A DNA stretch of 64,000 nucleotides from Clostridium sp. 'White wine YQ' (GTDB taxonomy: Bacteria; Bacillota; Clostridia; Clostridiales; Clostridiaceae). Positions 1 to 64,000 of this stretch are shown one piece after another. The notes below the pieces were generated by a model. That model was given only the letters and a program-made list of their open reading frames with translations. It did not search any database and had not been told where the DNA came from. Each line of letters begins with the position of its first letter. The stretch's first letter is position 1. Both the position numbers and the translations under genes were made by a program. The stretch covers positions 421,318 through 485,317 of the forward strand of contig NZ_JAQYUU010000001.1 in the NCBI RefSeq assembly GCF_028728205.1, in the 5' to 3' direction.

Positions 1-75
1 AATGAAATTGTACAAAAAGACAAATATATTATTTTCAATGAAGAAAACATGGAACATATAATTGAAGTAGGATAA
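1..75 (+). CDS. 3-prime end of an upstream gene (C-terminal 24 codons ...NEENMEHIIEVG*); product unknown
   Basis: Frame 1 is open from window position 1 to TAA at 73-75 and a hairpin terminator follows. Confidence 0.3.
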   Translation, partial: NEIVQKDKYIIFNEENMEHIIEVG

Positions 76-83
76 ACAAAAAA

Positions 84-118
84 GTAGTAGAATAATTTAT
101 TCTGCTACTTTTTTATTA
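84..118. terminator. bidirectional rho-independent terminator
   Basis: AGTAGtAGAATAA / TTATTCTgCTACT hairpin with an A-run on one side and a T-run on the other, between convergent genes. Confidence 0.55.
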
Positions 119-154
119 ACTAAAATATATGAAGGTGTTGATAATAACTAATTT

Positions 155-361
155 TTAATCGTCATCATCTGTATCAATTGATGTGGTTTTTGAAGACCAG
201 TTTTTATCCTCATGAAAACTAGGAAAAAGTGATGTACTATCATCACCATCTGGCCCAGCGAATCCAACGTTTAGATTAGCAGAAGTAGATGTTCCAAGCG
301 AATCAGTTGTTGGAGGAGAAGCAAGTGTTTTATCTTTTTTATTTGTATTACTCTTTTTCAT
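155..361 (-). CDS. small Ser/Thr/Asp-rich hypothetical protein (68 aa)
   Basis: GGAGGTG RBS 5 nt upstream of ATG; terminator downstream; no recognisable domain. Confidence 0.4.
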   Translation of the reverse strand: MKKSNTNKKDKTLASPPTTDSLGTSTSANLNVGFAGPDGDDSTSLFPSFHEDKNWSSKTTSIDTDDDD

Positions 362-465
362 AAAAGCACCTCCACATCTAGTATGTTCAGTTAAGAGAAA
401 AAATATTAGATTTTAAGGAAATACATTAAAGCGTATCGATTTGGAATAATGCTACGTTTAGGACA

Positions 466-942
466 TTACTTCTTCACAACAACATCCATATTATCTTTTA
501 AGTTAGTCTTATCAACTTCTATAAATATAACCCATTTCCATGTACCATTAAATCCACTTTTGCCATCTACTTGTGCAACTGCAGATTTTTTTAGCTTAAC
601 AGTTAAAATTTTATTGTTTATATTTATACTTTCAACATTATATTGATTCACAGAAGAAGTAGATGAAGGGATTTGCAAATATAAAACTGCTTTTTCTTTA
701 TCAGGCGACTCCATTGGAATTTCCCTTGGGTTAAAGTATTTATCCTTAAATTTTTGGAAATCCTCATTTGTCAGCATTAGAATTGTATCTTGTGGTATAG
801 GCTTTGATTTTTCATCATTTTCACTAAAGCCAATTACTTGAGAATAAAACTCTTTAAATTGCACGCTCTTTTTCGTTGAACAGCCAACAAGAAATTGAGA
901 GGTAATAACAAAAAGACAAATAAAGACTAATAATTTTTTCAT
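466..942 (-). CDS. lipoprotein (signal peptide ...LVGC lipobox)
   Basis: N-terminus MKKLLVFICLFVITSQFLVGCS; GGGGGA RBS. Confidence 0.6.
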   Translation of the reverse strand: MKKLLVFICLFVITSQFLVGCSTKKSVQFKEFYSQVIGFSENDEKSKPIPQDTILMLTNEDFQKFKDKYFNPREIPMESPDKEKAVLYLQIPSSTSSVNQYNVESININNKILTVKLKKSAVAQVDGKSGFNGTWKWVIFIEVDKTNLKDNMDVVVKK

Positions 943-1046
943 AGTAATCCCCCATTTATTTTAGGACTTAATATTAAATACAATTAGTAACATTAAAATT
1001 TGCTCATTATATGAATATTGTACAATAGATCAAATTATTTGTAATT

Positions 1047-1236
1047 AAGTTACAAATATATGTGTTACAAGAAACATGAACAAAGCTGAAGTAATGCTAA
1101 GCAGACCGCGTATTTCCTTTAAATAAAGTATGTAAAAATTAAAATTAATATAAAATTACATGGATAAATATATTCTTAATAAATAAGTTACATGAGACCA
1201 ATAAAAACCGAAGGAATGCTAAACATGCCGCGCATG
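1047..1236 (+). repeat. two copies of a GC-richer ~50-nt direct repeat (AAGTTACA...GAAGnAATGCTAAnCAnnCCGCG) in the ~590-nt leader of the GT4 gene
   Basis: Copy 1 at 1047-1112 and copy 2 at 1186-1236, seen by eye. GTAAC/GTTAC half-sites recur around them. Confidence 0.4.
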
Positions 1237-1529
1237 GATGAGGTTTTTAATTGGTCGTAACTATTTGTAACTAATATTTTATTATTTTTAACATTTTCTG
1301 TGGTATTATTTTAATGACAGAGGTGTATAATTTTGAGTGACATAAGATTTATTAGAAAAAACTTTGAATATTTCAATATTTTTTTATTGTTTTAACAAGA
1401 GAATAAAATGATGAATATTGATAATAAATAGAATAAAAGATATAATTATCTTTAGTTATGTAATAAAGGGGTTATTTGTGCATATTTTGATACTTAAGAT
1501 TTAGTTAACACCCTAGAAGGAGATTATAT

Positions 1530-2483
1530 ATGAAGTATGGAATAGCATTAGCATGTGCTGTATTTATAGTTTATTTAATTATTCCTGTTTTAATGAAATT
1601 ATTTGTAAAATATGATTTTTTAGATAAACCAACTGAAAGAAAAAAACATAAGGAACCAATACCTCTTTGTGGAGGACTTGGGATGTTTATCGGCTTTTTC
1701 GTAATGTATTTTGTATTTGTAGGAGATTTTATTACAAAGGAAAAGATTACAGTTTTTATAGCATCTCTAAGTATTTTATTAATTGGACTAATAGACGATT
1801 TCTATAAAACAAGAGGAAAAGAATTTCCTATATATCCTAGATTTATAGTACAAATACTTGCAGCTATTTTAGTTTATAGAAGTGGAATAGCTTTTAGTGG
1901 ATTTACAAATCCTTTTAATGGACAATATGTGGAATTGCACGTAGTGGTTCAATTTATTCTTACAATAACTTGGATATTTGGGGTTACTACAGTAATAAAT
2001 TGGTCAGATGGTATGGATGGACTTGCAGGTAGTTTGTCTACAATATCTTCAACAACTTTATTTGTTGTAGCTCTTGCAATGAGACAGCCAGAATCAGCTA
2101 TGATGTGTATTATATTAGTTGGATCTATTTTAGGTTTCTTAAAGTATAACAGACATCCAGCTAAAGTATTTATGGGAGATTCAGGCGCTAACTTTTTAGG
2201 ATTTATTTTAGGGATAATTGCCTTAGATGGAGCATTTAAGCAAGCTACAGTTATGAGTTTAATAATTCCAATATTAGCATTAGGTGTACCAATCTTTGAT
2301 AATTTATTTGTAATTTTTAAAAGATACGCAGAAGGTAAGCCTATATATCAAGCAGATAGGAGCCAAATACATTTTAGACTTCAAGAAAAAGGACTTACTA
2401 CAAATCAAATAGTTTTATATATTTGTGCAATTAGTATGTGCTTAAGCATAATATCAATAGTGTTATTATTTGTTAAAGTTTAA
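1530..2483 (+). CDS. glycosyltransferase family 4 (MraY/WecA/TagO-like) undecaprenyl-phosphate N-acetylhexosamine-1-phosphate transferase
   Basis: Polytopic membrane protein with the NWSDGMDGLAG motif and a DRSQIHFRL C-terminal motif. It lacks the MraY HHH motif and is not in a dcw cluster, so it is TagO/WecA-like. Confidence 0.75.
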   Translation: MKYGIALACAVFIVYLIIPVLMKLFVKYDFLDKPTERKKHKEPIPLCGGLGMFIGFFVMYFVFVGDFITKEKITVFIASLSILLIGLIDDFYKTRGKEFPIYPRFIVQILAAILVYRSGIAFSGFTNPFNGQYVELHVVVQFILTITWIFGVTTVINWSDGMDGLAGSLSTISSTTLFVVALAMRQPESAMMCIILVGSILGFLKYNRHPAKVFMGDSGANFLGFILGIIALDGAFKQATVMSLIIPILALGVPIFDNLFVIFKRYAEGKPIYQADRSQIHFRLQEKGLTTNQIVLYICAISMCLSIISIVLLFVKV

Positions 2484-2576
2484 AAAATAGCTAGAGTTGA
2501 GATTTACTTATATAATAAAATCTCAGCTCTAATTTTATATAAAAGACAATTATAGTATCTAAAGGGAGGAAATTCT

Positions 2577-3716
2577 ATGAGTATTAATTTTAATGAAGAT
2601 ATAAAAAGATTTAATACATCTTGCTATAAATGGGACCAATACGGAGAGGACTATATTCCATTATGGGTTGCAGATATGGATTTTAAATCGCCAGATACAA
2701 TAATAAAAGCCTTAAATAATAGAATTGAGCATGGTATATTTGGATATACCAAACCTGATAAAGAGCTAGTAGAAACTATAGTAGAACATTTTAAGAGGGA
2801 ATATAATACAGAGATAAAAGAATCATGGATAGTATGGCTTCCAAGCATCGTGCCAACTATAAATGTAGTATGTCAGATGATTGAGGGCTCTGTAATGATA
2901 AATACACCGGTATACCCTAACATAAGAAAAGCACCTGTAAATGTTAATAGGGAAGTAATTGAAGTTCCATTAAAGAGAGAACAGGGTAAGTATACTTTTG
3001 ATTTTGAAGAAATGGAAAAATCGATAAGAGAGGATACTAAACTATTTATATTATGCAATCCACATAATCCTGTAGGAAGAGTTTTTTCTAAAGAGGAGTT
3101 AGAGGATTTAGCAGAGTTTTGTGAAAGGCATGAGCTAATCCTATGTTCTGATGAAATACATTGTCAGCTTATATTTGAAGGAAAACATATTCCACTAGTG
3201 TCACTTGGAGATAAAGTATCTCAAGGTATAACTCTTATGAGCCCAGGAAAAACATATAATCTTCCTGGAATACCAATAGCCTTTGGGGTTATACCAAACA
3301 CAGAATTAAGAAAAAAGTTTCTTAGAGCATCAGAAGGATTGCTACCGCATCCAGGAGTTTTAAACTATGTTGTATGTAAAGAAGCATATAAAAATGGAGA
3401 GCCTTGGAGAAAAGAATTATTAGAATATCTAAAAGGAAATTTAGAATTTTTAGAGTGCGAATTTAAAAGCAGATTGCCAGAATTAAAATTAACTCCGGTG
3501 GAAGGAACGTATTTGCTTTGGATAGATTTTAGAGAAACAGGCATTAAGGATCCATATAAGTTTCTATATAAAAAGGCTAAAGTTATTCTTTCAGATGGAA
3601 AGGATTTTGGTGAAGAAGGATTTTTAAGGCTTAACTTTGGATGTAGAAGAGATACATTAGTTAGAGCTTTGGATAGAATTGAAAAAGCCTTGAGGGAAAA
3701 TGAAAAAAATAGTTGA
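2577..3716 (+). CDS. PLP-dependent C-S lyase / aminotransferase class I-II (MalY/PatB cystathionine beta-lyase family)
   Basis: 379 aa. Begins with a conserved Y-W-V-A-D-M-D-F block and is full-length for this family. Confidence 0.7.
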   Translation: MSINFNEDIKRFNTSCYKWDQYGEDYIPLWVADMDFKSPDTIIKALNNRIEHGIFGYTKPDKELVETIVEHFKREYNTEIKESWIVWLPSIVPTINVVCQMIEGSVMINTPVYPNIRKAPVNVNREVIEVPLKREQGKYTFDFEEMEKSIREDTKLFILCNPHNPVGRVFSKEELEDLAEFCERHELILCSDEIHCQLIFEGKHIPLVSLGDKVSQGITLMSPGKTYNLPGIPIAFGVIPNTELRKKFLRASEGLLPHPGVLNYVVCKEAYKNGEPWRKELLEYLKGNLEFLECEFKSRLPELKLTPVEGTYLLWIDFRETGIKDPYKFLYKKAKVILSDGKDFGEEGFLRLNFGCRRDTLVRALDRIEKALRENEKNS

Positions 3717-3723
3717 GATTAAA

Positions 3724-3760
3724 TAAGGGAACTCAGCAAATACTGAATTCCCTTTATATT
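3724..3760 (+). terminator. rho-independent terminator
   Basis: AAGGGAAcTCAG...cTGAaTTCCCTT hairpin then a T-rich tract. Confidence 0.5.
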
Positions 3761-3776
3761 TAGACATAAGTTTCTG

Positions 3777-4343
3777 TTATTTGATTTCAGAGATAATATT
3801 TCCATCTTTGTCTAGCAGCACGTAGGTAGCAGTTGAATTTTCACTTGGAAGGTTAAATACTGCAAAATCTTTTCCATTTGATATTTCTGCTTCTTCCGTT
3901 GTTGAATTTGAGGTTATTTTGATTTTATTGACATTAGTATTTGAAAAATCTCCAAATACTATAAAGTATTTTCCTATAGTTTTAGTATTAATTTTAGTAG
4001 TTGACTCATATTGTTTAGTAGGAACAAACCTATTATAAAGGAATTTATGTCTATCAAATTCAATAATACCAGTTGAATTTTGGGACTCATAAATACCAAT
4101 GATATTATCGTTTGTTGATATTATTTTATCGACTTTTATAGACTTATCATCAAATTTTTTAGAAGTAGTTTTTGTAATAGAATCTATAGGTGTATCTGTT
4201 GCAATGCTTTCACTCATAACTCCACCTAAATAAACTATGATTAATATTGATATTATTGCAAAGCTGTTTAATAGTAGTTTAATGTTTATCTTTTTTGACC
4301 CTTTAGTGCCTTCTGAATCTTTATGTTTATTTTTTTCGCTCAT
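3777..4343 (-). CDS. membrane-anchored hypothetical protein (N-terminal TM, Thr/Asn-rich extracellular part)
   Basis: 188-aa ORF with one TM helix after a basic N-terminus. Confidence 0.45.
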   Translation of the reverse strand: MSEKNKHKDSEGTKGSKKINIKLLLNSFAIISILIIVYLGGVMSESIATDTPIDSITKTTSKKFDDKSIKVDKIISTNDNIIGIYESQNSTGIIEFDRHKFLYNRFVPTKQYESTTKINTKTIGKYFIVFGDFSNTNVNKIKITSNSTTEEAEISNGKDFAVFNLPSENSTATYVLLDKDGNIISEIK

Positions 4344-4445
4344 ATATAAACCCTTCCTGTAGTTAAGTAATAAGTATATTATATCAGTATTGTAAGAATA
4401 AAAAAATATTTACAATATTATCATGATAGTGTATAATTTATTCAA

Positions 4446-4552
4446 ACTTATCTAGAGTGGTGGAGGGACTGGCCCAATGAAACCCAGCAACCTATAAGTT
4501 ATCATTTGACTTAGTGGGTGCTAATTCCTGCAGTGTTTAACTGGAAGATAAG
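4446..4552 (+). promoter_or_regulatory. SAM-I (S-box) riboswitch aptamer
   Basis: CTTATCtAGAGtGGtGGAGGGACTGGCCCaATGAAACCCaGCAACC ... GGGTGCTAATTCCTGCAG ... GAAGATAAGG matches the S-box consensus including the P1 pairing CTTATC/GATAAG. Confidence 0.85.
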
Positions 4553-4580
4553 GATATTATTTGGGGAAATCGCGTTATAT

Positions 4581-4617
4581 AAACCTAAAGGTAATATCCT
4601 TTAGGTTTTTATTTTTT
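4581..4617 (+). terminator. riboswitch expression-platform terminator
   Basis: AAACCTAAAGG taatat CCTTTAGGTTT followed by TTATTTTTT, 15 nt before the metF start. Confidence 0.7.
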
Positions 4618-4631
4618 AAGGGGGTATTTAT

Positions 4632-5519
4632 ATGTTTATTAAGGATATTTTTGAGAGTAGGAAGGTAGTTTATTCTTTTGAGATCTTTCCACCAAAGACT
4701 ACATCTTCACTTGAAACAATATACACAACACTAGAAAATCTTGGGGAATTAAAACCAGACTTTATATCAGTAACCTACGGAGCTGGTGGGAGTACAGTAG
4801 ATAATAAAACTACACAATTATCTTCACTAATTAAGAATAAATATGGTATTGAGGCACTTGCACACTTAACCTGCATTGGATCAACAAAAGAAGATATCAA
4901 TAATATTCTAAATGACTTGAAGAAGAATAATATTAATAATATCCTTGCACTTAGAGGAGATATTCCAATAGGTCAAACTAATAATGGGGAATTTTCCTAT
5001 GCTTATGAATTAGTTAATCACATTAAAGATCAAGGAGATTTTGGGGTCAGTGCTGCTTGTTATCCAGAAGGGCATATAGAATGCAGGAATTTAGAGCTTG
5101 ATATAGAGAGACTTAAGCAAAAGGTAGATAATGGTGCTGAACACTTAGTTTCTCAGTTGTTTTTTAATAATGAAATATTTTATAATTTTCTTGATAGAGC
5201 AGATAAAGAAGGAATCAATGTTCCTATTGAAGCAGGAATAATGCCAGTAGTGAATAAAAAGCAAATCGAGAGAATTAGCAGCCTTTGTGGTGCGCAGTTA
5301 CCAGCTAAATTCTTAAGAATGATGGACAAATATGAGCATAACCCTGAAGCTTTAAGAGATGCAGGAATAGCATATGCAGTAGAGCAGATAGTTGATCTAT
5401 TATCATCAGGAGTTAGGGGTATACACTTATATACAATGAATAATCCATTAGTAGCAAGAAGAATAACAGAAAATATAGGAACTATAATTACTACATTAAA
5501 TGAAAAGGCAGTTATTTAA
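4632..5519 (+). CDS. metF: 5,10-methylenetetrahydrofolate reductase
   Basis: VVYSFEIFPPKT N-terminus, LRGD motif, typical length; sits under a SAM riboswitch. Confidence 0.85.
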   Translation: MFIKDIFESRKVVYSFEIFPPKTTSSLETIYTTLENLGELKPDFISVTYGAGGSTVDNKTTQLSSLIKNKYGIEALAHLTCIGSTKEDINNILNDLKKNNINNILALRGDIPIGQTNNGEFSYAYELVNHIKDQGDFGVSAACYPEGHIECRNLELDIERLKQKVDNGAEHLVSQLFFNNEIFYNFLDRADKEGINVPIEAGIMPVVNKKQIERISSLCGAQLPAKFLRMMDKYEHNPEALRDAGIAYAVEQIVDLLSSGVRGIHLYTMNNPLVARRITENIGTIITTLNEKAVI

Positions 5520-5533
5520 AAGGAGGAAACAAA

Positions 5534-5989
5534 ATGGAAAAAGTAGAAAGTTTTGAGTTAGATCATAGAATAGTAAAGGCACCTTATATTAGAAAAGCTA
5601 AGACTCTAGATGGTAGTTTAGGGGACAAGGTAACTAAATTCGATTTAAGATTTACACAACCTAATAAGGAAGCTATCCCAACAGCTTCAATTCATGGATT
5701 AGAACATCTTTTAGCAGGTCTTTTAAGAGAAGAATTAGATGGAATAATTGATTTATCTCCAATGGGATGCAGAACAGGATTCTATCTAATAGTTTGGGGA
5801 GATAGAGAACCTGTAGAAGTTAAACCAGCTTTAGAAGCAGCACTTAAAAAAGTATTAGTTGCAGATGAGATTCCAGCAAGAAATGAAATTCAATGTGGTA
5901 ACTATAGAGATCTATCACTTTTTGGTGCAAAAGAATATGCTAAAAAAGTTTTAGAAACTGGTTTTTCTCTAAATGTATTCGGTGAATAA
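5534..5989 (+). CDS. luxS: S-ribosylhomocysteine lyase
   Basis: SFELDHRIVKAPY start, HGLEHLLAG metal-binding motif; 151 aa. Confidence 0.9.
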   Translation: MEKVESFELDHRIVKAPYIRKAKTLDGSLGDKVTKFDLRFTQPNKEAIPTASIHGLEHLLAGLLREELDGIIDLSPMGCRTGFYLIVWGDREPVEVKPALEAALKKVLVADEIPARNEIQCGNYRDLSLFGAKEYAKKVLETGFSLNVFGE

Positions 5990-5998
5990 ATAATATAG

Positions 5999-6036
5999 AG
6001 ACTTAAGGTATTTAAATGCCTTAAGTCTTTTATTTT
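5999..6036. terminator. bidirectional terminator
   Basis: AGACTTAAGG tatttaaatg CCTTAAGTCT hairpin flanked by A/T runs between convergent genes. Confidence 0.6.
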
Positions 6037-6592
6037 AAAATATTTTATTCTTTTTTAAGAAAGCTAAAATATATAGAACAATGGACAAGGAAATGTATGC
6101 AGTAATTCCTAATATACTTTTTAAGTATAGAGCATATGAATTGCTATTTATATAAATCGCAAAGAAAACAAAAGCCAACAATAAAAATGAAAATATATAT
6201 AATGATGCTCTAATACTGTTTTTATTTGTTTTACTTATTTTAATTAATTTAGGAAAACTCAAATCTGTTTTCGTTTTTATTTGATAACTTAATAAAAGAA
6301 TAAGTGAACTTGAAATAAGAATCCAACCTATCTCTTTTACGTCAAATGTTTGGACTGAGTGAATTAACTTATTAGTTATAGTAAGTCCAAAAATAAAAAT
6401 TGTAAATAAACATGTAAGTTTAAGAGAATCAAGGAAAGCTTGGGTTTCTCTCTCATCTTTTTCTTTAATAAATAACTCTACAGCAAAGTTAACTATAATA
6501 CAAATAATTGCTAGTCCTATGATTATTAAATACTTATTCATCTTCCACATCCTCCTGTAATAATTCAAAGATATCATCAACTCTTTTATCAA
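6035..6592 (-). CDS. polytopic membrane protein, co-transcribed with the XRE regulator
   Basis: 185 aa, 5-6 TM helices; overlaps the 3-prime end of the XRE gene. Confidence 0.5.
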   Translation of the reverse strand: MIKELMISLNYYRRMWKMNKYLIIIGLAIICIIVNFAVELFIKEKDERETQAFLDSLKLTCLFTIFIFGLTITNKLIHSVQTFDVKEIGWILISSSLILLLSYQIKTKTDLSFPKLIKISKTNKNSIRASLYIFSFLLLAFVFFAIYINSNSYALYLKSILGITAYISLSIVLYILAFLKKNKIF

Positions 6593-6764
6593 AATATTGA
6601 GCTATTTTAAAGGCTAATTTTAATGATGGATTAAAGGTTCCACGTTCAATTTCTAGTATTGTTCCTCTAGACACATCTACATCTTCTGCAAGCTTTTCTT
6701 GTGTTATATTTTTTTCAGCTCTTAAAACCTTCAAATTAGTTTTGAATATTTTAGACTTAGCCAT
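6534..6764 (-). CDS. XRE-family helix-turn-helix transcriptional regulator
   Basis: NITQEKLAEDVDVSRGTILEIERG is a Cro/C1-type HTH; 76 aa. Confidence 0.8.
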   Translation of the reverse strand: MAKSKIFKTNLKVLRAEKNITQEKLAEDVDVSRGTILEIERGTFNPSLKLAFKIAQYFDKRVDDIFELLQEDVEDE

Positions 6765-6931
6765 TTTTAGTTACCTCCGGTAAGTTTTGGTATAAATTGA
6801 TTGTATTATATATAATATAAAATGTCAAATATATAATACATTTTGTGTGATATAAATAACATTAAATTTTGAATTATAAAATTCTAATTATTGAGAAAAA
6901 TAAATCTGAGAAATAATAAAGGAGTGATTGT

Positions 6932-7081
6932 ATGCTTAATGAGAAGGAAAAAGAATTATATAAAATAGCAAAAGAAAAAATAATAGCAGGTGAGAGTTGG
7001 GATAAAATAATGGAAGAAACCCATTTAAGATTAAAAGATTTAAAAAGAATACAAAGGGATGAAATAGATCCACATTTTTAA
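6932..7081 (+). CDS. small protein (49 aa, MLNEKEKELYKIAKEKIIAGESWDKIMEETHLRLKDLKRIQRDEIDPHF), not in the ORF track
   Basis: AAGGAG RBS 8 nt upstream of ATG and a strong terminator directly after it; divergent from the XRE regulator. Confidence 0.4.
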   Translation: MLNEKEKELYKIAKEKIIAGESWDKIMEETHLRLKDLKRIQRDEIDPHF

Positions 7082-7098
7082 TTTTTGAACATAAGTAA

Positions 7099-7140
7099 TA
7101 GCCTAGGTAATATTTAGTTTACCTAGGCTATAATTTTATA
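7099..7140 (+). terminator. rho-independent terminator
   Basis: TAGCCTAGGTAA tatttagt TTACCTAGGCTA then TAATTTTAT. Confidence 0.6.
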
Positions 7141-7240
7141 TAATACAAAAATCATATTAAGAAAAACTTAAGGTGATATATATAATTTTATTAAGAAAAT
7201 AGAACTATTATAAATATATAAAGTAAAGGAGGTAATTAAT

Positions 7241-7963
7241 ATGAAAAGTAAGGGCAAGGCATTTATATACTCCCTATTACCGGGAGGTGGTCATTTTTAC
7301 TTAGGTCTTTATAATAGAGGAATAATATTTTTATTAAGTACAATGGTTTTATCCATAGGTGGCAGAGAGCACGGATTCGGTAATTATAATTTTTTCGGAG
7401 GAATAAATAATCTATTTGATCATTTTGCATTTATTGTGTGGGTATTTTCAGCAGTGGATGCATTTATGTCTGCAGACTATATAAATAGAGGAATTATTAA
7501 TTTAGAAGAGGAAACTAAATTCTCACAAAGAAATAAAAATTTATTAGGAGTAATACTTTCGATTATTCCAGGTTTCGGACATATTTATGAAGGTTATACT
7601 GATAAGGGTATGAAACTATTTATTACATTTCTAGCAGGTATATTCATAAATGGACTTTTAAACATGCAATTAGTAAATACATTGATTTTATTACTATCAG
7701 TATTTTCAGTCTTAGATTTACTTGCACTTAGAGAGGGGAAAAGCTTTGGATTCTTTGAAGGAGAGTCAAAAGAATTTAAGCTGTTTTTTAAGATAGTTGG
7801 AGTTGTACTTATATTCTTCGGAATATCTGAGGCTCTTCAAAATGCTGGATTCTACTTTGCAGACTTTGGGTATAATTATATATTTAACACTATATCAGTA
7901 TTTATTAAAGCAGCAATATTTATTGTTATTGGTTTAATAGTTATATATAAAACAAGAAAATAA
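7241..7963 (+). CDS. TM2-domain-like membrane protein (two L-P-G-x-G-H-x-Y repeats)
   Basis: The motifs LLPGGGHFYLG and IIPGFGHIYEG each precede hydrophobic helices. Confidence 0.45.
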   Translation: MKSKGKAFIYSLLPGGGHFYLGLYNRGIIFLLSTMVLSIGGREHGFGNYNFFGGINNLFDHFAFIVWVFSAVDAFMSADYINRGIINLEEETKFSQRNKNLLGVILSIIPGFGHIYEGYTDKGMKLFITFLAGIFINGLLNMQLVNTLILLLSVFSVLDLLALREGKSFGFFEGESKEFKLFFKIVGVVLIFFGISEALQNAGFYFADFGYNYIFNTISVFIKAAIFIVIGLIVIYKTRK

Positions 7964-8127
7964 TAAATATTATATAGAATGGCCTTCATAGTAAATTATG
8001 AAGGTCTTTACTATTTATTGAGAAAAGTTAAATCCACAAAATGCTACACAGTTTTATTATAAAGTTAATGCAAAAATCATGATTTTATGCAATAATAGTA
8101 TTGTAAATAACCGAAAGGAGAATTGTG

Positions 8128-8613
8128 ATGGCAGTTAGAAAAATTGTGCAACTAGGTGATGAACATTTAAAAAAAGTTTGTGAACCAGTAAAAGAAATAA
8201 ATGAAGAAATTGATGAATTAATTCAAGACTTAAGGGATACTCTAGCAACTGTAGATGGGGTAGGATTAGCAGCACCACAAATTGCAGTAAATAAAAGAGT
8301 AGTATATATAGATTTAAGAGATGGAGAATCTGAACCAGTAGTACTTATAAATCCAGAGATACTAGAACAAGATGGTAAAGAAGTTGATTCTGAAGGATGC
8401 TTAAGTTACGTTGGATATGAAGGATTAGTTGAAAGACCAACTAGAGTTGTAGTTCAAGCTTATGACGAAGATGGAAATCTAATGGAATATGAAGCAGAAG
8501 GATTTTTAGCAAGATGTTTCTGCCATGAAATTGACCATTTAGATGGAATCATGTATGTTGATAAAGCTACAGAAGTTTACGAATTAGAAGAAGAAGAGGA
8601 TTCAGAAGAATAG
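8128..8613 (+). CDS. def: peptide deformylase
   Basis: The GVGLAAPQI, EGCLS and HEIDHLDG motifs are present. AAGGAG RBS supports the ATG at 8128; the track GTG at 8125 lies inside the spacer. Confidence 0.9.
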   Translation: MAVRKIVQLGDEHLKKVCEPVKEINEEIDELIQDLRDTLATVDGVGLAAPQIAVNKRVVYIDLRDGESEPVVLINPEILEQDGKEVDSEGCLSYVGYEGLVERPTRVVVQAYDEDGNLMEYEAEGFLARCFCHEIDHLDGIMYVDKATEVYELEEEEDSEE

Positions 8614-8676
8614 TTTGACAACCATTATTAGTGGTTGTATAATTTTGGTAGTAAATTATTAAATGAATTTATAAAT

Positions 8677-8708
8677 AAACTTAGCCTAAGGCTAAGTTTA
8701 TTTTCTTT
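8677..8708 (+). terminator. rho-independent terminator
   Basis: AAACTTAGCC taa GGCTAAGTTT then ATTTTCTTT. Confidence 0.55.
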
Positions 8709-8751
8709 AATAGTTAAGAAAGTAGAGTTACATTGAGAGGATGGTGATAGT

Positions 8752-11037
8752 ATGCATAATGAATTTGATTATGAAGTTGAAGTTCTTCAGGAGAAAAAGA
8801 ATAGGATCAACATTGAAATAGAGAGAAAAGTTAATGAAGAAGAGGGTTTTAAAACAAAAATTTCGGATTTAAAGAAAGCTTCAAGAGGAAGTTATAGCTT
8901 AGAGCTTGAGAATACAAAAATAATATATGATATAGTAAGTAAAAATCTTAAAAATTATTCAGAGGCTACAGAAAATCCTTATTTCGGAAGAATCGATTTT
9001 AAAGAAGATAAAAGAATGCCAGAAAATTTCTATATAGGAAAGTATGGTATATACGATTCAAAAGATGGGGAAGAGATAGTAATTGACTGGAGAGCACCTA
9101 TTGCAGACCTTTACTATAGTGGTACACAAGGAGAAGCATACTATAGATCACCAGTTGGTGTAATAAACGGAAAGCTTCAATTGAAAAGAAAGTTCTTAAT
9201 CAAAGATGGTGAACTTAAAGATATATTTGATGAAGGAATAAATGAAATAATTTTAAAAGGTGAAACTGCAGATGAAGAAAATGAATTAGTAGATGAATTT
9301 CTTAAAATAAATCTTGAAGAAAGTGCAGGAAGTAAGCTTAAGGAAGTAGTTGCTACAATTCAAAAAGAACAAAACGACATTATAAGAGCACCGCTTAATT
9401 TTCCACTGATTGTACAAGGTTCAGCAGGTTCAGGGAAAACTACAGTAGCACTTCATAGACTTGCGTATTTAGTTTATAGATATAATGAGAAGATAAAAGG
9501 GGAAGATATATTAGTATTAGCACCAAATAAATTGTTCCTAGATTATATATCTGAAATACTTCCTAATCTAGGTACTTATGAAGTTAATCAAAAAACTTTT
9601 CCTATTCTAGGGAAAGAATTTTTAGGATTAAAGGGTAAGATTTATACAAGAGACGAAAAGCTAAGGGAAATACTAGAAGGGGATAGTGAAAGAGCTAAAT
9701 ATTTAAAAAACATTAGTAAAATAAAAGGCTCAATACTATTTAAAACTATATTAGATAGATTAATTACCATTTGGGAAAGGGATTCACAAAATCTAGAGGA
9801 TATTAAAATTCAGGGATTTACTCTTTATGGAGCTAATGAAATTAAAAGATTATACTTTAAAGATTTGGTACATTTCCCGGTAAATAAAAGGATAGAAGAG
9901 ATACATAAATATTTTAATAAAAAGCTTGATAATACACTGCTTAGAGTATATGAGCAGCTTGATCTTTTCTATAATTTAAAGATAAATAAAATTAAAAAGA
10001 ACGAAGAAGATTCACTAGATAGAAGAAAGAAACTAATAGAAATATACGATGAGAGAGATGAGAAAAAGAAAAATCTTAGAAATGAAGCTATTTCAAAATT
10101 AAAAGAGTATTTCGAGGCTTGGAATAGTCAAAGTGGAGAAGGACTTTATTATAGATTGTTTGAGGAAGACGAAATATTTGAAGAAGCTACTGGTGAAAAG
10201 ATTCCTAAAAACTTAGAAAAATTTATGAGAGAAGAAGTTTTAAGTAATAGGGAAAAAGAAATAATAGATGAAGATGATATTGCAGCTCTTTTATATTTAA
10301 AGCTTAAAACTGAAGGAATTAAGGATGAGAATAAATATAAACATATAGTAATTGATGAGGCGCAAGATTATTCTCCGTTAATGTTTCATGTAACTAAAAT
10401 GATGTGCCAAGGAAGTTCTATGACTATAGTTGGGGATTTAGGACAAGGAATATATAGCTATAAAGGAATTAACAATTGGGAAACCTTAATTGAAGATATT
10501 TTTAATGGAGAATGTACCTTTATATCATTAAGTCAAAGCTATAGAAGTACTATGGAAATAATTGATGTTGCAAATATTGTTTTAAATAAGCAATTAAATG
10601 CTCCAAAGCCGGCAAAGGCAGTAATTAGAAGTGGACCAGTTCCGGAAATAATTGAATATAATAATTTCAAAGACTTGGCTAAGAATATTGATGAAAAGGT
10701 AGAAGAAATAAGAAATGCAAATAAGAAATCTATTGCAATAATTTGTAAGGATTTTGAGGAATGTAAAAAGCTTAAGAGCAGAATAAAAAATTATAGTAAT
10801 TTCTCCTGGGATGTTGTTAAAGAGGGGGATAAGGAGTTAAATGTAAATAATGTAATAATACCTTCATATTTAACAAAAGGATTAGAATTTGATGGTACAA
10901 TACTTTTTAATGTAGATAGCAGTTTATATAAAGATACAGAGGAAGATAAAAAATTACTATATGTAGCTTTAACAAGAGCTTTGCATAGAGAAACTATCTT
11001 CTATAAAGGGGAATTAACACCATTACTAGAAGCTTAG
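8752..11037 (+). CDS. helD: HelD-type UvrD-like DNA helicase (helicase IV)
   Basis: 761 aa; Walker A QGSAGSGKTTVALHRLAYL; UvrD-like C-terminal block (LYVALTRA). Confidence 0.75.
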   Translation: MHNEFDYEVEVLQEKKNRINIEIERKVNEEEGFKTKISDLKKASRGSYSLELENTKIIYDIVSKNLKNYSEATENPYFGRIDFKEDKRMPENFYIGKYGIYDSKDGEEIVIDWRAPIADLYYSGTQGEAYYRSPVGVINGKLQLKRKFLIKDGELKDIFDEGINEIILKGETADEENELVDEFLKINLEESAGSKLKEVVATIQKEQNDIIRAPLNFPLIVQGSAGSGKTTVALHRLAYLVYRYNEKIKGEDILVLAPNKLFLDYISEILPNLGTYEVNQKTFPILGKEFLGLKGKIYTRDEKLREILEGDSERAKYLKNISKIKGSILFKTILDRLITIWERDSQNLEDIKIQGFTLYGANEIKRLYFKDLVHFPVNKRIEEIHKYFNKKLDNTLLRVYEQLDLFYNLKINKIKKNEEDSLDRRKKLIEIYDERDEKKKNLRNEAISKLKEYFEAWNSQSGEGLYYRLFEEDEIFEEATGEKIPKNLEKFMREEVLSNREKEIIDEDDIAALLYLKLKTEGIKDENKYKHIVIDEAQDYSPLMFHVTKMMCQGSSMTIVGDLGQGIYSYKGINNWETLIEDIFNGECTFISLSQSYRSTMEIIDVANIVLNKQLNAPKPAKAVIRSGPVPEIIEYNNFKDLAKNIDEKVEEIRNANKKSIAIICKDFEECKKLKSRIKNYSNFSWDVVKEGDKELNVNNVIIPSYLTKGLEFDGTILFNVDSSLYKDTEEDKKLLYVALTRALHRETIFYKGELTPLLEA

Positions 11038-11127
11038 GGAGCATTCTCCAATAGTTGTTAAAGAACTATCAATGTGATACAATTACTTTGTGTTTAAAGA
11101 TGGAGTATAAGTATGGGGAGGTATAAC

Positions 11128-12300
11128 ATGTCTGTAGAAAAATTAAGAGAAAATATTTATTGGGTTGGAGTAAAAGATGCAAAACTAAGAGTGTTTGACA
11201 TCATAATGGAAACTAAAAAAGGTACTACTTATAATTCATATGTAATTGATGATGAAAAAGTAGCTGTAGTAGATACAGTGAAAAATGGTTTTTATGATGA
11301 ATTTAAGGAAAATCTTAGAGAAGTAATCGGAGATAAAAAGGTTGACTATGTAATAGTACAACATACAGAACTTGACCATAGCGGTTCATTAATAAAGTTA
11401 ATAGAAGATTATCCAGATGTAACTGTAGTTGGGTCAAAAGCAGCTATAAATTATCTTAAAAATATTTTAAATAGAGAATTTAACTATATTGAAGCTAAGG
11501 AAGATTTATCTTTAGGAAAAACTACACTTAAATTTATTTCTGCACCAAACTTACATTGGCCAGACACTATATTTACATATGTTGAAGAATTAAACTTCTT
11601 ATTCACATGTGACTTTACTGGATGTCACTATTGCCCAGCAGGAAGTATATCAGCTGCCTTTGGGGATGAATACTTTGAGGAAATGAAATATTATTTTGAT
11701 TGCATAATGGGACCATTTAAGAAATTTGTAAATATGGGTTTAGATAAAATTAAGGATTTAAAGTTTGACATAATAGCACCAAGTCATGGACCAGTTCATG
11801 TTAATCATGTTCAAAAATTCTTAGATTTATATAGAGAATGGGCTAAGATTGAGGATGTAGAAAAAAACATACAAATATTCTATATTTCTGCATACGGTAA
11901 TACTGAACATATGGCAAAATATCTAGCTGAGAAAATAAGCGCTAAAGGTATTAAGACCGAAGTTCATGAAATAACAGCTATGCCATTAGAAGAAGCATCA
12001 GCTTTAATTGAAAGAAGTAATGGCTTCTTAATTGGTTCACCAACAATAAATCAAGATGCAGTAAAACCATCTTGGGATTTATTAAGTTTAGTTAATCCTA
12101 TAATTAACAGAGGAAAGGCAGCTGCAGCATTTGGATCTTTTGGTTGGAGTGGTGAAGGTGTGCCTATGTTAACTGAAAGATTAAAGAGCCTAAAACTTAA
12201 AGTTAACCATCCAGGATTAAAGTTTGCTTTTGTTCCATCAGATGAAGATTATAAAAATGCAGATGAGTTAGCTGAACAATTTGCTGAACTTGTAAAATAG
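11128..12300 (+). CDS. flavodiiron protein (metallo-beta-lactamase fold plus flavodoxin domain)
   Basis: HTELDHSG di-iron motif and a C-terminal flavodoxin-like segment. GGGGAGGT RBS supports the ATG at 11128. Confidence 0.75.
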
Positions 12301-12318
12301 ATTTGTTTTTATTATAAT

Positions 12319-12358
12319 GGGTAAAAAGTATATGACTTTTTACCCTTACTTTTTAATC
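12319..12358 (+). terminator. rho-independent terminator
   Basis: GGGTAAAAAG tatatga CTTTTTACCC then a T-rich tract. Confidence 0.5.
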
Positions 12359-12373
12359 ACATAGAGAAAGGAA

Positions 12374-12658
12374 ATGAGTATAATGGAAAATAAAGAAACA
12401 ATGGAAGATAAAGAAATAATGTCCTTTAGAGACGAAGATGGAAATAAAGTTGATTTTGAGGCAATTGCAAGAATATATTTAGAAGAAAAAGAATATTTAA
12501 TACTATCACCCCTAGAAGGAGATGGTAATGTTGAAGATGCCTTCATTTTTAGAGTAGATGAGGTAGAAGGAAAAGAAGAGTATAATTTTGTTGAAGATCA
12601 AAAAGAGTTTGAAGCTGTTAAAAAGGAGTATAAAAAATTACTATATCAAGGAGAATAG
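12374..12658 (+). CDS. DUF1292-family small acidic protein
   Basis: 94 aa; [12 protein letters not shown]...[13 protein letters not shown] pattern typical of Firmicute DUF1292 proteins. Confidence 0.55.
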
Positions 12659-12661
12659 AAA

Positions 12662-13060
12662 ATGGTAAGTAGTGAGATTTTAAAGTCATTAAAAGAAAAG
12701 GATTTAAGTGATATCGAAGAAATCAAATACAAAAAAGGTTTCTTGCTTGTAAAGTTTTTTTATGATTTTGATAAAGATGAATTAGCAGCAGCTAAAGCCT
12801 ATGCTGATGAAGAAGAAACTTATGAGAGTGAAAGTGAAGAGTGGTACAAAGAATTATATCTACCATACCTATATGACATAGCACTAGATAATGTTGAAGA
12901 AATAATTGATGAAGTTATGGAAGAAGAGGAAGTAGAGGGACAATTTTTGGCCTATGACTTAGATATTAATAATCCTACCTATGGGGAATTTGTAGCACTA
13001 TTTAATGACATTGATGAAGAAAAAGATATAGAAGAAGTTATGGATGAGTTAGGTCTTTAA
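12662..13060 (+). CDS. acidic hypothetical protein (132 aa)
   Basis: Translationally coupled to the previous gene (3-nt gap); very Asp/Glu-rich. Confidence 0.45.
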   Translation: MVSSEILKSLKEKDLSDIEEIKYKKGFLLVKFFYDFDKDELAAAKAYADEEETYESESEEWYKELYLPYLYDIALDNVEEIIDEVMEEEEVEGQFLAYDLDINNPTYGEFVALFNDIDEEKDIEEVMDELGL

Positions 13061-13263
13061 TATTACAGCTAAGGTTAACGACTTATGTTTTTTCTTAATT
13101 ATATAATATGTACAAATGAAAACAGAAACCTTGGGTTTCTGTTTTATTATTCTTAGTAAGTGAGATAATTCAAGTATCTTATTAAATTAAAGATATATCT
13201 CGTCTAGATTAAAATCTAAGTTATGTGTAGATTACTTTGTTAATTGTTCTTTTTGTCTTTTAG

Positions 13264-13482
13264 CTAAGCTGTGTATCGTAAAGGAAAAGTTTTTCTTCTA
13301 TTATGCTTTCTTTTATATTTTTTGTATAAACGAAGTTGTCCTTTTACTATAAGCTTGTCCAAATGTTGACTTAAGTATATAACAAAGCTATTGGTTGGAG
13401 ATAAAAATTTTAATAAAAAATTTAAAAGAGTCTTTTCTAAGTTGATTCTGCGTTGAATTGTTTTTGTTTTCATTTCTTTCAC
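13264..13482 (-). CDS. small basic hypothetical protein (72 aa), doubtful
   Basis: Has a GGATGGGGTG RBS but lies in a long AT-rich intergenic stretch with no matching context. Confidence 0.2.
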   Translation of the reverse strand: MKEMKTKTIQRRINLEKTLLNFLLKFLSPTNSFVIYLSQHLDKLIVKGQLRLYKKYKRKHNRRKTFPLRYTA

Positions 13483-13739
13483 CCCATCCTCTAAAATTTA
13501 TACGGTGCAAAAAAAGGAAAGAAGGGCACCATATATTATATGCTTAGTCCTTATACCTATATTATACCAAATTGAAAAATATTGTAAATCAAAATTTAGC
13601 ATTATTTTAATAAAAAATTGTAAATTTTATCAATATAAAGTAAATATCTTCTAAATTATACATTATATTACAAAGGTCGTAATATAAATTAATACAATTA
13701 AATATAAATTATTTATAAGTATTAAAACCAGAGGGATTT

Positions 13740-13772
13740 TTGTTAGTAATAATTACACTCCTGTGGTATAAT
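13740..13772 (+). promoter_or_regulatory. candidate sigma-A promoter with extended -10 (TGgTATAAT) for the DUF896-hprK operon
   Basis: TGGTATAAT at 13764-13772 with a TTGTTA-like -35 upstream, about 65 nt before the RBS. Confidence 0.35.
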
Positions 13773-13839
13773 TTCTTTATAGAAATTAGATATTGATTAG
13801 AGTTTAAAACACTCTAGAGATCAAAGGAGAAATTAGCAA

Positions 13840-14022
13840 ATGAATGAAGACGCTTTAATTGCAAGAATAAATGAATTATATAAAAAAAGTAAAGAAGAAG
13901 GTCTAACAGATATAGAAAAAGAAGAGCAGGATAAACTAAGGAAAAAATATATAGAATCAGTAAAAAATAATTTTAGAGCTCAATTAAGTGGAATTAAACC
14001 AAAAAAGAAGTTTAATAATTAA
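13840..14022 (+). CDS. UPF0291/DUF896 small protein
   Basis: MNEDALIARINELYKKSKEEGLTDIEKEEQDKLRKKYI is the characteristic YnzC-like sequence. Confidence 0.7.
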   Translation: MNEDALIARINELYKKSKEEGLTDIEKEEQDKLRKKYIESVKNNFRAQLSGIKPKKKFNN

Positions 14023-14042
14023 TATGTATGAGGGTGGTTAGC

Positions 14043-14951
14043 ATGGAGGTTACAGTAGAAAAGCTTATCAAGGATTTTGATTTAGAGGTATTGGTTAAAG
14101 GGGAAGTTAATAAGATAATAAATGTAAGTGATATAAACAGACCAGGACTACAGCTTGCAGGATTTTATAACTACTTTGCTCCGGAACGTATTCAGGTAGT
14201 AGGTAAAGCCGAATGGAGCTTTTTAGATGATATGGGTATAGAGATTAGAAAAAAGAGATTGAATAAATTTTTTAGTTTCGATTCAACATGTTTAATTATT
14301 ACAAGAGATTTAGAACCTCATAAGGAACTGGTAAGTGCGGCTGAAAAGAGTAAATCATGGTTACTTAGAAGTAATATGGTAACTACACAATTTATGAGTA
14401 AATGTACAATGTACCTTGCAGATAAGATGGCTCCAGAAACAAGACTTCATGGAGTTCTAGTTGATGTATACGGTATTGGAATATTAATAACTGGTGAAAG
14501 TGGAATTGGAAAAAGTGAAACTGCACTAGAATTAATAAAGAGGGGTCATAGAATTGTAACAGATGATGCAGTGGAGATAAGAGCAATTGATGGAGAATTA
14601 ATTGGGACATCCCCTGAAATAACATTCGGAATGCTTGAAGTTAGGGGCATGGGAATTATTGATATAACTGCATTGTATGGATTAAGCTCAGTTATTCCTT
14701 CAAAAGATATAAAACTAATTATACATTTTGAACATTGGAAAGATGATGGGGATTATGAGAGATTAGGTACTAATGCAGATTATCAAGATATATTAGGTGT
14801 TGATGTTAGAAAGCTAATAGTTCCAATAAGACCAGGAAGAAATATAGCTGTAATAATTGAAGCAGCAGCAGCTAACTATAGATATTCCTTGATGTCAGAT
14901 GTTACTCCAGTTGACATAATTGAAAGCAGAATGAATAAAATGAACGGATAA
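14043..14951 (+). CDS. hprK: HPr kinase/phosphorylase
   Basis: Walker A GESGIGKSE, LEVRGMGII and HGVLVDVYGIGILITG motifs. RBS AGGGTGG supports the ATG at 14043. Confidence 0.9.
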   Translation: MEVTVEKLIKDFDLEVLVKGEVNKIINVSDINRPGLQLAGFYNYFAPERIQVVGKAEWSFLDDMGIEIRKKRLNKFFSFDSTCLIITRDLEPHKELVSAAEKSKSWLLRSNMVTTQFMSKCTMYLADKMAPETRLHGVLVDVYGIGILITGESGIGKSETALELIKRGHRIVTDDAVEIRAIDGELIGTSPEITFGMLEVRGMGIIDITALYGLSSVIPSKDIKLIIHFEHWKDDGDYERLGTNADYQDILGVDVRKLIVPIRPGRNIAVIIEAAAANYRYSLMSDVTPVDIIESRMNKMNG

Positions 14952-15036
14952 TAATACAAGTATTTATGTAAATATAATAAAATTTCATCTTTTGGAACAT
15001 AATATATATCTAGAAATATTTATTATAGGTGAGAAG

Positions 15037-15966
15037 ATGATAATTTATGATATATCGAATAAATTCAAAGAAGTTGATAAATGGGAACAAGAAAAGAGCT
15101 TATATTGGATCATACTTCATGCAGAAGAAATTGAGGTATTGAACCTTGTACTTGACGAGGAATGTATACAAGAATGTAAGGATTTTTCACAAGAAGCTCA
15201 GATTCATTTTTACAATGATTATATTTTTATGGTATTAAATGTACTTGATATTTATGAGGAAGATATTATCTCTAAGGAGCTTAATATCTTCCTTAGTCAT
15301 AATTTCATAATCACTGTGTATAAAGATAGAATACCAGTATTAGAGGAATTTATAAAAGATATAAAAAAGAATAGAAATTGTTTTATGTTAAAAGATAAAG
15401 GTAAGCCAGAAATAGTTCTATATTATATTCTAGATAGATTAATATTAAGAAACTATAATTGTATATCACTAGTTGAAGAAATGGCTGATAAGGTAGAGCT
15501 AGAGATATTAAGATCTCCTCATTCTAATCAAATAAGGGAACTTGTATTTTTAAGAGGTCAAACATACAAAATACGTAAAATACTCAACCCGTTACGATAT
15601 ATAGGAGATGCATTACTTGCAAATGAAAATGGAATAATTTCAGATAATTATATGATTTATTTTAAGAATATAGATAATAAAATATCAAAACTAATGAAGG
15701 CTATTGAGAATTTAACACAAGACTTGGCTATGGTAAGAGAAGCTTATGAAGCTGAAATATCAAATAAGACAAATGATTTGATGAAGGTTTTTACGGTAGT
15801 AACTACAGTGTTTCTACCATTAGAACTTATTACAGCTGTCTTTTCAATGAGCTTTGATTATATGCCTTTTAAAGAAAATAATTTTGCGTTTTTTGGAATA
15901 CTTATTTTTATGGGGGGAATAGTTATAACCATGTTGTTTTATTTTAAAAAACATAGAATGTTCTAA
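15037..15966 (+). CDS. CorA/ZntB-family divalent cation channel homolog with a variant signature (SMSFDYMP instead of GMNFxxMP)
   Basis: Two C-terminal TM helices preceded by FSMSFDYMPF, with a basic C-terminal tail. GGTGAG RBS supports the ATG at 15037. Confidence 0.65.
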   Translation: MIIYDISNKFKEVDKWEQEKSLYWIILHAEEIEVLNLVLDEECIQECKDFSQEAQIHFYNDYIFMVLNVLDIYEEDIISKELNIFLSHNFIITVYKDRIPVLEEFIKDIKKNRNCFMLKDKGKPEIVLYYILDRLILRNYNCISLVEEMADKVELEILRSPHSNQIRELVFLRGQTYKIRKILNPLRYIGDALLANENGIISDNYMIYFKNIDNKISKLMKAIENLTQDLAMVREAYEAEISNKTNDLMKVFTVVTTVFLPLELITAVFSMSFDYMPFKENNFAFFGILIFMGGIVITMLFYFKKHRMF

Positions 15967-16042
15967 CTATAAAACATCTATTGGTTTGATATTCCATATA
16001 AATAAGTGTAAAATTATAAAAAAAGACATGGGAGGTTAGAAT

Positions 16043-17443
16043 ATGAGTAAAAAATTAAAAAAGGAATATTCCTTAGCTTGGGATAAATATTCTAAAGATG
16101 ACTTAAAAAAAGTTTTTGAATTAAGTGATAGATATAAAGACTTTATATCTAAATGTAAGACTGAGAGAGAATCCGTGGATGAACTTATAGAACTTGCAGA
16201 AAATAATGGATATAGAAATTTACAAAACATAATTGATAATGGAGAAGTATTAAAGGCTGGAGATAAAGTTTATGCAAATAATATGGGTAAAACTTTAGCT
16301 TTATTTCTAATTGGTTCAGAACCTTTAGAAAAGGGATTAAGAATTCTAGGTGCTCATTTAGATTCACCTAGATTAGATTTAAAGCAAAATCCACTTTATG
16401 AAGATGGTGGGTTAGCTTTATTTGATACTCATTACTATGGTGGGGTGAAAAAATACCAGTGGGTTACCATACCACTAGCAATTCATGGAGTTTTAGTTAA
16501 AAAGGACGGAACTGTTATAAAGCTTAATGTAGGCGAAGATGAAAATGATCCAGTTGTAGGAGTATCAGATCTATTAATTCACCTTGCATCAAAACAATTA
16601 GAGAAGAAGGCAAATGTAGTAATTGAAGGTGAGGATCTTAATGTTTTAGTAGGTTCAATGCCAATAAAAGATAAGGATGCTAAAGAGAGAGTTAAAGAAA
16701 ATATTTTAGCATTATTTAATGAAAAGTACGGAATAGAGGAAGAAGATTTTGTTTCAGCAGAACTAGAAATAGTCCCAGCAGGAAAAGCTAGAGACTACGG
16801 TTTAGATAGAAGTATGGTTATGGGATATGGACATGATGATAGAATATGCGCATATACAAGCTTTGAAGCTTTGATGAATATAGAAAAGACAGATAGAACT
16901 TGCGTTGCCCTATTCGTTGATAAAGAGGAAATAGGTAGTGTAGGAGCTACTGGAATGCAATCAAGATTCTTTGAAAATATTGTAGCCGAGATATTAGATA
17001 GAAAAGGTGAGTATTCAGAACTAAAGCTTAGAAGAGCATTAAATAACTCACATATGCTTTCTTCAGATGTTACAGTTGCATTTGATCCTAATTTCCCAAG
17101 TGTTGTAGAAAAGAATAACACTGCATACTTTGGAAAAGGAATTGTATTTAGTAAATACACTGGAGCAAGAGGGAAATCAGGTTCAAACGATGCAAATGCA
17201 GAATATGTAGCATATATCAGAAGAATCATGGAAAATCATAATGTAACTTGGCAAACTGGTGAGCTTGGAAAAGTTGACCAAGGTGGTGGAGGAACCATAG
17301 CATATATACTTGCTCAATACAATATGCAAGTAATAGACTGTGGAATAGCCCTTCATAATATGCATGCACCATGGGAAGTAGCTAGCAAAGCAGATATTTA
17401 TGAAACTATGAGAGGATATGAAGCATTCTTAAAGGAAGCTTAA
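16043..17443 (+). CDS. M18-family aminopeptidase
   Basis: 466 aa; the LGAHLDSPRLDLK motif matches the HTDSP-type M18 metal-binding block. Confidence 0.7.
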   Translation: MSKKLKKEYSLAWDKYSKDDLKKVFELSDRYKDFISKCKTERESVDELIELAENNGYRNLQNIIDNGEVLKAGDKVYANNMGKTLALFLIGSEPLEKGLRILGAHLDSPRLDLKQNPLYEDGGLALFDTHYYGGVKKYQWVTIPLAIHGVLVKKDGTVIKLNVGEDENDPVVGVSDLLIHLASKQLEKKANVVIEGEDLNVLVGSMPIKDKDAKERVKENILALFNEKYGIEEEDFVSAELEIVPAGKARDYGLDRSMVMGYGHDDRICAYTSFEALMNIEKTDRTCVALFVDKEEIGSVGATGMQSRFFENIVAEILDRKGEYSELKLRRALNNSHMLSSDVTVAFDPNFPSVVEKNNTAYFGKGIVFSKYTGARGKSGSNDANAEYVAYIRRIMENHNVTWQTGELGKVDQGGGGTIAYILAQYNMQVIDCGIALHNMHAPWEVASKADIYETMRGYEAFLKEA

Positions 17444-17453
17444 AATAATTGAT

Positions 17454-17493
17454 AAATCCCCCTAGAATATTTAATATTCTAGGGGGATTTTAT
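17454..17493. terminator. bidirectional terminator
   Basis: AAATCCCCCTAGAATAT ttaat ATTCTAGGGGGATTT perfect hairpin. Confidence 0.65.
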
Positions 17494-17496
17494 ATG

Positions 17497-18201
17497 CTAT
17501 TCTCCAAGATAAGCACTTCTAATCTTATCATCTTGTAATAGTTCTTTTGCATTACCTTCTAATACAATTGAACCAGTTTCTAAAACATAAGCTCTATCTG
17601 CTATAGACAAGGCCATATGAGCATTTTGTTCAACTAATAAGACTGTAGTTCCACCTTCATTAATTTCTTGTATTGTGTCAAAAATTCCTTTAACAACAAG
17701 AGGAGCTAATCCCATTGAAGGCTCATCAAGTAAAATCATTTCAGGTCTACACATTAAAGCTCTTCCCATAGCAAGCATTTGTTGTTCTCCACCTGATAAG
17801 GTACCAGCTCTTTGTTTAATTCTTTCTTTTAATCTAGGGAATTTAGTGAAGATTGATTCCATATCGGTAGTAATTCCCTTCTTATCTTTTCTTAAATATG
17901 CTCCAAGTTCTAGATTCTCCATTACAGTAAGCTCAGGGAAGATTTTTCTTCCTTCTGGAACATGAGAAAGGCCTAGAGAAAGTATTTTATGTGGAGCTAT
18001 AGTCTTAAGAGCACTTCCTTTAAAGTTTATATCTCCAGATTTGTATGGAACCAATCCAGAAATAGCTCTAAGAGTAGAAGTTTTTCCTGCACCATTTGCA
18101 CCTATTAAGGTTACTATCTCACCTTGATTTACTTCAAGAGAAATATCTTTAAGAGCGTGAATTCCTTCATAATATACATTTAAGTTATCTATCTTTAGCA
18201 T
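17497..18201 (-). CDS. livF: branched-chain amino acid ABC transporter ATP-binding protein
   Basis: GANGAGKTS Walker A, LSGGEQQML signature; last gene of the BP-H-M-G-F order. Confidence 0.85.
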   Translation of the reverse strand: MLKIDNLNVYYEGIHALKDISLEVNQGEIVTLIGANGAGKTSTLRAISGLVPYKSGDINFKGSALKTIAPHKILSLGLSHVPEGRKIFPELTVMENLELGAYLRKDKKGITTDMESIFTKFPRLKERIKQRAGTLSGGEQQMLAMGRALMCRPEMILLDEPSMGLAPLVVKGIFDTIQEINEGGTTVLLVEQNAHMALSIADRAYVLETGSIVLEGNAKELLQDDKIRSAYLGE

Positions 18202-18203
18202 GA

Positions 18204-18962
18204 TTAAGCTCCTTCCCCAAGGTACGCTTCTATAACCTTAGGATTTCTCTTTATTTCTTCAGGTGTACCTTCTGCAATCTTTTTACCGTAATCTAGAACA
18301 GTTATCTTTTCGCAAATTCCCATTACAAGTTTCATGTCATGTTCAATTAGTAGAACAGAGATATCAAATTTGTCTTTAGTCCAGTTTATCATTTTCATAA
18401 GTTCTTGAGTTTCTTGTGGATTCATACCAGCAGCAGGTTCATCTAATAATATTAGCTTTGGATCAGCTGCAAGAGCTCTTACAATCTCAAGTCTTCTTTG
18501 TTCTCCATAGGAAAGATTCTTTGCTAATTCATCCTTCTTTGAATCAAGGTCAAAATATGATAAATATTCTAATGCTTGAGCTTCTATTTCCTTTTCTTCT
18601 TTTATAAATCTAGGAGTTCTAAAAATAGAATCAAAAACATTATATTTAACTCTATAATTAAAACTTATTTTTATATTATCTATTACAGATAAATTTGAAA
18701 ATAATCTTATATTCTGAAATGTTCTTGCTATTTTCTTTTGAGTTATATTATAAGGCTTTAGGCCGTGAATATTTTCTCCTAAATAAGCTATAGTACCTTC
18801 AGTAGGAGCATAAACTCCAGTTAAAAGGTTAAAAATTGTAGTTTTACCTGCTCCGTTTGGACCAATTAAACCTACGATTTGCTTTTCACCTATTTCTAGA
18901 GAAAAATCAGAAACAGCTTTAAGTCCGCCAAATTGTATGGATAAGTTATCAACCTTTAACAT
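18204..18962 (-). CDS. livG: branched-chain amino acid ABC transporter ATP-binding protein
   Basis: GPNGAGKTT Walker A, LSYGEQRRLEI signature. Confidence 0.85.
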   Translation of the reverse strand: MLKVDNLSIQFGGLKAVSDFSLEIGEKQIVGLIGPNGAGKTTIFNLLTGVYAPTEGTIAYLGENIHGLKPYNITQKKIARTFQNIRLFSNLSVIDNIKISFNYRVKYNVFDSIFRTPRFIKEEKEIEAQALEYLSYFDLDSKKDELAKNLSYGEQRRLEIVRALAADPKLILLDEPAAGMNPQETQELMKMINWTKDKFDISVLLIEHDMKLVMGICEKITVLDYGKKIAEGTPEEIKRNPKVIEAYLGEGA

Positions 18963-18965
18963 GTG

Positions 18966-19931
18966 TTAGCTCTCCTTTCCTTTAGGTAATATTTTAGAAA
19001 ATATTTTAAAAGATATTTCTTTAGTTCCAAGTAATCCTTGAGGTCTAAATATCATTAATACTATTAATGCAATAGGATAGATGATATTCTTTAAGTCCTT
19101 TAACCCTCTTAAGTACTCTGGTAAGAATGTTAATATAATGGTTGCGAGTACTGAGCCTGATAAAGATCCCATTCCACCTAATACCACGAAAGTTAATATT
19201 TCTATTGACTTCATAAAGTCGAAGGATTGAGGTTGAATGAACATAGTATTATGTGCAAGAAGTCCGCCAGCAACACCAGCAAAGAATGCAGCTATGATAA
19301 ATGCCATAACTTTATATTTAAAGGTGTTAACTCCCATAGCTTCAGCAGCAATTTCATTTTCTCTAATTGAGATCATTGCTCTTCCTTGAGAAGAATGAAT
19401 TATATTATATATAACTAAAATAGTTAAAACCATTATAATAAATGCCCAAGTAAAATCTGTGTGTTTTGGTATTCTACTTAAACCCCTAGCACCACCTACA
19501 GCTTCAGTGTTCATAATTATTCCTTTAATTATTTCACCAAAGGCTAAGGTTGCAATAGCAAAGTAGTCTCCTTTTAATTTTAGAGTAGGAATACCAATAA
19601 CAAGAGATAGTAGTCCTGCAACCAATCCACCAACTAATAATACAACAATAAATGGAAGCTTATAGTGAATTGATAAATAAGCTGAAACATATGCACCAAT
19701 TACCATAAACCCGGCATGTCCTAATGCTAGCTGTCCGGTAAATCCAACAACTAAATTTAATGATGCCGCTAAAATTATATTAATACATACAAGTATTATG
19801 ATTCCGCCATAATAAGAGTTAATAATATGATTTTTCATTAAAATAGAAAGTACAAAATAGGTTACTATTAAAGAAACTAATATGATAATAGGTTTTAATT
19901 TTGAGTTTATATTATTCTTCATATTTTTCAC
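18966..19931 (-). CDS. livM: branched-chain amino acid ABC transporter permease
   Basis: 321-aa polytopic permease adjacent to livG. Confidence 0.8.
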   Translation of the reverse strand: MKNMKNNINSKLKPIIILVSLIVTYFVLSILMKNHIINSYYGGIIILVCINIILAASLNLVVGFTGQLALGHAGFMVIGAYVSAYLSIHYKLPFIVVLLVGGLVAGLLSLVIGIPTLKLKGDYFAIATLAFGEIIKGIIMNTEAVGGARGLSRIPKHTDFTWAFIIMVLTILVIYNIIHSSQGRAMISIRENEIAAEAMGVNTFKYKVMAFIIAAFFAGVAGGLLAHNTMFIQPQSFDFMKSIEILTFVVLGGMGSLSGSVLATIILTFLPEYLRGLKDLKNIIYPIALIVLMIFRPQGLLGTKEISFKIFSKILPKGKES

Positions 19932-20807
19932 CTACACTTTCTCTTTAGTCTTGTCCCCAAGTAAACCAGTAGGTTTAAATAGAAGAACAATTATTAATAA
20001 TCCAAAAGCTATAGCATCTGATAAAGATGTTGAAATATATGCTTTTGTTAGGGTTTCAGATATTCCCATAACTATTCCACCAAGTAATGCACCTGGTATG
20101 CTTCCTATTCCTCCAACAACAGCTGCAACGAAAGCCTTTAGACCAGGCATCATTCCCATATAAGGATCAACACTTGGATAAGCTATTGCAACTAAAACAC
20201 CTGCAATTCCAGCTAGAGCAGAACCTATAGCAAAGGTAAGAGAAATAATATTATTAACGTTTATTCCCATTAGGGAGGCAGCTTCCATATCTTGAGAAGC
20301 TGCTCTCATAGCTTTTCCAACCTTTGTTTTATATATTATATATTGAAGGAGTAATACAAGTAACGCAGATACCCCAAGCATTAATAGTATTTTCCCGTTT
20401 ATGTGTAGTGAACCAATATTTATAGTTCCTACTGGAAATAAATCAGGGAATGGTTTTGGATCAGGACCAACTAAAAACCTCATACCATGTTCAAGTAATA
20501 GAGAAACACCAATTGCTGTAATTAAAAGTGTTATTCTAGGTGAATTTCTTAGAGGTTTATAAGCAACCTTCTCGATTATAATACCTAGTAATGCTGCAGC
20601 TAACATTGACACAATTAAAGTTGGTATCAATGATAAGCCTAATTTTGTTGAGGCATAGAAGCCTGCAAAGGCTCCTGCCATAAAAATATCTCCGTGAGCA
20701 AAATTAATAAGCTTTATTATACCGTATACCATTGTATAACCTATAGCAAGGAGGGCATACACACTACCTAATGCCAAGCCATTTATTAATTGTTGTAAAA
20801 GCTCCAT
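19932..20807 (-). CDS. livH: branched-chain amino acid ABC transporter permease
   Basis: 291-aa permease; translationally coupled to livM. Confidence 0.8.
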   Translation of the reverse strand: MELLQQLINGLALGSVYALLAIGYTMVYGIIKLINFAHGDIFMAGAFAGFYASTKLGLSLIPTLIVSMLAAALLGIIIEKVAYKPLRNSPRITLLITAIGVSLLLEHGMRFLVGPDPKPFPDLFPVGTINIGSLHINGKILLMLGVSALLVLLLQYIIYKTKVGKAMRAASQDMEAASLMGINVNNIISLTFAIGSALAGIAGVLVAIAYPSVDPYMGMMPGLKAFVAAVVGGIGSIPGALLGGIVMGISETLTKAYISTSLSDAIAFGLLIIVLLFKPTGLLGDKTKEKV

Positions 20808-20830
20808 ATTATACTCCTCCTAATGTAATA

Positions 20831-21976
20831 TTAAGGTTGAACCTTATCTACTAAAGTCTTCTTATCTCCATCTACTTTAATAATTACTGCTCCTTTAACT
20901 GCAGTTCTGTCAGCATCGAAAGTAACTTTTCCAGTAACTACTTGTAGATCTGTTTTTAATAATTGTTCTCTTATTTTATCTCCATCAGTTGAATTAGCTG
21001 CTTCGATTGCTTTAACTAAAATCTTAGCTGAATCATATGCTAATGCAGCAAATGCATCTGGATCCTTGCTGAATTTCTTTTTGTAAGCACTAACAAAATC
21101 AGAAACATTTTTATCAGTATCTTGAGTGTAATAGTGATTTAAGTAAAGAGCTCCATTTACAGCTGTTCCACCTATCTTAGTAAGATCTTGAGATTCCCAG
21201 CCATCTCCACCTAATAATTGAGCATTTATTCCCATATCTTTTGCTTGTTTAGCAATAAGACCAACAACATTATAGTAATCAGGAAGAACTAAAACGTCTG
21301 GGTTAGAAGCCTTGATTTTTGTTAACTGTGCATTGAAGTCTTTATCACTGTCATTGTAAGTTAAGAATTCAGCTACAGTACCACCATTTTTCTCAAGTTC
21401 AGCTTTGTATGCATCAGCTATACCCTTAGAGTAGTCAGATGCAACGTTATATAATACAGCTGCCTTTTTCTTCTTTAATGTATCAGTAGTATATTTAGCA
21501 AGGATTTTACCTTGATATGAGTCTATAAAACATCCTCTAAATACAAAATCTCCACCGTCTTTAGTTATGTTTGGCTCAGTTGAAGATGGTGTAATCATTG
21601 GAATTGATTTTGATGTAGCTAAAGGTCCTACAGCTTTAGAAGCACCAGATGTTACAGCACCTAGAATTGCAGTAACCCCTTCATCATCTACAAGTTTATT
21701 GAAAGCTTGTATAGCTTTATTTGGATCAGCTTCATCATCTTCAAATACGAATTGTACTTTCTTGCCGTTAATTCCACCAGCATTATTAATTTCGTCTTGA
21801 TATAGCTCGGCCCCTTCTTTAACAGATTGACCGTATGTGGAAGCCTTACCAGTTAAAGGACCAATTCCACCTATCTTAATAGTGTCTCCACCTTCTGATT
21901 TTTTGGATGAACATCCAGTAAACGCTGCAGCAACTACCAAAGTAGCCATTACAGTTGCAAGAATCTTTTTCTTCAT
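20831..21976 (-). CDS. branched-chain amino acid ABC transporter substrate-binding lipoprotein (LivJ/K family)
   Basis: MKKKILATVMATLVVAAAFTGCSS lipobox start with GGGGGA RBS at 21976. The track ORF starts 19 codons earlier with no RBS. Confidence 0.8.
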   Translation of the reverse strand: MKKKILATVMATLVVAAAFTGCSSKKSEGGDTIKIGGIGPLTGKASTYGQSVKEGAELYQDEINNAGGINGKKVQFVFEDDEADPNKAIQAFNKLVDDEGVTAILGAVTSGASKAVGPLATSKSIPMITPSSTEPNITKDGGDFVFRGCFIDSYQGKILAKYTTDTLKKKKAAVLYNVASDYSKGIADAYKAELEKNGGTVAEFLTYNDSDKDFNAQLTKIKASNPDVLVLPDYYNVVGLIAKQAKDMGINAQLLGGDGWESQDLTKIGGTAVNGALYLNHYYTQDTDKNVSDFVSAYKKKFSKDPDAFAALAYDSAKILVKAIEAANSTDGDKIREQLLKTDLQVVTGKVTFDADRTAVKGAVIIKVDGDKKTLVDKVQP

Positions 21977-22184
21977 AAATAAATCCCCCTTAAGTTTTAA
22001 AATTTCAATTTGATAAATTATCAACAAAATCAATGTAAGTTGATTAATTAAATAAATATATTTAAAAATCGTTATTGATATATTAACACAATGCTTATTA
22101 AATTACAATATGATATTTTTAAATATTTTCAGAATAATATTAAAATTTGCATAATAAAAATGTTGTATTTTATATAAGCGTTTA

Positions 22185-22288
22185 CTATAGGGTTTTAAGT
22201 TCAACTAATAACTATTCATGCCTGAAAATGTCTAGAAACTGACATTTTCAAACAAGAATAAGTTAAGTTTCCTATAGAAAACCCTATG
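22185..22288. promoter_or_regulatory. nested inverted repeats between the divergent liv operon and a small membrane protein gene
   Basis: Outer arms ATAGGGTTTT (22187-22196) and AAAACCCTAT (22278-22287). Inner perfect palindrome TGAAAATGTC-N8-GACATTTTCA (22223-22250). The outer-arm motif recurs at 29250-29289. Confidence 0.4.
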
Positions 22289-22356
22289 TTTTCACCTACG
22301 TAAGCTTATGTGAATATTATATAAGGAAAAGAAAATATCAAAGGAGGAAGAGAAGT

Positions 22357-22695
22357 ATGGATAAATCTAGATTTAAAAATTATGGTTTGTGGGTAGCTAT
22401 ATTTGCATTGATTCCCTTAATACTACAAGGATTTGGACTAGATATACTTCCTAAGAATTATCAAGAAATTGTTTCAGGCATATTAGGCATACTAGTTATG
22501 GCTGGTATATTAAATAATCCAACAACAGAAAACAAAGGATTCTTAGACGATAAGACTAGTTCAGCAACTACTCCAACTACTAACAGTACTACAACCAATA
22601 ATACTACCGGAACAACAAGTACTACTGCATCTTCAGGAGAATTTGATCAAATTACTCAAGATACTATAGATAGAGAAAATTCTCAAGGACGATAA
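22357..22695 (+). CDS. small membrane protein with a Thr/Asn-rich C-terminal tail
   Basis: AGGAGG RBS; two TM helices then a low-complexity T/N/S tract. Confidence 0.4.
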   Translation: MDKSRFKNYGLWVAIFALIPLILQGFGLDILPKNYQEIVSGILGILVMAGILNNPTTENKGFLDDKTSSATTPTTNSTTTNNTTGTTSTTASSGEFDQITQDTIDRENSQGR

Positions 22696-22734
22696 TAGAA
22701 GTTAAGTAATTTAAGATAAGAGTAAAAAAGAAAT

Positions 22735-22775
22735 GAGTAGAATGCAAAACAAAGCATTCTACTCACATTTTTATC
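22735..22775. terminator. bidirectional terminator
   Basis: GAGTAGAATGC aaaacaaa GCATTCTACTC 11-bp stem with a T-run. Confidence 0.6.
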
Positions 22776-23608
22776 TATAAATTATAATAAGCTTTTTTAA
22801 AAGCATTTAGCATATCTTCAGGGATTTCAGTAATTCCTAAATCACCATGTTTAGTGTCTCCATGAAGATCTCCATGAAAGTCTCCGCCAGCAGATACTAA
22901 AAGATTCTTTTCTGCACATAGCTTAATGAGCTTCTTAGTTTGCTCACTTTTGTTTTGAAAATAAATTGCCTCAAAACCATCAAAGTCAAACTCAGTAAAA
23001 TCTTTTATTGGAGTCTTTCTTATTAGAATAGGATGAGCTAGAAATACTAAAGCATTATATTTTTTAAGTAGGGCTATTCCTTCAGGAACAGTTATCTTTT
23101 TATTTTCTACATAAGCAGGACTTTTATTTGAAATAAACTTATCGAATATTTCATCTTTAGTGTAGGGGTATCCACTTGCAATTATTTCATCAGCAATATG
23201 AGGTCTAGCAATAACACCTTTGCCTCTCTTTAAAACATTATCGTAAGAAATTTCAATATTAAAATACTTTTTTAAGTTTTCTACAATCTTTCTTCCCCTG
23301 TTAACTCTGTGGTCTTTCAATGAAAGTAAAAAATCAAGTAATTCTTTATTTTTATAACTGTCATCTTTAAAGAATCCTAGCATATGAATAGATTCTCCAT
23401 TATGTACAGTTGAAAGTTCTATACCAGGAATAAATTCTAAGGATAATTCTTTAGCAATAGTAGAAGCTTCTTCCAAAGAATCAACGGTATCATGATCAGT
23501 AATTGCAAGCATCGTTGAACCATTTTCTTTAGCCCTTGTAATTAATTCTCTTGGGGTAAGTCTTCCATCAGAAGCTATTGTATGGGTATGCATATCAACT
23601 TTTATCAT
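22775..23608 (-). CDS. PHP-family metal-dependent phosphoesterase (TrpH/YciV-like)
   Basis: MIKVDMHTHTIASDG N-terminal PHP motif; 277 aa. Confidence 0.75.
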   Translation of the reverse strand: MIKVDMHTHTIASDGRLTPRELITRAKENGSTMLAITDHDTVDSLEEASTIAKELSLEFIPGIELSTVHNGESIHMLGFFKDDSYKNKELLDFLLSLKDHRVNRGRKIVENLKKYFNIEISYDNVLKRGKGVIARPHIADEIIASGYPYTKDEIFDKFISNKSPAYVENKKITVPEGIALLKKYNALVFLAHPILIRKTPIKDFTEFDFDGFEAIYFQNKSEQTKKLIKLCAEKNLLVSAGGDFHGDLHGDTKHGDLGITEIPEDMLNAFKKAYYNL

Positions 23609-23820
23609 AGGTTTCTCCTTTCAGAATTAATAAATTAAATATATTTTATATCATTTTCGGGTTATATAATAGTAAAATAAGAAAAAAAGAGAACAATATC
23701 TTTAATGATAGTAGTATTGTCAGGTGGAATAGAAAGTAAAAAAATATATTAAAGGAACTAAAACTAATGATATAATTAATAGATATAATAGATATCTAAG
23801 CACATATGGAGGTAAAACGG

Positions 23821-24378
23821 ATGGTTGATAAAATTAAAATACAAGATGCAGTAAGGATGATTTTAGAGGCTATTGGAGAAGATCCAGATAGAGAAGGTCT
23901 TAAGGATACTCCACTCAGAATAAGCAAAATGTATGAAGAGATATTTTCAGGTATTGGAGAAACGGCTGAAAAATATTTAGATAGAACTTTTACTGCTGAG
24001 AGAGATGATTTAGTAATAGAGAAGGATATTACATATTATTCCATGTGTGAACATCACTTAGTTCCATTCTTTGGCAAGGTACATATAGCATATATTCCAA
24101 ATGGAAAAGTTGCAGGACTTTCAAAGCTTGCTAGAACTGTAGAGGTTTATGCTAAAAAACCACAATTGCAAGAAAGACTAACTGCTGAAATCGCAGATGC
24201 CATGATGGAATATTTAAAACCAAAAGGCGTGATGGTTATTATAGAAGGGGAACATATGTGTATGACCATGAGAGGTGTTAAAAAGCCTGGGACCAAGACA
24301 GTTACTACTTCTTATAGAGGTGATTTTGAAGAAAATGTTGACCTTAGAAGAGAGGTAAGAGAGCTGATTAATGGATAG
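23821..24378 (+). CDS. folE: GTP cyclohydrolase I
   Basis: Has the CEHHLVPF catalytic motif. GGAGGT RBS supports the ATG at 23821; the track start at 23806 lies within the RBS. Confidence 0.9.
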
Positions 24379-24847
24379 AGTAAATGAAATCTTGAATAGC
24401 AGAGAATATAGAGCTCTATTAGATAAAATTGAGCTGTTAGAAAAGGATAGACTATACTGCAAACATAATCTTGAGCATTTTTTGAATATGGCAAGGATAT
24501 GTTACATAATTAATTTAGAAAGAAATCTTGGATTTTCAAAAGAAATAATTTATATTATTGGACTTCTCCATGATATAGGAAGAGGAGAACAATATGAAAA
24601 AGGAACTCCTCATAATGAAGCTTCATATGAAATAGCTAAAAGTTTCTTAGATAGAATTAACTTTTCATTGGAAGAAAAAGAGCTTATTAAAGAAGGTATA
24701 TTAGGGCATAGAAGAATAGAGAAAACTTCTCTTATAGCTAGTCTTATATATGAAGGGGATAAACTATCTAGAGAATGTTATAATTGTAATGCTACTCTTG
24801 GATGCAATTGGGATGATAGTAAGAAGAATTTAGAAATAAAGTACTAA
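24371..24847 (+). CDS. HD-domain phosphohydrolase embedded in the folate operon
   Basis: H...HD...D signature (LLHDIG, GHRR); overlaps folE by 8 nt and is followed 13 nt later by folP. Confidence 0.7.
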
Positions 24848-24859
24848 AGGGGCGATAAA

Positions 24860-25672
24860 GTGAAAATAGGTAATAAAGAATTTGATTTAGGGAAAAGGAC
24901 ATATATTATGGGTATACTCAATGTTACTCCAGATTCTTTTTCTGATGGTGGAAAATATAATAATTTAGAACAAGCCTTAAAGCAAGGAGAAAAGTTAATA
25001 GCTGAAGGTGCTGATATTATTGATATAGGAGGGGAATCTACTAGGCCAGGTGCTATGTATGTAACTGCAGAGGAAGAAATAAATAGAGTAGTTCCTATAA
25101 TAAAAGCATTAAAAGAAAAACATGATATTATTATATCAATTGATACTTATAAAGCAGAAGTTGCAGAAGCAGCAGTTAAAGCAGGAGCAGACTTAATAAA
25201 TGATGTTTGGGGCTTTAAAAAAGATAAGGATATGGCAATTGTGGCTGCAAAGTATGGAGTTCAGTGTTGCCTTATGCATAATAAGGACAATAAGGAATAC
25301 ACTGACGTAATTGAAGATATGAAGAAGGAACTTCAAGAATCGGTTGAAATTGCATTAAAAGCAGGAGTTAAAAAAGAAAATATTATTTTAGATCCAGGAA
25401 TAGGCTTTGCAAAAACATTAGAAAACAATATTGAGGTTATGGATAGATTAGAGGAATTACTAACACTAGGTTATCCAATGCTTTTAGCTACTTCAAGAAA
25501 ATCTATGATAGGACTAACTCTAGATCTTCCACCAGAGGAAAGAGTGGAGGGTACTGTAGCTACAACTGTAGTTGGAATAATGAAGGGTTACGATTTTGTG
25601 AGAGTTCATGATGTTAAGGAAAATAAAAGAGCTGCACAAATGACTGATGCTATAGTTAGGAGAAATAAATAG
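24860..25672 (+). CDS. folP: dihydropteroate synthase
   Basis: TYIMGILNVTPDSFSDGG N-terminal pterin-binding block; GTG start with a G-rich RBS. Confidence 0.9.
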   Translation: MKIGNKEFDLGKRTYIMGILNVTPDSFSDGGKYNNLEQALKQGEKLIAEGADIIDIGGESTRPGAMYVTAEEEINRVVPIIKALKEKHDIIISIDTYKAEVAEAAVKAGADLINDVWGFKKDKDMAIVAAKYGVQCCLMHNKDNKEYTDVIEDMKKELQESVEIALKAGVKKENIILDPGIGFAKTLENNIEVMDRLEELLTLGYPMLLATSRKSMIGLTLDLPPEERVEGTVATTVVGIMKGYDFVRVHDVKENKRAAQMTDAIVRRNK

Positions 25673-25676
25673 TATT

Positions 25677-26498
25677 ATGGATAAATTATATGTAAGAGAT
25701 TTAGAGGTATTTGCCTTCCATGGTGTGTTTGAGGAAGAGAAAAAATTAGGTCAAAAGTTTTTAATATCCTTAGAACTTTCTTTAGATTTAAAAACTCCAG
25801 GAAGAACTGGTGACTTAACTGCTTCAGTACATTATGGAGAATTATCACAAAGGGTTGAGCAGGAATTTAATAAAATAAGCTATGATTTAATTGAAACAGC
25901 CTGCAATAAAATTAGTGAATTTGTGCTTATAAATTATCCTTTAGTTAAGGAAATAAAGGTATCTGTTAAGAAGCCTTGGGCACCTATACATAGAAACTTA
26001 GATACAGTTGAAGTTGAAATCACTAGAAAAAGAAGTAGGGCAGTGCTATCATTAGGTTCAAACCTAGGCGATAAAGAAGAAAATTTAAAAAAAGCTATAG
26101 AAATAATAGATGAGCATGATTTATGCAAAGTATTAAAGACTTCAAGTTTTATAAAGACAGAGCCTTGGGGTTACACAGAGCAAGAAGAATTTTTAAATTG
26201 TGCAATAGAAATTGAAACCATGCTATCACCTAGTGAATTAATGGATTTCTTATTACATATAGAACAAAAATTAAAAAGAGAGAGAGTAATTAAATGGGGA
26301 CCTAGAACACTAGATATAGACATAATTTTTATGGATGAAATAGTATCAAATGATGAACATGTAATATTACCTCATCCAAGAATGCATCAAAGATTATTTG
26401 TACTAGAACCAGTAAATGAAATATGTCCATTTTATTTACACCCATTAATGAACAAAAGAGTATTTGAACTTTTAGAAATAGCAAAAGAAACTCCTTAG
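25677..26498 (+). CDS. bifunctional dihydroneopterin aldolase / HPPK
   Basis: N-terminal FolB block (LYVRDLEVFAFHGVFEEEKKLGQKF) and C-terminal FolK block (SLGSNLGDKEENL, WGPRTLDIDI). Confidence 0.85.
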   Translation: MDKLYVRDLEVFAFHGVFEEEKKLGQKFLISLELSLDLKTPGRTGDLTASVHYGELSQRVEQEFNKISYDLIETACNKISEFVLINYPLVKEIKVSVKKPWAPIHRNLDTVEVEITRKRSRAVLSLGSNLGDKEENLKKAIEIIDEHDLCKVLKTSSFIKTEPWGYTEQEEFLNCAIEIETMLSPSELMDFLLHIEQKLKRERVIKWGPRTLDIDIIFMDEIVSNDEHVILPHPRMHQRLFVLEPVNEICPFYLHPLMNKRVFELLEIAKETP

Positions 26499-26550
26499 GG
26501 GGTTAGAAACTCCTTAGGGGGTTAGAAACTCCTTAGGGAGTTTCTTTTTG
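26487..26550 (+). repeat. 19-nt tandem repeat (GAAACTCCTTAGGGGGTTA x2) plus a third diverged copy forming the terminator hairpin GAAACTCC TTAG GGAGTTTC
   Basis: Seen directly; the first copy contains the folB-folK stop codon, and the last copy plus TTTTTG forms a terminator. Confidence 0.65.
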
Positions 26551-26653
26551 TTTGCTATTGAGATTAAAATAAGCTTTATGATTTTAGCATAAAATATATA
26601 ATATGTTAAAGACTATAACATATAAAGTATTTTACTAAGGAAGGTGAATTTAC

Positions 26654-27691
26654 ATGAGTGAAGCATTGCGCATCAAAGGAATTAATTACGATGTAGGAAC
26701 TTATACTGATGGAAAAGATAATTCCTCAAGGGATAAGTTTGATTCTAATATTGTTAAACGAGAGATGGAGATAATAAAGAATGACTTGCATTGTAATGCA
26801 GTTAGAATTTCAGGCTATGATTTATATAGATTAACTACAGCTGCAAAATATGCTTTAGAGAATGACTTGCAGGTTTGGTTTTCGCCAGCAATCATAGATG
26901 AGAATGAAGAAGAAACTCTAGAGTACTATGAAAAGTGTGCTGAAGAAGCTGAAAAACTAAGGGAATCTCAAGATGATATTGTTTTTGTTGCAGGTTGTGA
27001 ACTTACCTTCTTTATGGATGGACTGGTATTAGGAGACACTGCATTTGAGAGGATAGGAACATTTATGAAACCTATGAAGCTTCTAAAAAGTACTCTTTCT
27101 AACGGTTCCTTTAATAAAAATCTAAATAATTACTTATCAAAAGCAACAGATGTTATTAAAGGCAAGTTTAATGGAAAGATAACCTATGCTTCTGGCCCTT
27201 GGGAGGATGTAGATTGGGATCTATTTGATATGGTATGTATAGACTATTATATGGATAAAAACAATAAAAACTCATACAGAAAAGGATTGAAAAAATATTA
27301 TAAACATAAAAAACCTGTGATAATAACAGAGTTTGGGTGCTGCACTTATGAAGGAGCAGAAGATAAAGGAGGTTATGGCTGGGCTATTGTAGATAAAAGT
27401 AAAACTCCTCTAGAGATAAGTGGAGATTATAAAAGAGATGAGAGTATTCAGGCAAAATATATAAAGGACTCATTAGATATTTTTTGTGAAGAAGATGTAG
27501 AAGGGGCTTTTGTATTTACTTTTATAAGTGGAAACTATCCTCATAAAGAAGAGCCTCTATATGATTTAGATATGGCAGCTTACGGCATTGTTAAAAGTTA
27601 TGAAGATAAGCTTGGAAATGTTTATAAGGATATGCCATGGGATCCTAAGGCTTCCTTTAATATGATATCAGAATATTATTCAATGATATAA
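26654..27691 (+). CDS. hypothetical TIM-barrel glycoside-hydrolase-like protein (GH-A clan signature ITEFG)
   Basis: A KPVIITEFGC nucleophile-like motif late in the protein; no signal peptide; 345 aa. Confidence 0.4.
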   Translation: MSEALRIKGINYDVGTYTDGKDNSSRDKFDSNIVKREMEIIKNDLHCNAVRISGYDLYRLTTAAKYALENDLQVWFSPAIIDENEEETLEYYEKCAEEAEKLRESQDDIVFVAGCELTFFMDGLVLGDTAFERIGTFMKPMKLLKSTLSNGSFNKNLNNYLSKATDVIKGKFNGKITYASGPWEDVDWDLFDMVCIDYYMDKNNKNSYRKGLKKYYKHKKPVIITEFGCCTYEGAEDKGGYGWAIVDKSKTPLEISGDYKRDESIQAKYIKDSLDIFCEEDVEGAFVFTFISGNYPHKEEPLYDLDMAAYGIVKSYEDKLGNVYKDMPWDPKASFNMISEYYSMI

Positions 27692-27715
27692 AAACAAAAA
27701 CCTTTAGATTTTACT

Positions 27716-28474
27716 CTAAAGGTTTTTCTTATAGTACTCAAAGGCTGTTTCAATTTTAAAGCCGCATTTTTGGTAAAGGTTAAATGCTTTATCATTGTCG
27801 CTGTCAACTTCTATGGCAATTTTTTTGAGGTTTCTTTTAATTAATTCATTTAAGACGGAATAAACTAAGTCTTTGCCATATCCTTCACCTTGATACATTG
27901 GAGATATTCCAAGACCATTTATCATTGCTTCATTATTCTCAAATCTTACGGAACACATACCTATATAATTTCCATCTACTTCTGCTAAGAATTGCTCTCT
28001 ATCTTCAGCATTAAATACTTTTGTTGCAATACTTTTTGATTCTTCATAATTTTCGTCAAATATATCTTCGCCTAGAGAGATAAGTGTTGGAATATCATCA
28101 ATTGTAGGGGAAGATAATTTCATTGAACTTAAAATTTTGTTTTCAGCATGATTAAAATCATATGTGAGTGAGTATTCAGTAAAAGTATATTTTGCACCTA
28201 GTTTTTTTATAATGTCTTTTGAAACTATGCATTGTGCCTCGCAAGTAAAAAGTATTCTTTTTACTTTATATTTCTTAAGTTCACTAGTAACAGAGATTTG
28301 TAATTCTCTAAAATATCCCCTGTTCCTATAATCAGGATGGGTGTAGGCTGAAAGTTCAGCTTCATATCTTGTAGGAATAAAAATGTTAATTAAGCTTACT
28401 AATTGATTATCTTCGTAAGCCAAAAAAGTAGTTTTTATATCCTTACTAAAGTTTAGAGAATTATCAAGAAACAT
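27716..28474 (-). CDS. GNAT-family N-acetyltransferase
   Basis: RNRGYFRELQ and QGEGYGKDLV acetyl-CoA binding-like motifs in two halves. Confidence 0.65.
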   Translation of the reverse strand: MFLDNSLNFSKDIKTTFLAYEDNQLVSLINIFIPTRYEAELSAYTHPDYRNRGYFRELQISVTSELKKYKVKRILFTCEAQCIVSKDIIKKLGAKYTFTEYSLTYDFNHAENKILSSMKLSSPTIDDIPTLISLGEDIFDENYEESKSIATKVFNAEDREQFLAEVDGNYIGMCSVRFENNEAMINGLGISPMYQGEGYGKDLVYSVLNELIKRNLKKIAIEVDSDNDKAFNLYQKCGFKIETAFEYYKKNL

Positions 28475-28644
28475 CTCTCCACTTAATTTATCATATGTTT
28501 TGCAGACATGTTCTAATTCTCTAATAGATTTAATTATAGCTTTATCTAATGTATTTAAAGTTTTTATAAACAGAAAAATCCCTACCTTCCAAATAACTTA
28601 TTTATATAATAACACATTCTGACAACTATTTGAGTATTCTAGCC

Positions 28645-29115
28645 TTATTTTATATAGTGCTTACATAAAGAGATAAGCTTTTGTCCAGGTGGAATACTTA
28701 ATTCACTTAAAACATCTTCATCAAAAACTCCATCCCAAGGGGCAATGGTTATGATTTCATTTTCATAGACCTTTAAAAGATATTTACTATTTTTAATTGT
28801 TACAAACACTTTATATAAACATCTTTTAGTTTTATCTACCGAAGCTTCTTTGTAGTATTCAGGATGTATTGAGTTAACGAAGTCTATAAATGATTTGTTT
28901 TCTTCTTTAGGAATTTGTTTCTCTTTATAAAAATTAGTATCAAGTATCGATACTTTAAAATCATCGCTATCACTTAATTTGTCCTTTAACTCTTGAGTAT
29001 AATATTGTTCTGATGGCTTGGACTCAAGATTTATGTATTTAGGATCTTTAAGAGCACAACCACTTAGTAAGAAAATTAATGAGCAGGCTAAAAATGCTGC
29101 CAGAACTTTTTTCAT
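28645..29115 (-). CDS. lipoprotein
   Basis: MKKVLAAFLACSLIFLLSGC lipobox. Start moved to the internal ATG at 29115; the track ORF extends 39 codons upstream. Confidence 0.55.
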   Translation of the reverse strand: MKKVLAAFLACSLIFLLSGCALKDPKYINLESKPSEQYYTQELKDKLSDSDDFKVSILDTNFYKEKQIPKEENKSFIDFVNSIHPEYYKEASVDKTKRCLYKVFVTIKNSKYLLKVYENEIITIAPWDGVFDEDVLSELSIPPGQKLISLCKHYIK

Positions 29116-29249
29116 GAAAATCACTCCTTTTTTTGCTTCATTATAATTTATTAAATGGTTATACACCTTAGAACCTTTTAAGGGTAATAACATACAATAA
29201 TAAAAAGTGTAAATAGCTTTTGAAACATTCATTGCTGTTTACACTTTTC

Positions 29250-29289
29250 TATAGGGTTTTAAGTTCAACTATTAACTTAAAACCCTATA
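29250..29289. promoter_or_regulatory. perfect 16-bp inverted repeat TATAGGGTTTTAAGTT-N8-AACTTAAAACCCTATA in a divergent promoter region
   Basis: Seen directly; same arm sequence as at 22185. Sits 33 nt upstream of the 29322 start codon. Confidence 0.5.
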
Positions 29290-29321
29290 TATAACTTTAA
29301 ATTCTCTTGAGGAGGAAGTGT

Positions 29322-29783
29322 ATGAAATATGGAATAGATATTGAAAATCGCTATTTAAGAAATAAAATTGCCAAAGAGTTAAGGGAAAAAGACCACGTTG
29401 TCATAATTATGAATGATATTGAGTACTCAGGTTTTGGTGATATGTTACTTAAAAAGGTAATCTTAGCTAATCAATCAAAGGTTGATATCTATCTATATTT
29501 AAATCTCGTAGAAGGTGATGAGGAGTCATTAAGAATATTTGGAGATGGCAGTAGTCTTTCAAAAAGGTTCTATGAAAAATTTACTTATGAAAAAGAAAAG
29601 ATAAATTTCAAGGTTTCAGATTATAAAAAAGACATGAGTTATTATATTGTAGCGAATATAGAAAATAGCGTCGTGTGCGTTGAAGTAATGACAAAAAGGG
29701 GAATTTCTTTGTGGGAGATTGAACCTTATATCAGTAAAGCATTGCTTGATATAAGCAAGGATTGGGAGGGAATTATAGGGTAG
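29322..29783 (+). CDS. hypothetical protein (154 aa)
   Basis: GGAGGAAG RBS 3 nt before ATG 29322. The track TTG start at 29307 lies inside the RBS. Confidence 0.45.
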   Translation: MKYGIDIENRYLRNKIAKELREKDHVVIIMNDIEYSGFGDMLLKKVILANQSKVDIYLYLNLVEGDEESLRIFGDGSSLSKRFYEKFTYEKEKINFKVSDYKKDMSYYIVANIENSVVCVEVMTKRGISLWEIEPYISKALLDISKDWEGIIG

Positions 29784-29880
29784 AAGTACTTTATAGTCTC
29801 TCCCTTTTAATATAATTTAATGAATAAAATTTAGTTTTAAATTATAGGATTAAAAAAGAAGTAATTTTTAAGGGGTAATT

Positions 29881-30885
29881 ATGGATATAATTTGTACAGT
29901 AGCACCAAATACATTAGAAAAAACAACATTAAATAAATTAAGAAATTCAGGTGGAAATATAATCAGGTTAAATTTCTCCCACTTTAGTGAAGATTTCTTT
30001 AGGGAAATAGTAAAGAAAATAAGAAAAGAGGGTATTAGTGTCAACATTTTAGGTGATATACAAGGAAGTAAAATAAGGGTGTGGAGTGAAATGCAAAGGC
30101 CAATTAGACTTTTGCATAAGGAACTAATTAAAATATGTTCCTATGAAAAATATAAGGAATTAATATCATTAGAGGAAAAACTAATTCCTCTTAATTTGAA
30201 TATAGATAATTTTAAGAAGATCACTTCTAGGGAAATAACATTTCAAGATGGTGCAATAAATCTTCAAATAGTAAATAAAAATGAAGATTTTTTGATTGGA
30301 AAGGTTAAAAGAGGAGGAATTGTTAGGGCAGAAAAAAGCTGTAATATTAAAGGGTATATAAGAGAGGAGAAAAGTATCAGTACTAAAGATAAACGAGATA
30401 TTGATTTTTGTTTAGAAGAAGAGCTGAATATAATTGCCTTATCTTATATAGAAAGCAAAGAGGGGCTTTTAAAATATAAAAACTATATCTTAAATAAGTC
30501 AAAAGAAATGGGAAAAGTCCTTCCTAAATTATATGCTAAAATAGAAACTTTTAAGGGTGTTGAAAATATAAAAAGTATATCAGAAGAATGTGACGGCATT
30601 ATTATCGCAAGAGGAGATTTGGTGCCAGAGGTTGGGATAAACAATATACCTATTATACAAAGAATGATATTTAAAAGATGTAAATCCAGGGAATTGATAG
30701 TAGCTACTCATTTATTAGATTCTTTAGTTAAAGGGAAAGAAGTATCTCCAGCAGAAGTGGATGATATTTATTGGTTTATTAAAAATGGAGCAACAGGATT
30801 TTTGTTAGCAAAAGAAACAACAATAACTGATGATCCATCAAAAGCAGTAAATATAATAAATAAGTTAATTAATAAATATTCATAA
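29881..30885 (+). CDS. pyruvate-kinase-like barrel-domain protein lacking the C-terminal regulatory domain
   Basis: IICTVAPNT...IRLNFSHF...ILGDIQGSKIRVW and ...IIIARGDLVPEVG...ATHLLDSL...GATGFLLAKETT resemble the PK A-domain blocks, but the protein is only 334 aa. Confidence 0.6.
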   Translation: MDIICTVAPNTLEKTTLNKLRNSGGNIIRLNFSHFSEDFFREIVKKIRKEGISVNILGDIQGSKIRVWSEMQRPIRLLHKELIKICSYEKYKELISLEEKLIPLNLNIDNFKKITSREITFQDGAINLQIVNKNEDFLIGKVKRGGIVRAEKSCNIKGYIREEKSISTKDKRDIDFCLEEELNIIALSYIESKEGLLKYKNYILNKSKEMGKVLPKLYAKIETFKGVENIKSISEECDGIIIARGDLVPEVGINNIPIIQRMIFKRCKSRELIVATHLLDSLVKGKEVSPAEVDDIYWFIKNGATGFLLAKETTITDDPSKAVNIINKLINKYS

Positions 30886-30949
30886 TTTGTAAATAGAAAA
30901 TTTATACAATGATGATATAATAAGTATATTAATTAAGGGGGGAGAATAA

Positions 30950-33052
30950 ATGACAGACATAATTTTTTGGGTAGTTGGATGCATTGTAGGTATTTTTTTA
31001 TTATGGTTTCTAATATTTAGGGTATTAGGGCTTACAATAATCAAAAGTGATGAAGTAGGAATAGTAGAAATTTGGCTTGGTAGAAAAAAAGGACAGAAGG
31101 ATAATAACTCAGTTATTTCTCTTAATGGAGAAGCTGGATATCAGCCAGATTTATTAAAACCAGGAATTCATCTAAGATCAGTATTTAAATACAAAATTCA
31201 TAGACAAAAGCTTATTACTATTCCACAAGGACAAATTGGGTATGTTTTTGCTCGTGACGGAGAAGCTTTAAAGCCATCTCAATCTCTGGGAAAAATAATA
31301 GATTCATGCAATAATTTTCAAAGTGTTAGAGCATTCTTAGAAAATGGTGGTCAAAAAGGACCTCAAAGAGGAATACTAAGAGAAGGTACTTATGCTTTTA
31401 ATACAGCACAATTCATAATTATAACTGAAAGTCAGATTTATTATTTACCTATTGGTAATGATGATAAAGCTTCAGTTATGGGAATGGCAAATGATATATG
31501 GAATAAGAGTAATCCAAATCCATATGCAAATGGGTTTAGACCAATAGTTATTGAAGGTGAAAGTGATCTAGTAGGAGTTGTAACTACAAAAGACGGTCCA
31601 TCTTTACCAGAAGGAGATATAATAGCCCCAGTTGTAGGAAATGACAAAAACTTAAAAGAAATCTATCACAATAATTTTCAGGATATTGAAAAGTTCTTAG
31701 CAGCTGGAGGATATAGAGGTAGACAACTTCAAGTAATTACAGATGGTAAGTACTATATAAATAGACTGTTTGCATCAGTAGAATTAGTTAAAAAGACAAT
31801 AATTGATGTGGGATATGTTGGAGTAGTTAACTCCTTTACAGGTGCAAAAGGAAAAGACCAGTCTGATGTAACTTATACTCATGGAGAATTGGTTGCAAGT
31901 AGTGAAAGAGGTGTATGGAAAGAACCGTTAATGGCTGGTAAATATGCTTTGAATCCATATGCAATCAAGGTATTTCCAGTTCCAACTACAAACTTTATTT
32001 TAAAATGGAATAGTAAAGAGAATGGAAAGTTACAATATGATAGTAATTTAAAGGAAGTAAGCTTAATAACTAAGGATGCCTTTGAACCATTATTACCACT
32101 ATCAGTTGTAGTGCATATAGACTATAAGAAAGCTCCGCTTGTAATTCAAAGATTTGGTGATATTAAAATGCTTGTTGAGCAGACTTTAGATCCACTAATA
32201 GGAACTTATTTTAAAAATATTGGACAGACTAAGACCTTAATTGAGCTAGTTCAAAATAGAACAGAGATACAACTATTAGCCACTGAGGCTATGAAAGAAA
32301 AATTCGAAAAATACAATCTTGAACTTGAAGAGGTATTAGTAGGAACTCCTTCAGGAGAAAAAGATCCTCGTATTGAAGATATGTTAACTCAGTTAAGAGA
32401 TAGACAAATAGCAAGAGAAAAAATAGAAACCTATAAGAGTCAAAAAGATGCAGCAGACATGGAAAAAACTTTAAGAGAAGCAGAAGCTGTAGCTAAGCAA
32501 CAAACCATGAAAACAGAATCTTTAATTAATATTGAAATTCAGGCTAACCAAGGTAAAGCAGAACTTGAAAGATCTATTCAAGAAGCTAAGAAAATAGAAA
32601 CTATAGCAATGGCAAATGCCAATAAAACTAAGTTCGAAGCTGAAGCTCAAGCTGAACTTGAAGCAAGGGTAGGTATAGGTAAAGCTATAGCTATCGAAGA
32701 ACAAGTTAGAGCATACGGTGGACCACAATATCAAGTTACTCAAGATGTAATGGACAAATTCACAAAAGCAATAGCAACATCAGGAATTGATATAGTTCCT
32801 AAGAATGTTATTACTATGGGAAATAGTGCTGAAAATGGACATGTAGATGCTGTTCAAAGCTTGCTAACTGTACTACTAAGCAAAGAAATTGGCGTTGAAT
32901 ATAAACCTAATGAAAATCACAATATTGTAGTGGAAGAAATTAAGAAATCCATTATTGAAACCATAAACTCAAAGGACAAAGACAAAAAGGAAAGTAAAGA
33001 AGTAAGAGAAGAAAGTGAGCAAACTATAACTACAAAAGACATTAAAGAATAA
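30950..33052 (+). CDS. SPFH/band-7 (flotillin-like) membrane protein with a long coiled-coil C-terminus
   Basis: N-terminal TM helix, SPFH-like core, then ~250 aa rich in E/K/A/Q (EAEAQAELEARVGIGKAIAIEEQ). 700 aa. Confidence 0.7.
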   Translation: MTDIIFWVVGCIVGIFLLWFLIFRVLGLTIIKSDEVGIVEIWLGRKKGQKDNNSVISLNGEAGYQPDLLKPGIHLRSVFKYKIHRQKLITIPQGQIGYVFARDGEALKPSQSLGKIIDSCNNFQSVRAFLENGGQKGPQRGILREGTYAFNTAQFIIITESQIYYLPIGNDDKASVMGMANDIWNKSNPNPYANGFRPIVIEGESDLVGVVTTKDGPSLPEGDIIAPVVGNDKNLKEIYHNNFQDIEKFLAAGGYRGRQLQVITDGKYYINRLFASVELVKKTIIDVGYVGVVNSFTGAKGKDQSDVTYTHGELVASSERGVWKEPLMAGKYALNPYAIKVFPVPTTNFILKWNSKENGKLQYDSNLKEVSLITKDAFEPLLPLSVVVHIDYKKAPLVIQRFGDIKMLVEQTLDPLIGTYFKNIGQTKTLIELVQNRTEIQLLATEAMKEKFEKYNLELEEVLVGTPSGEKDPRIEDMLTQLRDRQIAREKIETYKSQKDAADMEKTLREAEAVAKQQTMKTESLINIEIQANQGKAELERSIQEAKKIETIAMANANKTKFEAEAQAELEARVGIGKAIAIEEQVRAYGGPQYQVTQDVMDKFTKAIATSGIDIVPKNVITMGNSAENGHVDAVQSLLTVLLSKEIGVEYKPNENHNIVVEEIKKSIIETINSKDKDKKESKEVREESEQTITTKDIKE

Positions 33053-33168
33053 ATAAAAAGAGGATATCTAAAAATAGCTTTAAGATATCCTCTTTCTATA
33101 TTTTAACATGAAATTACAAGTTAATATTGCATTAACATAAAAGATGTGATAATATATTTAAGTGCCTT

Positions 33169-33253
33169 GCTGATGTGGCGGAATGGCAGACGCAGTGGAC
33201 TCAAAATCCACCGACCACAAATCGTGAGGGTTCGAGTCCCTCCATCAGCACCA
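33169..33253 (+). tRNA. tRNA-Leu (anticodon CAA)
   Basis: Acceptor stem GCTGATG/CATCAGC, anticodon loop CTCAAAA, long variable arm, TPsiC arm GGTTCGAGTCC, encoded CCA. Confidence 0.9.
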
Positions 33254-33259
33254 AAAAAA

Positions 33260-33294
33260 GAGAAGTGAATTAATATTCACTTCTCTTTTTTTAT
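33260..33294 (+). terminator. rho-independent terminator after the tRNA
   Basis: AGAGAAGTGAAT taat ATTCACTTCTCT TTTTTTT. Confidence 0.7.
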
Positions 33295-33535
33295 ATCCAT
33301 TTTTAATATGGCTAAATTGCTATGCTAATGTAATATGGACGAGTTTTCCAGTTGGTGATAATATTTTAATTAGAAATAAATATGGTAAGTATAATAGGGT
33401 TGATTAAGAATTGATGTGACAGCTTTAATTTGTTTTATATACTATATAAAACTATAATCAAATGAACAATAGTAAAATATGACGAATTAAGAGATTCACT
33501 TTTAGATTTAAAGTATAAAATCGGAGGAATAAAAA

Positions 33536-33877
33536 ATGAAAATTAGTAAGGATAATGCAGAACACTATATTTGGGGAGGCATATGTGATGGTTGGCATTT
33601 AGTTAAAACTAATGAACTAAGTATTATACATGAGAAGATGCCTTCAAAAACTTCAGAAGTTAGGCATCTTCATCAAAAAGCAAAGCAGTTTTTCTTTGTA
33701 CTGTCCGGACAAGCAACAATAGAACTCAATGAGAAAACTATTTTATTAAATGAGTACGAAGGAATAGAAATATTACCAGGGATTCCTCACCAGATGATGA
33801 ATAATTCAGATTGTGACATAGAATTTGTGGTTGTTTCTACGCCTACAAGTAAAGGTGATAGAATTTTAGTTGAATAG
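33536..33877 (+). CDS. cupin-domain protein
   Basis: 113 aa with a G(X)5HXH(X)n-like block (VRHLHQKA...ILPGIPHQMMN). Confidence 0.55.
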   Translation: MKISKDNAEHYIWGGICDGWHLVKTNELSIIHEKMPSKTSEVRHLHQKAKQFFFVLSGQATIELNEKTILLNEYEGIEILPGIPHQMMNNSDCDIEFVVVSTPTSKGDRILVE

Positions 33878-33923
33878 ATATAATTATAAATTATGTTGCA
33901 CAATTTTCTTATATTGAGCATTA

Positions 33924-33962
33924 TAGCCTTAAAATTTCACCTGAAATTTTAAGGCTATTTTT
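33924..33962. terminator. bidirectional terminator
   Basis: TAGCCTTAAAATTTCA cctga AATTTTAAGGCTA TTTTT. Confidence 0.6.
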
Positions 33963-34003
33963 CAACACTATATTAAAATATAGTCATTTATTTAGATTAA
34001 AGT

Positions 34004-34765
34004 TTAAATTACTCTAATATCCTTAGACTCTAAAACATCTAAAATCTTCTTTTCAGGAAGCTCATCTGTAATGATATTATTTATATCATCTAAAATAGCA
34101 AATCTATATGAACCGTCAAAAATAAACTTAGTATTTTCCATTACTATAAAGGTTTCTTTTGAAGCTTTGATAATAGCTTTTTTAGTGTTACCTTCCTCTA
34201 AATCAAAGTTACTTATGCTGTTATCAAGTACATTAACTCCACAGCTACCTATGAAGGCTTTATCTACTCTATATTTAGAAATATCTAATGAGGCAGCAGA
34301 ACCTACAACCCCTCCAAGAAGTTTGTTATATCTTCCGCCAATGCAAATTAATTCAGTATTAGTATTTTCATTAAAGAGAGTTGAGATCTCTACCATATTT
34401 GTAACTAATGTAACTTTTTTATTTTCTTCAGCTATTAATTTAGCTATCAAAAAATTAATACTGGATATATCTAAAAAAATCATATCCAAGTCATTGATTT
34501 CTTTAAGAGCTTTTCTAGCTATAACTTGTTTTTTATCAGTATTTCTAACAAGCCTAGTTTCAATGCTTGTGCTTTCAGCCTTTTTTCTTTCAAGTATTGC
34601 CCCACCATAAGTTCTCTTCAATTTTCCTTCTTTTTCAAGTCTCTGAAGATCTTTTCTTATCATAGGTTCGGACATGTTAAATTTCGCACTTAAATCTTTA
34701 ACATATACTTTTCCTTGCTCCTCTAATATATTAATAATTGCATTTAATCTTTCTTCTGCAAACAT
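34004..34765 (-). CDS. DeoR-family transcriptional regulator
   Basis: N-terminal DeoR HTH (VKDLSAKFNMSEPMIRKDLQRLEKEG) and a C-terminal DeoR sensor domain; 253 aa. Confidence 0.8.
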   Translation of the reverse strand: MFAEERLNAIINILEEQGKVYVKDLSAKFNMSEPMIRKDLQRLEKEGKLKRTYGGAILERKKAESTSIETRLVRNTDKKQVIARKALKEINDLDMIFLDISSINFLIAKLIAEENKKVTLVTNMVEISTLFNENTNTELICIGGRYNKLLGGVVGSAASLDISKYRVDKAFIGSCGVNVLDNSISNFDLEEGNTKKAIIKASKETFIVMENTKFIFDGSYRFAILDDINNIITDELPEKKILDVLESKDIRVI

Positions 34766-34959
34766 TTAATTCCTCCTTGAGTGATAATGAATGATAAAAT
34801 TTGATAATATACTTATTGTATATTAAATGAAGTTAAAAATAAAGATTATTATAAATAAACCTTATAATAATATATTGACGCAAAAATATTTTAAGAGTAA
34901 AATGATATTGAACAATAACAAGTGATAATGAATGATAATTAGTGAAAGGGTGAGAGAAG

Positions 34960-35859
34960 ATGGAAGCCTTGATTTGCGATATTGAACATTATGCCATACA
35001 TGATGGTCCAGGGATTAGAACAGTGGTTTTCTTAAAAGGTTGTCCTTTAAGGTGCTTGTGGTGTAGTAATCCTGAAACTCAGAGTAGTAAAAATCAATTG
35101 TATTATTCGGATACTAATTGTATTTTATGTGGAAGATGTATAGAAAGTTGTGATGATTTAGCATTAAGTTTAGTAGATGGGAAGATAAAAATAGATCATG
35201 AAAAGTGTACAACCTGCGGCAAATGTATTAAAGCTTGTCCGACTTCATCTCTGAAATTTGTTGCTGAACACATGACAGTTCAGGAGGTTTTTGAAGAGGT
35301 TTACAAAGATGAAGTTTTCTATAGACAATCTTCAGGAGGAATAACAGTTTCTGGGGGAGAAGTACTCATGAATGCTGATTTTGTTATAGAACTACTTACT
35401 AAGTGCAAAGAAAATTATATAAATACTGCCGTTGAGACTTCAGGATATGGAAACGTTGAAAAGTTAAAAGAACTAAGCAAAGTTACAGATACTTTCTTAT
35501 TTGATATAAAGCATACTGATTCACAAATTCATAAAGAGCTAACGGGGGTACCTAATGAAGTTATACTAAATAATCTTAAAGAGCTTTCTAGGCTAAACAA
35601 ACAGATTATTATAAGAATTCCATTAATAACAGGTTTAAATGATGATAAAGAAAACATAGGTAAAACTATTAAAATAGCCAAGGAAAATAATATTAATGAA
35701 ATTCATATTCTTCCTTATCACACCTTAGGAATGGACAAATATAAGAGACTACAGAAGGAATATAAGCTAAAAGATTTAGAAAAAAGAGATTTAAAATATA
35801 TAGAAACTTTAAAGGCTATGGTTGAAGAAGAAAATATAAAATGTATTATAGGGGGATAG
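34960..35859 (+). CDS. glycyl-radical enzyme activating protein (radical SAM)
   Basis: CPLRCLWCSNPE radical-SAM cluster motif plus two ferredoxin-like Cys clusters (CILCGRCIESC, CTTCGKCIKACP). Confidence 0.85.
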   Translation: MEALICDIEHYAIHDGPGIRTVVFLKGCPLRCLWCSNPETQSSKNQLYYSDTNCILCGRCIESCDDLALSLVDGKIKIDHEKCTTCGKCIKACPTSSLKFVAEHMTVQEVFEEVYKDEVFYRQSSGGITVSGGEVLMNADFVIELLTKCKENYINTAVETSGYGNVEKLKELSKVTDTFLFDIKHTDSQIHKELTGVPNEVILNNLKELSRLNKQIIIRIPLITGLNDDKENIGKTIKIAKENNINEIHILPYHTLGMDKYKRLQKEYKLKDLEKRDLKYIETLKAMVEEENIKCIIGG

Positions 35860-35863
35860 AAAA

Positions 35864-38269
35864 ATGAAAAGTTTTGAAATTAAAAGTGAAAGAATTAAAA
35901 AGTTAAGGGAATCTGTTTTATCCCAAACTCCAATGGTGTGCATTGAGCGTGCAAGATATATCACTGAGGCTTATAAAGAAAATGAAGCTCAGCCAATATA
36001 CATTAAAAGGGCTAGAGCAGTAGAAAAAATCTTAAGAAATATGAGCATCTATATTAAAGATGGGGAACTTATAGTAGGTAATCAAGCCTCAGAAGAAAGA
36101 ACTGCACCAATATTTCCAGAGTATGCAGTAGATTGGATGGAGGATGAACTTAATGATAAAGGGAATTTCAATAAGAGAGATGGAGATAACTTTTATCTTC
36201 CAGAGGAACATATAGAAGAACTAAGAGAAATTATAGGTTATTGGAAAGGAAAGACCTTAAAAGATAAGTGTATGGCAGTAATTCCTGAAGAGGTTAAGAA
36301 AGCTTCTGAAATTAAAGTTATACATGGAGAAGGAAATATGACATCTGGGGATGGGCATATAGTACCTGATTTTGAAAAAGCTTTAAAGTTAGGATTGAAT
36401 GGAATTATAAAAGAAGCAGAAGAAAGATTTAATAAAATTGATATAAGTGATGATGATGCATTAAGGGAAATAGCTTTTCTACAATCTATAATTATAATTA
36501 ATAAAAGCATTATAGAATTTGGAGAAAGATATTCAAGGCTTGCATATGAATTAAGTGAAAAAGAGACAGACGAGAAGAAAAAAGAAGAATTAATAAAGAT
36601 ATCAAAAATTTGTAAGAAGGTACCAGGAGATGCTCCAGAAAGTTTTGAAGAAGCTCTTCAAATGATTTGGTTTATTCATTTAGTAATACAAATAGAAAGC
36701 AATGGACACTCTGCATCTCTTGGAAGAGTGGATCAATACTTAAACTCTTATTATATGAAAGATATTAAAGAAGGAATAATCGATAGAGAATATGCCAAAG
36801 AGTTATTACAATGCTTATGGATAAAGCTATATTCAATTCTTAAGATAAGATCAACTTCTCATTCAGGCTATGGGGCAGGATATCCGACTTATCAAAATGT
36901 TACAATTGGAGGAACTAATTCTGACTTTACTGATGCAGTAAATGAATTGAGCTTTTTGATTTTAGAAAGTGTTGGGGAAGCAAAATTAACTCAACCAAAT
37001 CTTTCAGCAAGGGTTCATGCAAATACATCGGAAAGATTTTTAAGAGAATGCGCTGAAGTTATATCCACAGGCTTTGGAATGCCTGCACTTCATAATGATG
37101 ATATAATCATTCCTGCTCTTCTAAACAAAGGTGTATACTACAAAGATGCTTATAACTATACAATGGTAGGTTGTGTTGAAGTAGCTGTTCCAGGAAAATG
37201 GGGCTATAGATGTACAGGAATGACATTCCTTAATTTTATAAAAGCCTTTGAACTTACACTAAATGATGGATTTGATAAAAGAACTGGATATATTCTTAAT
37301 GCAGGAAATGGTTCATTAAAGGATTTTAAAGAATATGAAGATCTTTGGAAAGCTTGGGAGAAGAATATAGAATATTATACAAAATTATCAGTAGTTTCAG
37401 ATAAGGTTGCAGATGTAAATCTATTAGATTATCCAGATATATTCTGCTCTTCATTAATTGATAATTGCATAGAAAGATGTAAAACTATAAAAGAAGGGGG
37501 AGCTGTATATGATATAATTTCAGGGCTTCAAGTTGGACTAGCAAATGCAGCTAATAGTTTTGCAGCTCTTAAGAAATTTGTATATGAGGATAAATTATTT
37601 ACCCTAGAAGAAATAAAAGATGCATTAGATAGCAACTTTGAAGGAGTTAATGGAGAAAGAATAAGAAAAGTATTAGAGGGAGCACCAAAATACGGAAATG
37701 ATAATTCATATGTTGATAATATAGCTGTGGATGTATATGAAACCTATATTAAAGAGATTTCAAAATATAATAATACAAGGTATGGTAAAGGTCCAATAGG
37801 CGGGAATTATGGTTTATCTACATCAGGAATATCTTCTAATGTACCAATGGGATGTGTAACTGGAGCAACCCCTGATGGAAGAAAGGCATGGACTCCAGCT
37901 GCAGAAGGATGTTCACCAGTACAAGGAACAGATACTAAAGGACCAACATCAGTTTTAAAAACTGTATCAAAACTTCCTAATATTCTTATGACTGGCGGTC
38001 AATTATTAAATGTTAGATTTACTCCAAACTTAGTTAATAATGATATTGGATTTGAAAAGTTTATTATGTTTATTAAGAGCTTTATTGCAGTTAAGGGATG
38101 GCATATTCAATTTAATATCATGTCTACAGAAACCTTAAGAAATGCACAAAAGAACCCAGAAGAATATAGAGATATAATAGTTAGAGTTGCGGGATATTGT
38201 GCACAATTTGTAACATTAGATGCTACTACACAAGAAGACATTATAAGCAGAACGGAACAAAGATTTTAA
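35864..38269 (+). CDS. glycyl radical enzyme, dehydratase/lyase clade (Cys-X-Glu active site GCVE), substrate unknown
   Basis: 801 aa; C-terminal glycine-radical fingerprint RVAGYCAQFVTLD; thiyl loop MVGCVEVAVPG. Confidence 0.8.
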   Translation: MKSFEIKSERIKKLRESVLSQTPMVCIERARYITEAYKENEAQPIYIKRARAVEKILRNMSIYIKDGELIVGNQASEERTAPIFPEYAVDWMEDELNDKGNFNKRDGDNFYLPEEHIEELREIIGYWKGKTLKDKCMAVIPEEVKKASEIKVIHGEGNMTSGDGHIVPDFEKALKLGLNGIIKEAEERFNKIDISDDDALREIAFLQSIIIINKSIIEFGERYSRLAYELSEKETDEKKKEELIKISKICKKVPGDAPESFEEALQMIWFIHLVIQIESNGHSASLGRVDQYLNSYYMKDIKEGIIDREYAKELLQCLWIKLYSILKIRSTSHSGYGAGYPTYQNVTIGGTNSDFTDAVNELSFLILESVGEAKLTQPNLSARVHANTSERFLRECAEVISTGFGMPALHNDDIIIPALLNKGVYYKDAYNYTMVGCVEVAVPGKWGYRCTGMTFLNFIKAFELTLNDGFDKRTGYILNAGNGSLKDFKEYEDLWKAWEKNIEYYTKLSVVSDKVADVNLLDYPDIFCSSLIDNCIERCKTIKEGGAVYDIISGLQVGLANAANSFAALKKFVYEDKLFTLEEIKDALDSNFEGVNGERIRKVLEGAPKYGNDNSYVDNIAVDVYETYIKEISKYNNTRYGKGPIGGNYGLSTSGISSNVPMGCVTGATPDGRKAWTPAAEGCSPVQGTDTKGPTSVLKTVSKLPNILMTGGQLLNVRFTPNLVNNDIGFEKFIMFIKSFIAVKGWHIQFNIMSTETLRNAQKNPEEYRDIIVRVAGYCAQFVTLDATTQEDIISRTEQRF

Positions 38270-38276
38270 TAATCTT

Positions 38277-38314
38277 AAAAGCCACTAGAGTAACAATTCT
38301 TTAGTGGCTTTTAT
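38277..38314 (+). terminator. rho-independent terminator
   Basis: AAAAGCCACTAG ... CTAGTGGCTTTT. Confidence 0.65.
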
Positions 38315-38505
38315 ACTTTGTATAAAAGGGCAATAAACTTAGAAAAATGAAATAAAAAGGGTAAGTAATGGTTTAAATTATGTTATTTAGGAGTTTTTAG
38401 ATAATATAGGAGGTTAAATATAAGCATATTAGGTGTATAATTATTATATAGTAATGATTATTAATATCGATTAAATAAATATAATGGAGGATAGGAGGAA
38501 ATATT

Positions 38506-39282
38506 ATGAAAAAAGTTGTTTTGTTAAGACATGGAGAAAGTGTATGGAATAAAGAAAACAGGTTTACAGGCTGGTCAGATGTGGAGCTTTCAGAGAAAGG
38601 CATTGAAGAAGCTAAGAAGGCAGGAGAAATACTTAGAAAAGAGGGTTATAATTTCGATAAAGGATTTTCTTCAGTACTTAAAAGGTCAATTAAGACTTTA
38701 TGGTACGTATTAGATGAATTAGATTTATTATGGATACCAGTAGAAAGATCTTGGAGATTAAACGAGAGACATTATGGAGCACTTCAAGGGCTTAACAAGG
38801 CAGAAACTGCATTGAAATATGGAGACGAACAAGTCCATAAATGGAGAAGAGACTCAGAAGTATATCCACCTGCTTTATCAAAAGATGACGAAAGATACCC
38901 TGGAAATGAAAAAAAATATAGTGAGTTAAAAGAAGAAGAACTACCACTTACTGAAAATTTAAATGACACTATTAAGAGGGTTATACCTTACTGGAATGAA
39001 GTCATAGCACCAGAAGTTAAAAGTGGCAAGAATATAGTAATAGCAGCTCATGGAAATAGTCTTAGAGCTTTAGTTAAGTATTTGGACAATCTATCAAATG
39101 AAGAGGTTACTAATTTAAATATTCCAACAGGAACTCCTTTGGTTTATGAACTTGATGATGAATTAAAACCAATAAGGCATTATTATCTAGGAGATCCTGA
39201 GGAAATTAGGAAAGCAGAAGAAGCAGTTCAAAAACAAGGGGAAGCTGCAAAGGAAGAGGTAGCTAGTTCCATAAGGGTATAA
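38506..39282 (+). CDS. gpmA: 2,3-bisphosphoglycerate-dependent phosphoglycerate mutase
   Basis: [19 protein letters not shown] catalytic His block; 258 aa. Confidence 0.9.
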
Positions 39283-39562
39283 AATTATCACAAGAAAAGA
39301 GCAGCAAAAAAAGTTAGTAAATGCTCCTTGGAAAATAGGAAATTATCACCACAACTGCCTAGATAATGAAATTTAATTAATACAGAGAATTCTCTTAAAA
39401 TGAGATTTTCTGTATTTTTTTATGGGAAATATTATCTTATGCATCATGACGAAAAAAGAAGAAAAATGAAGAAGAAACAATAAAGAAAAGTAGATAAACA
39501 TACGATAATAATAATATAAATTGCAAGATATAGAAGAAAAATCCTTTGTGGGGAGTGATGAA

Positions 39563-41998
39563 ATGAAGGTTAAACAAAAAACTTTTTCTGTAGTTATTTT
39601 AAGTTTTATCTTCATGTTTCTGGTAACATATGCTGTATTTTATCTAGCATATTATGGATTCATAGAGAAACATAAAAAAAATGAAATAGAAGAAAGCTTT
39701 CAAACGGTAGACTATATTTTAAGCAATGAAGAAGAAAATTTGAAAAGTTCGCTTTTAGATTGGGCCGTTTGGGATGATACCTATGAATTTATAAATAATA
39801 AAAATGACGATTATATAAAATCTAACTTAGACTTTAGCTCGCTAGTTACACTGAATTTGAAAATGATGATCTTTTTAGATGATAAAGGTAATTTGGTATA
39901 TAGTAAAGAAACTGGAATTGATAAAGAAGTAGCAGAAGAGTTGAGTAATGAAATTTTACTAAAGAATAAAGAGATAAAAGATATTGGAAGTACTAAAAGT
40001 CCATTGCTTTTAGTAAAAAATAAAGCTTTTCTAGTTGCAAAGTCAAAGGTTACAAAATCAGATGATTCAGCTGATAGTAACGGATACTTGATATTTATTA
40101 GAGAAATTGATAATAAATTATTAGATTACATTCAAAAAACAGCAAAGACATCACTCACATTTAATAATATAAGTATTTCAGAAGATAAATATTACAAGGA
40201 TTTCAAAAGTTTAAATAATGAAGTTAAGTACCAAAAAGATAAATCGAGTTTTGAGGCTTATAAAGTTGAAACTGACGTATATGGTGAAAAGACTATAATG
40301 TTTTCCATAGAAACAGAACAAACTGATTATCAAGAATATTATTTTAGTATTTTTGTAATAGGAATTATTCTACAGATTTTATTAGTATTTGTTATTGATT
40401 ATATAGTTATCGACAAGCAAATATTTAAAAGACTTTCTAAATTGACTGATTTTATAGAGTATGTGGCAAAAACAAAGGATACGAGTCTCAATATTCAACT
40501 TAGTGGAGAGGATGAGCTTAATCAGCTAGCTGACTCTACTAACAGGATGTTAATGGAATTAAATAATGCCTACAAGGATATTAAAGAGAGTGATAAAAGA
40601 TTTAGAATAATAATGGAAGCTACGAGTGATGGATATTTAGATTTCTATGTGAAAAGCAGAGAAGTTTATATTAGCCCAGAATGGAAAGAAGAAATAGGGT
40701 ACGAGGGCGAAAATGGAATTGAATTATTTAAAAGTTATGTCTCTAAAATTCACCCTGATTGCATTGATAGATTAAGGGAAAAGTTCTACAAAGTAATTAA
40801 AGGTGAAGAAGATAGTTTCACAGAGGAATTTAAAATTATAAAAGAGTCTGGTGATATAATTTGGGTATCACAAAGAGGAAAGGTTTCAGAGAAAGACTCA
40901 CATGGAAAGCCAATAAGGATAGTAAGCACTTTATCTAATATAACAGACAGAAAGAAATATGAAGAAGAAATATTATATTTAAGTTTTACTGATAAGCTTA
41001 CTGGAATTAAAAATAGAGCTTATATGGAAAAGGTCTTTAGTGAATTAGATTCTAACGAAGAAGCTAAATATTTCATTATAATGGGAGATTTAAATGGATT
41101 AAAGCTAGTAAATGATTCTTTTGGACATACAGAGGGAGATAAATTGATTTATGCTGCAAGCAAAATATTAAGGGAAGCATGCAGTACCCATGAGATTATC
41201 TCAAGATGGGGTGGAGATGAATTTATTATAGTCATTGTAGATAAAGATAGAAGTTATATTTCAAAATTAATTGATGACATAAAAATTGCATGCCTGAAAG
41301 AAACAGGATATAAATTTAATATTAGCATAGCCTTAGGATATGCCGAAAAAAATGATGAATATCCTAATACTGAAGCTGTAATGTGTTTAGCTGAAAAAAG
41401 AATGTATCGTAATAAGCTTATGGAGGATAAGAGCTCTAGAAATTCTACAATAAGTTCATTATTAAGGACATTACATGAAAAACATAGTGAAACAGAGCAG
41501 CATACCATGAGAATAAAGAAATTAAGTTTAAAGCTAGGAAAGAGATTAGGATTAAGTGAAGATAAATTGGATGAACTAGGATTACTAGCTCTATTACATG
41601 ATATTGGAAAGATAGGAATACCTGAGCAGATATTAATGAAGCCTTCATCCTTAACAAAAGAAGAGTTTGATATAATGAAGACCCATACAGAAATAGGATA
41701 TAGAATTGCTAAATCAACACCTGTACTAGCACATATTGCAGATGAAATACTAAATCACCATGAAAAATATGATGGTACAGGCTATCCTATAGGACTAAAA
41801 GGAGAAGAAATTCCTCTTTTAGCAAGGATAATAAACATTGTAGATTCCTTTGATGTAATGACTCATCAGAGAGTTTACAAGGAAGCATTAAGTGTTGAAT
41901 TTGCCATTGAGGAATTAAAAAGATGTTCAGGAAAACAGTTTGATCCATATATAGTGCAAGAGTTTATTGACTTAATAAATGAAAAGAAAATATACTAG
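39563..41998 (+). CDS. membrane-anchored PAS / GGDEF / HD-GYP signalling protein (putative c-di-GMP synthase and phosphodiesterase)
   Basis: RWGGDEFIIV (GGDEF), HDIGKIGIP and HHEKYDGTGYP (HD-GYP). GGGGAGTGA RBS supports the ATG at 39563; the track start at 39521 has no RBS. Confidence 0.8.
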   Translation: MKVKQKTFSVVILSFIFMFLVTYAVFYLAYYGFIEKHKKNEIEESFQTVDYILSNEEENLKSSLLDWAVWDDTYEFINNKNDDYIKSNLDFSSLVTLNLKMMIFLDDKGNLVYSKETGIDKEVAEELSNEILLKNKEIKDIGSTKSPLLLVKNKAFLVAKSKVTKSDDSADSNGYLIFIREIDNKLLDYIQKTAKTSLTFNNISISEDKYYKDFKSLNNEVKYQKDKSSFEAYKVETDVYGEKTIMFSIETEQTDYQEYYFSIFVIGIILQILLVFVIDYIVIDKQIFKRLSKLTDFIEYVAKTKDTSLNIQLSGEDELNQLADSTNRMLMELNNAYKDIKESDKRFRIIMEATSDGYLDFYVKSREVYISPEWKEEIGYEGENGIELFKSYVSKIHPDCIDRLREKFYKVIKGEEDSFTEEFKIIKESGDIIWVSQRGKVSEKDSHGKPIRIVSTLSNITDRKKYEEEILYLSFTDKLTGIKNRAYMEKVFSELDSNEEAKYFIIMGDLNGLKLVNDSFGHTEGDKLIYAASKILREACSTHEIISRWGGDEFIIVIVDKDRSYISKLIDDIKIACLKETGYKFNISIALGYAEKNDEYPNTEAVMCLAEKRMYRNKLMEDKSSRNSTISSLLRTLHEKHSETEQHTMRIKKLSLKLGKRLGLSEDKLDELGLLALLHDIGKIGIPEQILMKPSSLTKEEFDIMKTHTEIGYRIAKSTPVLAHIADEILNHHEKYDGTGYPIGLKGEEIPLLARIINIVDSFDVMTHQRVYKEALSVEFAIEELKRCSGKQFDPYIVQEFIDLINEKKIY

Positions 41999-42004
41999 TT
42001 TAGA

Positions 42005-42060
42005 AAGGATTATCTTAAAGTGAATTTATATTTACTTTGGGATAATCCTTAAAATTTTTA
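42005..42060 (+). terminator. hairpin terminator-like structure
   Basis: AAGGATTATC ... GATAATCCTT with an internal AAAGT/ACTTT pairing. Confidence 0.4.
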
Positions 42061-42171
42061 TATAAAATATGCATAATCACGAACTTTTACATAAATTTTA
42101 CTTTGCTATAATATAATTATATGGGAAAATATGGTAAAGTTTTCTTATAAAATTATGTAAGGGGATGGGTA

Positions 42172-45100
42172 ATGTTGAAAAGGGTTCTAAGGCAAAAAAA
42201 ATTAACAGCTTTATTTGTAGCAATGTTTGTTGTATTTTCACTATTCTCAAACGGCTTCGTAAGCATAGCTAAAGCAGCTACAGCTGAGAAAAATTTTGAC
42301 ATAATAGAGGTTACTGACTTTCATGGTACACTTTTAGATTCTAGTAATAATCAAGTTGCAGCAGTTCTAGGAGATAGGATAGAGAAAGTTCAAAACTCGA
42401 ATCCAGGAAGAACTCTTCTATTAGGGGGAGGAGATTTATATCAAGGATCTGCCATATCAAATATGCTTAAGGGAGTTCCAGTAGAGCAGGTATTTAGCAA
42501 ATTAGGAATGGAAGTAACTGCCTTAGGTAATCACGAGTTTGATTGGGGGATAGATACACTTAAGAATGTAACCATGAAGGGGGCAGGTTACTCAATAGTT
42601 TGTTCTAATGTTTATGATAAAACTACTGGAAAAAGAGCTTTTGATCCATACAAAATTATTGAGAAAGATGGTGTTAAGATTGCAGTTATTGGAGCAATCA
42701 CAGATACTACACCTACTATAATACTTCCAGCTTTTGGGGACAATTATAAGTTTACAGACGTTGCTACTGAAGTAAATTCTTTAGCAAAAGAAATAAAAGA
42801 TAAAAAGCTAGCAGATGTAACATTAGCTTTAATTCATGAAGGAGATAACTTAGATAATGCTACAGGGCCAATATTTGATATAGCAAATAGCTTATCAAAT
42901 GTAGATGCTGTTTTTGGAGGACACTCTCATTCAAAGGTATATGCAAATGCTTCAGTTACAAAAATTCCAGTGTATATTGCAAACTCAAGTGGTAAAGGAT
43001 TTATTGATGCAAAATTTAAAGTAACATCAGAAGGTAAGGTTGAGTTTAATACACCTAGTGCCGCAGACTATACAGCTTTAGATAATGCAAATGGATATAA
43101 AACAAGTAATCCAATAATAGATCAAAATATTAAAGCAATTGTAGATGATGCAAATACTAAAGTTGCACCAATATCATCAGAGGTTATAGGTAAAAATAGC
43201 GGAAGTATATTGAAAAGAACTCAAAGTGCAGAGCCATACGGATCATCATTTTTAGGGAAGTGGGCATCAGACGTAACAAGAAATGCAGTATCAGCTGATG
43301 TTGGAATTCAAAATAACGGAGGATTAAGAATAGATATTCCTACTGGAGATATAACAGTTGGAACTATGTGGCAGTTCATGCCTTTTGATAACACCGTATA
43401 TAAATTAACTATGAATAAAGCAGGCCTTAAATCAGTCTTAGAACAGGCAGTACAAGACGGAGGAAAAGGAATACAAGTATCTGGAATAAAGTTTTCTTAT
43501 AATTCTTCTAATGCTAGCGGAGAAAGAATAGTTAATATAACTAGAGAAGATGGTTCACCTATATCAGATAGCGAAGCGCTTACAGTTGCTGCTCCAGATT
43601 TCTTAGCTACTGGCGGTGATGGATTTACAAACTTTAAAAACTTAGGAGGAACCAATCCTGCAAATGATTCACACATTCTTGTTAGAGAGGCATTAATAAA
43701 TTGGTTAAGACAGCATAAGGCTAATGATCCAAGTATAACTACATCTACTGAAAATAGAATAATAAATGTTTCTGGTGAAAAAACTATTTCAGTTGTAGCC
43801 ACATCAGATATACATGGTAATGTCTACAATTATGATTATGCAACAGGTAAAGCTCCTTCAAAGCCACAAGGTTTAGCAAAGGTATCTACCTATGTTAAAG
43901 GACTTAGAGCTTCAAATTCAAATGTTATGCTTATAGATAATGGAGATACAATACAAGGAACTCCACTATCATATTACTATGATATGATTGATACTAAAAC
44001 AGAGTATCCTATGACTAAGGTTATGGGAGCTATGGGATATGATACTTGGACACTTGGAAATCATGAGTTCAATTATGGCTTAGATACATTAAATAGAATA
44101 ATTGGAGATGCAAGGAGCCATGACATTCACGTTTTATCTGCAAATACCTATAAAGACAATGGAAGTAACTTTGTAGATCCTTATTATATAAAGAGTTTTA
44201 ATGTAAATGGCAAGGAAATAAAGGTAGGTATACTAGGCTTAACTACTAAGTGCATACCAAATTGGGAAGATGCAGCACATTATAAAGGATTAAAATTTAA
44301 TGACTTAGTAGATGAAGCAAAAAAATGGGTACCTGAGGTAAGAGCAAAAGGAGCGGATATTGTTATAGTTGCTGCTCATAGTGGAGAAGAAAGTGCTTCA
44401 GATGTTATTCCAGAAAATGAAATAAAAGCTTTAGCTACAGGAGTTACTGGAATAGACGCAATAGTTGCAGGACATGCACACTCAACTTTAAATGATCTTA
44501 AATTAAAGAATCCAGAAGGAAAAGTTGTACCAGTAGTTGAACCTGGTAAATGGGCAAACAATGTTTCACAAATAGATATAAATATCGCAAGTAATGGTAG
44601 TCTAAATGGAATAAATACAAAAAATGTGCCAATGGATAATGCCATTGAAGAAGATCAAGTTATTAAGGATTTAGCACAGCCATACCAAGATACAACATTA
44701 AAGTATATTCAAACTGTACTTGGAACATCAACTGGGGAATTTAAAGGTGAAGGACAATTGGAAAAGCCAACTGCAATAATGGAACTAATAAATAAAGTAC
44801 AAAAAGAAGCAGCAGGAACTCAACTCTCAATTGCAGCACCATTAAGTGCATCAGCATATATACCAAAAGGAAATGTTACTATAAAAGATGTAATGTCAGT
44901 GTATGTATTTGAGAATTTCCTATATGGAGTAAAGATGAATGGAAAGCAACTGAAGGATTGGATGGAATATTCAGTAAGATACTACAAACAAGTATCAAAT
45001 GAAAATGACCCAATTACAAAAGACACAGTTTTAAATATTGCAGACTATAATTTAGATCAATTATATGGTGCAACTTATGATATAGATTTAACTGAACCAG

Positions 45101-45573
45101 CTTGTACAATTGACAAAGTTACAGATAGAGTAGTTTCAGGGAATAGAATTAAGAACTTAAAGATAAATGGAGTATCAGTTAAAGAAGATACAATATATAC
45201 AGTTGCCATCAATAATTATAGATACAATGGCGGTGGAGGCTTTATGAAAGCCGTTGGATTAAGTAGTACTGATCCAAGTATAGTAACCTATGATTCCTCA
45301 AAGGCATTAGGCGACGATGGACAAGTAAGAAGCTTGATGATGAGCTATATTCAAAATCATAAGACCATTTCTCCAGATTGTTCAAACAATTGGAAGGCAA
45401 GTACAAAGCCTGTTAGCATAATTGGAGATGTAGTTAATCCTTCAACTCCTAGTGAAAACTCAGATCTTCCTAAGACAGGTAGTGTAGTTAGTGCAGAAAG
45501 GCTTTTAGCATTTGGATTGGTATTAGCTGCAATAGGGTACGGATTACAACGTAAAAAGAAGAAAATAAGTTAA
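42172..45573 (+). CDS. LPXTG cell-wall-anchored tandem nucleotidase (two metallophosphoesterase plus 5-prime-nucleotidase C-terminal modules)
   Basis: Signal peptide; two copies of the GNHEFD metallophosphatase motif with downstream His blocks (GGHSHS, AGHAHS); C-terminal LPKTG, hydrophobic span, RKKKK. Confidence 0.85.
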   Translation: MLKRVLRQKKLTALFVAMFVVFSLFSNGFVSIAKAATAEKNFDIIEVTDFHGTLLDSSNNQVAAVLGDRIEKVQNSNPGRTLLLGGGDLYQGSAISNMLKGVPVEQVFSKLGMEVTALGNHEFDWGIDTLKNVTMKGAGYSIVCSNVYDKTTGKRAFDPYKIIEKDGVKIAVIGAITDTTPTIILPAFGDNYKFTDVATEVNSLAKEIKDKKLADVTLALIHEGDNLDNATGPIFDIANSLSNVDAVFGGHSHSKVYANASVTKIPVYIANSSGKGFIDAKFKVTSEGKVEFNTPSAADYTALDNANGYKTSNPIIDQNIKAIVDDANTKVAPISSEVIGKNSGSILKRTQSAEPYGSSFLGKWASDVTRNAVSADVGIQNNGGLRIDIPTGDITVGTMWQFMPFDNTVYKLTMNKAGLKSVLEQAVQDGGKGIQVSGIKFSYNSSNASGERIVNITREDGSPISDSEALTVAAPDFLATGGDGFTNFKNLGGTNPANDSHILVREALINWLRQHKANDPSITTSTENRIINVSGEKTISVVATSDIHGNVYNYDYATGKAPSKPQGLAKVSTYVKGLRASNSNVMLIDNGDTIQGTPLSYYYDMIDTKTEYPMTKVMGAMGYDTWTLGNHEFNYGLDTLNRIIGDARSHDIHVLSANTYKDNGSNFVDPYYIKSFNVNGKEIKVGILGLTTKCIPNWEDAAHYKGLKFNDLVDEAKKWVPEVRAKGADIVIVAAHSGEESASDVIPENEIKALATGVTGIDAIVAGHAHSTLNDLKLKNPEGKVVPVVEPGKWANNVSQIDINIASNGSLNGINTKNVPMDNAIEEDQVIKDLAQPYQDTTLKYIQTVLGTSTGEFKGEGQLEKPTAIMELINKVQKEAAGTQLSIAAPLSASAYIPKGNVTIKDVMSVYVFENFLYGVKMNGKQLKDWMEYSVRYYKQVSNENDPITKDTVLNIADYNLDQLYGATYDIDLTEPACTIDKVTDRVVSGNRIKNLKINGVSVKEDTIYTVAINNYRYNGGGGFMKAVGLSSTDPSIVTYDSSKALGDDGQVRSLMMSYIQNHKTISPDCSNNWKASTKPVSIIGDVVNPSTPSENSDLPKTGSVVSAERLLAFGLVLAAIGYGLQRKKKKIS

Positions 45574-45578
45574 TTAAA

Positions 45579-45622
45579 GGGACGGTTCTACACTTTTAAA
45601 GTGCAGAACCGTCCCCATTTTT
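45579..45622. terminator. bidirectional terminator
   Basis: GGGACGGTTCTaCAC ttttaaa GTGcAGAACCGTCCC CATTTTT. Confidence 0.7.
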
Positions 45623-45773
45623 ATCTGATATTAAAAATTAGCACTAGAGCTAACATTATAAGTCCTATTATTCGAGTTAATAAAACTGATCTTTTTATTC
45701 CAAGAAATGCATTTGTTTGAGGCGTAGCAAAAGGAAATAAAATGATTGTGAGTGCAGCACCTCCGCACATTAT

Positions 45774-46004
45774 TTATAAGCCTATTTTAGGCATGAAAGT
45801 AAGAGGAATACCTATAAATACAGAGAGCAATATACCTGTAACAAAAAACTTTAAATTCCTAGATACTTTTTGATAATAAGAAGTAGTTTTTTTCTCACAT
45901 TCATCACTGCATATAAGCATTTTATTTTCACCTAAATTTTCACTCTTTAAAGTAAGTTCTTTATAGCCATCACCATTTTTACCACACCAAATACATTTGT
46001 CCAT
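45774..46004 (-). CDS. zinc-ribbon (CxxC...CxxxC) small membrane protein
   Basis: CIWCGKNG...ICSDECEK then one TM helix. Its TAA stop is followed in frame by a further 49-codon ORF (45621-45770). Confidence 0.4.
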   Translation of the reverse strand: MDKCIWCGKNGDGYKELTLKSENLGENKMLICSDECEKKTTSYYQKVSRNLKFFVTGILLSVFIGIPLTFMPKIGL

Positions 46005-46040
46005 TTTAACATCTCCAAACTAATAAATATAATGCAGAAA

Positions 46041-46544
46041 TTATATTACATAAATCGAATCCAAATATTTTCTTCCTGTGGTTGTTTTTAAATACTTATC
46101 CTTAAAAGTTTCAATAGCTCGTCTATTCATGTTATCTTCGTAGGCATTAACTAGAAAATCAGCCTCAATAAGAATTTGTAGATCTAAGCCGTTTATTTTG
46201 CTATAACTATGATGGTTTCCTATTAAATAACAAACCCTATCTACTGTTTCTTCATCTAGATTTAAATCTTTAAGTAACTCTCTAGCTACTGGTGGACCCT
46301 CTATTTCTTGATAATTACCAGCTGAACTATTATATTTTCTTTCGCTTTCCTTAATGCCTATATCATGAAGAATAGAGGATATTTCAAGTATCAAAAGTTC
46401 GTTATTATTAAGTCCTTCTAATTCTCCAATATTTTTACTAAAACTGTAAACCTTAAGGGCATGATTTATTCTTCTAATGTCTTTTTCAAAATAGAAAATC
46501 ATTTTTTGTAATACTAAACTTGGAATATGTTCCATAAAAAACAC
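46041..46544 (-). CDS. HD-domain phosphohydrolase
   Basis: ILHDIGI...GNHH motifs; 167 aa. Confidence 0.65.
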   Translation of the reverse strand: MFFMEHIPSLVLQKMIFYFEKDIRRINHALKVYSFSKNIGELEGLNNNELLILEISSILHDIGIKESERKYNSSAGNYQEIEGPPVARELLKDLNLDEETVDRVCYLIGNHHSYSKINGLDLQILIEADFLVNAYEDNMNRRAIETFKDKYLKTTTGRKYLDSIYVI

Positions 46545-46856
46545 CTCTTAGTTAATTTATATAAATGTATTTTATCACTTAATTTATAGCTTGTTCAACT
46601 TATAGAAAAGATTGCCATCAAAATATATAAGATAATTGAGGATATTAATGAAAAATTATCAATAATTGTAGCATTGGAGGAGGAATTTTTAAATTTTGAA
46701 AAATTTATATTGTTTGAGACATGTTCATTTGTTAGAATATACATAGGTAATAAATAACCCAGCGGGACAATAAAGTGCCCGTTTGAAAAAATAGCCCTTT
46801 CGAATAACCTTTAATTTTAGGCTATAAATTCTAATTGTTAGGGAGGAGTAACAAAT

Positions 46857-47549
46857 ATGATGTATTCAAAAGAAGTTGAAGAAATGTGTGTAGTTGCTAA
46901 AGGCCCAAATCATGGACCAGCACCAATTCCTGTAGAAGGAAAATGGGTACAAGCTAAAGAAGTTACAGACATATCAGCATTAACTCACGGAGTAGGCTGG
47001 TGTGCACCACAACAAGGAGCTTGTAAATTAACTTTAAACGTTAAGGATGGAATTATTCAAGAAGCTTTAGTTGAAACTATAGGTTGTTCTGGAATGACTC
47101 ACTCAGCTGCTATGGCATCTGAAATATTACCAGGAAAAACTATATTAGAAGCATTAAATACAGACCTAGTTTGTGATGCTATCAATACAGCTATGAGAGA
47201 ATTATTCCTTCAAATCGTATACGGAAGATCTCAAAGTGCTTTCTCAGAAGGTGGACTTCCTATAGGAGCAGGTCTTGAAGACTTAGGAAAAGGATTAAGA
47301 AGCCAAGTTGGTACAATGTATGGAACTTTAGCTAAAGGCCCAAGATACTTAGAAATGGCTGAAGGATACGTAACTAACGTTGCTTTAGATACTGATAACC
47401 AAATCATTGGATATAAGTTCGTTAACTTAGGAAAAATGATGGAATCTGTAGCTAAGGGAGTAGATGCTCAAACAGCTTTAGAACAAGCAACAGGTCAATA
47501 TGGTAGATTTGATGATGCTGCTAAAGTAATAGACCCAAGACATGCATAA
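46857..47549 (+). CDS. IscU/NifU-like Fe-S scaffold-domain protein with a C-terminal extension
   Basis: GVGWCAPQQGACKLTLNVKDGIIQEALVETIGCSGMTHSAAMASEILPGKTILEAL aligns with the IscU block ...GDAM...KFETFGCGSAIASSS...KGKT.EEAL. Confidence 0.6.
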   Translation: MMYSKEVEEMCVVAKGPNHGPAPIPVEGKWVQAKEVTDISALTHGVGWCAPQQGACKLTLNVKDGIIQEALVETIGCSGMTHSAAMASEILPGKTILEALNTDLVCDAINTAMRELFLQIVYGRSQSAFSEGGLPIGAGLEDLGKGLRSQVGTMYGTLAKGPRYLEMAEGYVTNVALDTDNQIIGYKFVNLGKMMESVAKGVDAQTALEQATGQYGRFDDAAKVIDPRHA

Positions 47550-47576
47550 TTAAGTGGTTGAAGGAGGATAATTAAC

Positions 47577-48578
47577 ATGGCATTATTTGAAAGTTATGAA
47601 AGAAGAATAGGACAGATAACTCCAGTACTAGAAAAGTACGGAATTGCATCTATGGAAGAAGCAAGAAAGATTTGTCAAGATCTTGGATTTGATCCATACA
47701 CAATAGCAAAAGAAACTCAACCAATCGCATTTGAAAATGCTGGATGGGCTTATGTTTTAGGAGCTGCTATTGCTGTTAAAAAGGGAGCTAAAAAAGCTGC
47801 TGATGCTTCTACTGCTATAGGAGAAGGATTACAAGCATTCTGTATCCCAGGATCAGTTGCAGATGATAGAAAAGTTGGTTTAGGACACGGAAACTTAGGA
47901 GCTATGCTTTTAAGTGAAGAAACTAAATGTTTCGCATTCTTAGCTGGACACGAATCATTCGCAGCAGCTGAAGGTGCTATCAAAATAGCTGAAAAAGCTA
48001 ACAAAGTAAGAAAAGAACCATTAAGAGTTATATTAAACGGTCTTGGAAAAGATGCTGCTCAAATAATCTCTAGAATTAATGGATTCACATATGTTCAAAC
48101 TAAGTTTGATTACTACACTGGAGAATTAGCTATAGTTAAAGAAATAGCTTACTCAAACGGTCCAAGAGCTAAGGTTAGATGCTTTGGTGCTGACGACGTT
48201 AGAGAAGGTGTTGCTATAATGCATCATGAGGGAGTTGATGTTTCTATAACTGGTAACTCAACTAACCCAACAAGATTCCAACATCCAGTTGCTGGAACAT
48301 ACAAAAAAGAAATGGTTGATCTAGGAAAGAAATACTTCTCAGTTGCATCAGGTGGTGGTACTGGAAGAACTCTTCACCCAGATAACATGGCAGCAGGTCC
48401 AGCTTCTTATGGTATGACTGATACTATGGGAAGAATGCACTCTGATGCTCAATTCGCAGGATCTTCATCAGTTCCAGCTCACGTTGAAATGATGGGTCTT
48501 ATCGGAATGGGTAACAACCCAATGGTTGGAGCTACAGTTGCAGTAGCAGTTGCTATTGAAGAAGCTTTAAGCAAATAA
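47577..48578 (+). CDS. GGGtGRT-family protein (uncharacterised)
   Basis: Contains the family-defining SGGGTGRTLHP motif; 333 aa; 27-nt gap from the IscU-like gene. Confidence 0.7.
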   Translation: MALFESYERRIGQITPVLEKYGIASMEEARKICQDLGFDPYTIAKETQPIAFENAGWAYVLGAAIAVKKGAKKAADASTAIGEGLQAFCIPGSVADDRKVGLGHGNLGAMLLSEETKCFAFLAGHESFAAAEGAIKIAEKANKVRKEPLRVILNGLGKDAAQIISRINGFTYVQTKFDYYTGELAIVKEIAYSNGPRAKVRCFGADDVREGVAIMHHEGVDVSITGNSTNPTRFQHPVAGTYKKEMVDLGKKYFSVASGGGTGRTLHPDNMAAGPASYGMTDTMGRMHSDAQFAGSSSVPAHVEMMGLIGMGNNPMVGATVAVAVAIEEALSK

Positions 48579-48700
48579 TTTAATTAGTATAAATTAAGTT
48601 AAGAATACAAGACACGTTTTATTAGTGTAAAGCTAGTAAGACGTGTTTTTTTTTATGTTCCTAAAAGGGAAAATATGGGAGGGTGACGAAGTATATAAAT
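48534..48700 (+). repeat. repeat copy A: native 3-prime end of the GGGtGRT gene, its terminator and a conserved downstream segment
   Basis: ACAGTTGC..TATTGAAGAAGCTTTAAGCAAATAATTTAATTAG...ACAAGACACGTTTTATTAGTG..CTAGTAAGACGTGT T-run ATGTTCCTAAAAGGGAAAATATGGGAGGGTG; recurs at 50733, 52031, 55384. Confidence 0.8.
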
Positions 48701-48731
48701 TGGAGAATTATATTCTAAAAGGAAGAATAGT

Positions 48732-49226
48732 ATGATTGATAGGATTAAAAGTAAGATAATTGCTTTATTAGATGAGGATAGTTCAAAATTTCCACTTATA
48801 GTATATATAATTATACCGTTGTTGATGAGTTCAATAGCAAAAGTTATAGGTTATGACTCTATTTTTGTATTGATGATGAGTATAACTATTTTAACAGCAA
48901 TAAGTGCAATAATAGAAATCGTTAGAAAAAAGAAAAATATCAGGAATTTCACAATATATTCTATAATAACACTCCTTGGAATTTTGTGTAGTGTAATGAT
49001 AAAGCTGGGTGGATATTTTTTTGATTCAGGGAATACAACAGCTGGAGTAAATGTAATAAAAGTATTTTTGGGAATTATTTCTTTATTCGTTGATATAATA
49101 GGCATACTGTTTATTATAGATAAAGGAAATCCAGTAAATAAAAAAATAACTATAACATTTAGTATGATTATAATAAACGCAGTAACAATTCTTGCATTAA
49201 TTTTTTTGCCACCTAAGAATATGTAA
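48732..49226 (+). CDS. small polytopic membrane protein (164 aa), cassette 1
   Basis: Four predicted TM helices; starts 30 nt after repeat A. Confidence 0.5.
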   Translation: MIDRIKSKIIALLDEDSSKFPLIVYIIIPLLMSSIAKVIGYDSIFVLMMSITILTAISAIIEIVRKKKNIRNFTIYSIITLLGILCSVMIKLGGYFFDSGNTTAGVNVIKVFLGIISLFVDIIGILFIIDKGNPVNKKITITFSMIIINAVTILALIFLPPKNM

Positions 49227-49233
49227 GAATAAT

Positions 49234-49332
49234 CTTATGATACTCATAATTTTTTCGTATCATTAATAAACTTTTTTGCACTTTGTCTTTTCTTAATTAT
49301 TTATAGAATAGTTTATGAAGTGAAATGAAAAT
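49234..49332 (+). pseudogene. remnant of the 3-prime end of a paralog of the 51077-51452 membrane protein gene
   Basis: CTTTTTTGCACTTTGTCTTTTCtTAATTATTTATAGaATAGTtTATGAaGTgAAAtGAAAATgA is about 85% identical to 51388-51452. Confidence 0.55.
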
Positions 49333-49391
49333 GACTGATTTACTAGTAAGTAGATATTTATAAATAATATTAGGAATGGGGTAACTGAGAA

Positions 49392-50174
49392 TTGGATATT
49401 GAAGAACTTTATGTGATAGGTGAAGAATATTATGTTAAGAAAGAATATAAAAAGGCGTTAGAGCATTTCGAAAAATACTATAGCTCAAATGAATCTTATG
49501 ATTGTTTAAATTATATTGGCTGTTGTTATTTGGGAATGGAAGACTTTGACTCAGCAGTTAACATATTTAAAAGATTAATAAATGAATGCCCTAAAGTAGA
49601 ACGACCAGTTTTTAATTTAGGCAGAGTTTATTTAAAACAAGGCAGGTTACAGGATGCACTAGACTGTTTTAACAATGCAATTAATATAAATCCTAATAGT
49701 GAAGATGCTTATTATTATTTAGGTGTGTACTATGATAAAATTAATGACTTTGATGAAGCAAGAATATACTATGAAAAATCACTATCATTAAATTTTGAGC
49801 AATCAGAAACACATTTAAATCTTGGAATATGTTTTTATAGATTACAATTGTATAATGAAGCATTGAAGGAATTTGATTTAGCATTAAAATATGATGATGA
49901 ATGCATACAAGCAAGAGAGTGTAAATGGATAATTTACATAGAAATCAAAGATTATTCAAAAGCTTTAAGAGAGTTATTATATGTGAATACCATAAATCCA
50001 TATGATACCTATAATTTAATTGATATTATCCATTGTTACTATAAACTTGATGATTTTCGTAATGCACAGGAGTGGGTTAGTAAATTACTAAGCGTTGAGC
50101 CAGATAATGAGTTTGCTTGCAAAACTATAGAAAGAATAAATTTAAAACTTAGTAAAATCATGGAAAATATATGA
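49392..50174 (+). CDS. TPR-repeat protein
   Basis: Repeated Y/F..A..YY.LG..Y 34-residue units; TTG start with a weak RBS. Confidence 0.6.
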   Translation: MDIEELYVIGEEYYVKKEYKKALEHFEKYYSSNESYDCLNYIGCCYLGMEDFDSAVNIFKRLINECPKVERPVFNLGRVYLKQGRLQDALDCFNNAININPNSEDAYYYLGVYYDKINDFDEARIYYEKSLSLNFEQSETHLNLGICFYRLQLYNEALKEFDLALKYDDECIQARECKWIIYIEIKDYSKALRELLYVNTINPYDTYNLIDIIHCYYKLDDFRNAQEWVSKLLSVEPDNEFACKTIERINLKLSKIMENI

Positions 50175-50258
50175 AAGATTAATATTGATGATGCCGAATT
50201 TGATGAAGAGAATGTTGGGGCGCTTACAGTAGAGATATTTGAGAAATCTCTAATTGCG

Positions 50259-50600
50259 GTGGGAATTAGTTCAATGGAAAATGGAAGTGCTAAAATTTTC
50301 GTTAATCCACAACAAGCTGAAGAGATAAGTATAGCTCTAAAGCAGGCAATAGAAATGATAGAAGATAAACAAGTTAAGTTTAATGTAGATGAAATAAAGC
50401 ATATTAAGACTATGACAGTCAAAGAAAACAATTTTCACATAAAAAATGCTGGAACAATTATAATACAAGTTTACAATAAAGAAAAAATAGAAATATGTGT
50501 TTCATTATTAAAAGGGGCAGACCCAGTGCTTTGGTTAGATATAATCAGCACAAAAAAAGTAGTATCGGTTTTAGATAAGACAATAAATAGTATGCGTTAG
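50259..50600 (+). CDS. hypothetical protein; reading frame is open in frame from 50175
   Basis: No ATG with an RBS. The same frame is open immediately after the TPR gene's TGA stop and encodes a protein-like sequence. Confidence 0.35.
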   Translation: MGISSMENGSAKIFVNPQQAEEISIALKQAIEMIEDKQVKFNVDEIKHIKTMTVKENNFHIKNAGTIIIQVYNKEKIEICVSLLKGADPVLWLDIISTKKVVSVLDKTINSMR

Positions 50601-50732
50601 TATTATTAGGGAACATTTATTAATAGTTTATGAGAAGCTTTAAAGAGAGTTATAATAACTCTCTTTTTTTGAATCACATAGGAATGCGTAATAGTATATG
50701 ATTTTAAGGTGTTATATCATTCTAGGTTTACT

Positions 50733-51010
50733 ATATCGATTGGCGCAACTCTGTTGAATAGAGCTTATAAAAAGCTCTAGGAATCTAATGGTAATACACT
50801 TATAATACACAAATGATATGTTAATCGGCTTATTTTAAGCACTTACAGTTGCTATTGAAGAAGCTTTAGCAAAATAATTTAATTAGAATTAATTGAATTA
50901 GAATTAATTGAATTAAAATACAAGACACGTTCTATTAGTGAAAACTAGTAGGACGTGTCTTTTTTTATGTTCCTAAAAGGGAAAATATGGGAGGGTGGCG
51001 AAATATATAA
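50733..51010 (+). repeat. repeat copy B
   Basis: Shares about 130 nt of upstream sequence with copy C, then ACAGTTGCTATTGAAGAAGCTTTAGCAAAATAA, a terminator hairpin, and the same downstream 45 nt as copy A. Contains the internal duplication GAATTAATTGAATTA x2. Confidence 0.8.
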
Positions 51011-51076
51011 GCTGGGGATTAATAAATATACAAAAGTTAAATATGTATATCGTTATACTGAAAGGGATGATTAGAT

Positions 51077-51452
51077 ATGAATAATAAAAATGTAGGATAT
51101 AGCATTGTAACAGTAAGTGTGTTACTTATTACACAATTAATAATAAGAAGCGTAGGAATAGAAAATATTTCTGCTCAAGTATTTGTGGCACTTTTAGTTA
51201 TCGCTTGTTCTCTTGCGATATTTGGTACTTATAAGGATGGGAAAAAAGGATTCGGAATTAGATACAATTGTCACGATATTGTTAATTTTAGCAAGCATAT
51301 TAATGTCTGTTACTCTGATAATATTTAAAGAATATCCAGCTATGATAGACAAGTATGGATTACTACTTATGATATTGTCATTAGGAAGCTTTTTTGCACT
51401 TTGTCTTTTCATAATTATTTATAGGATAGTATATGATGTTAAACGAAAATAA
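51077..51452 (+). pseudogene. membrane protein gene split by a frameshift at an A6 run (~51248)
   Basis: ORFs 51077-51328 and 51213-51452 overlap in different frames. Joining them at GGGAAAAAAGG gives one ~125-aa three-TM protein. Confidence 0.5.
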
Positions 51453-51530
51453 TCCATTAATTGAGGAAGTTTTAATAAGTAAAGCATAGATAAATGGTTT
51501 TATTAGAAACCGCTAAAAGGAGCTATATAT

Positions 51531-51896
51531 ATGGATAAGAAAAATAGTATTATTATAATAATAATTTTATCAATTTATACATTAGTTAATTTAATAGGAT
51601 ATAATAATATCCCAAGTAACGTGATAGTATTAGTATCTATAATTTGTGCATTAGGAATAATAATTTGCGTATTGAAATATGATTATTTTCGAACTCATAG
51701 TAAATTTATTTCAGGTTTTTTTATAAGCGTTGCTATTGGAGTTTCATTAGTTGCGTTAGATATCGTTTTAAAAGGCAGAGCATCATTCTATACTGAAAGG
51801 GTAAGCGACTATGTTTATTATGTTATCACAGCACTGTTTTTTGGAGGTGTTTTCATGGGCTTAATTGGGGTTGTAAAGGATAAAATGAAAAAATAA
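51531..51896 (+). CDS. small polytopic membrane protein (121 aa)
   Basis: AAAGGAG RBS; 3-4 TM helices. Confidence 0.5.
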   Translation: MDKKNSIIIIIILSIYTLVNLIGYNNIPSNVIVLVSIICALGIIICVLKYDYFRTHSKFISGFFISVAIGVSLVALDIVLKGRASFYTERVSDYVYYVITALFFGGVFMGLIGVVKDKMKK

Positions 51897-52030
51897 TATG
51901 ATTTTTATAATTAAATAGGGAAGTAAAAGAAAAAATACTTAGCCTAGACTAGGTACTTTTCCATTTAGAACTAGAAAGCTAATCAAAATATTCTAATATG
52001 ATTTAAGGGAACTGTATTACTTTAGTTTTA

Positions 52031-52290
52031 AATATATCGATTTGTTAGATTCAGTTAAAAGAGCGTATAGAAAGCTTTAGGAATCTAATAGTAATACACC
52101 TATAATACACAAATGCTATGTTAATCGGCTTGTTTTAAGCACTTACAGTTGCTATTGAAGAAAGTCTGAACAAATAATTTAATTAGTACTAATTAAATTA
52201 AAGATACAAGACACGTTTTATTAGTGAAAACTAGTAGGACGTGTCTTTTTTGATTTTACGAAAGGGAAAGTATAGAGATAATTAGTCGCA
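52031..52290 (+). repeat. repeat copy C
   Basis: ATATCGATT...TAGGAATCTAATAGTAATACACCTATAATACACAAATG..TATGTTAATCGGCTTGTTTTAAGCACTTACAGTTGCTATTGAAGAAAG...ACAAGACACGTTTTATTAGTGAAAACTAGTAGGACGTGTCTTTTTTG. Confidence 0.8.
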
Positions 52291-52410
52291 ACTTAGAAGA
52301 TGAATTAGGTTCTTTCATAATTAATTACTACGGGATTGAAATTAATTATTTATAAAGAAATAGTATGGTATAATTTGTATATATTAAATTAATTTATGGA
52401 GGTCAGTTTA

Positions 52411-53118
52411 GTGAAAATAATTGAACTTGAGCCAGAGTTCATTTTAGATCAAGATAGTGAAACTGAGATTATACATATGGATGTAGGATATAAAGATATT
52501 CCATATGGATTTTTTTATACTAAATGTAAATATTTATCTTATGATTTTAATGGGAAAAAGATTGAAGACAAAAAAGATTATATTAGAACTAAATCTCTTT
52601 GGTTTGTAGATTTTAGTGATAAATCAAAGCACGAGGTCTTACCGTTTGGTAATTATGATATAAATGAAACAAGTATAATTGGAAACTATTTATACATTAC
52701 TAAGATTATAGACAAAGATCAAGATGGAATACTTGAATATGACTATGATGGAGGAGACATTTATAGAATTAATATACACAATCTTCAAGTTGAATTTTGC
52801 TGTAACATTGAGCCATATAATTTTCATGGTTTTGAAGTTGCTACTGAACAATTTTTAGTTTTTCGTTCAGAAGATCAAATTCCTGATACAGATGAAATTG
52901 TGTTTATTGATTTGAAAAATAAAACTAAAGCTATTCTTCTAAATGATTGGAATAAGGAAAGTATGAATTATACATTTATTTTTGATGAATTTGGAATGCC
53001 TATTTATGTAATTACTAAAAGGTATGTAAACAAAGATGAAATAGGTTCAAGTAATGATAAATTAGGTTGTTTCAGTTGGACTAATTTCTTGAATAAACTT
53101 AAATGGAATAGTCTATAA
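52411..53118 (+). CDS. hypothetical cytoplasmic protein (235 aa)
   Basis: GTG start 8 nt after a GGAGG RBS; no recognisable motif. Confidence 0.5.
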   Translation: MKIIELEPEFILDQDSETEIIHMDVGYKDIPYGFFYTKCKYLSYDFNGKKIEDKKDYIRTKSLWFVDFSDKSKHEVLPFGNYDINETSIIGNYLYITKIIDKDQDGILEYDYDGGDIYRINIHNLQVEFCCNIEPYNFHGFEVATEQFLVFRSEDQIPDTDEIVFIDLKNKTKAILLNDWNKESMNYTFIFDEFGMPIYVITKRYVNKDEIGSSNDKLGCFSWTNFLNKLKWNSL

Positions 53119-53210
53119 AATATTATTACAAATGTCGCATTATTAAAAATAAAATAATTAAAATATTGAATTGGGATTAAATAATTATAATTGTTTTTTG
53201 GGGGAGAAAT

Positions 53211-53792
53211 ATGACAAGTATATACTTTATAAGACATGCTCAGCCAGACCATGATTGGGAAGAGGATGGAACACGGCCGTTAAGTGATGAAGGGATGAAT
53301 GATTCCAAAAGAGTAACTGAGTTTTTTAGGGAAATGGAGATAGAGTACTATATATCAAGTCCATACAAAAGAAGCATTGATACAATAAAAGAAAGTGCAG
53401 ATGGACATGGCATTAGTATTGCTTTGGATGAAAGATTAAGAGAACGTGAAAGTGGCCTATGCGGTAATAACATGGAAATGTTCAAAAGACGGTGGGAAAA
53501 CCTTGACTTTCACGAAGAATGTGGAGAGTCACTCAAGATGGTTCAAGAACGTAATATAAAAGCAATTTTTGAAATCTTAATTAATTACAAAGATGCGAAT
53601 ATTGTGATTGGAACACATGGTACAGCATTAAGTACGATTCTCAATTATTTTGAACCAGCATATTGCTGCGATGATTTTTTGAGAATGATTGATTTTATGC
53701 CATACATAATTCGTCTTGATTTTGATGGAATAAATTACATTGGAAAGGAAGAGTTATTGATTGTAAAAAAAGAATTTAAGGGTAAAAAGTAA
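53211..53792 (+). CDS. histidine-phosphatase (phosphoglycerate-mutase-like) family protein
   Basis: IYFIRHAQPD catalytic-His motif; 193 aa. Confidence 0.65.
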   Translation: MTSIYFIRHAQPDHDWEEDGTRPLSDEGMNDSKRVTEFFREMEIEYYISSPYKRSIDTIKESADGHGISIALDERLRERESGLCGNNMEMFKRRWENLDFHEECGESLKMVQERNIKAIFEILINYKDANIVIGTHGTALSTILNYFEPAYCCDDFLRMIDFMPYIIRLDFDGINYIGKEELLIVKKEFKGKK

Positions 53793-53878
53793 TTTCATAT
53801 TTTTATTGGAGAAATAATAAATTAAGCCTTGCATTCAAGCTATATTCAAGCTTTTTGCAAGGCTTTTTTAATTACTAA

Positions 53879-55261
53879 TTATTCATCTTTAAGATCATCA
53901 ATATGAAGGGTGGTATACCTATCATTTTTAAGCGTCTTCACAATTTTTTGCAGAGGCGAGTCGGGATTGTAATTAATGTTTAGTTTATTACCATTTGTAT
54001 TGAAATCAATATAATCTATTTCTATAGATGGGTGGTAATAAAAACTTTTAAGTATATTAGGGTTACCTTCATTAAATTTATCTATCATACGCTGTGTATC
54101 TGCGATAGGATCAGATATACGTCCTAATGGTGTTGGAACAAATAAATGATAATCATCAGGCTTGTACACGTTGTCTTTTTTTGAATAATCATAAGGTTCG
54201 TATATATATTGAAAATACTCGCTAATTATGTTCTTTTGTTCCTTAGTATCCCTATAATGAGGACTCTCGTAATATGAAATAGGAATATTTAAAGCACTTG
54301 CGGTGTCTATACCTTTTTCAATAACTGCTCTTGTTTCAGCTTCAGTACTATTTACGTCCTTTGACATTTCCTCACCAGTTCCACTTGCAGTGTTTCCAGA
54401 TTGATGTGAATAGCCATGAAGACCAATTTCGCCACCTTTATTAAGCATATAATCTAGTATATCAACAAAACCTACATTTACTATATTATCTTTTGTGAGT
54501 AAATCATTATCAAAGTTGGTTGAAGGAACAATGAATCTAGGCATCCATGAAACATGAAACTTCATCCCATTTGAATAAAGTAAATTTGACATGATTTTTA
54601 TTTTTGTTTGATTTCTATCTACAATATTTGAATAACCACAACCGAAATCTTCAAATCTAATAAGGGCGATTTTGTCATTATGATGTATTAAAGGTTCCTC
54701 AGGTGCTTTAACTTCATCTTGAATAAGATTTATTTTTTTGTTTTGGAAATCGAATACAGCAATTAAATCAAAAAGCTTTTCTATATCTGATATTGAGATA
54801 TAGAAGGTGTTTTTATAATTTATTAAATGTCCTCGAAGATGTCCTTTTTTAGAGTTTTTTTCGTAAGAGTCTTCTGTTAAAGAAATTTTATTACTATTAT
54901 TAGTTAAACATAGTGATCCCGTTGAATTATCTACAGTGTAATTTAATTTTTTTGAAATAAAATTAAGTGGTATATAATATCTTTGGGATTTGAGTATCAT
55001 AGGAACATCATCAATGCTAGTCCCATCCAAAATGCTTAAGCTTACATCATGGATTTCTGATATATGTCTATCAGAAAAATTAACTTTGGGAATATAAGAA
55101 CGCTTGAAATTGTTCACTGGAGGTGAATTTGAATAGGTCTTGTTAATGATAGTTGGTTTGGTTTTTAAAAAATTTAAATAAGAATGAATGTTATATGCGA
55201 TTAATAGAATTAAAATTAACGAGGTAAAAGAAAAAATGAGTATTTTTAAATTCTTTGGCAT
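53879..55261 (-). CDS. membrane-anchored DUF2334-like (polysaccharide-deacetylase-like) protein
   Basis: N-terminal TM helix; KIALIRFEDFG and GLHGYSHQ blocks as in DUF2334 proteins. Family assignment is from memory. Confidence 0.5.
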   Translation of the reverse strand: MPKNLKILIFSFTSLILILLIAYNIHSYLNFLKTKPTIINKTYSNSPPVNNFKRSYIPKVNFSDRHISEIHDVSLSILDGTSIDDVPMILKSQRYYIPLNFISKKLNYTVDNSTGSLCLTNNSNKISLTEDSYEKNSKKGHLRGHLINYKNTFYISISDIEKLFDLIAVFDFQNKKINLIQDEVKAPEEPLIHHNDKIALIRFEDFGCGYSNIVDRNQTKIKIMSNLLYSNGMKFHVSWMPRFIVPSTNFDNDLLTKDNIVNVGFVDILDYMLNKGGEIGLHGYSHQSGNTASGTGEEMSKDVNSTEAETRAVIEKGIDTASALNIPISYYESPHYRDTKEQKNIISEYFQYIYEPYDYSKKDNVYKPDDYHLFVPTPLGRISDPIADTQRMIDKFNEGNPNILKSFYYHPSIEIDYIDFNTNGNKLNINYNPDSPLQKIVKTLKNDRYTTLHIDDLKDE

Positions 55262-55383
55262 ATATTTTATGCTCCTTTAATATTATGTATAAATCGTTCA
55301 CATTAAGATGATTATACCATTATTTTGAGAAGATTACATTCAATAAAAATTAAATTTATGTTACAAATTGTATAAGAAAATTT

Positions 55384-55490
55384 ACAATTGCTATTGAATT
55401 ATGTATGAAGCTGTTTAAATATAAATTAAGTTGAAGATGAAAGACACGTTTTATTAGTGAAGACTAGTAAGGCGTGTCTATTTTCATTTG
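55384..55490 (+). repeat. repeat copy D (degenerate)
   Basis: ACAATTGCTATTGAAtt...GAAAGACACGTTTTATTAGTGAAGACTAGTAAGGCGTGTCT retains the gene-end fragment and hairpin. Confidence 0.7.
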
Positions 55491-55621
55491 TTTGTACAAA
55501 AAGCCTTTTATTCAATATAAAGGTAAATAGTGAAGTATATAGTAAAATAATCGATAAATAGATAGTGCATCAAAATAGAATTTATAAAATTATTTAAGAG
55601 TAAACGAAAGGAGAAGTTATT

Positions 55622-56122
55622 ATGGAATTAATTTATTTAGGAATTTTGATAATTATAATACCTATATTAATATGGATAGCTTTAAAAGTAACATATAGAA
55701 GTATCAAAAGAAATGCTTATGGTAAGCTTATATTAAGTGTAAAGGATCATACATATGCAATTGATATTCTTGCAGGAGTGATTTTCTTATTGCTTGGAGG
55801 AAAGAATTTAATTGTAGTATTTATTGATGGAGAGACATTAATTACTCCAGGTTCATATTTGATGATGTTCTCACTGTGTTCAATTATCTATTTTGTTAGA
55901 GCAACATTTAGAATTGAAATAAGAGAAAATGGAATTCTATCAAAAAAAAGTGGTTGGACATGGGAAGAGGTAGAAAGTAGTTACATAAAAGAAACAAATA
56001 GTTCAGTAGTTATAACTTTTAAGTTTAAAAATAGTAGAAAAAAACCTACAAGTATTATGGTACATAAAAAAGATAGAATGGAAGTAGAGAGGAAGTTAGA
56101 AGAAATATTTACGAAAAAGTGA
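55622..56122 (+). CDS. membrane protein with two N-terminal TM helices and a bacterial-PH (YdbS/DUF304-like) cytoplasmic domain
   Basis: 166 aa; AAAGGAGAAG RBS; topology matches bPH_2 proteins. Confidence 0.5.
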   Translation: MELIYLGILIIIIPILIWIALKVTYRSIKRNAYGKLILSVKDHTYAIDILAGVIFLLLGGKNLIVVFIDGETLITPGSYLMMFSLCSIIYFVRATFRIEIRENGILSKKSGWTWEEVESSYIKETNSSVVITFKFKNSRKKPTSIMVHKKDRMEVERKLEEIFTKK

Positions 56123-56248
56123 TAAGTAGTAAATATTATTGTTATATTAGACAATTATTAACCAAGTGTTAAAAAATAAACATATTAAATAAAAATGTTC
56201 ATAATTTGTTATGTGATATAACAGTTAAAACTAGATGATTAAAGGACT

Positions 56249-56279
56249 GAGCAATTTAATGTTTAAATTGCTCTTTTTT
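56249..56279 (+). terminator. rho-independent terminator
   Basis: GAGCAATTTAA tgt TTAAATTGCTC TTTTTTG, a perfect 11-bp stem. Confidence 0.75.
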
Positions 56280-56364
56280 GTTAGAAAGTTAACAAAATTA
56301 AAAAATATTTACAAATTGGTTAAAATATTATAGCATTATTATGTAAGAAATTACAAAAAACCAT

Positions 56365-56515
56365 AGAAAAAGGCAAATTTATTGAAAGATAAAGACGCAA
56401 AGCCACGGGCCTACGGTATTCTAAATATGCATTTTGAAATTATTGTAATTATATTGGAGAATTATTTGTGATTGGCATATTTATACTAAGGTCGCCGGGT
56501 TACCAGAGTGGTATA
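56365..56515 (+). promoter_or_regulatory. c-di-GMP-I (GEMM) riboswitch
   Basis: AAGGCAAAtttattGAAAgataaaGACGCAAAGCCacGGGCCTA ... GGTCGCCGGGTTACCAGA matches the GEMM-I consensus: GGCAAA, a GAAA tetraloop on a 6-bp stem (TTTATT/GATAAA), GACGCAAAGCC and the 3-prime GCNGGGUUACC block. Sits 84 nt upstream of the Rhs start codon. Confidence 0.7.
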
Positions 56516-56598
56516 TTTCATTAAGATAACTTATGAAATCTATTCGCATATCTAAAATTAATTCTGCCCAAATCTATGGACTTATTAGGGGGTGTAAG

Positions 56599-59500
56599 AT
56601 GAAGAAAAACGTTCTAATAAGGGCCATATGTACTTTTCTGACTTTTTCTACTTTATTATTTTCTTTTAATGATGTAGTTGCTTATGCGGCTGAAAACTTA
56701 TCAAATCAGCCAAAGGGCGAATACTATGGAAAGGATATCAATAAGGAAAACCAAAAAGTAAAAACTGAAAATCAAACAGAAAACATTTCTACAAAGGCTC
56801 TTAGAAAACCAAGCACAATTAAACAAAAGAAGGAAGAATCTTATAGTAAGGATAAGGAAGTAGTTAGTAAAAGAACTGCAAATAGTAAAACCTATAAGAT
56901 AGATAACAAAACTGAAGTAAAAGATATTTATCTTGATAAAGTGAACTATAAAGATGCAAATGGAAATTATCAAGAGGTGGATAATACCTTAGCGCTAAAT
57001 AGCAATGGAGGATATTACGAAAATAAGGCAAACGATTATAAGGTTAATTTTCCTACTGAAATAACAAAAGATAAGGGAGTATCAGTACAAAAAGGAAATA
57101 CGTCTGTTACATTATTTCCTATGGAAGGGGACTTTTCAAGAAGTGCAGCTTCAGAAAATGCAATATTATACAATGATGTATTTGATGGAGTAGATTATGA
57201 GTATACAGCTAACCCAGATGGAGTTAAAGAGGATATTATACTTAATAGATATGTTGATACTTCTACATTTAAGTATCAAGTAAGCACTAAAGGAGTAATT
57301 CTTAAAGAAGAATTAAATTCAATAAGAGGATATGAACCAGGCAAAAAAGATCCTACCTTTATATTAAGTGCGCCTGTAATGGTTGATGCTTCAGGAAAAA
57401 AGAATAGCAATCTAACCATAAAGCTAGATAAAAAAATATTTGGTAAGGATGTTATTGCAGTAACAGTAGATGAAGATTGGCTCAAATCACCTGAGAGAGC
57501 ATATCCAGTAAAGGTTGACCCTCAAGTTAATATTTATAGTGATAGGATTAATATCGCGTCAGCGGAGGAAAATGCACCTAACACTAATACATTAAACAAT
57601 GGATATGTATATGTGGGAATGGACGATGGAGTAGCATCTGGAAATAATCAATATAAAATTAATGGGCTTCAAAAGACTAGAGCCTACGTTCAGATAAATG
57701 GTAATTTGGGAGTGGATATTCCTAAAGAGGCAACAATTAAGTCCGCTAATTTTGAAATGTATAAGTACACTAACTTTTCAAGTTCTTCAAGAGAAATTGG
57801 ATTATATAGTGTAGATGATAGTTATGATGTGAGCCAAGTTACTTGGAATCAACAGCCTAAGAATAAAACATTCTATTCTTCTGCGATGATAGATGGAAGT
57901 ATAGGTTATATTAGTTGGGATATTAAGTCATTGGTTAGTGATTGGGTAAATGGAAAAACAAATAATGGATTCCTCTTGCAGTATTTAAATGAAACCCAAC
58001 AGTGTGAAACCTTTGCAACTCAAAATAATGAATATGAATCTAGAAGACCAAAGATTGAAATCGTTTATGAGTTTGTAGATGGTGTAGATACTAATATGCA
58101 ATTTGGTGCAACAAATATTAATTTGAGGCCTATTTCTGAGCATGACAGTGAAGGGGAACTTAAAGTTGATGGAATTATAGTAGATGGATTAGTAAAACCA
58201 ACAGCTACTGTAAATTATGAATTAGATGTTGAAAATCCTGATTACAAGGGAAGTGTACAAGCTAGCTACGTTTATAAATATCCTGATGGTTCAATGTACT
58301 CAAGTATTTTTCCAAAGGCTTATGTTTATAAGGGAAAAGATAGTAACTGGCAGTCGGATAAGATATTAACTCCTAAATTAGATCAATTATACAGAATTAA
58401 GGCAACTGCAACCTTGGATGGAGAAACAAGTAGTCCAGCATACAGTGACTACTTCCAAATCTATCAAGTTCAAGCTAAGGATACTATTCCGTATATAGCA
58501 AGCTTTTATGGAGTACCTAATTCTGTAATTATGAGTGATAATAAAGTTGGAGATACTCTGCTTGTAGAGGGGAATACTCTTTTCATAAGAAATCCCAAGA
58601 AAAATGCTGGAAAGCCATATACGCCTCCATCCCTTACAGATGCTAGAAAAAAAGAAATAGATAGTGCTCTTATGGGAAGAAAAAAGCATTGTATTTATGG
58701 GTTTGAACCAATAAATTTACTAACTGGTAACTTTATATATGAAGCTGATGATGCTAGTTTAACTGACTACAATGGAGACTTTATAATAAAGAGAACTTAT
58801 AACGCAATGGAAGAAATTCATGATGGATACTTTGGAGTAAAATGGGACTTTAATTTTAATAAGTCTTTATCAGCACTTGCAGATGGAACCATAATATTTA
58901 ATCAAGGTGATGGAAGTACCATCTACTATAGAAAAAATAGTGATGGCAGCTACAGTGGACCAGTGGGAGAAAATTTAAAGCTATCCTTAGTTAATGATGA
59001 TAGCAGAAAAAATATAGGCTACGAGGTTACTGATGGTTTAACCACCTATCAATTTAATAAGATGGGACTTTTAGATTCACAAGTTGATGAAAAAGGTGAT
59101 ATTACAAAGCTTGCCTATAATGAAGATTATAAATTAACAAGTATAACTTCACCTTCAGGAAAGGTTTTTGGAATAACCTTAAATGATGAAGGAAGAATAG
59201 GCACAATAACATTACCAAATTCAAGCGTATTAAAATATAGTTATGATGGAAATGGTAACTTAGTTTCGTATATTGATGCAAATGGACATGAAACAAAGTA
59301 TCAATATGATGACAAAGGAAGAATGACATCATTTGTTGATGCCAAGGGAAATACCGTAGTAACTAATACTTATGATGAGCAAAATCGTGTAACTACTCAA
59401 ACAGATGCTCAAGGTAAGAAAATATATATGAATTATTACGACGGGTACAATGAAACAATTGATGCAAAGGGCAATAAGACACAATATTATTATGATGCAC

Positions 59501-62500
59501 AGTTTAGGATAACTAAAACTGTAAAGCCTGATGGAACTGTAGAGACAGTTACATATGATAGTAATAACAATGTAAAAACATCAACAGATGCTTTGGGGCA
59601 TACTACTACTTATGAATATGATAGTAGGGGAAATAAGACTAAAGAATATAGATATGATGGAAAAGTAAAGACTTTCAAGTATGATGACAAAGATAATCTT
59701 ACATCCGTTACTGATTTTGAGGGAAATACAACTACAATGGCATATGATAGCAAAGGAAATCTAGTAAAGGTTACTGATGCTAATAATTTAACATATGAAT
59801 ATACCTATAATAGTAAAAATCAGGTAACAACAGCAATAGATCCATCAGGAAAGAGTTATAAATACGAATATGATGGAGCTAATGTATCACAAGCTACTGA
59901 TGCGAAGGGAAATGTATATAAGTATTTTTATAATGCTATGGGTAAGGTTATATCTATAGAAGATCCTTTGGGGAAGATTACAAGAATAGCTTATGATGCT
60001 AAAGGAAATGAATTAAGCACTACTCTGCCTGACGGAGGCATAGTAGCATATACCTATGATGTTAATGATAATAAAAGTTCGGTAACTGATGGTAACAAAA
60101 ATTTATCTAAGTTTGAATATGATAGCTTAAACAGGGTGACTAAATCTACAGATCCTTTTGGTAATATAACAACCTATTTCTATGATGAAAATGGTAATAA
60201 CACTGGAGAAAAGAATCCAGAAGGGTATACTAAGACCTACCAATACGACAAATTAAATAGGCTTATTAAAGTAATTGATGGAGAACAAGGTGAGACGACT
60301 TATGATAGGGATGCTTTAGGAAATATTATATCTGTAACAGATCCTAATGGAAATAAGTCTTCGTATACTTACAATTATGCAGTAAATCAAGTTGAAAAAG
60401 TGATAGGTGCCAAAGGGCAAACCATAGTAAATAAGTATGACAATCAAGGAAATGTATTACAATCAACACTACCAGATGGTGAAGTGAAAAAATACAAGTA
60501 TGACAATCTATACAGGTTGACACAATTTACTGATGTAAACGGAGTAGTAACAGACACCACTTATGATAATTTAGGTAGAATTTCTTATATGAAGGATAGC
60601 TTAAATAGAGAATATTATTATAGTTATGATGATAATGGAAATCTTATTAGCACAAAGGATCCTTTAGGTTATAAAGTAAATTATACTTATGATGTAAGAA
60701 ATCAAGTGACTTCTGTTACTGATGAAGAGGGAAAAACTACAAAATATAGTTATACTGATACAGGTAATCTAAAATCAGTGACAGACCCTCTTGGATATAC
60801 TAAATCCTATGAGTATGATTTAAATGGAAATTTAAAGACAGAAATATCACCTAATGGGGGCAAGCAAATCTATAATTATGATGGATTAAATAGATTAACC
60901 TCTGTTAAGGATGCGCTTGAAAACATTACTCAGTATGCTTATGATAAAGCAGGTAATGTAACTAAGATGATAGATCCGTTGGGAAAAGAAACAAAATATG
61001 AATATAACGGTAATAAGCTTCAAACGAAAATCACTGATGCTTTAGGTGATGTTGTTCAAATGAAGTATGATAAAGATGGAAATTTAACTAGTGTAGTATA
61101 TCCAAATGGTGACGTAGTAACTATGGCATACGATTCAAATAATAAATTAATCTCAGAAACTGATGCAGCAGGATTGAAGAAAAGTTATAGTTATGACAAT
61201 ATGGATAGAATAGCAACTCAAGAGGATACTGCAGGAAATAAGCTCACTAATCTTTATGATGATAAGGGAAGACTTATAGAGCAAAAGGATGTAATTGGCA
61301 GAACCATAAAATATAGCTATGATATAGCAGGGAATATTACTGCTAAGACTAGCACAGATGGAAACATAACTACTTATGAATATGATAAAAGAGATAGAGC
61401 AGTTAAGGTTACTGACCCAGAGGGAAAAGTTACTACAATTTCCTATGATGGCTTGAACAGAGTAACAGGAAAAATAGAACCTGAAAATAAAAAGTATCAG
61501 TATCAATATGATGATGTAGGAAATCTAATTAATGTAATTGATCCTTTAAACAATTCAACATCCTATGCATACGATAAAAACAAAAATTTAACTCAAGTTA
61601 CAAATGCAAAGGGTGCAGCAAAAAAATATCAATACGATGCTCTAAATAGACTTATTAGTTTTGCAGATGAAAATGGCAATACAACAAATTTATCTTATGA
61701 TGCTAGAGGAAGCCTAATAAAAGTTCAAGATCCTATGAATAATACCACTCAGTATAAATATGATCCTATTAATAGATTAGAGATGAAGGTAGATGCTTTA
61801 GGATTTGGAACTCAATATCAGTATGACAGCTTAAATAATATGGTTGGGGAAATCGATGCTAAGGGAAATAAGACAAGCTATGAATATAATAAACATGGTT
61901 TGCAGACAAAGAAAATAGATCCTTTAGGTGGAACAACACAATTCCAATATGATTTAAATGATAGATTAACTACACAAATAAATCCTATGGATGAGAAATA
62001 TAGCTATTCATATGATAAAGTTCAAAGAATTACAGCTATAACTGATCCAGAAGGATATTCAAAGAGCTTTAGTTATGATGAATTAGGTAATTTAACAAAG
62101 CAATCAGATTCGGAAAATAGTGTTACAACTTATACTTATGATAAGATGCATAGACTACTATCAGAAAAGAATACTGTAGGAAATGTAACATCTTACGGAT
62201 ATAGTACTGCAGGAAATCTAAATTCTATTAAAGAGCCAAATGGCAACATGAGTTTTTATGAATATGATGCACTTGATAGAGTTAATAAAACAACAGATCC
62301 AGAGGGGAACATCACTAAGTTAGAATATGATTCCTTGGGAAATATAACAAAGGTAACTCAACCAGGAAGTAGAGATTATAAGTATACTTATGATGCGGCA
62401 AACAATCTTGAAAGTGAAACAAATCCTTTAGGGGAAGTGACTAAATATACTTATAATAAAAACAATTTGGTAGAGTCAGTTACTAACCCAATTGGTAGTA

Positions 62501-64000
62501 AAACTACTTATAAATATAATCCATTAAACTTAATTTCACAAACAACAAATCCAGTAGGCGGTGTTACTAAATATGATTATGATAAAAATCAAAATTTAGC
62601 TTCTGTAACTGATGGAAATAACAATAAAATTTCTTACGGATATGATGAGTTAAATAGATTAGTAAATGTAACAAGTCCTAAAGGAGATGAAACTAAGTAT
62701 ACCTATGATAAGTCAAGCAATCTTACATCTATGGTAAATGGTAATGGAAATGAAACTAAGTATACCTATGATAAAGTAGGAAGACTTACATCTGTTACTA
62801 ATCCCCTTGGAGAAAAAGAGAACTTTACTTATAATCCAGTAGGTACCCTTTCAAGCCATATTAAACCTGATGGAACCAAAACAAATTACGATTATGATAA
62901 ACTTAATAGGCTTGTCTCAAAAGAGTATAAAGATGCTAATGGAGACAAAGTAGAAGGTGAAGATGTAAGCTATGAATATGACATAAGTGGTAATCGTACA
63001 AAGATGATAGGGGCTGAAGGAGAGACAGACTATAAATATGACAAGATGGGAAGGCTTACTTTAGTAGACTTTGTTGGAGGAGAAAAAGTAACCTATGAAT
63101 TTGACAGCCTAGGAAGAAAATCTAAGGTTATATATCCAGATGGAAAGTATGTGAAGTATAATTATGATGCACTAGATAGATTAACATATGCAGAAAATTG
63201 GAATGGTGAAAAAACTTACTATAGCTATGATAGTGCTGGTAGAAGAAAAGAAGCCTTGCTTCCAAATGGAACTAAAGTAATTTATACTTATGATGGTGCA
63301 GATAGAATTACTAAATTAGAAAATATTAATAAAGATGGTAAGCTTATATCTAGCTTTGAATATCAGTATGATAAAGCTGGAAACATAATAAATGAAAAAG
63401 CTGTACATGAAGATGAAAGCTATGTGAGAACTTATAGCTATGATGCTTCAAATGAAATCACATCTTTTACTGAAGAAAGTCACGAAGAAGACGGAAAAAT
63501 TGAAACAAAGAAATACGATTATAGCTATGATAAAGCAGGTAACCGTATAGCAGTACAAGTAAAGGATGATAATGAAGAGGCTGAGGTTACTACCTATGCT
63601 TATAATGCAGGGGATGAACTAGTTAGTGAAAAGAGTGGAGACACTAATATAAAATATGAGTATGATAAGAATGGAAACAGACTTAAAAAGATTCGTCCTG
63701 GTCAAAAAATAGAGTATTATGAGTATGATTTAGAGGATAGATTAGTTCAAATCTCTAATCCAAAAGGTGAAGTTCTTACTTTTGGATATGATAGTGACGG
63801 AAATAGATTATTCTCAACTTATGGAGTATACTTTAAACCACAGCCAGATAAAGAAGAAAATGGCGATGGCACTTCAAGTGGTAATTCAGGTGGTAACTCT
63901 AATGCAGGGAATCCACAAAACTCTAATAACGGAAATCATTATGGTTTTGAAACAGAAAATAATCCTCATCAAGAAGTAGCTGCAGGAGGAACCACAACTA
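56599..64000 (+). CDS. giant secreted Rhs/YD-repeat protein (polymorphic-toxin family), 5-prime part only (more than 2467 codons)
   Basis: GGGGGTG RBS and a signal peptide (MKKNVLIRAICTFLTFSTLLFSFNDVVAYAAEN). No stop in frame 1 from 56599 to 64000; codons were checked at about 40 positions. The Rhs core entry motif (HCIYGFEPINLLTGNF) lies near residue 700, followed by dozens of YxYDxxGN repeats. Absent from the ORF track because it is open at the window edge. Confidence 0.85.
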   Translation, partial: MKKNVLIRAICTFLTFSTLLFSFNDVVAYAAENLSNQPKGEYYGKDINKENQKVKTENQTENISTKALRKPSTIKQKKEESYSKDKEVVSKRTANSKTYKIDNKTEVKDIYLDKVNYKDANGNYQEVDNTLALNSNGGYYENKANDYKVNFPTEITKDKGVSVQKGNTSVTLFPMEGDFSRSAASENAILYNDVFDGVDYEYTANPDGVKEDIILNRYVDTSTFKYQVSTKGVILKEELNSIRGYEPGKKDPTFILSAPVMVDASGKKNSNLTIKLDKKIFGKDVIAVTVDEDWLKSPERAYPVKVDPQVNIYSDRINIASAEENAPNTNTLNNGYVYVGMDDGVASGNNQYKINGLQKTRAYVQINGNLGVDIPKEATIKSANFEMYKYTNFSSSSREIGLYSVDDSYDVSQVTWNQQPKNKTFYSSAMIDGSIGYISWDIKSLVSDWVNGKTNNGFLLQYLNETQQCETFATQNNEYESRRPKIEIVYEFVDGVDTNMQFGATNINLRPISEHDSEGELKVDGIIVDGLVKPTATVNYELDVENPDYKGSVQASYVYKYPDGSMYSSIFPKAYVYKGKDSNWQSDKILTPKLDQLYRIKATATLDGETSSPAYSDYFQIYQVQAKDTIPYIASFYGVPNSVIMSDNKVGDTLLVEGNTLFIRNPKKNAGKPYTPPSLTDARKKEIDSALMGRKKHCIYGFEPINLLTGNFIYEADDASLTDYNGDFIIKRTYNAMEEIHDGYFGVKWDFNFNKSLSALADGTIIFNQGDGSTIYYRKNSDGSYSGPVGENLKLSLVNDDSRKNIGYEVTDGLTTYQFNKMGLLDSQVDEKGDITKLAYNEDYKLTSITSPSGKVFGITLNDEGRIGTITLPNSSVLKYSYDGNGNLVSYIDANGHETKYQYDDKGRMTSFVDAKGNTVVTNTYDEQNRVTTQTDAQGKKIYMNYYDGYNETIDAKGNKTQYYYDAQFRITKTVKPDGTVETVTYDSNNNVKTSTDALGHTTTYEYDSRGNKTKEYRYDGKVKTFKYDDKDNLTSVTDFEGNTTTMAYDSKGNLVKVTDANNLTYEYTYNSKNQVTTAIDPSGKSYKYEYDGANVSQATDAKGNVYKYFYNAMGKVISIEDPLGKITRIAYDAKGNELSTTLPDGGIVAYTYDVNDNKSSVTDGNKNLSKFEYDSLNRVTKSTDPFGNITTYFYDENGNNTGEKNPEGYTKTYQYDKLNRLIKVIDGEQGETTYDRDALGNIISVTDPNGNKSSYTYNYAVNQVEKVIGAKGQTIVNKYDNQGNVLQSTLPDGEVKKYKYDNLYRLTQFTDVNGVVTDTTYDNLGRISYMKDSLNREYYYSYDDNGNLISTKDPLGYKVNYTYDVRNQVTSVTDEEGKTTKYSYTDTGNLKSVTDPLGYTKSYEYDLNGNLKTEISPNGGKQIYNYDGLNRLTSVKDALENITQYAYDKAGNVTKMIDPLGKETKYEYNGNKLQTKITDALGDVVQMKYDKDGNLTSVVYPNGDVVTMAYDSNNKLISETDAAGLKKSYSYDNMDRIATQEDTAGNKLTNLYDDKGRLIEQKDVIGRTIKYSYDIAGNITAKTSTDGNITTYEYDKRDRAVKVTDPEGKVTTISYDGLNRVTGKIEPENKKYQYQYDDVGNLINVIDPLNNSTSYAYDKNKNLTQVTNAKGAAKKYQYDALNRLISFADENGNTTNLSYDARGSLIKVQDPMNNTTQYKYDPINRLEMKVDALGFGTQYQYDSLNNMVGEIDAKGNKTSYEYNKHGLQTKKIDPLGGTTQFQYDLNDRLTTQINPMDEKYSYSYDKVQRITAITDPEGYSKSFSYDELGNLTKQSDSENSVTTYTYDKMHRLLSEKNTVGNVTSYGYSTAGNLNSIKEPNGNMSFYEYDALDRVNKTTDPEGNITKLEYDSLGNITKVTQPGSRDYKYTYDAANNLESETNPLGEVTKYTYNKNNLVESVTNPIGSKTTYKYNPLNLISQTTNPVGGVTKYDYDKNQNLASVTDGNNNKISYGYDELNRLVNVTSPKGDETKYTYDKSSNLTSMVNGNGNETKYTYDKVGRLTSVTNPLGEKENFTYNPVGTLSSHIKPDGTKTNYDYDKLNRLVSKEYKDANGDKVEGEDVSYEYDISGNRTKMIGAEGETDYKYDKMGRLTLVDFVGGEKVTYEFDSLGRKSKVIYPDGKYVKYNYDALDRLTYAENWNGEKTYYSYDSAGRRKEALLPNGTKVIYTYDGADRITKLENINKDGKLISSFEYQYDKAGNIINEKAVHEDESYVRTYSYDASNEITSFTEESHEEDGKIETKKYDYSYDKAGNRIAVQVKDDNEEAEVTTYAYNAGDELVSEKSGDTNIKYEYDKNGNRLKKIRPGQKIEYYEYDLEDRLVQISNPKGEVLTFGYDSDGNRLFSTYGVYFKPQPDKEENGDGTSSGNSGGNSNAGNPQNSNNGNHYGFETENNPHQEVAAGGTTT

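Follow-up and report, generated by a model that had tools for sequence, protein, structure and literature searches.

A wall-associated Rhs protein that mediates contact-dependent inhibition is known from Bacillus subtilis, in the WapA/WapI pair. At ~2,300 aa, this WapA is smaller than the protein described here, carries CWB2-type wall-binding repeats instead of DNRLRE and LysM domains, and is regulated by protein factors, not by a riboswitch. It has YD repeats, as does the protein described here, and combines them with Sec secretion and wall association, which are predicted here too; its C-terminal toxin is polymorphic, and an immunity gene lies beside its own gene (cited in PMC12704120). Streptococcus suis WapA-CT1 was shown experimentally to be exported in a Sec-dependent manner, to be located in the wall and to be antibacterial (PMC12704120). 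It is built from a Sec signal, an unassigned N-terminal domain, DNRLRE, LysM and DUF6531 domains, an Rhs shell and a C-terminal toxin (PMC12704120), and our protein resembles it in domain order and size, its own C-terminal toxin being a prediction. WapA-CT1 has 3,158 aa, which is similar, and its NCWB fragment (aa 1-734) matches the ~700-aa region that precedes the Rhs shell here (PMC12704120). In S. suis, genes for a SecF-like protein and SrtB lie upstream and are coupled to the toxin gene (PMC12704120), whereas the gene studied here has neither neighbour, and no riboswitch has been reported for WapA-CT1, in contrast to the c-di-GMP-I aptamer that we describe.

This aptamer is of the same class as Cd1/Cdi1 of C. 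difficile, Bc1/Bc2 of B. thuringiensis and Vc2 of V. cholerae, and, as with other c-di-GMP-I elements, the gene whose 5′ leader holds it is a surface or behaviour gene of a Firmicute. V. cholerae TfoY is controlled through the class I riboswitch Vc2. Control there is indirect and runs from riboswitch to regulator to secretion system, whereas here the riboswitch lies directly on a Gram-positive toxin mRNA. In V. cholerae, too, the c-di-GMP level gates an interbacterial weapon, the T6SS, which low c-di-GMP induces (PMC6618264). The class I elements of C. difficile control flagella, adhesins and a protease (PMC11477304). They are transcriptional OFF switches, whereas our leader has no terminator, and an Rhs/WapA toxin target is absent from the C. 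difficile class I gene list (PMC11477304).

We analysed a 64,000-nucleotide stretch of clostridial DNA (the window), at the 3′ edge of which lies a 7.4-kb open reading frame. Taken alone, the Rhs protein that it encodes is a further member of the recognised Gram-positive family of wall-anchored polymorphic toxins; of all features of the locus, the c-di-GMP-I riboswitch is the most informative. Taken as a whole, the locus probably encodes a Sec-exported, wall-associated polymorphic toxin of the WapA type behind a conserved c-di-GMP-I riboswitch that would switch by means of a long-range helix (helix H). The coupling of a c-di-GMP riboswitch to an Rhs weapon appears to be undescribed, as we found no paper in the literature linking such a riboswitch to an Rhs/WapA toxin.

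The c-di-GMP-I aptamer and its distribution

The c-di-GMP-I (GEMM-I) riboswitch aptamer was identified at 56362..56507 (+) by its match to Rfam RF01051 (score 74.5 bits, gathering score 35, E=8e-15), which extends over the full length of the model (1-87/87). It lies 91 nt upstream of the Rhs start codon on the same strand. Its score is below the 88-91 bits of its relatives, and the distal loop of its second hairpin holds a 62-nt hairpin insertion (56421-56482). The consensus junction stretches AAAGGCAAA, GACGCAAAGC and GUUACC, where we take the ligand contacts of the aptamer to lie, are all present. When the aptamer was folded alone, ACCAU (56360-56364) paired with GUGGU (56508-56512) to form the closing stem P1, and this stem covaries, as ACCAU/GUGGU is replaced by AAAAU/GUUUGU at two orthologous loci (L010 and L012).

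Covariation extends to the rest of the fold. In 12 orthologous aptamers, aligned by fitting to the model, which somewhat favours the structure, 96.9% of cells were paired and 14 of the 22 pairs had compensatory changes on both sides. None of 500 shuffles matched the observed values, and slid controls paired at 28-44%. Profile match and covariation together show that the 5′ leader of the gene carries a predicted c-di-GMP-I riboswitch, an arrangement kept across species.

The aptamer was found upstream of the orthologue in all 11 of the closer relatives that could be assessed (L001/L013, L002, L003, L004/L011, L005, L007, L008, L009, L010, L012 and L056), in one of them, the Desulfosporosinus orthologue, as the GGC variant RF03167. 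It also precedes the orthologue at two distant Lachnospira/Eubacterium MAG loci (L015/L016), and altogether the riboswitch stands in front of relatives in at least 13 other genomes. The c-di-GMP-I aptamer was absent from ~45 distant gut homologues, and the possibility that these use another riboswitch class was rejected for L014, L018, L022, L025 and L026, where Rfam gave no match. Since the flanking genes are not conserved between loci, the riboswitch travels with the Rhs gene. Accessory genes of the S. suis kind were rejected, as neither SecF-like nor sortase B genes lie next to the Rhs gene here or in the relatives from Clostridium. Upstream in the window are genes for proteins of the His_Phos_1 and DUF2334 types and for a weakly DUF5673-like protein.

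The terminator of the upstream gene lies at 56249-56273 and was the sole terminator match in 55500-56800. Downstream of it, a consensus scan gave a candidate sigma-70-type promoter for the riboswitch-Rhs transcript, TTTACA-17-TAGCAT, at 56308..56336 (+); the call is weak, because promoter-like matches were as numerous as expected from shuffled sequence. A CHASE4-PAS-GGDEF-HD-GYP protein is encoded in the same window, which indicates that the organism uses c-di-GMP. The sequence-only reading of this DNA dealt with the coding region, outside which the aptamer lies, and had missed the riboswitch.

Helix H and the direction of switching

Between the aptamer and the gene, leader comparison and folding indicated an expression-platform hairpin, ATTTCATTAAG-ATAA-CTTATGAAAT, at 56515..56539 (+), which the closest relatives share, with loops that vary. 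Since no U-tract follows it, the hairpin is no intrinsic terminator. The terminator scan was empty for the leader in the window, and we rejected an intrinsic-terminator platform for it; the longer leaders of L002 and L003 contain terminator-like hairpins. Further downstream, at 56564..56580 (+), RNAduplex and leader comparison identified CUGCCCAAAUCUAUGGA as the 3′ strand of the bipartite helix H. This strand pairs with CCAUAGA (56361-56367), which overlaps the 5′ strand of P1, and with GGCA (56372-56375) in the aptamer core. The gene has the Shine-Dalgarno sequence AGGGGG (56587-56592) and the start codon ATG (56599-56601), both on the forward strand and read directly from the sequence, and this SD-AUG arrangement is kept in homologues together with the N-terminal peptide MKK..IRAI.

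The helix has a predicted energy of -15.6 kcal/mol (z=-4.7), which none of 300 shuffles equalled, and it is included in the unconstrained MFE structure of the leader. It recurs in 8 of the 11 leaders (z-scores from -3.9 to -7.8), and in L056 compensatory substitutions (GACAAAU/AUUUGUC) preserve the pairing. In the window, 18 nt separate the end of helix H from the AUG, and in 7/11 leaders the distance is exactly 18 nt as well, despite platforms of 69-290 nt. Because helix H would occupy the 5′ strand of P1 and the GGCA core, it and the aptamer are predicted to be mutually exclusive, an arrangement that is well supported. With its long-range anti-aptamer helix at a fixed distance of 18 nt from the AUG, the leader differs from the class I elements named above.

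We propose that the 5′ flank and the GGCA core would pair either locally, in P1 and the ligand-binding fold, or, in helix H, with the downstream strand that stops 18 nt short of the AUG. The predicted stability favours helix H by ~20 kcal/mol in the ligand-free RNA; c-di-GMP that binds while the leader is being transcribed would therefore hold the aptamer in place and block the helix. Blocking helix H would in turn alter the structure near the ribosome-binding site. Since the leader in the window has no terminator, control is most likely exerted at translation initiation.

We give about an even chance to the reading that a contact-dependent polymorphic toxin is here under the direct control of a second-messenger riboswitch and that the Rhs weapon has co-evolved with the c-di-GMP-I riboswitch; the same reading extends to a clade of Clostridium and Desulfosporosinus with some Lachnospira/Eubacterium, and to the unusual anti-aptamer helix as its platform. 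If true, interbacterial killing would be tied at the RNA level to the motile-sessile decision, and interbacterial antagonism would join flagella, pili, adhesins and proteases among the RNA-wired c-di-GMP outputs of Clostridia. When Gram-positive anaerobes deploy contact-dependent toxins has so far been largely unknown, and the riboswitch offers a testable handle on it. The leader is also a compact natural case of a riboswitch that would act over 70-290 nt through a covarying helix with fixed start-codon spacing, and it would be useful for the study of translational riboswitch mechanisms in Firmicutes.

As to the sign of the response, we lean weakly towards repression of the Rhs gene by c-di-GMP (OFF) and give activation (ON) a little less than an even chance. 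In 8 of 9 usable leaders, the computed cost of opening the ribosome-binding site was greater with the aptamer locked than with helix H formed (+2.3 to +10 kcal/mol), which speaks against ON; the values for L010 and L003 are artefacts, as the enforced helix overlaps the ribosome-binding site, and in the leader of the window the cost was the same in both states (+0.13 kcal/mol). In L005, L012, L013 and L056, pyrimidine-rich anti-SD stretches overlap the H strand that would be released. A model in which the released strand acts as the anti-SD had fitted these four leaders and the opening energies before controls were applied. We dropped it when blocking or shuffling the released strand gave no specific relief of occlusion. 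These specificity controls undercut the computed lean to OFF, and we claim no direction, because the occlusion predicted for the ligand-bound state in leaders other than that of the window does not depend specifically on the released strand.

An ON switch, by which the high c-di-GMP of sessile or biofilm growth would bring on the contact-dependent toxin alongside adhesins while neighbours touch, is a possibility that we put somewhat below even. It has a precedent in the class I riboswitch Bc2 upstream of a collagen adhesion protein gene of B. thuringiensis (PMC4933901), and a wall-anchored weapon that requires contact would be most useful in dense sessile communities; against it, the class I riboswitches of C. 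difficile are OFF switches (PMC11477304) and the V. cholerae T6SS is induced by low c-di-GMP (PMC6618264).

The N-terminal module of the Rhs protein

Translation of 56599-64000 (+) gave 2,467 codons with 0 stops, and the frame continues past the window edge. The DNA around it has only ~30% GC, so an open frame of 7.4 kb is not a product of chance. The sequence-only reading had called a giant secreted Rhs/YD protein and had explained its absence from the supplied ORF track solely by the frame running past the end of the window. The ORF listing agrees with that explanation, and the identification is correct, as RHS/YD HMM matches and a Sec-type signal peptide were found. We conclude that the ORF is real and that its product, a giant Rhs toxin of the WapA type from a Clostridium, is in itself rather unremarkable. 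The best match in a set of 5.8 billion protein sequences has just 60% identity over the full length, and the AF2 model has a pLDDT of 83. Pfam matches to TGFb_propeptide, WD40 and EML were dismissed as fold-level or low-score noise, and the Pfam scan of the protein gave no match to PAAR.

From the N-terminus on, the protein has a signal peptide, a beta domain, the DNRLRE/CBM96 glycan-binding-like domain, another beta domain, LysM, the DUF6531 plug and the YD-repeat shell. The signal peptide (56599..56688 (+), aa 1-30) was recognised by inspection and from an AF2 helix: MKKNVLIRAICTFLTFSTLLFSFNDVVAYA, which is followed by AE, has the n, h and c regions and the AXA site of a Sec signal, with predicted cleavage after AYA. 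In the AF2 model, residues 4-33 form the helix and residues 32-64 a disordered linker. Beta-rich domain 1 follows (56860..57540 (+), aa 88-314). It has no family match, and as an isolated domain it was modelled by AF2 with a pLDDT of 94.6. Foldseek against the PDB returned weak matches only (best E=4e-3, TMq 0.47), which were beta-sandwich domains of polysaccharide lyase PL33 and of GH92/GH97 enzymes.

All peptides quoted in the sequence-only reading were recovered in the translation, and those assigned there to DNRLRE-type and LysM-like domains fall within HMM matches. The block SVDDSYDVSQVTWNQQPKNK...NNGFLLQY lies in the DNRLRE / CBM96 carbohydrate-binding-module-like domain (57565..58062 (+), aa 323-488), which matches the NCBIfam model DNRLRE_dom NF033679 with 85.5-88.4 bits (cutoff 34) and Pfam CBM96 PF24517 with 50.7 bits (cutoff 26). 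Its Foldseek match is 8wab_B, a chondroitin-sulfate-binding CBM (TMt 0.72, rmsd 3.2 A). The alginate-binding TM6-N4, with ~30% identity to DNRLRE members, is the sole case in which carbohydrate binding has been shown (PMC9971899). Beta-sandwich domain 3 (58084..58440 (+), aa ~496-614) was delimited by AF2 secondary structure (pLDDT 82-96), and neither the Pfam nor the NCBIfam scan matched it. The S. suis paper calls its N-terminal beta domains 'similar' (PMC12704120). An internal duplication of the three beta domains here was rejected, as hhalign profile comparison found no similarity among them.

The stretch DTIPYIASFYGVPNSVIMSDNKVGDTLLVEGNTLFIRNP corresponds to a LysM-like peptidoglycan-binding domain (58462..58587 (+), aa 622-663). 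The match to PF01476 is borderline against the cutoff of 20.9, with 19.7 bits in the full protein, 20.9 in an 800-aa fragment and 21.1 in a 734-aa fragment. It recurred at E<=0.01 in 6/6 family members tested (best E-value 7.9e-5), and AF2 predicted the beta-alpha-alpha-beta fold of LysM at 619-664 (E619-623, H630-637, H641-648, E660-664; block pLDDT ~77-96). The LysM-like assignment is borderline by the Pfam threshold, and the predicted fold agrees with it.

The ~700 residues before the shell had been called unusual, which they are not. The module is standard for a widespread Firmicute family: it is kept at 39-75% identity across close and distant homologues, occurs at 64 loci in GTDB representative genomes and matches the S. 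suis NCWB. It would tether the protein to peptidoglycan or to a surface glycan.

The Rhs shell and the predicted C-terminus

Entry into the Rhs shell was correctly placed at HCIYGFEPINLLTGNF, where DUF6531, the N-terminal plug, begins (58705..58929 (+), aa 703-777; PF20148, 52.6 bits against a cutoff of 24.1). DUF6531 is present in 6/6 aligned homologues. The RHS/YD-repeat shell occupies 58930..64000 (+), aa ~778-2467, with 863 bits over 44 stretches for RHS_repeat PF05593 and 640 bits over 41 stretches for YD_repeat_2x TIGR01643. The window edge cuts it inside a low-complexity loop that in homologues precedes the Rhs-associated core. When the last 400 aa were used in tblastn, the core (Rhs_assc_core TIGR03696, 59-69 bits in homologues) was found to begin 190-320 aa after the equivalent of the window end in L011, L007, L001, L002 and L003, and the family consensus of the core is ...NNPxNxxDPSGH. 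A 3′ extension gave no exact match to the last 70 nt of the window in the genome or metagenome contig collections.

Full-length homologues have 2,900-3,450 aa and polymorphic C-termini with AHH, Ntox15, GH-E, Tox-HNH-EHHH, PT-HINT, CHAP or lysozyme domains, and Imm8 and Imm50 ORFs lie 12-17 nt downstream of homologous genes. The best explanation of the ORF is that it encodes the first ~75-80% of a ~3,050-3,270-aa WapA-type protein from a Clostridium related to C. tunisiense / C. folliculivorans. By analogy with these homologues and with the S. suis and B. subtilis WapA proteins, we infer that the part beyond the window comprises the Rhs-associated core, with the DPxG motif for autoproteolytic cleavage, and a variable toxin of ~300-410 aa held in the shell, and that a small immunity gene follows a few nucleotides downstream. 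The toxin would reach neighbouring bacteria on contact.

A decayed or interrupted Rhs pseudogene, disrupted beyond the window so that no functional toxin is made, is improbable. Interruptions do occur among the relatives. The gene of L004/L011 (Clostridium sp. UBA4548) is called as 460 + 2,749 aa and that of the Logan contig L005 as 773 + 1,539 aa, and in L007 (C. tunisiense) the ORF breaks off within the Rhs core, after which comes a 529-aa ORF with a complete core and C-terminal domain of its own. Where a repetitive 10-kb gene has been assembled in a MAG or draft genome, however, such breaks are often assembly or sequencing errors, and intact homologues of 3,137-3,257 aa exist. In the window itself, 2,467 stop-free codons in AT-rich DNA, domains that all score as intact, and a conserved SD, AUG and riboswitch argue against decay. 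Given the interruptions in several of the nearest relatives, an intact product is not guaranteed.

It is very unlikely that the protein is instead an adhesin, or a host-directed Rhs/teneurin-like or Tc-like toxin whose CBM96 and LysM domains bind host or environmental glycans: the alginate binding of CBM96/DNRLRE relatives (PMC9971899), the chondroitin sulfate bound by the closest fold match, 8wab_B, and the peptidoglycan-binding, lysozyme or CHAP tips that some family members have in place of nucleases would fit it, but lysozyme and CHAP tips are antibacterial too, homologues have the interbacterial toxin domains AHH, HNH-EHHH, Ntox15 and GH-E with Imm8/Imm50 directly downstream, no TcA or TcB partners are encoded nearby, and the S. 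suis protein of the same architecture kills bacteria (PMC12704120). We thus retain the antibacterial toxin as the preferred reading. In L003, the homologous gene is followed by an orphan Rhs fragment.

The WapA-type gene and its N-terminal module

The frame that opens at window position 56599 on the forward strand runs for 2,467 codons without a stop to position 64000 and continues past the window end. In DNA of ~30% GC, chance cannot account for a 7.4-kb open frame. A sequence-only reading had called it a giant Rhs protein, missing from the ORF listing solely because the frame leaves the window; this proved correct, and every peptide string quoted there was found in the translation. HMM searches identified DUF6531 (aa 703–777, 52.6 bits) and a repeat shell of 44 RHS_repeat and 41 YD_repeat stretches. 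They also confirmed the suspected DNRLRE similarity (NCBIfam DNRLRE_dom, aa 323–488, 85.5–88.4 bits, cutoff 34; Pfam CBM96, 50.7 bits, cutoff 26). The proposed LysM-like stretch was matched at aa 622–663 with a score that is only borderline in the window protein (19.7–21.1 bits, cutoff 20.9), and all six aligned family members match the domain.

We then modelled residues 1–734 with AF2 (pLDDT 83, pTM 0.73) and resolved five parts: a first beta-rich domain (~88–314), the DNRLRE/CBM96 domain (~315–495), a third beta domain (~496–614), a LysM with beta-alpha-alpha-beta topology (619–664) and the start of the plug. The N-terminus (MKKNVLIRAICTFLTFSTLLFSFNDVVAYA followed by AE) looks like a Sec signal peptide by inspection, and the model gives it a helix that leads into a disordered linker. 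Foldseek matched the 1–734 model to a chondroitin-sulfate-binding CBM (8wab_B, TMt 0.72) and also to the arm domain of pro-TGF-beta, a fold match that accounts for stray TGFb_propeptide Pfam hits in homologues. Domain 1 modelled in isolation reached a pLDDT of 94.6; its best matches, all weak (best E=4e-3), were beta-sandwich domains from polysaccharide lyases and from glycoside hydrolases. No profile similarity was found among the three N-terminal beta domains.

The ~700 residues without YD repeats, initially considered unusual, are the normal N-terminus of a family, since the first 800 residues can be aligned over their whole length to homologues (39–75% identity) and the module turned up at 64 loci when GTDB representative genomes were scanned for its pattern; the nearest are in Clostridium tunisiense (82%), Clostridium sp. 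UBA4548 (81%) and C. folliculivorans (79%). A search of a large protein collection recovered proteins of 2,900–3,450 aa, mainly from Clostridia, that cover 91–100% of the query; the top match, from Candidatus Clostridium radicumherbarum, has 3,257 aa and is 60% identical. Their C-terminal domains vary (AHH, Ntox15, GH-E, Tox-HNH-EHHH, PT-HINT, CHAP, lysozyme and peptidoglycan-binding). The window protein has the same architecture as the 3,158-aa WapA-CT1 of Streptococcus suis described in 2025, with DNRLRE, LysM, DUF6531, Rhs and a C-terminal toxin; residues 1–734 of that protein were defined as the N-terminal wall-binding 'NCWB' fragment, and the protein was shown to depend on Sec for export, to localise to the wall and to kill other bacteria in an immunity-dependent way (PMC12704120). 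The Rhs gene is thus real and was correctly identified, but it adds only one more ordinary member to the WapA-type family.

The 3′ end of the gene

The last 70 nt of the window had no exact match in genome or metagenome collections. Using tblastn with the last 400 residues, we located the position in homologues that corresponds to the window end; the Rhs-associated core (TIGR03696) starts 190–320 residues further on and is followed by 300–410 variable residues; ~590–800 residues are therefore missing from the window protein. At homologous loci a small ORF lies 12–17 nt after the Rhs gene. It encodes Imm8 in L002 and Imm50 in L003 (Desulfosporosinus nitroreducens, which also carries an orphan Rhs fragment), and has no family assignment in L001 and L011 (the latter Clostridium sp. 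UBA4548). This family pattern is consistent with the toxin domain and immunity gene that had been predicted just downstream of the window. In the Eubacteriales MAG locus L014, an Rfam match to 5_ureB_sRNA (1727–2024 (-), 108.9 bits) is unrelated to the riboswitch described below.

Several close relatives carry interrupted genes: 460+2,749 aa in UBA4548, 773+1,539 aa in a Logan contig (L005), and a truncated gene in C. tunisiense. In all three, the break may come from misassembly of repetitive sequence, or the gene may truly have decayed or recombined. In C. tunisiense TJ (L007 17462–20695), the main Rhs ORF ends within the Rhs-associated core (positions 1–47 of 76) and is followed by a 529-aa ORF with a complete core and C-terminal domain and then by a 174-aa ORF, an arrangement suggestive of a toxin cassette, displaced or orphan, or of a scar left by recombination.

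A c-di-GMP-I aptamer ahead of the Rhs gene

What adds interest to the locus is a conserved c-di-GMP-I riboswitch with a long-range expression platform. An Rfam scan of the whole window placed the aptamer at 56362–56507 (+), 91 nt before the start codon, with the full model matched (74.5 bits, gathering score 35). The score is reduced from the 88–91 bits of relatives by a 62-nt insertion (56421–56482 (+)) in the second hairpin's distal loop. This insertion extends the hairpin stem (AAAUAUGC/GCAUAUUU), with 8 perfect base pairs, and is absent in 11 of 11 orthologous aptamers. Elsewhere in the window, the scan found a SAM (S-box) riboswitch at 4445–4554 (+), before the ORF at 4632–5519 (79.7 bits, gathering score 44.4), and a lone tRNA gene at 33169–33250 (+) (60.2 bits).

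The aptamer also precedes the orthologue in Ca. C. radicumherbarum, a JGI metagenome contig, Clostridium sp. UBA4548 and a Logan contig, and a covariance model built from such copies detected it in C. tunisiense, C. folliculivorans, a Clostridium MAG, a Bacillota MAG, C. polynesiense and Clostridium sp. LS. In D. nitroreducens (JAMHFY010000030.1, L003 5797–5882) the element belongs to the GGC variant of the class, c-di-GMP-I-GGC (RF03167; 67.4 bits, gathering score 59), whose ligand may differ from c-di-GMP, and a strong intrinsic terminator comes after it. Two Lachnospira/Eubacterium MAG loci (L015/L016, 40% identity) have a c-di-GMP-I aptamer (9157–9252) with a U run after it, ~60 nt before a start codon of an Rhs frame that begins with an extra hydrophobic extension of ~230 aa instead of a simple signal peptide. 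An aptamer was thus present in all assessable relatives whose N-termini are at least 49% identical, in Desulfosporosinus and in the two MAG loci; it was absent in ~45 more distant gut homologues, and five of these that were sampled had no riboswitch of any Rfam class. Gene neighbourhoods vary between the loci, which indicates that riboswitch and Rhs gene travel together.

In an alignment of 12 orthologous aptamers, standard pairs fill 96.9% of pair cells and 14 of 22 pairs have compensatory changes; none of 500 shuffles scored as high, and slid controls gave 28–44% pairing. The in-house model also detected an aptamer in Peribacillus acanthi (L067 12646–12741 (-), 63 bits), on the opposite strand and ~1.3 kb away from a gene that encodes a protein with a DNRLRE domain.

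In open-access papers and bioRxiv we found no description of a c-di-GMP riboswitch coupled with an Rhs/WapA/YD-repeat polymorphic toxin, and the list of class I targets in C. difficile holds no Rhs gene (PMC11477304). This suggests that the coupling is absent from the literature. A known toxin family and a known riboswitch class are newly combined here, which makes second-messenger control of a Gram-positive contact-dependent toxin directly testable.

Expression platform and direction of control

When the aptamer was folded alone, its closing stem P1 paired ACCAU (56360–56364) with GUGGU (56508–56512); in the homologous loci L010 and L012 the two strands co-change to AAAAU and GUUUGU. No terminator was found within the Rhs leader; the terminator of the upstream gene lies at 56249–56273. 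Downstream of the aptamer, CUGCCCAAAUCUAUGGA at 56564–56580 is complementary to the extended 5′ strand of P1 (CCAUAGA) and to GGCA in the aptamer core, forming a bipartite long-range helix, H, that belongs to the unconstrained minimum-energy fold. H beats shuffles in 8 of 11 leaders (z −3.9 to −7.8), its 3′ end lies exactly 18 nt ahead of the AUG in 7 of 11 although platforms range from 69 to 290 nt, and in Clostridium sp. LS it carries a compensatory change (GACAAAU in the aptamer, AUUUGUC downstream). As H overlaps the 5′ strand of P1 and the aptamer core, H and the aptamer are mutually exclusive. In short leaders, ligand-free ensembles with H were computed to be ~20 kcal/mol more stable, which is consistent with kinetic switching, whereby c-di-GMP binding to the nascent RNA would trap the aptamer.

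We compared the computed cost of opening the Shine-Dalgarno (SD)–AUG region in the two states. For 8 of 9 usable leaders, opening cost more with the aptamer enforced than with H (+2.3 to +10 kcal/mol), and the change in the window's own leader was only +0.13 kcal/mol. In four leaders, pyrimidine-rich stretches that overlap the released strand are able to pair with the SD, but blocking or shuffling that strand gave no specific relief of occlusion; part of the effect arises because H encloses all upstream sequence. Since occlusion is not specific to the released strand, these models lean only weakly towards repression by c-di-GMP. Either direction has precedents. In C. difficile, class I riboswitches work as OFF switches (PMC11477304), and low c-di-GMP is reported to induce the V. 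cholerae T6SS (PMC6618264); Bc2, also class I, turns a collagen adhesin on in B. thuringiensis (PMC4933901). The window also encodes, 17 kb upstream of the Rhs gene and its riboswitch (39521–41998 (+)), an 825-aa protein with CHASE4, PAS, GGDEF and HD-GYP (HD_5) domains, likely a c-di-GMP synthase/phosphodiesterase with an extracellular sensor domain.
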